Positions 1-64,000 of a stretch of 64,000 nt of DNA are shown piece after piece. The translations under genes were made by a program, and so were the position numbers. How positions within the stretch are numbered: the first letter of the stretch is position 1; each line of letters starts with the position of its first letter. This DNA comes from the human T2T-CHM13v2.0 reference genome, Homo sapiens, in assembly GCF_009914755.1 (NCBI RefSeq), contig NC_060925.1; one strand, written 5' to 3'. The notes under the pieces were generated by a model that worked only from the letters and a program-made list of their open reading frames with translations, searched no databases and was not told the DNA's origin.

Positions 1-580
1 TGCATGCCCATATATGGATCTGATTATCACATAAAACTTGTAGAATCCCTGTGTAAAATTTTCAACACTGAAAGTATAGAAACCACTTGAGCAAGTGATT
101 GGAAAAAAGTTTTCACAAAACACAACCAGTTAATCAGGAAAAGTAGGGAAGGAAGTAGAGGAATGAACTATTAATAGGTTCCTGCTATTGAAGTAGTTTG
201 CTTACATAATCATTATAACAGGGAGAGTTGGAGCATTTAGAAGCATAATTCTAGGTAGTTCTTGTAAAACATTGTGTAATTCAAATTTTTTAGCTTGAAC
301 ATGTGGGAGCCTGCCAGTTCAGGTACAGACATTCAACTGTGTCTTGGCATAACCTGTGATATTAAGTGCATTTGATTTTTCTTTCTCAGGTAAGCCAAAG
401 CTTAAATGTCTTTGTTTAAAAAAAATTTGGCTAATAATATAAATCTTAGATGAGTAGATGAGGAAGGGTAACCTGAGAATCTAGTTCATTGTCTAGAGTA
501 AGTCATCTACTTTTTAGCCAATTTTTCATTACCCTATTTTGGAATAATACTTCAAGTTTAATCTGTTGATTATAGGCTGA

Positions 581-2290
<1,710 letters not shown>

Positions 2291-2398
2291 TGCACACTCC
2301 TTTTTATAGTATATTTGAATTGCGTGACTAGGTGGGGGGAGGAAATAGCCTGATGTTAATTTTTTGTGTTTTGATTTGCCTTTTTTTTTCTTCCACAG

Positions 2399-3982
2399 AA
2401 TAATGCATATACTGCCATGTCAGATTCCTACTTACCCAGTTACTACAGTCCCTCCATTGGCTTCTCCTATTCTTTGGGTGAAGCTGCTTGGTCTACGGGG
2501 GGTGACACAGCCATGCCCTACTTAACTTCTTATGGACAGCTGAGCAACGGAGAGCCCCACTTCCTACCAGATGCAATGTTTGGGCAACCAGGAGCCCTAG
2601 GTAGCACTCCATTTCTTGGTCAGCATGGTTTTAATTTCTTTCCCAGTGGGATTGACTTCTCAGCATGGGGAAATAACAGTTCTCAGGGACAGTCTACTCA
2701 GAGCTCTGGATATAGTAGCAATTATGCTTATGCACCTAGCTCCTTAGGTGGAGCCATGATTGATGGACAGTCAGCTTTTGCCAATGAGACCCTCAATAAG
2801 GCTCCTGGCATGAATACTATAGACCAAGGGATGGCAGCACTGAAGTTGGGTAGCACAGAAGTTGCAAGCAATGTTCCAAAAGTTGTAGGTTCTGCTGTTG
2901 GTAGCGGGTCCATTACTAGTAACATCGTGGCTTCCAATAGTTTGCCTCCAGCCACCATTGCTCCTCCAAAACCAGCATCTTGGGCTGATATTGCTAGCAA
3001 GCCTGCAAAACAGCAACCTAAACTGAAGACCAAGAATGGCATTGCAGGGTCAAGTCTTCCGCCACCCCCGATAAAGCATAACATGGATATTGGAACTTGG
3101 GATAACAAGGGTCCCGTTGCAAAAGCCCCCTCACAGGCTTTGGTTCAGAATATAGGTCAGCCAACCCAGGGGTCTCCTCAGCCTGTAGGTCAGCAGGCTA
3201 ACAATAGCCCACCAGTGGCTCAGGCATCAGTAGGGCAACAGACACAGCCATTGCCTCCACCTCCACCACAGCCTGCCCAGCTTTCAGTCCAGCAACAGGC
3301 AGCTCAGCCAACCCGCTGGGTAGCACCTCGGAACCGTGGCAGTGGGTTCGGTCATAATGGGGTGGATGGTAATGGAGTAGGACAGTCTCAGGCTGGTTCT
3401 GGATCTACTCCTTCAGAACCCCACCCAGTGTTGGAGAAGCTTCGGTCCATTAATAACTATAACCCCAAAGATTTTGACTGGAATCTGAAACATGGCCGGG
3501 TTTTCATCATTAAGAGCTACTCTGAGGACGATATTCACCGTTCCATTAAGTATAATATTTGGTGCAGCACAGAGCATGGTAACAAGAGACTGGATGCTGC
3601 TTATCGTTCCATGAACGGGAAAGGCCCCGTTTACTTACTTTTCAGTGTCAACGGCAGTGGACACTTCTGTGGCGTGGCAGAAATGAAATCTGCTGTGGAC
3701 TACAACACATGTGCAGGTGTGTGGTCCCAGGACAAATGGAAGGGTCGTTTTGATGTCAGGTGGATTTTTGTGAAGGACGTTCCCAATAGCCAACTGCGAC
3801 ACATTCGCCTAGAGAACAACGAGAATAAACCAGTGACCAACTCTAGGGACACTCAGGAAGTGCCTCTGGAAAAGGCTAAGCAGGTGTTGAAAATTATAGC
3901 CAGCTACAAGCACACCACTTCCATTTTTGATGACTTCTCACACTATGAGAAACGCCAAGAGGAAGAAGAAAGTGTTAAAAAG
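2399..3982 (+). CDS. YTHDF2: YTHDF2 coding exon 4 (528 codons, about residues 45-572): P/Q/N-rich low-complexity region plus the complete YTH m6A-binding domain
   Basis: Polypyrimidine tract and ttccacAG acceptor end at 2398. The frame reads [16 protein letters not shown]...; YTH motifs [25 protein letters not shown] and [10 protein letters not shown] (aromatic-cage Trps) are present. Donor AAG|GTAACC at 3982/3983. Length 1584 nt, phase 0-0. Confidence 0.98.
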
Positions 3983-4679
3983 GTAACCCACTTCTTCTTA
4001 TTAAGATTTTTAGGGAAGGAGGAACCAGAGAGAACAGAAGAGGTATTATATAGTGAACCGTTAATAAAAACTCTGTAAATGAATACAGTATCAGCCTAAC
4101 AGTTCAAGGCTTTATAGAAGTATAATTGGTTTTAATACTTGAACCCTAATGTGAAGGAATGTGAGAACATTAGTAGAGGACAGAAATACGGACTTTGAAA
4201 GGAAAGCAAAAACAGTACAAGGAAATCAGACAGAAACAGTACATGATGCAGAAAGAGGTGAAGAATGAGTCAAAGAGATGCAGAGGGGTAATGGAAGTGA
4301 TAAAACCATAGAAATTAAAGCAGAAGATTGAGTCTATAATATGGCAGAGAAAAATCGAAATGTTCTCTGTTGGATTAACTTGGCCTAGCTGGGGTTTTGT
4401 GGTTATTTTCAAGAGTCAATATGTCATCACCAACTCTTGAAATCACTTCTGTCTTCCCTGTGACAATTGGCGGTGTAAAAGAGTCACTTCTGATTTCCTC
4501 TGTAACAAGTGGGAATCTTGGGCAGAATGATGAGGAATGGATTCAAACTAGAGTTGAATTTGAAAGAGTTGGTAGCGTTTGCTCTGTGAGTATTGAGTGA
4601 ATGTAAACTTTAGGATTATAAGAGGATGATAAAACTGGTTGGAGCAGATAATGATATATTATCTGGGATTTATACTTAC

Positions 4680-4961
4680 TTTTTTTTGGACAGGGTTCTC
4701 TGTTGCCCAGGCTGGAGTGCAGTGGCATGATGTCCGCCCACTCCAGCCTCCACCTTCTGGGCTCAAGTGATCCCCCCATCTCAGCTTCGTGACTAGCTGG
4801 GATCACAGTCATGCACCACCATGCCCGGCTAGTTTTTCATGTTTTTTGTAGAGCTGGGTTTTGCCATGTTGCCCAGGCTGGTCTTGAACTCCTGAGCTCA
4901 AGTGATCTGCCCCTGCCTCCCAAAGTGCTGGGATTACAGGTGTGAGCCACTGCAGCTGGCC
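4680..4961 (-). mobile_element. Alu (J-like), antisense
   Basis: Reverse-complement Alu consensus. Confidence 0.9.
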
Positions 4962-5449
4962 TAGACATTGTTAAATGTAGGAAGTAGGTGAAAAGTTTAT
5001 GAGCAAGGAGAAATTTTTCTTTGAAGATCTGTGTATTAGTGGTTGAGAGAATCCTGAGTTGATTAATCTCAAATATAAAATAAAGTCTAACAAGCAATGT
5101 TTTCCTTAAATTTGTTATGAATTCATAGGGATCTTATACGTGATCTAGGATCTGAGGCATTGTTAGGCTGCTCTATGAGAATTTACTCCTTTTAGCAGTG
5201 GAGGAAGGGCTCGTTGGTACAATCTTCTTGGAGGTACATAGTTGTTAAAGTAGGGATGGTTGCTATTTTATCTTCCAGTGGGTACAGATTAATAAGAAAT
5301 GGGAGTTACACTTGTCAGTGACACTAAAAGCATTGGGAATGGAGAACCAGATTATTGAAAAGTTGGCTAATAAACTTCCTTTTTGATAGTCCTTTAAACT
5401 CCTCTCTTCCCCACAGTTTAATAGTTTAACTTAAAGTCTTCCATATTAA

Positions 5450-8143
<2,694 letters not shown>

Positions 8144-9174
8144 AGAACTGCTGGGATTTCAGGAAGATGCCTATGATTGCTTCTAAGCCCAGTTACCATT
8201 TTAGTTAGTACTGCCTTACTCTCCTGTTGGTTACTATTTTCCTTAACATCTTTACATAACTGATTGTAAACTGTTCTTACAATCTTTATTAGGCTTTAAA
8301 GAACAAGCAGGTTTTATGAGAATGGGGCTCATAGCTCATTGAGATGGTAGACTCCCTTAGGTGAAGTGTTTGTGTGTGTACCTTTGTAGTATTTACGAGA
8401 TTGCAGAAGCTTTCATGCCAGATGGGTGGTAACCCCATAAAGAAGTAGGGAAGTACTTAAACTTCGTCCTGAAGGTGTCACAGCTGTTTTAAAGTTCCAT
8501 GATTGGGCAGTATCTTGGCAGAACACACTGAAGCAGAGCCACAGCCATTTTTGCCTAGCATTATTACTGACTTGTTCTGCATGATCTAATTAACATAGAA
8601 CCTTCAAGCATTAGATCTGTCAGGCTTGAAACTTAGAGCAAATTTTAGTGACATGTTTGATAGATGTGACTTACTTTTATTTTTTTAAAAAGCAATATAC
8701 TGTGCTTTAGGTGTGGTTTACCTTGTTGAATACTGCAGATACTATTGTGTGACCTTTCTGCGTTTATTTAGAACCTTTCCCCAGTTAAGTATTCCCTATG
8801 ACATCACTTTTGTTGGCTTCATAGTATTGTCAGACTTACTATAATTTACCAATCCCTAATTGTTGAATATGTCAACAATTTGTATTTTATTTTTTCTAAT
8901 TAAAATAACACTACACTGAACATCCTTTTGTATAAATATTTACATCTGTCCTTTAGTAGTTAAATGTGTCAAAGGTATATGGTTTTTTAAAATTAGTATT
9001 TAACCACAAACTCAGAAATTCTTACTAAAGGGGTATGTGCTTTGTGGTCTTGGCTAATTTCTGTATATATTGCTACATAAACCTTTTTCCTTTTTCCTGA
9101 AAAGTTTTGTTGAGGGAATCATTGTGCAACTGTTATCTAGAAGAAGGCAACAGTTAAGAGCCTTTCTTTCTTCC

Positions 9175-10280
<1,106 letters not shown>

Positions 10281-10802
10281 CAAATTTTTTTAAGACTAGA
10301 TTCTTCATGTCAAAAGACAAAGCTAGAACGAATGGATAGAGGTTATATGGAGAAATATTTTTGTAGATGGAAAACTTGCTAAAAACGAAGTTCTTAGTCA
10401 CAGAATTTCAAGAAACTAAAAGAGATGTTATAGAAACTAAACTAGGGATGTTGTAGAGGGGGTTCATACATAGGGTAGTCTGGACTAGAGAAACCAAGGG
10501 ATAAAAGAGGATTAGCTGACTCAGGATAACATTTCAGGTTTGTGAAGATGAATTTGTCCTTTGAAACAGATCTTTTTAGAAAGGTTGTTTCATAATTTCT
10601 GACCGAAGTATTTGTTACACGTAAAATAAGTAAGAACGGACTGAGGCCAGAAAGCTGTGGATGACAGAAGGGATTGGTGCATTCTCAGTGAATTTTGATA
10701 CAAATTAAGTATGTGGGTAGTTTTTAAATACATTTACTATATATATATATTAATGAAAAATTGTTTCCTAAACTGTGAAAAGGCTTATTAAAGAAATTTA
10801 GA

Positions 10803-14993
<4,191 letters not shown>

Positions 14994-15709
14994 TCAGAGA
15001 CTAAACGAGATGCTTTTACAGTATTCTGGGGAAAAAAAGATGATGAGGGCCTGAACCAGGACAGTGGGAACGGGAAACTGGATATGAAGAATGTGGTAGA
15101 CATATTTGTTGACTAGTTTTTCAAAAATTAAAGATGATGAGAGGAGCAGCAGTTTAGGGTTAGGATTTGGGGTTGTATTGGCTTTTGGAAATAGTTTCAG
15201 GTGCCTGTGATAGTAGCAGCAGCCAGGTGATAGTAGGCAGCTGGGAATCTGGAGCTCAGATTGTTGACAGGAATTTGAATTTTCAACCCTCAGGATAGGT
15301 AAAGGCATGGAAGAGTTTGACTTTTCAAAGATTCTTGTAATAAGAATGGCTAACAGTTATTGAATGCTCTGTACAGTGTCTAGCATACAGTTGTCTTGAA
15401 TATATATTTAAATGTATGTTCATTTAATTCTTGTATCCTTGTGAGGTAGGTATAAGTAGCTCAGTTTTACTGATGAAAACATTAAAACACAGAAAAGAGT
15501 AAATAACTTTGCAAAGGCACATGAGATACGAAAGTAAAGCTGGTGTTCTAATTCTGCAGCGTGGTTCTAGAGCCAACACGAGTGAGAGAAAAGGACTATG
15601 GAAAAAGTTCCCCAGAAATAACAAAATTTGAAGAATAAAGAGGGAGCAAGTGAAAGAGATTGAGAGAGAATAGTTTGAGTTTCAGAAAGAGAACAAGGAA
15701 GGGGCTATT

Positions 15710-15923
15710 CAGGTTGAGTATTCCTAATTTGAAAATCTGAAATGCCCCAAAGTCTGAAACTGAGTGCACACATGACACTGAAGAAAATGTTCATTGGAGC
15801 ATTTCCTATTTTGGATTTTCAGATTAGGGTTGCTCAACCAGTATGTATCTACAAATATTCAAAAAATCTGAAATCCAAAACATTTCTTACCCCAAGAATT
15901 TCAGATAGGGGATACACAGCCTG
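15710..15923. mobile_element. Tigger4a (Zombi/MER46-type) non-autonomous DNA transposon
   Basis: TIRs CAGGTTGAGTATTCCT... and ...GGGGATACACAGCCTG|TA, with internal AAATCTGAAAT repeats typical of the family. Confidence 0.8.
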
Positions 15924-16781
15924 TATGGAACTTCAAGCAGTATGGTAGAGTACACTTAACTCAGAGGCTGCAGAGAGGTAACAGATGACTGCAGATGCCA
16001 GTGATGTCTGTTGAATAAAAAGTTGCTTTGCTATTAGAGACTTGAAAGTTTTGATCTCCGTACTTCATTCAAAAGACTCTGCATGTTTCTTTATCTTTGT
16101 GTTTGCAGAGTCGGTATCTTTCAACCTCTGTTCCAAGCCTTAAAGAGCTATTATAAAGCTCTTTTGTTTGCCTAGTATGGGCTGTTTTGGTGAAATAGAC
16201 TATGTAAAAATGTCTGAAATACAGAGTTGAATATGAAGAATGGCAGCATTTTGATTTTGATGTGGCTAAAGATTGATCCAGGGAGGACTGCTATTTTTCC
16301 ATGCTTAAACATTTGTGGGACAAGGGCTAGTTGGCAATGCTAGAATCGTTTAGTATATCTTGAATAGTTTAAACCAAGAATCACTCAAGTATGAGCCATT
16401 CTGCTTACCTACCAGAAGTAAAGATTACTCCTCTAACAGTTTTTAGCATTGGAATTCTTTTTTTCCCTGCAAACAAAACTTTTCTTGGAACCTCATGAAT
16501 GATTTTTACATGTTCAGCTTCCCTTCTCCCAGAAGATACCTGAAGCATCTCTCCTATGAAGCATAATTTGAAACACACTAGATGACAGTGAATTTTTAAA
16601 AATGGGAATGATGCATGGAAGATGAGGTAGAGGGATCTGTTTTGATATGGGAGAAGTATGAGGATTCAGCAAGTTCAGCATCTCTTCTAAAGGTGTTGGG
16701 TGATTTAGTCTGGGCGCAGGTTTGGAGGGATGAGGAAGAGTTACCCAGGAGGGAGATAGGGAAGGCTTACAGCATTGGCTT

Positions 16782-16805
16782 TGCCTGCCTGCCTGCCTGC
16801 CTGCC
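16782..16805 (+). repeat. (TGCC)6 tetranucleotide repeat
   Basis: Counted directly. Confidence 0.85.
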
Positions 16806-18879
16806 TTTAAGGGACAGCATGATGAAGGACTGTTCTTATAGTTCCTTAGGAGTTTATGCAGAGGAGAAAAAAAAGCTCTGTTCTTTGAATTAGGGCAAAC
16901 GTTCTCTTCCTGCTTTTTTACATTCATCATTGAAATCCTGTAAGTCTGCACAATGAGCAAGGAAAAAGTGGCAGCTCAGATCGTTGCTTCTTTCTCCTAC
17001 ACAAAGCAGGTAACAGTTTAAATATGCATGCTGCTGCCACCTCCTGGACCAAATTCTAGTTCCAGTGGGCCCAATTAGTAGTACCCTAATGCTTTTCATT
17101 CCTTGCGGAATAAACAAATAGTCCCTCGTTGAACTGATTTAACTCCAGTTAGCCATTGGGAAAAGATATCAAGGAATTACGATGTATCAAATGAAACATT
17201 CTAGGGCAGCATATATTAAAGTACTAATTGACAGTGTGAGACCAAGTATAGAAAAATAGCAAAATCAGTTAGAGCTAGAGTTACCAAGAAACTTTTATGG
17301 AAGACTTAATTTGAATTGGGTCTAAAAGGATGGGTAGGAAAAGACAGAAAGATGAAGAAAATGGCCAATCCCCTGTGTGAACTGTTGGATATAGAGTGGG
17401 AAGGGACAGGGGCTGGCAGTTGTTCTACTTTCCAACTCATTTGCACTTGGTATTGCAATTTCTGTTGGTTCTCAAGAGATGTTCAGTGTGCCTACTGCTT
17501 ATGTCAGAATTCCGATTTTGCCTATATCACTTGGTGTACTACATGAAGCCATTTTAAGAAGATAGACTTAAAAGCTCTTCATGTGAGTTTTTTTTGAGTA
17601 ATGTGGATAGCATATAGAACTTAAGCGTTTGCATGTAAAAATCTTGCAATGTGCAAACTATAAATATTTGCAAGTTTTGCATTTGTTTTTATTATAAAAT
17701 GTAACCAAATTATAAAAAGCGTAGAAAACAAAAGAAATCACCTGTAATTCCTGTACTACAACAAAACTACTCATCTTGGCATTTTTTCTTTTCTTTACCT
17801 ATGTAATTTATACAGTTATAATCATCTTGTATATAGTGTTCATTTCATCCTCTTTTTCTTAGTGCTTTAGGTATAATATTTACCCATATTTAGGCATTTG
17901 CTGGATATCTATAAGGCGCTTGTCATATATCCTCAATCTCTTGTAATAATCCTGTAAAAGAGTGAAGATTATCTTCATCTTCCAAGTAGAGACCTGAGAT
18001 TGAATAAGGAAAAACTAGATCACTACCTAGGAAGTAGAACTGGGATTTGTTTTGCCCCAAGGCTCTTTTTGTTTTTAGGCCATGCTATATCTTCATACTT
18101 ATTTAAAATTGCTAACTGGCCGGGTGTGGTGGTTTACACCTGTAAACCACCTAGGATCACTTGAACCTAGAAGTTGGAGACCAGCATGGGCAAGCAATAA
18201 TAAAAAGAAATTAGCCAGGTGTGGTGGCGTGCACCTGTGGTCCTAGCTACCTGGGAGGCTGAGGTGGAAGGATCCCCTGAGCCCAGGAAGTTGAGGCTGC
18301 AGTGAACTAGGATCATATTACTGCACCCTAGTGTGGGCAACAGAGTGAGACCCTGTCTCCAAAAAACTAATAATAATAAAATTGCTAACTGTGTTTTAGT
18401 ATCTGCTGATGCCTGTAGTCAGTCCCCTTTGTGGACATATAAAGAGAACATAATTAGTTGGAACGTAAGTATGTAAGCACTCAGTTTTAATTTTCCCATC
18501 ACAAGTCTCAAAATGGAATGAATTAGATCTACTCTACATGACCTCCATGACCATTTGCTGAAGGTTGTAAAAGTTGCTGCTAATTACAGGCAGCAGGAAT
18601 AAGGAAGAGTGTAAACAGTTCTGGATAATGCACAGCGACAGGTTATCATAAGTAGGACCGTTTTAGTCTACCCCACTGTCATGTTATACATGAACTGCAG
18701 GGTTACCTCACTTTGGTGGCAGAGCTAGAATTAGAACCTAGACAAGTTCTTGGCTAATTCAAAGTTTTAGTTATGGCAAAAGTTACTTTAGTTGAGGTCG
18801 GTGGGCCTGCACAGTGGTGAGGAGAGGGGAAGTACGGTGGACCTGGACGTGAGAGCTTCAGTATATAAATGCCAAAAAA

Positions 18880-19185
18880 TGGTAACTGATTTAAAACAAC
18901 TTTTGAGTCACCTTGAAAGTTTAAAAAATACATTGATAACCTAGGTTCTACTTACAGACTTAACTGAATTAGAAATTTTATTTAATAAGCTCCCTAGGTA
19001 TTTCTTGTAGGATTAGAAATGATTGAAGAGAAGTTTTTCAGTTAGTACAAAAAGTACCCTCTGAGAGTTCTTACTTTGAGATTCTTGTTCTCCCTTACCT
19101 ACTGAATGAGCATCTTTGGAGGTGAGGCCTTGGAATCTGCATTTTATCAGCTCTACAAGTGATTCTCCTGTATTTTAAATTTGGG
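18880..19185. mobile_element. Degraded MER5-type fragments
   Basis: Motifs actgaattagaaattttatttaataagctcccta and ctactgaatgagcatctttgg...gaatctgcatttta. Confidence 0.45.
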
Positions 19186-19398
19186 TGTATAAAGTTGATA
19201 TTGGTAGAGCATGAATTATGGATTTTGTGGTCTTGATAATAAATATATAGGTACTGGAAAGACCTGGAGCTCTGGAGGAAGAGTTGGTTTCATATCTGCC
19301 GCTGTCACCAATATTGAAGATGGAAAATCCTCTGAGCCTAAATATCTTTAAAACTTAGGGAACATACCTAATTGGGTTAATAGGAAGATTTAGATATA

Positions 19399-21100
<1,702 letters not shown>

Positions 21101-21103
<3 letters not shown>

Positions 21104-21124
21104 TGTGTGTGTGTGTGTGTGTGT
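21101..21124 (+). repeat. (GT)12 microsatellite at the Tigger3 right end
   Basis: Counted directly. Confidence 0.9.
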
Positions 21125-21620
21125 ATTTTTTTTTTTTTTTTTTTTTGAGAGAAGGCCTCACTTTGTCACCCAGGCTGGAGTGTAGTGGCCTGATCACAAC
21201 TCATTGCAGCTTTGACCTCCTGGGCTTAAGCATACTTTTTCTTGCAGCCTTCTAAGTAGCTGGGACCACACAGGTGTTCGCCACTATGCCTGGCTAATTA
21301 AAAAAACTTTTTGGAGAGATAAGGTTTCACTGTGTTGCCCAGGCTGTTCTTGAATTCCTGGGCTTAAGTGATCCTCCTCCTTTGGCCTCTCAAATTGTTA
21401 GGATTCCAGGTGTGAGCCACCATGCCTGGCCTAATGTTTAAAAATTTCTGGCTGGTGCGGTGGCCCATGCCTGTAATCCCAGCACATAACGGAGGCCAAG
21501 GCAGGTGGATCACCTGAGGTTGGGAGTTCGAGACCATCCTGACCAACATGGAGAAACCCCGTCTCTACTAAAAATACAAAATTAGCTGGGCATGGTGGCG
21601 CACGCATGTAATCCCAGCTA

Positions 21621-21731
<111 letters not shown>

Positions 21732-22198
21732 CTAGTAGAGTCAGGTTCTCAGTATGTTGCCCAGGCTGGTCTCAAACTGCTGGTCCCAGCCTCCCAAAGT
21801 GCTGGGCTTGTAGGCAGGAGGTACCATGGCCAAAATAGATATTTTTAATAAAATATTATAGCCTTGCTTTAAATTGGAGAACTGATGAAAAATACTTTGT
21901 CTCTTTATCTGGGGGAAGTTAGCATCTTAATTATATATGACTTGATGTTTCATATATATATGACTTGAAGTCTAAAGTCAAGTCATTAGACTTATTTAAC
22001 TTATTCACGGCATTGGAGACTATAAAGGTTGATTCTATTAAACCATATCAAGCAATGGAAGTAATTTTTGTGTCATCACATCACTTTTAAAAACACATTT
22101 TCCTAGCCGGGCGTGGTGGCTCACGCTTGTAATCCCAGCACTTTGGGAGGCTGAGGCGGGCGGATCACGAGGTCAGGAGATCGAGACCATCCTGGCTA

Positions 22199-22514
<316 letters not shown>

Positions 22515-22814
22515 CTATATAGATTTAATTTTGTGGGAGAGATAAACATTTACCAGATTTTAATGTTAATAAAATTATATCCAGGTGAATATGAATATGC
22601 CTCAGTTGTGTTTTATGGCCCACTTGAAAGTGAAGGGAGAGGGAGGGATAGAACAGTGCAGTAGTAAGTAGAAAGGTTATTAAGCTTAAATAGAGGGAAG
22701 CTAAATAGGCAGATTTACTGTTTTTGAATATTATATGAAGAGATTGCATATGTGCAGACTTTAACATTGCCACCTTATGGCTTTTTGTATATTTCCTCCA
22801 GAGACTGAATTTTC

Positions 22815-27888
<5,074 letters not shown>

Positions 27889-27916
27889 TAAAAATGTAAA
27901 ATTTAAAAAATTCTGA

Positions 27917-28208
27917 GGCCGGGCGCGGTGGCTCACGCCTCTAATCCCAGCACTTTGGGAGGCTGAGTCGAGCAGATCACAAGGTCAGGAGTTCGAGACC
28001 AGCCTGGCCAACATGGTGAAACCCCGTCTCTACTAAAAATAGAAAAAATTAGCCAGGCATGGTGGCGGCGCCTGTAATCCCAGCTACTCAGGAGGCTGAG
28101 GCAGAATGGCTTGAACCCGGGAGGCCGAGGTTGCAGTGAGCGAAGATCGCGCCATTGTACTCTAGCCTGGGCTACAGAGCGAGACTCTGTCTCAAAAAGA
28201 AAAAAAAA
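27917..28208 (+). mobile_element. Sense Alu (TSD-like aaaattctg)
   Basis: Full-length Alu consensus. Confidence 0.9.
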
Positions 28209-28924
28209 TTTTTTTTAAAATTCTGTGCATGAAGTAATGTGTGAAATGGAAGAATTTAGGATAAGTTTCTGAAAGACTCATAAACAGTGATTCTTAAGAA
28301 AATGAGCATTGGGATTTATTTCAGGGAAAACATAAGTATTGTAGTCAGATTACCACCTCCCTAGGGAAGGAGGCCAGATGTGTGGGTTTGTTTTTTTTTT
28401 TCTGTCTGTGGACTAAGGGCTTTCTATATGTCAGCTTATTAATTCTCCATAACCCTGTGAGATACTTACCTTCACTTTTCAGAAAAGGAAATTGAGGACT
28501 TATGAGTATGTCCAAGGCCTTGGGACTAGTTTGGGATTTGAATTTAGGTCAGTCTGACTCTAACACTCTAGTGTACTATGTATGTATGTATTCTGCTTTA
28601 TCTGACCAGTCATGTATGTTTGGGTTACTTCCATTAGGCCCATATTTTTGGGGGGCCTGACAACTAAGTATTAATCTAAACAGTATAATAGGAAAGCATG
28701 TAATGAATTTTCAAGTCAAAAGTAATTTTGCATTAAGGTGTTTAAGTGTTTAAAACAAAGTAAAAGCCAGTTTTTCTTTGTGGGGAATGTTCTACTTAGA
28801 ATAATTAATTTTCTAATAATTCTAAATAATTAAATTTCTGTTGAGTTATTCTGTGAAGTTTTTAAATTCATAAAGCATGTTCAGATAATTTTTAACCATT
28901 TCAATTTTTTTCTTACCTCTGTAG

Positions 28925-28948
28925 GAACGTCAAGGTCGTGGGAAATAA
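28925..28948 (+). CDS. YTHDF2: YTHDF2 terminal exon 5 coding part (ERQGRGK-stop)
   Basis: Acceptor ttttttcttacctctgtAG ends at 28924, followed by GAA CGT CAA GGT CGT GGG AAA TAA. It joins exon 4 in frame to give the known C-terminus ...[15 protein letters not shown]. Confidence 0.96.
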   Translation, partial: ERQGRGK

Positions 28949-29111
28949 AAGGCAGTTCTACACAGACTGCAGCAACGGTTGCATCTGCATATCCTAAGAG
29001 GAAAAAATGACCTTCAAGAGAATTAGGACTTTTTTCTTAATTTCACTGACTTCAGAGACGATTGCAGACTTGCAGTTTAAGTATTGGAATTTCACAAAAG
29101 ACATAGGACTT

Positions 29112-29119
29112 AACTGGAA
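29112..29119 (+). promoter_or_regulatory. miR-145-5p 8mer seed site 1 (AACTGGAA)
   Basis: Exact complement of miR-145-5p nt 2-8 (UCCAGUU) plus A1, in the 3'UTR. miR-145 regulation of YTHDF2 is recalled from the literature. Confidence 0.7.
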
Positions 29120-29409
29120 AATGAAAAAAAAAAGAAAAAGAAAAAACTAAACAAAAAATCCCTCTAGGTAGTTTAGGTGAAAAATGTCCCTTTTATTTTG
29201 GCTTTGGTTGTGATTTCAGAGCATAATGCTATGTTTTTTTGTCTTTTTACTATGTTTTTCGGATTTTTAAGTCCGTAAGTGCATACAGTTTTCTCTAATT
29301 TTTAAACCCTTTCCTCCTCCCATTTTGACATTTGCACTTGGAGAACACTTGAGTTGTGAAGGTTTTGGGCATCCACCCCAGAAAGTGGGAATTTGATTTT
29401 ATCCTTCCG

Positions 29410-29417
29410 AACTGGAA
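29410..29417 (+). promoter_or_regulatory. miR-145-5p 8mer seed site 2 (AACTGGAA)
   Basis: Second exact 8mer in the same UTR. Confidence 0.65.
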
Positions 29418-29743
29418 GAACATTTTTATGAAGAATTTTTGTCTAGGAGAATATAACAGTGTTACCCAAGGTTGTGTCTTTAAGGGTGGTTCATTTTCTC
29501 TGACCTTTTGTTACTCAAAGTAAAGTACTAGGAGTCCTAAGAAATGTTCTGTTCTTGTACATTATACTGATTAAGTCAGGATTAATTTGATTTCAAAGCT
29601 GAGAACAGTGGTAAAAACTCGTTTACAGAAATGCATTTTGGAAGAGAAAAATACTGTAAAACGTGTCGTGAATGTTTCTTCAGTTTCTTGTTCAGCCAAT
29701 GAGGAAAGGGCATTGCCTTTCTTTTTACCATTAATCACTTCTC

Positions 29744-29749
29744 AATAAA
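29744..29749 (+). terminator. Canonical polyadenylation signal of YTHDF2
   Basis: AATAAA with upstream UGUA elements (near 29556 and 29656) and downstream U/GU-rich sequence (tattatttgagtctgctgtgtttt). Confidence 0.85.
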
Positions 29750-30376
29750 CGTGAGATCCTGTTGAGCATCACTTCTAGTACCATTTAGTATTATTTGAGT
29801 CTGCTGTGTTTTAAATATTTGGAGTATAAGGGGGTATAACAGGTGAGACGGCAACTAATTTTACAGAGTTTGTGCTAAGAGTAAACACTTCAGGCTTGCT
29901 TTGTACCCAGGGCTGGTTAACCATGACCTCTGCAAAAGCAAGGTGGGCTGATATTCATAATGCTTTATATCTGGATACTTTGCAGAGAATGTAGAGTCAT
30001 TGCTAAATCATTTGTTCAACAGATATTAAGACTATTGGGTGCCTGGCACTATGCTTAACTCCATGGAATCTGGCCAGCTATCTTAGATGCAGAGGAAGTA
30101 GAGCCCAGGAAATAAGTGTTTAATTTGAAATATTGGTTTTAGACAATATTCCATATGGATGCAGATCCCTGACAATAAAATTTCTGTGGTCTTGGGTCTT
30201 TGGGAACCTTATAACAATTGTAATAGCATTTCATTTCTTCTTGTTTATTTTCAACAGTTTTAGAGGCTTCTCTATCTTAAAAGATTTTCAGCTCTTAAGA
30301 TGTTCCCATTTTAGGCTGGTCACAGTGGCGCATGCCTGTAATCCCAGGACTTTGGGAGGCTGAGGCGGGTGGATTA

Positions 30377-30640
<264 letters not shown>

Positions 30641-30789
30641 TTATACTAAGAAAGGGTTATGGAAATGGATTTTAATACTGTTGGACAGAGTCGTGCCCTC
30701 AAAATTACTGAGTTCTACACAGCCCAGGACAGTAAAGTCAGGAGTACCAATAAAATTATTAAATGCTGGTTTCTAAATAGCTAGCTAGC

Positions 30790-31060
30790 TTGCTTTTCTT
30801 TCTTCTCTTTCTCCTTCCTTCCTTTCTTCCTCTCTCTTTCCTTCCTTCCTTCCCTTTCCATTCCTTCCTTCCCTTCCCTTTCCTTTCCTCCCTTCCCTTT
30901 CCTTTCCTCCCTTCCCTTCCCTTCTTGCCTTCCCCCCTTCCCTTCCCTTCCCTTCTTCCCTTCCCCCCTTCCCTTGCCTGTCCTTCTTTCCCTTCCCTTT
31001 TCCTTTTCTCTTTCCTTTTCCTCTCTTTTCTTTTCTCCTTTCTTTTCCCCTCTTTTGTTT
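30790..31060 (+). repeat. About 270-bp polypyrimidine/polypurine tract, (CCTT)n/(CCCTT)n
   Basis: Almost purine-free stretch at the tail of the antisense Alu that starts at 31066. Confidence 0.92.
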
Positions 31061-32389
31061 TTTCAAGGTCTCACTCTGTCTCCCTGGCTGGGGTGCAGTG
31101 GTGCACTCTCAGCTCACTGCAACCTCCACCTCCCGGGTTCAAGTGATTCTCCTGTCGCAGACTCCTGAGTAGCTGGGATTACAGGCGTGCGCCACTATGC
31201 CCGGATAATTTTTGTACTTTTAGTAGAGATGGGATTTCACCGTGTTGGCCAGGCTGGTTTCGAACTCACAACCTCAGGTGATCTGCCCACCTCGGCCTCC
31301 CCAAGTGCTGGGAATACAGGTGTGAGCCACTGTGCCCAGCCAATAGCACCATTATTGACATTTGCAGTCAAAAGCTTTTTTTGGCCTGTCAGAGGCACAG
31401 TACAATATTGCTAAATATTTCTGGCTGCCATCCTTTTTGAAGCACATTTACCTCAAATTTTGGGGGAGTTCCTTGTGTTTTTATCAGTAGGAAGGTGCTA
31501 GATTTCCTACTAATATGTATGGCACTCATCGTTTTCACTTTTAGCCCAAACTTCTGTGACTTGTAGAGGACTCCCTTGGGCTTCTTTAGTATTTGACCTT
31601 GAGAAGGGAAAATCCAGAGAAAAGCAAATTCAAAAGCAATTTTAACTAGATTTTCCTACATAGTATTTCAAGTTGGATATGAGATTATTCGAGATGATTA
31701 TTTGCAATTTGAAATGTTAGCAACATAGTAGTTCCCAGTATTTTATAGCACACATAGAAAGTACTGTTTCAGCTTTTAAGAGTAGACTGAAAAGAATTTG
31801 GAGCCCCTAATAAGGTTGCATACTTAGCCTTCCCTTTTGGATTTGTGAATTTTAGAAAAACCACATTGGCTTTTCTTGTAGTATAAAAAATCAGACTGTT
31901 CTTTACTAAAGACTCCAAAATGCAGCTAAACCAGTTTTCTTATTGTTAAAGACAACTTTGCCGGTATTTTTAATAGAGACAGGGTTTCACCATGTTGGCC
32001 AAGCTGGTCTGGAACTCCTGACCTCAAGCGATCTGCCTGCCTCGGCCTCCCAAAGTGCTGGGGTTACAGGCGTGAGCCACCGTGCCCAGCCTGAGGCTGG
32101 TGCCTTGGGAGGCCGAGGCAGGCGGATCGCTTGAGGTCAGGAGTTTGAGACTAGTTTGGCCGACATGGTGAAACCCCGTCTCTACTAAATATACATAAAT
32201 TAGCTGGGTGTGATGGTGTGCACCTGTAATCCTAACTAGTCAGGAGGCTGAGGCAGGAGAGTTGCTGGAACCTGTGAGGCAGAGGTTGCAGTGAGCTGAG
32301 ACACCACTGCACTCCATCCTCAAAATAAATTTCACTTTCCCTCAATTTTATTTTAGCTGTATTTGATTGGTTATCTTCTCTTAGTGTGT

Positions 32390-33500
<1,111 letters not shown>

Positions 33501-34477
33501 GGTGGTCTGGCTTTGTGGCTTATGCCTGTAACCCCAGCACTTTGGGAAGTTGAGGTGGGAGGATTCCTTGAACCTGGGAATTTGATACCAGCCTGTGCAA
33601 CATATTGAGACCTGGTCTCTACAGAAAATAAGCCAGGTGTGGTATGCTCCTGTAGTCCCATCTGCTGGGGAGGCTGAGGTGGGAGGATGACTTGATCAGG
33701 GGAGGTTGAGGTTGCAGTGAGCTGCCTAACAGCAAGGCCCTGTCTCAGAAAAATTTTCTGGTGTCTGCCCTTCTGGTACTGTAAGATGTTCCCTGGGAAT
33801 CTTGTATTTTCCCTGCCCCAATTCCACTTTTTTCCAAGAAATTCTGCTTCCTTTTATTGGAGAATGTTTCAGAATTATCGAGGTGTTTTTTCGTTTTGTT
33901 TTGTTTTTTGCTTTTAAGATACAGCGTCTCTTGCCCAGGCTGGAGTGCAGTGGCGCAGTCTCGGCTCACTGCAATCTCTGCCGCCTGGATTCAAGTGATT
34001 CTCCTGCCTCAGCCTGCTGAGCAGCTGGGATTACAGGTGCCTGCCACCGTGCCCGGCTAATTTTTGTAGTTTTAGTAGAGACAGGGTTTCACCTTGTTGG
34101 CCACGCTGTTCTCAAACTCCTGACCTCGTGGTCCAGCTGCCTTGGCATCCCAAAGTGCTGGGATTACAGGCGTGAGCCACCGTGCCCGGCCCTATTGAAC
34201 TTTTTTTAAAGGCAATTCTTCAAATTGCAATGGATTATTAAACTGGGACTTATTACCAGGGTAAGTGGAGAATTATTGAGACTAATCAAAACACTTAACC
34301 ACTTTATTTTGTCCTCACCTTTTAAAAAGCTACATGTGAATGAATCCTCTGGAATTAGAGGGCTTCCACTTGACAGTACTTCAGCTAGGGTATGGCTCAG
34401 TGCTCATGGGTTTACATCCTTTCACGATGTCTCTGTTAAGCCTTGTAAATAGAGACCCCAAAACGTTAGAAGTCCTA

Positions 34478-34866
<389 letters not shown>

Positions 34867-35169
34867 CTAAAAAAATTAAGTTTTCGTTTTTCATTATGGA
34901 GCTAACATTGCACTTGATGTTACCACTTATTTGACTTTTATTTGAAAGTTGACTTGTGGCCTGCGTGTCATGAATGTTTTGAAAATGAGAGTGGAAGTAA
35001 AGGTGTCCCTAGGATTCAGATCTGTAAGTCCACTTGCAATCAATTTTTTCTGCTTTAGGAAGCAATGCCACTTTGTCATGAGCATCGCTCATCGCTAGTG
35101 GTTTCTGGGCAGCTGGTGCACCTCCTTACTACTGAGAAGCCTTTGGAACTGTGATGTTTAATTACAGCT

Positions 35170-35720
35170 GCCGGGTTTGCACGTGGGAAGCTGACATGGT
35201 GTGGTGAAAGCCAGCGGTCTTCAGCTAGTGGAGGGAATTACAGAAGGTCCCACGCCCTTTAGGGCCCTTGGCTCCGGGTTTCCGGGACAGGCTCTGGAGC
35301 TCCGCCTGCGGGGGCCGGGCTTGGCGGCTGGACGGCGCGTGCGCCGTGCCTGCGGATGGAGGAGGGCCACCTTCTGCCCGGCTGTAGCCAGGTTCCCTCC
35401 ATGCTTCCCCACCCCGTCGCAGCCTGGTTTTTGTACGCCTTCTCTCTGACGGCGGTTGTGCCACCTTGAGCTGCGGCTCAAGATGGTGTCCGCCCTTGCT
35501 TCTGCGCCTGTGCGGAAGCGCCCGGCCCTCACCTGCGCAGGTGAGCTGGGTCGTCTGAGAGGGAAATGGGGTTTCACACCACCCTGCTAACCAGGCAAAG
35601 ATGACATTCGTGTCATGTGTAGCTTATTGCTTTCTTCGGCCTCTTCAATAATGCTCAGACATGAGGCTTGGTAAAGGTTGGAAAGCTGTTAGCCGACCTG
35701 CGGGCCGTGGGTTCATGTAC
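35170..35720. promoter_or_regulatory. Orphan CpG island / promoter-like element
   Basis: Non-repeat, GC- and CpG-rich stretch. Motifs: E-box CACGTG (35180), NRF1-like GCGCGTGCGC (35335-35344), YY1-like CAAGATGG (35479), ETS GCGGAAG (35512), donor CAG|GTGAG (35540/35541). Confidence 0.75.
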
Positions 35721-36082
35721 TCGAAAAAGTTGAGGTGCCTCTGAAGGGCAGCTCCCCGAGGAAACTCCCAATTTTGCTGCCCTCTCCAGGTGTGCGTGTG
35801 AGTGTACTCATCTGTTGTTTCCATGTGTTAGTTAACCTGTATTTTGTGAGCTCCTGTCGCTACTATTGTTGGGCATTGGGGAAAAGAGAAATAAATGAAG
35901 ATTCTTGTTTTCTCAGCATCCTGTTTAAGGAATATACCATCTTATATTTGGCGAGCTCCATAAGAGCAGAGCTACCCAGAAAACTGCCCCTATCTATATT
36001 GGCGTTTTTTCCCTAGCTTTTCTTTATCTCTGGAAACCACAGGAGCCCTTCGCCTCTTCATCGTCCTCCACAGCTCAGCTCT

Positions 36083-41028
<4,946 letters not shown>

Positions 41029-41202
41029 TCAAACCCAACACTTTTAAACACAAACCTTGTCCTTCCTCATCTGCTCCATCTCATTAATAATGAACACATC
41101 CTTCCAGTTTCTCAGACCAAATCCTGGGAGTAATGTTTGGCTCCCTTTGTCACATCCTACATCAGATTAGTCAGTTATATTTTCTTGGTGACCATGTCTC
41201 AC

Positions 41203-41681
41203 TGTAGCAGGACAAGCCGCAGACAAAACCCCTCAGACACCGAGTTAAAGAAGGAAGGGCTTTATTCAGCCGGGAGCTTCGACAAGACTCACATCTCCAA
41301 CAACTGAGCTCCCCGAGTGAGCAATTCCTGACCCTTTTAAGGGCTCACAACTCTAAGGGGGTCCACGTGAGAGGGTCGTGATCCAATGAGCAAGCAAGGG
41401 GTATGTGACTGGGGGCTGTATGCACCGGTAATCAGATCTGAACGGAACAGGACAGGGATTTTCACAGTGCTTTTCCATACAATGTCTGGAATCTATAGAT
41501 AACATAACCGATTAGGTCAGGGGTCAGATTAGGTCAGGGGTCGATCTTAACTGCCAGGCCCAGGGCACGGCGCCGGGCTGTCTGCTTGTGGATTTCATTT
41601 CTGCCTTGTAGTTTTTACTTCTTCTTTCTTTGGAGGCAGAAATTGGGTATAAGACGATATGAGGGGTGGTCTCCTCCCTTA
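41203..41681 (-). mobile_element. Solo LTR of the LTR2 (HERV-E/Harlequin, ERV1) family
   Basis: The minus strand reads TAAGGGAGGAGACCACCCCTCATAT...AATAAAGCCCTTCCTTCTTTAACTCGGTGTCTGAGG...GTCCTGCTACA, matching the LTR2 consensus. A 4-bp TSD TCAC lies at 41199-41202 and 41682-41685. Confidence 0.9.
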
Positions 41682-42634
41682 TCACCATATCCATCCTGGG
41701 CCAAGTCACCATCCTCTCATCTGGACGATTGCAGTAATCTCCTGGCTAGTTTCTATTTCCACCTTTGCTTCCTCCAGTCTGTTCTCCACACAGCAGCAGA
41801 GGGATCCCATAAAATGTGCACCAAATCACGTCGCTTCTCAGCTCACCCTCTCATGGCCCCCATCTCACTTAGAGTAAACGCTAAACCCTTCAACGGCCGA
41901 CAAAGCCTTGACCATCTGAGGCCCATCTCCAGTCTCTCCTTACCTCCCGCTGTTCCTGTCTGCTCCACTCACTGTGGCCTCCAGACATGCAGGCTCCTGC
42001 TAGAGGATCTTCTTCCCAGCTGCCCCTTCCCCCAGAATACTCTTCCCTCATATATCTGCAAGGCCCACTTACTTCTTCACCTCCTTCAGGTTTTACAGCA
42101 GGGACGACCTAATCAGTGAGGTCTCCCGAATATCCTCTCTACACTCACCATCCCCATCCCCCACATTGCCTGTCCCCTTTGCTCCAGGCTGGCCACAGGG
42201 TGTGGTATATCTGAGATTCCACCCACCCCAGATCTGTGTCTTTCTACCCTGAGGCAGGGAGTCAAGAAAGCCAACAGAAAGCTGCCCAACAACAACAAAA
42301 AGGAATATGTCAGTAATTATTGGCGCATAGAATTTCAAGATTACAGTTTCTACTCAAATTCCAACTCCTTCTGCTTCACTAAAGTGAAAGAACACTGATG
42401 TGGGAGTCAGAAACGTTGGATTCTAGGCCAGGATCCACCACTACAGAGCTCTGACCTGTGACAAGCAAGTCGTTAGGCTTGGCCTGTTTGGGAAGTGAGG
42501 GACCTGGGCTGCATGATCTGTGAGATTAACCCACTCCCATCAGCATGTCTTGTGAGCTCCACTTCCAAAATAAATCCCCACATCGCCAGTGTTTCTCCAC
42601 CCCCATTGCTGTCACCCTACCCATGCCATGGCAT

Positions 42635-48432
<5,798 letters not shown>

Positions 48433-48499
48433 CTGCTTATATTTTTATAGCAACCAATGTCATCCGTCACTTCCATGTGAAGTCCACTGGAAACATTTC

Positions 48500-50055
<1,556 letters not shown>

Positions 50056-50100
50056 GGATGTGTCCTTTTCATTTGGATCTGGTTTTTTTAGAACATTTGA

Positions 50101-50520
<420 letters not shown>

Positions 50521-50912
50521 TGACATCTTCCCGACTGGGGAAGGTAAACACCCAGCCTGCACAGAGGTCTGCTGCCAAAGCCCTTCCCTGCAGTCAAATC
50601 ATCCTATGGGAAGGCAGCCTGAGGGTGTCACACAAACAACACGGGCTTTCAGTGGAGACGGATTCTAGTTTCCAGTCTTGCACTTACTAGTTGTGGGCAC
50701 AGGGCACTCAGTGTTTCTGACCCTCAGCTTTCCTGCCTGTGGAGGCGTGCGTGATAACATGTGGGCCCCAGGGAGGAGTTCATGAGCTGTCGCAAAGCAC
50801 ATTGGGACCATGAGTGGTTTGCTTCTTTCCTCAACGTGAGGCGGTGCTGGTTAGTGGCTAGCTGTCTGGGTTCTGCGTCAGACAGACCAGTGTCTGAATC
50901 TGTCACTTCTTA

Positions 50913-51446
<534 letters not shown>

Positions 51447-51645
51447 TCAGCAGCTCTGATCTGCATTGGTGAATTCATAAGGGAACTATTTATCAAGCAT
51501 CTAATTTGTGGAGGATCCTGCAGGGGCTGCCATCCAATGGGCTCTTGGCTCCCAAGTCTAGTAGAGAAGACACGTACATAAGCCAGGAAGCTTTCACATG
51601 TTCACATGGAAAGCATAAAGGGCCTAAGAAAGATTTCGTTTTTTA

Positions 51646-52237
<592 letters not shown>

Positions 52238-52518
52238 TAATTTACATACAGTAAAGTACACAAATCTTAAGTGTACCATTGGATGAATTTTTGCATATTT
52301 TGCACACGCCCAGATGCCACTACCCAAATCAAGATAAAGAACATTTCCAACACCCCAGAAAATTCCCTCATGCCTCCTCCTAGTCAATAGCCTAGAAGAA
52401 ACCGCTCTTTTGACCTCTGTCACCAAAGATTGTTTTGCTGGTGCTAGAACTTCATAAACATGGAGTCATATAGTATGTACTCTTTTGCTTCTACCCTTTT
52501 TGATTCAACACGTTTTTG
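52238..52518 (-). mobile_element. Old L1M (L1MB/ME-type) 3' fragment
   Basis: taatttacatacagtaaagtacacaaatcttaagtgtac...agaacatttccaacacccca...tagaacttcataaacatggagtcata. Confidence 0.65.
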
Positions 52519-53441
52519 AGGTTGGGCATGGTGGCTTACGCCTGTAATCTCAACACTTTGGGAGGCTGGGGCGGGAGGATTGCTTGAGCCCAGGAGTTCA
52601 CCAGCCTGGGCAACATGGTGACACTCCATCTCCACAAAAAATAAAAAATTAGCTGGGAGTGGTGATGCATGCCTGTGGTCCCAGCTACTTGGGAGGGACC
52701 CAGGAGTTGTTGGAGGCTGCAGTGAGCTATGAGGGAACCACTGCACTCTAGCCTGGGTGAAAAAGTGAGACCTTGTCTTAAAAAAAAAAAAAAAAAAAAA
52801 AAGGACATGTGGCCAGAGAAGAAACTGCAGGGGGTGGAAATGGCCACTTTCTCTCCCTTGGTGGCTCAGTAACAGAAGATCTAAACAAAGCACTTAAATT
52901 TCCGTTAATGGAGTCAGGAATCATCAGTAAGTGGTTTTAGAGATTATTTGCTATCTGTTTACAATGCAAAAAAAAAAAAGTTTGGGCTTATGTAATTGCA
53001 AAAGTCATAGTCAGGGAGGTAATTATCAAGTGTAACATGAGTGTTCTATTTTTGGGCCTCAGTGCTAGCTCTTCTGGCCCTTCATTCCCTTTGGCTAATG
53101 TGATTCTGAGTTGTTTTTGCTGGTTCTCTTCTGTTGGAGGTGGCTGGATGATGGGAGGCGATGGTTGGGGGAAATACAGAGTGGAATATGATAAATCACA
53201 TTTCTGCTGGGTTTTACTGTTCACAAAGCACCTGTATAGACAGCATCTCACTCGATAGCAATCCAGGAGGGAGGCAGGGGTACCAGTCACAGTTATTGAT
53301 TGGAAACAACAGAAACCAATTCTGGGTAGTTTAAGGAGAGAAGGAATGGATTGGGAGGTTATCAAACAGCTCACTGAGTCAAAGGGAAAACTGGAGAACT
53401 AGGGTTAGAAAACAGGCAGGAATCAAAGAAGGCTTGTGTAA

Positions 53442-53921
<480 letters not shown>

Positions 53922-54699
53922 TGAGCGAAGGCAGAAAGGTCAGAAAGAATGTTGAGAGTACAGCTGGGGTTCACAATTTGTGCAAGGGAGAAGGGGGAGA
54001 GACAGCTGGGGAGGTAGGTTGAGGCTACATTGTGCAGAGCGTGCTTCCGGGATGAGTTAGTACTTAAACCCATGGCAGTAAGGACCCACTGGAGGTTTGT
54101 GAGTAAGAGAATGAGATTTGCTAGTTGCACTTTAGGAATAATAACCTGGTACCTATGAGAGGCAGGAGAAGCCTGGACTGAGGCCAGCTGACGTAGGGAA
54201 CAACAGTGTCAGCCGTACCAGAGAGACTGAGGGGAATGGAAACCAAGAAAGCGCTTTGGGGCCTGGGTCCTTGGCAGCCACAGAGGAGGCAGCATCAAGA
54301 GTGTGCTGGGGCTGAGGCCAGTTTGCGAAGTGTTAGGGACTGACTGGGTGATGAGGAAGTGGAGTTTCGGACAGGTGAGGACAAAGATGTCAAGTGCCAG
54401 CTCCCCACCCCCTGCCCTAGCCTGCCACTGCCCTCAGCTATTTCTGGGCTTCCCATTCCCCACCATGGCTGCCCCCTGCCCAGAGCTGAGCTGCCCCTCT
54501 GGAGCCCTCTCCTTTAGCCTGGCTCCCCAGCTGCACATGGACTCTTAGCATCTGAAGAGACTTTAGATGAGAACGTGGAGTCTTGGGGAAAGGAAGGGAA
54601 GGAACTTGCTGAGGACACACAACCAGGGAGACACGGTGCCAGCAACGAAGCTCCGTCTCCTCTGTTCTATTAGGGCTCTTCTCTCCAACCCTGGTGTAC

Positions 54700-54989
<290 letters not shown>

Positions 54990-55301
54990 TAATTTTTGTA
55001 TTTTTTGTAGAGATGGGGTTTTGCCATGTTACCCCGGGCTGGTCTGGAACTCCTGAGCTCAAGCGATCCACCCATCTCCACCTCCCAAAGTGCTGGGATT
55101 ACAAGTGTAAGCCACCGCACCGGCCTAGGGTGTAGTATTTATATGAGAGTCTCCGTTCTATCTCCCTACCCTGTATGGCCAGAACCTGGACCCTGGCTAG
55201 TTCCCTGCCATTCTCCTAATGCATTTCCCCACCCTGGGACTCTTCCCTTGCTCTTCTCACCCTCACGTCAGATGATCACTTCAGTGGCTCCTCATGGATT
55301 A

Positions 55302-55637
<336 letters not shown>

Positions 55638-57220
55638 TCAACCAAGTAGCATTTCAGGCCTCTGCAGTAGGGCCTCAACACAATTTTGCAATCTCACCGC
55701 TAGTCACTCCCAGCTGGGCAGTCATCAGGCAAGCAGAAGCTGTAACTTGGGGGTGCCCAGGAGAAGTGCATGCCACCTCCTGGGCACTTGAAGCCACCTG
55801 CCTGGCAAACAATTTCCCACCCCCGCTGCCATTCATATTCTCCTTAGACTTAATTTGCCCTTTTTATTCATAATGTAGCAGGGATGGGGAAAATCCTATT
55901 TATTTAATTAATTTATTTATTTTCAGATGGAGTCCCTGTCGCCCAGGCTGGAGACAGTGGCACGATCTTGGCTCACTGCAACCTCCACCTCCCAGGTTCA
56001 AGTAATTCTCCTGTCTCAGCCTCCTGAGTAGCTGGGATTACAGGCACCCGCCACCACGCCCGGCTAATTTTTTGTATTTTTAGTAGAGACGAGGTTTCAC
56101 CATGTTAGCCAGGCTGGTCTTGAACTCCTGACCTCAAGTGATCTGCCTGCCTCAGCCTCCCAAAGTGTTGGGATTACAGGCATGAGCCATCGCGTCTGGC
56201 AAAAGTCCTATTTTAAAAACCTGCCTGCAATGGTAGAATTTGTTATGTATGTTCAACTAAGGAAAAAAAAAGCTGCCTGGCAGCATTGCATTTTCTATAT
56301 GCAGCCAGATTCCATCCTGGTGGAAAACTGCCTATTTTTGGACAACATACCTACTTGGCCTTCTCGTTATGCAATGCAAGTCCCAGAGTGAATGTGGTGG
56401 GAGAAATTGAGGCCAAAAGAGCTAAACTGCTTTGCACAATGAGGTAAAGGGCATCTTTCTGGGTGGAAAGGTTGTTTGGTTATTAGTAGTTTTTGTCGTT
56501 TGTTTGTCTTTGGTTGCAGATGTTGTTGTGGTTTTCTTTCTCTGGAAGATCCGGGAAATGGGGTGGGGCAGTTTGGGCTCAGCGAAGAAAGGGCAGGAAC
56601 GGAAGAGCTTGATGTGAGCAGGGAGTCCTCCGCTGACATGAGGGTGGGAGGCTGGGGGGACAGCAGGGTCTCTGAGGAGGGGCTTTTGGATATCAACATT
56701 TGAGTTTTCCTGTAAGACGTCAAGCTGTCAGCAAGGCTTGTTAGCTGGCACCCCTGGAACTGGCCTGTGGCACACATTGCCTTGGGGAATGAAGGGAAGA
56801 ATAGCAACTCCCTCTCTGGGCAAAGGTGACTGTGACTGTGACCGAGAGCCTTGTAGCAACTTGATTAAGGCCTGGCATGGAGTTGGGAGGGAGAAAGGTG
56901 GGAGCGGACACTGCCTTGTTAACTTTCCTGGACTTGAGAGCAACCGGGACGCAGCTCTGGGTCTGGTAGGCAAATGGCCAGGCGTGAGCTCTCTGGAGAG
57001 AAGGACAGGACACTTGGGGCCGCTCTCACACTTGCTATGGAAAGAGACAAGGGTGAGGGGAGAGAGAGAGTAGGAGGGAGACAGAGAGATGGGCAACTCT
57101 TGCAAGTCTCCCTTGGCGCTGTCTTCATTTTCATGGCAGCTTAAAGTGCGAAATGAATCACGTTTCCAAATGCAGTGGACGAACAAGTCCCGCTTCTCTC
57201 CTGTCTCTCTCCCATCCCCT

Positions 57221-58818
<1,598 letters not shown>

Positions 58819-59367
58819 TACGTCCTTGCATCTCCCACCCTAGATCCTGTTGTTTTTAATGTGATCTCTCTTACTCACTTGTCTCTGAGAGCTAATGCCT
58901 TTGGGTTCAGGTTTGTACTTCCTACCTCCAGTGGTTTATCAAAGTGTTATCTTAAAGAGAGACAGTTTCCTCCGTAAGGAACCTGCTGCCATCTGTTAAG
59001 ACAGCAGTTCTTCCCGACCTGTCAGACACATCCATCTATTTTTTTTTAAACATAAGCGGGCTAATTCTGCATATTCTCTATGACAAACAAAGTGATATTC
59101 TTTGCACTATTTTACAAAAGAGGAAACTGACCCTGAAGTCTTGGCCTTTGCCTAAAAGCTGCCCTGTCTAACCCTCCACCTGAATCAGCCTTGAGGTCAG
59201 TCCAAGTTGTGCCCTTCAGCACACTTGCAAACATCTCTAATTAGTCTGTTTCATGATGTGTTTCTTATTTATTGCTCCCTCCCTGAACTGGAATGTGAAC
59301 TTAGCAAGGCCACCGACCTGTCTGCTGTGTGCACTGCTCTGTCTTCAGAACTAAGCACACAGTAGGT

Positions 59368-59988
59368 CCTATGAGTCAGGGTTCTCCAGAGAAACAGAAC
59401 CCAAAAGATGTGTGCATATATAAAGATTTTTTTTTTTTAATTGAGAAAGAGTCTTGCTCTTTCACCCAGGCTGGAGTGCAGTGGTGCCATCTTGGCTTGC
59501 GGCAAGCTCCGCCTCCTGGGTTCATGCCATCCTCCTGCCTCAGCCTCCCGAGTAGCTGGTACTACAGGTGCCCACCACCACGCCCGGCTAATTTTTTGTA
59601 TTTTTAGTAGAAACGGGGTTTCACCGTGTTAGCCAGGATGGTCTCGATCTCCCGACCTTGTGATCCACCTGCCTTGGCCTCCCAAAGTGCTGGGATTACA
59701 GTCATGAGCCACCACTCCTGGCCTATAAAGATTTATTTTAAGCAATTGGCTTACATGATTATGAAGGCTGGCAAGTCCAAAATCTGTAGGGTGGACCAAC
59801 AGGCTGGAGGCCCAGGGAAAAGTCAGTGTCCAGTGTGTTAGTTCAGGTCTGAAGGCGGAATTCCTTCTTGCTCAGGGGAAATCAATCTTTTGCACTATTC
59901 AGGCCTTCAACGGATTGGATGAGGTCCACCCATATTATGGGAGGCAATCTGCATTACTTAAAGTCCACTGATTTAAACGTTAATCTCA
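59368..59988 (-). mobile_element. MLT2-family (ERVL) LTR interrupted by an AluY-like element (59428-59723, TSD TATAAAGATTT)
   Basis: gagtcagggttctccagagaaacagaacc...gctggcaagtccaaaatctg...caggccttcaacggattggatgaggtccaccca...ctgatttaaacgttaatct. The TSD lies at 59419-59429 and 59724-59734. Confidence 0.8.
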
Positions 59989-61221
59989 GCTGGGTACAGT
60001 GGCTCATGCCTGTAGTACCAGCTGCTTGGGAGGCTGAGGTGGGAGGATTGCTTGAGGCCAGTAGTTCAAGACAAGCCTGGGCAACATAGTGCGCCTCTGT
60101 CTTTACAAAAAAATTAAAAATCAGACAGGTGTGGTTGTACACACCTGTAATCCCAGCTACTCAGGAGGCTAAGGTGATAGGATCGCTTGAGCTCAGGAGT
60201 TTGAGGCTACAGTGAGCCATGATCACGCCACTGCACTCCAGCCTGGGTGACGAAGCGAGACCCTCTCTCTAAAATAATAATGATAAACTGCTATTTATTT
60301 TGTGCATATTTTATGTGCTAGGTGAGGAAAAAAAAATCCTGGAGGATCACCGAGGGTAAAGGATTTGCCAGAGATTCCCACCTTTATATATCACAGAGCT
60401 GACCACAGAGCCTGATTTTCAGGCTGCAAACCTGCACTCTCTCCAATCACCAGGGAAGAATGCAGGCTCCTCCTCCCCTCTCCAGATGCCTTGGGGTCTC
60501 ATTCCTCTGGGCTGTCCGTGGCTCTGTCCTGACCCCTTGGGAAGGGCAGACATTGGGTCAACTGGTTTGCCAGTCTGGCCAAGTCAGGCAAATTTGGTTC
60601 CCTGCAGCAGCTGCGGTTGCCATGGCACCTTCCCTGGGCTCCTTTCAGTGTAAACCTGGGGGCAAACTGTTTTGAAGCAAAACAGGGAAAACAGAAAAAT
60701 TCTCCCACTGATACAGGCAACTAGCAAACAGCCAGCGTCTCCTTGAAATTCCTTTCAGTGCCTCACAGGTGTACCTTAGGGCCATGGAGTCCAATGCTTC
60801 CATTTCACAGGTGGGGAAACTGAGTCCCGGGTGCTTAGCATTCACAAAGAGGTTTTGTGCCTTGGCCAGGAGGGTATCTGGAGTCACAGCCTGAACTGCT
60901 CTGAGCTTTGAATTCCCCCTCTGTAATCTGAGGATCCGAATACCCGTGCCCTGAAAGTGGTATTTGAAGGATTAAGTGAAATTGTATACGTACAGTGCTT
61001 CACAAAGGCCTGGCACTTTGTAAGGACATGCAGTTGTTCAAGGTCATGTCCAGTATGGAGGAAACTATCATAGGATTCAGGAGATGTGGGTTCTGGTGTT
61101 GACTCTGCTACTCAATTGCTGTGTGGCTTGCTCAAGTCCCTTCATCACTCTGAATTTCAGCATCTTTTTCTGTAAACTGAAGGAGGGTGGGACTAGATGA
61201 TGCCTAAATTTTATGTATTAA

Positions 61222-61416
<195 letters not shown>

Positions 61417-62765
61417 TAGTAGAGAGAGGGTTTCACCATGTTGGCCAGGCTGGTCTCGAACCCCTGACCTCAAGCGATCCACTCGCCTTGGCCTCCCAAA
61501 GTGCTGGGATTACAGGCGTGAGTCACCGAATCTGGCCAATGTCTAAGTTTTCTTTCTGGTTCTACAAATCTACGTTTCTGGTGATAAAAGACTAATCCCA
61601 GGGCTCCTAAATCTGTGTTTGTTCCACCACACCACCCTGATTCATTGCCAGATGGGTTCAGGGATCCAACCAGGAGGCCGGTGCCCTGAGCCTGAGGGCT
61701 CTTTGCAGGGGGCAGCAGAGATGACTCTGAGGGCTGGAGTACTGGCACTCAGTCTGGCTCCCTGGTGACTGCCTCTGGTTCAGGGCCCTGGCCATGCTCT
61801 GTGGAGAGAAGCTGGGGGAGACTAGATGGGAGGGGGGAGTGAGGAAGAATACTTTGGATCTGACAAGGTTAACTGAAAGCAATTTTCAATACCTTCAGCA
61901 TCAGAGTATGCAAATGAGGCCTGGGCTGATTTGATGCTCTAGACAGTAATTGCTGAGGCAAGAGGAGGAGGAGCGAGGAGAGCAGGTGGGTCTTAGGATT
62001 CCAGTGGAGGGAATGGGAAGTCCAACCTGGTGGGGAAGGGTTAGGATAGGGCAGGAAGCTGAAGGGGGCAAGCAGAGAAGAAAAACCAGAGAAAGGGAAG
62101 GGAAGAACTGATTTTTGCCTGAGGAAGATGACAGCTTGATAGAAAAACCAGGAGCCAGGCCGAGTTTTTCAAAGAATGTTTACTTCCACCATCATGGTGT
62201 TTGCTCACTGCCCTCAGGAGGTGAGCAGGGGAGGAACTATGGGCCATTCTCAGAGGAAAAGTCTGAAGGCCCTTCGCCCCGCTGGGTCACACTTGATGGC
62301 CAGGGGATCAAGGGATGCTGGGGCCCCATGCCTTCTGCCTGTAACACTGCGGCCTCTATTCATGAGGCTCTAGTTGGCACTGGGCTGGGGACTGTGAGCC
62401 TGTCCTATGGTCCTCCCAGCCACTGTGCCATCCCTGCTGCTGCTCATCCTTCAAGTCCCTTCTAATCCCTCCCCTCATCAACCTCCACTTGCAAACAAAC
62501 AAGCAAACAAATCCTGCAATTGGACACATGGGAATGAACTGCAGGCAGGATCCAGCGCACTGTGCCGTCCATGGACCCAACACTGGCTAAATCCCAGGGA
62601 TGGATTGGTCTAAAACTGAGACCACTTTGCCCCACAAGATCAAGAGAGGAGGGCTGATCTAAACATAGTTGTGGTTATTGTTAGTACAGCTAAGACAAGA
62701 ACTGATTGAATGTTTCCTGTGTGCCAGGCTCTATACTTGCATTACCTTATTTATCTCTTTCATAA

Positions 62766-62962
<197 letters not shown>

Positions 62963-63289
62963 TAGCAAGGCTGGTCTCAAACTCTTAGCTTCAAGCAATT
63001 CTCCTGCCTCAGTTTCCCAAAGTGCTGGGATTACAGATGTGAGTGATATTATTATTGCCTCTTAACAGATGATGAATCGGAGGCTTGGAAAAATGGAAAT
63101 AATTATCCAAAGTCACTTCACTTGCATGTGGCCCACCCAATGTTTAAACCCAGAGTCTGTATGTTTAATCACAGAATTCCAGCTCCCAGTGTCCAAACGA
63201 AGATGTATTCATGCCAATCCACCAGGCCCACTTATTCCTGTGACATTCTTCTTGGAATGCTCGTGCAAGAAGAATGCACACTAGTGCAT

Positions 63290-63960
<671 letters not shown>

Positions 63961-64000
63961 GTAGAAAGTATATATTATGATGGCTCCTGCTTAACTCATC

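What the first reader, a model, noticed from the sequence alone, without database searches (positions are those of the whole stretch)
2399..3982. YTHDF2 exon 4 would form a stop-free circular ORF (rolling-circle translation candidate)
Seen: the exon is 1584 nt (528 codons), phase 0 at both ends, has no in-frame stop, and carries its own ATG at 2417 in a GCCATG context. A back-splice would join ...AAA AAG to AAT AAT..., which keeps the frame open. Four antisense Alus lie just upstream (700-2290) and six sense Alus just downstream (5450-8143). Established: inverted Alus in flanking introns promote back-splicing, long internal exons are m6A-rich, and m6A can initiate circRNA translation. Inference: a single-exon circYTHDF2 could be translated endlessly into concatemers of the low-complexity region plus YTH domain, i.e. 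a multivalent m6A reader able to nucleate condensates. The reciprocal exon-4-skipped linear mRNA would also stay in frame, encoding a ~51-aa peptide. I do not know whether this has been described.
Basis: partly seen in the sequence, partly recalled or inferred. Interest (0 to 1): 0.8.

Follow-up and report, generated by a model that had tools for sequence, protein, structure and literature searches.

The report
YTHDF2 exon 4 circle: real, rare, ordinary
The main coding exon of the human m6A-reader gene YTHDF2 could form a stop-free circular RNA, and that circle has been recorded at trace levels, but the open frame is automatic for an exon of this shape and nothing shows the circle is translated.

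Summary
Window 2399-3982 is a 1584-nt exon with AG/GT flanks. The host frame has no stop (24 and 45 in the other frames), and the first in-frame ATG is at 2417. Six antisense Alus fill intron 3. Five full and one partial sense Alu lie at 5454-8132.

The open circular frame is not special. Any phase-0/0 coding exon has it. The homologous exons of YTHDF1 (1521 nt) and YTHDF3 (1599 nt) have it too. Fan et al. 2022 count such ORFs in 14% of full-length human circRNAs.

The circle is already on record. Zheng et al. 2016 list it with 9 back-splice reads in 8 of 26 libraries, against 866 for circHIPK3. A 2024 table gives the same circle in hg38 coordinates. The YTHDF1 and YTHDF3 circles are in the Zheng table as well.

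I found no evidence of translation. The mass-spectrometry absence is uninformative, because trypsin cannot yield a junction peptide.

Best reading: a constitutive exon that back-splices rarely, as a by-product. Concatemeric readers remain speculation.

The parts
2399..3982 (+). YTHDF2 exon 4: 1584 nt, phase 0/0, 528 codons, no stop. It holds the low-complexity region and the whole YTH domain. This is the body of the catalogued single-exon circle.
   Evidence: sequence, frame; Pfam YTH PF04146, residues 367-500, E 2.8e-50; PDB 4wqn YTHDF2, E 2.8e-117; circle listed in print
2358..2398 (+). 3' splice site of intron 3: pyrimidine tract and CAG. It would act as the acceptor in both linear splicing and back-splicing.
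3983..3990 (+). 5' splice site of intron 4 (GTAACC). It would act as the donor in both linear splicing and back-splicing.
2417..2419 (+). First in-frame ATG of the exon (residue 7 of the exon, Met51 of the 579-aa protein). G at -3 and T at +4.
   Evidence: From recall only: RefSeq's shorter YTHDF2 isoforms start here.
704..1585 (-). Three tandem antisense Alus in intron 3.
   Evidence: (six minus-strand SRP-like arms)
2047..2278 (-). Antisense Alu 121 nt upstream of the exon.
4680..4961 (-). It can pair with the sense Alus downstream, within the same intron, and so compete with pairing across the exon.
   Evidence: pairs I18 and I20
5454..8132 (+). Cluster of five full sense Alus and one partial (7286-7458), interrupted by a partial antisense Alu at 7556-7712. 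These are complementary partners of the upstream antisense Alus.
   Evidence: (I4, I7, I11-I13, I17, I19, I22)
28925..28948 (+). Coding part of exon 5: 7 codons and a stop, preceded by AG. It joins in frame to exon 3 if exon 4 is skipped.

Best explanation
Window 2399-3982 is the constitutive main coding exon of YTHDF2. It carries 528 of the 579 codons. It is long, symmetric (phase 0 at both ends) and flanked by long Alu-rich introns. The spliceosome therefore occasionally joins its 5' splice site back to its own 3' splice site, helped by pairing between the antisense Alus of intron 3 and the sense Alus of intron 4. That produces a 1584-nt single-exon circle at trace level.

The stop-free circular frame is an automatic result of the exon's ancient phase structure, which YTHDF1 and YTHDF3 share. 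It is not an adaptation. The circle is most likely a rare splicing by-product without a protein product of consequence.

Shown here or in print: the exon anatomy, the Alu layout, the existence and low read count of the circle, and the shared paralogue architecture. Inferred: that Alu pairing drives the back-splice, that within-intron pairing keeps it rare, and that the circle has no function.
For: Anatomy:
- 1584 nt, AG/GT flanks, and 0/24/45 stops in the three frames.

Existence of the circle:
- Zheng et al. 2016 Suppl. Data 1 has the row chr1:29068914-29070498 (hg19), genomic length 1584, spliced length 1584, gene YTHDF2. It records 9 unique back-splice reads in 8 of 26 ribo-minus libraries, 1-2 reads each. 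In the same table circHIPK3 has 866.
- PMC11536868 Table 3 lists 1:28742402-28743986, also 1584 nt. Both ends are shifted by the same 326,512 from the hg19 row.

The property is generic:
- The YTHDF1 homologous exon is 1521 nt and the YTHDF3 one is 1599 nt. Both have AG/GT flanks, phase 0/0 and no stop.
- Their single-exon circles are in the same table, with 20 and 2 reads.
- 14% of full-length human circRNAs carry host-frame rolling-circle ORFs.

Why the circle is rare:
- There are 102 inverted matches of 100 nt or more across the exon, against 319 within intron 4. Of those 319, 122 involve the same 5454-8132 cluster.
- Several within-intron pairs are closer and better matched than the cross-exon pairs. 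For example, 6809-7089 pairs with 9990-10268 at 86.5% over 282 nt with a 2.9-kb gap. Across the exon the matches are 72-87% with gaps of 3.9-9.1 kb.

No fossil of a circle:
- The chr14 retrocopy runs from exon 4 nt 333-1584 straight into exon 5, so it came from linear mRNA.
Against: - Lack of function is inferred from low abundance only. No data from neurons, germ cells, stress conditions or RNase R-enriched libraries could be examined.
- DRACH motifs are somewhat more frequent than expected: 36, against 28.7 +/- 4.0 in codon shuffles.
- An AAGAAG hexamer, one of Fan et al.'s IRES-like elements, lies at 3963. In the circle that is about 40 nt before the ATG at 2417. Internal initiation is therefore not excluded.
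- Unlike most rolling-circle products, each lap would encode a complete, foldable YTH domain.
- The absence of YTHDF2 from the junction-peptide lists is not evidence against translation. The junction follows two lysines and the next K/R is 134 residues on.
- All three paralogues keep the circle-competent exon and all three circles are detected. That could reflect conservation, although it is equally what shared gene structure predicts.
Confidence: 0.8

Rival explanations
1. circYTHDF2(exon 4) is translated from the ATG at 2417 by cap-independent initiation (m6A or IRES-like). Having no stop, the ribosome circles repeatedly and makes tandem repeats of the 56.7-kDa unit (low-complexity region plus YTH domain). 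These act as multivalent m6A readers.
For: - The circle exists.
- The frame is open, has 9 in-frame ATGs and holds a complete YTH domain per lap.
- There are 36 DRACH sites and one AAGAAG hexamer.
Against: - Abundance is trace, with 9 reads in 26 libraries.
- Validated rolling-circle examples are far shorter. They are 249-361 nt, or 10-22 kDa per lap, against 1584 nt and 56.7 kDa here.
- Reported products are of low abundance and are degraded by the proteasome.
- Stagsted et al. found no evidence of circRNA translation (abstract and section titles).
- YTHDF2 itself is described as a circRNA-degrading protein. An m6A-rich circle would therefore be a substrate of its host gene's product. This last point is inference.
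- No YTHDF2 entry appears in the held supplements of two junction-peptide studies. That is weak evidence, because trypsin cannot show this junction.
Confidence: 0.04
2. The circle acts as a non-coding regulator (miRNA sponge), as claimed for circ_YTHDF2 in a methamphetamine lung-injury model.
For: Chen et al. 2023 (J Physiol) is cited as showing that circ_YTHDF2 sponges miR-145-5p to target RUNX3. I saw only the citing sentences and reference entries. The paper itself is not held.
Against: - I could not check the species, the exon content of that circle, or the data.
- At about 1% of circHIPK3's read count, stoichiometric sponging is unlikely. This is inference.
- I did not scan the exon for miRNA sites.
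Confidence: 0.06
3. The back-splice reads are artefacts (reverse-transcriptase template switching, trans-splicing or mis-mapping) and no circle exists.
For: - There are only 1-2 reads per library.
- Neither study reports RNase R treatment for this circle.
Against: - Both ends fall exactly on the annotated splice sites, giving a length of exactly 1584 nt.
- The circle appears in 8 of 26 independent libraries and in a second, unrelated study.
- The homologous exons of both paralogues give the same product.
- The YTHDF3 circle resisted RNase R and was sequenced across the junction.
Confidence: 0.08

Closest known systems
Single-exon Alu-flanked exonic circRNAs such as circHIPK3 (exon 2, 1099 nt)
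   Same: A long internal exon with canonical AG/GT back-splice and long flanking introns carrying inverted Alus. Both are in the same table of Zheng et al. 2016.
   Different: About 96-fold fewer back-splice reads, 9 against 866. The exon is almost the whole coding sequence of its gene, so each back-splice costs a functional mRNA.
circYTHDF3(3) and the YTHDF1 single-exon circle (paralogous exons)
   Same: Homologous exon, phase 0/0, stop-free, with an in-frame Met near the start. All are detected as single-exon circles. The YTHDF3 circle is RNase R-resistant, junction-sequenced and RBM15-dependent.
   Different: Read counts are 20 (YTHDF1), 9 (YTHDF2) and 2 (YTHDF3). RNase R resistance and RBM15 dependence were not tested for YTHDF2. 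I equate circYTHDF3(3) with the long exon because the 'GGgt' exon end quoted in the paper matches the exon end I see.
Rolling-circle (infinite-ORF) circRNAs: circEGFR, circNFIB, circTau 12->10, circPSAP, circPFAS, circABHD12
   Same: Length divisible by 3 and no stop in the host frame.
   Different: Those circles are 249-361 nt, or 10-22 kDa per lap, and have reporter, MS or polysome evidence. This one is 1584 nt and 56.7 kDa per lap, has no translation evidence, and would repeat a whole folded domain.

Membership tests
Exonic circRNA made by back-splicing | Exon bounded by canonical AG acceptor and GT donor | tested here: met
Exonic circRNA made by back-splicing | Reads that join the exon's 3' end to its 5' end | tested here: met
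   Published tables only: 9 reads in 8 of 26 libraries, and a second dataset. I could not examine raw reads.
Exonic circRNA made by back-splicing | Resistance to RNase R / absence of a poly(A) tail | not testable with these tools
   Neither study reports this for the YTHDF2 circle. It was shown for the paralogous circYTHDF3(3).
Exonic circRNA made by back-splicing | Complementary repeats in the two flanking introns | tested here: met
   102 inverted matches of 100 nt or more across the exon, at 72-87% identity. They are outnumbered by 319 within intron 4.
Rolling-circle ORF circRNA (rcORF as defined by Fan et al. 2022) | An ORF of at least 20 aa with a start codon and no stop when the circle is read repeatedly | tested here: met
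   definition
Rolling-circle ORF circRNA (rcORF as defined by Fan et al. 2022) | Junction-spanning peptide or ribosome footprint | tested here: inconclusive
   YTHDF2 has 0 occurrences in the held supplements of Fan 2022 (4 files) and of the 2024 immunopeptidomics study (7 files). A tryptic junction peptide cannot exist here. No Ribo-seq data could be examined.
Rolling-circle ORF circRNA (rcORF as defined by Fan et al. 2022) | Protein concatemers (a ladder of multiples of the unit) | not testable with these tools
   The unit would be 56.7 kDa. This needs a bench experiment.
m6A-initiated circRNA translation | m6A mapped on the circle and dependence on reader or initiation factors | not testable with these tools
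   Only the motif count is available: 36 DRACH sites against 28.7 +/- 4.0 in codon shuffles.
YTH-domain m6A reader (protein encoded by the exon) | Complete YTH domain | tested here: met
   Pfam PF04146, residues 367-500 matching profile positions 2-134 of 135, E 2.8e-50. PDB 4wqn YTHDF2, E 2.8e-117.

The most novel reading that the evidence does not exclude
In some cell state (stress with reduced cap-dependent translation, or high RBM15/m6A-writer activity), the exon-4 circles of YTHDF2, and by homology those of YTHDF1 and YTHDF3, are translated around the junction for two or more laps. This would give tandem YTH readers of 113 kDa and above. Each repeat is a complete low-complexity region plus YTH domain. 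Such proteins would bind poly-methylated RNA with higher avidity and seed condensates. Because YTHDF2 targets m6A-bearing circles for decay, it would then also limit its own circular template.
Probability: 0.03. Interest if true: 0.7.

Novelty: already known. Interest (0 to 1): 0.2.

Why it matters
If the circle were translated, it would be a rare rolling-circle product whose repeat unit is a whole, foldable RNA-binding module. That would give a natural route to multivalent m6A readers and would bear on how YTHDF condensates form.

As things stand, the value is mostly cautionary. A stop-free circular frame follows automatically for every phase-symmetric coding exon, so on its own it should not be treated as a signal. 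The useful concrete points are these:
- The circle exists, at about 1% of circHIPK3's read count.
- All three YTHDF paralogues make the homologous circle.
- Standard tryptic proteomics cannot see this junction, so a fair test needs another protease.

Tried and rejected
Literature searches that found nothing relevant:
- Names for the circle. 'circYTHDF2' variants gave 3 papers, all only citing Chen et al. 2023. Six phrase variants gave 0 papers. circAtlas-style and other names gave 4 papers, none about a YTHDF2 circle.
- YTHDF2 + circRNA + 'rolling circle translation' gave 44 papers, of which 25 were listed. All were reviews or unrelated by title and abstract start.
- A first coordinate search with guessed 6-digit prefixes gave 15 papers that I took for PMID noise. 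One of them, PMC11536868, turned out to be a real hit once the exact coordinates were known.
- The other candidate from the exact-coordinate search, PMC13632056, was a PMID and not a coordinate.

Supplement look-ups with no YTHDF2:
- Fan 2022: 4 files.
- Stagsted 2019: 9 files.
- Guo 2014: 3 files.
- Immunopeptidomics 2024: 7 files.
- Stored files may be cut, so these absences are weak. Zheng's Suppl. Data 2 (back-splice ratios) showed no YTHDF2 in the held part, so I have no circle-to-linear ratio.

Search for a circRNA-derived retrocopy:
- A search of the window's own genome with the exon scored 5 candidate places.
- The only close copy, on chr14 at 98%, is a 5'-truncated retrocopy of linear mRNA.
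- No permuted copy (exon end followed by exon start) was seen. The tool warns that its counts are lower bounds.

Rfam:
- The mir-1268 and mir-3135 matches in the introns are below gathering score and sit on Alu arms. I rejected them as Alu-derived.

Tools and papers that were unavailable:
- Chen et al. 2023 is not held.
- Paper reading closed, before I could query an RNase R long-read catalogue (isoCirc).

Not done: I did not scan for miRNA sites or fold the Alu duplexes.

Full report
**What is at 2399-3982**

The stretch is exon 4 of human YTHDF2.
- It is 1584 nt long. A pyrimidine tract and CAG precede it, and GTAACC follows it.
- Frame 0 gives 528 residues without a stop. One lap of the other two frames holds 24 and 45 stops.
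- The product matches Pfam YTH (PF04146) at residues 367-500, E 2.8e-50. It matches the solved YTHDF2 YTH domain 4wqn at E 2.8e-117. The exon therefore carries both the low-complexity region and the complete m6A-binding domain.
- There are 9 in-frame ATGs. The first is at 2417 in the context ACTGCCATGT, with G at -3 and T at +4.
- From recall only: RefSeq's shorter YTHDF2 isoforms start at this methionine.

**The rest of the gene**

The window's own genome is held, so I fetched 8 kb upstream.
- Canonical splice sites and an open frame pick out three upstream coding parts. They are a 27-nt first coding part (-2888..-2862), a 25-nt exon 2 (-2351..-2327) and an 80-nt exon 3 (-1750..-1671). Together they make 132 nt, or 44 codons.
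- I recognised these partly from memory of the protein's N-terminus.
- Exon 5 contributes 7 codons and a stop. The total is 44 + 528 + 7 = 579 codons.
- Intron 3 is 4069 nt and intron 4 is 24,942 nt.

**Alus**

I mapped Alus in two ways. One was SRP-like Rfam matches to Alu arms. The other was blastn with one Alu of the window as the query.
- Every Alu block from 8 kb upstream to the exon is antisense.
- Six lie in intron 3: -1553..-1272, -688..-421, three at 704-1585, and 2047-2278.
- Downstream the order is as follows. Then come sense Alus at 5454-5708, 5755-6046, 6457-6765 and 6796-7100, and a partial sense copy at 7286-7458. A partial antisense copy follows at 7556-7712, then a sense Alu at 7839-8132. 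Beyond that the orientations are mixed.
- Inverted matches of 100 nt or more number 102 across the exon, 0 within the upstream part of the gene, and 319 within intron 4. Of those 319, 122 involve the 5454-8132 cluster.
- Some within-intron pairs are closer and better matched than any cross-exon pair.
- It is established from the literature (recalled, not read here) that such competition lowers circularisation. That fits a circle which forms, but rarely.

**Is the stop-free circle remarkable?**

No.
- A coding exon that starts and ends in phase 0 has no junction codon, and its host frame has no stop by definition. The circular frame is therefore open automatically.
- The homologous exons of YTHDF1 (1521 nt) and YTHDF3 (1599 nt) are likewise AG/GT-bounded, phase 0/0 and stop-free, with a methionine a few residues in.
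- Fan et al. 2022 (passages read) report that 14% of full-length human circRNAs carry host-frame rolling-circle ORFs. They also find about 3.4 finite ORFs for every rolling-circle ORF.

**Does the circle exist?**

Yes, at trace level, and it is already in print.
- Supplementary Data 1 of Zheng et al. 2016 (Nat Commun 7:11215) has a row chr1:29068914-29070498, plus strand. Genomic length and spliced length are both 1584 and the gene is YTHDF2.
- That row records 9 unique back-splice reads. They come from Brain rep1, Heart rep1, Stomach rep1, Brain rep2, BLCA, HCC and HCC_NT (1 read each) and BRCA (2 reads). That is 8 of 26 ribo-minus libraries. circHIPK3 has 866 in the same table.
- From a recalled hg19-to-hg38 offset I predicted the hg38 coordinates. 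They appear in Table 3 of PMC11536868 as 1:28742402-28743986. The value is 0.82 in microvesicle-treated human chondrocytes against 0 in controls, P 0.0089.
- Neither study treated this circle with RNase R.
- The same Zheng table lists the homologous circles of YTHDF1 (1521 nt, 20 reads in 13 of 26 libraries) and YTHDF3 (2 reads). The YTHDF3 circle is listed as 1598 nt, one less than I measure.
[quoted passage not shown] The 'GGgt' exon end that paper quotes matches the end of the long exon.
- A circ_YTHDF2 has also been published as a miR-145-5p sponge in a lung-injury model (Chen et al. 2023). I saw only citing sentences, because the paper is not held.

**Is it translated?**

There is no evidence either way.
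- YTHDF2 does not occur in the held supplements of Fan 2022, which lists 990 junctions from 646 genes with MS support (4 files). It does not occur in the 2024 immunopeptidomics study either (7 files).
- It is also absent from the held circRNA lists of Stagsted 2019 and Guo 2014.
- The MS absences mean little. The junction lies directly after two lysines, and the next lysine or arginine is residue 134 of the unit. Trypsin therefore gives no junction-spanning peptide. By position, chymotrypsin and GluC would give peptides of 16 and 13 residues.
- Points in favour of translatability:
  - There are 36 DRACH motifs against 28.7 +/- 4.0 in codon shuffles.
  - One AAGAAG hexamer lies at 3963. It is one of the IRES-like elements Fan et al. 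mutated in circPFAS. By their own argument, though, any sequence over 50 nt contains such an element by chance.
- Points against:
  - Validated rolling-circle circRNAs are 249-361 nt, or 10-22 kDa per lap. This unit is 56.7 kDa.
  - Their products are scarce and are cleared by the proteasome.
  - Stagsted et al. report no evidence for circRNA translation (abstract).
  - YTHDF2 is itself described as a circRNA-degrading protein.

**No genomic fossil of the circle**

A search of the whole genome with the exon scored 5 candidate places and returned 7 matches. They are the gene itself, YTHDF3 on chr8, two matches in YTHDF1 on chr20, two matches in a diverged copy on chr5, and a 98% copy on chr14. 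The chr14 copy runs from exon 4 nt 333-1584 directly into exon 5. It is therefore a 5'-truncated retrocopy of the linear mRNA and not of a circle.

**Verdict**

The circle forms and the frame is open.
- The open frame is generic, the circle is rare and already catalogued, and endless translation into multivalent readers is unsupported speculation.
- I put the by-product reading at about 0.8 and the rolling-circle reading at about 0.04.

Noticed in passing
L005 1483-3081 (chr8, YTHDF3); L006 1488-3008 minus strand (chr20, YTHDF1): The homologous long exons of both paralogues are also phase 0/0, stop-free and multiples of 3 (1599 and 1521 nt). Their single-exon circles are in Zheng 2016's table with 2 and 20 reads. 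The table gives 1598 nt for YTHDF3, one less than I measure, and I did not resolve this.
   Followed up: partly
L004 1501-3596 (chr14): A processed, 5'-truncated retrocopy of YTHDF2 mRNA. Exon 4 nt 333-1584 (97.7% identity) is joined directly to exon 5 nt 1-845 (98.2%). The frame is broken (tblastn splits it into two frames).
   Followed up: partly
L007/L009 (chr5:97870490-97871413): A diverged YTHDF-like copy that is contiguous over the exon-4 equivalent (about 43% protein identity, 70-71% DNA identity). It is probably an old retrocopy, but I did not identify it.
   Followed up: no
window -7999..2278 (L002 plus window start): All ten Alu-containing blocks in the 10 kb before exon 4, including those upstream of the YTHDF2 promoter, are on the minus strand. 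The first sense Alu appears only at 5454. This is a striking local strand bias.
   Followed up: no
window 733-860, 1028-1154, 5574-5941, 6609-6736 and others: Rfam mir-1268 and mir-3135 matches at 32-60 bits, against gathering scores of 80-83. They all fall on Alu arms, so they are Alu-derived look-alikes and not miRNA genes.
   Followed up: partly
window 3963-3968: A single AAGAAG hexamer sits in the glutamate-rich tail of the exon. In the circle it would lie about 40 nt before the ATG at 2417. The same hexamer was mutated as an IRES-like element in circPFAS by Fan et al.
   Followed up: no
window 3285-3793: RefSeq marks an 'enhancer' functional element inside the coding exon, overlapping the YTH-domain codons. 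I did not examine it.
   Followed up: no
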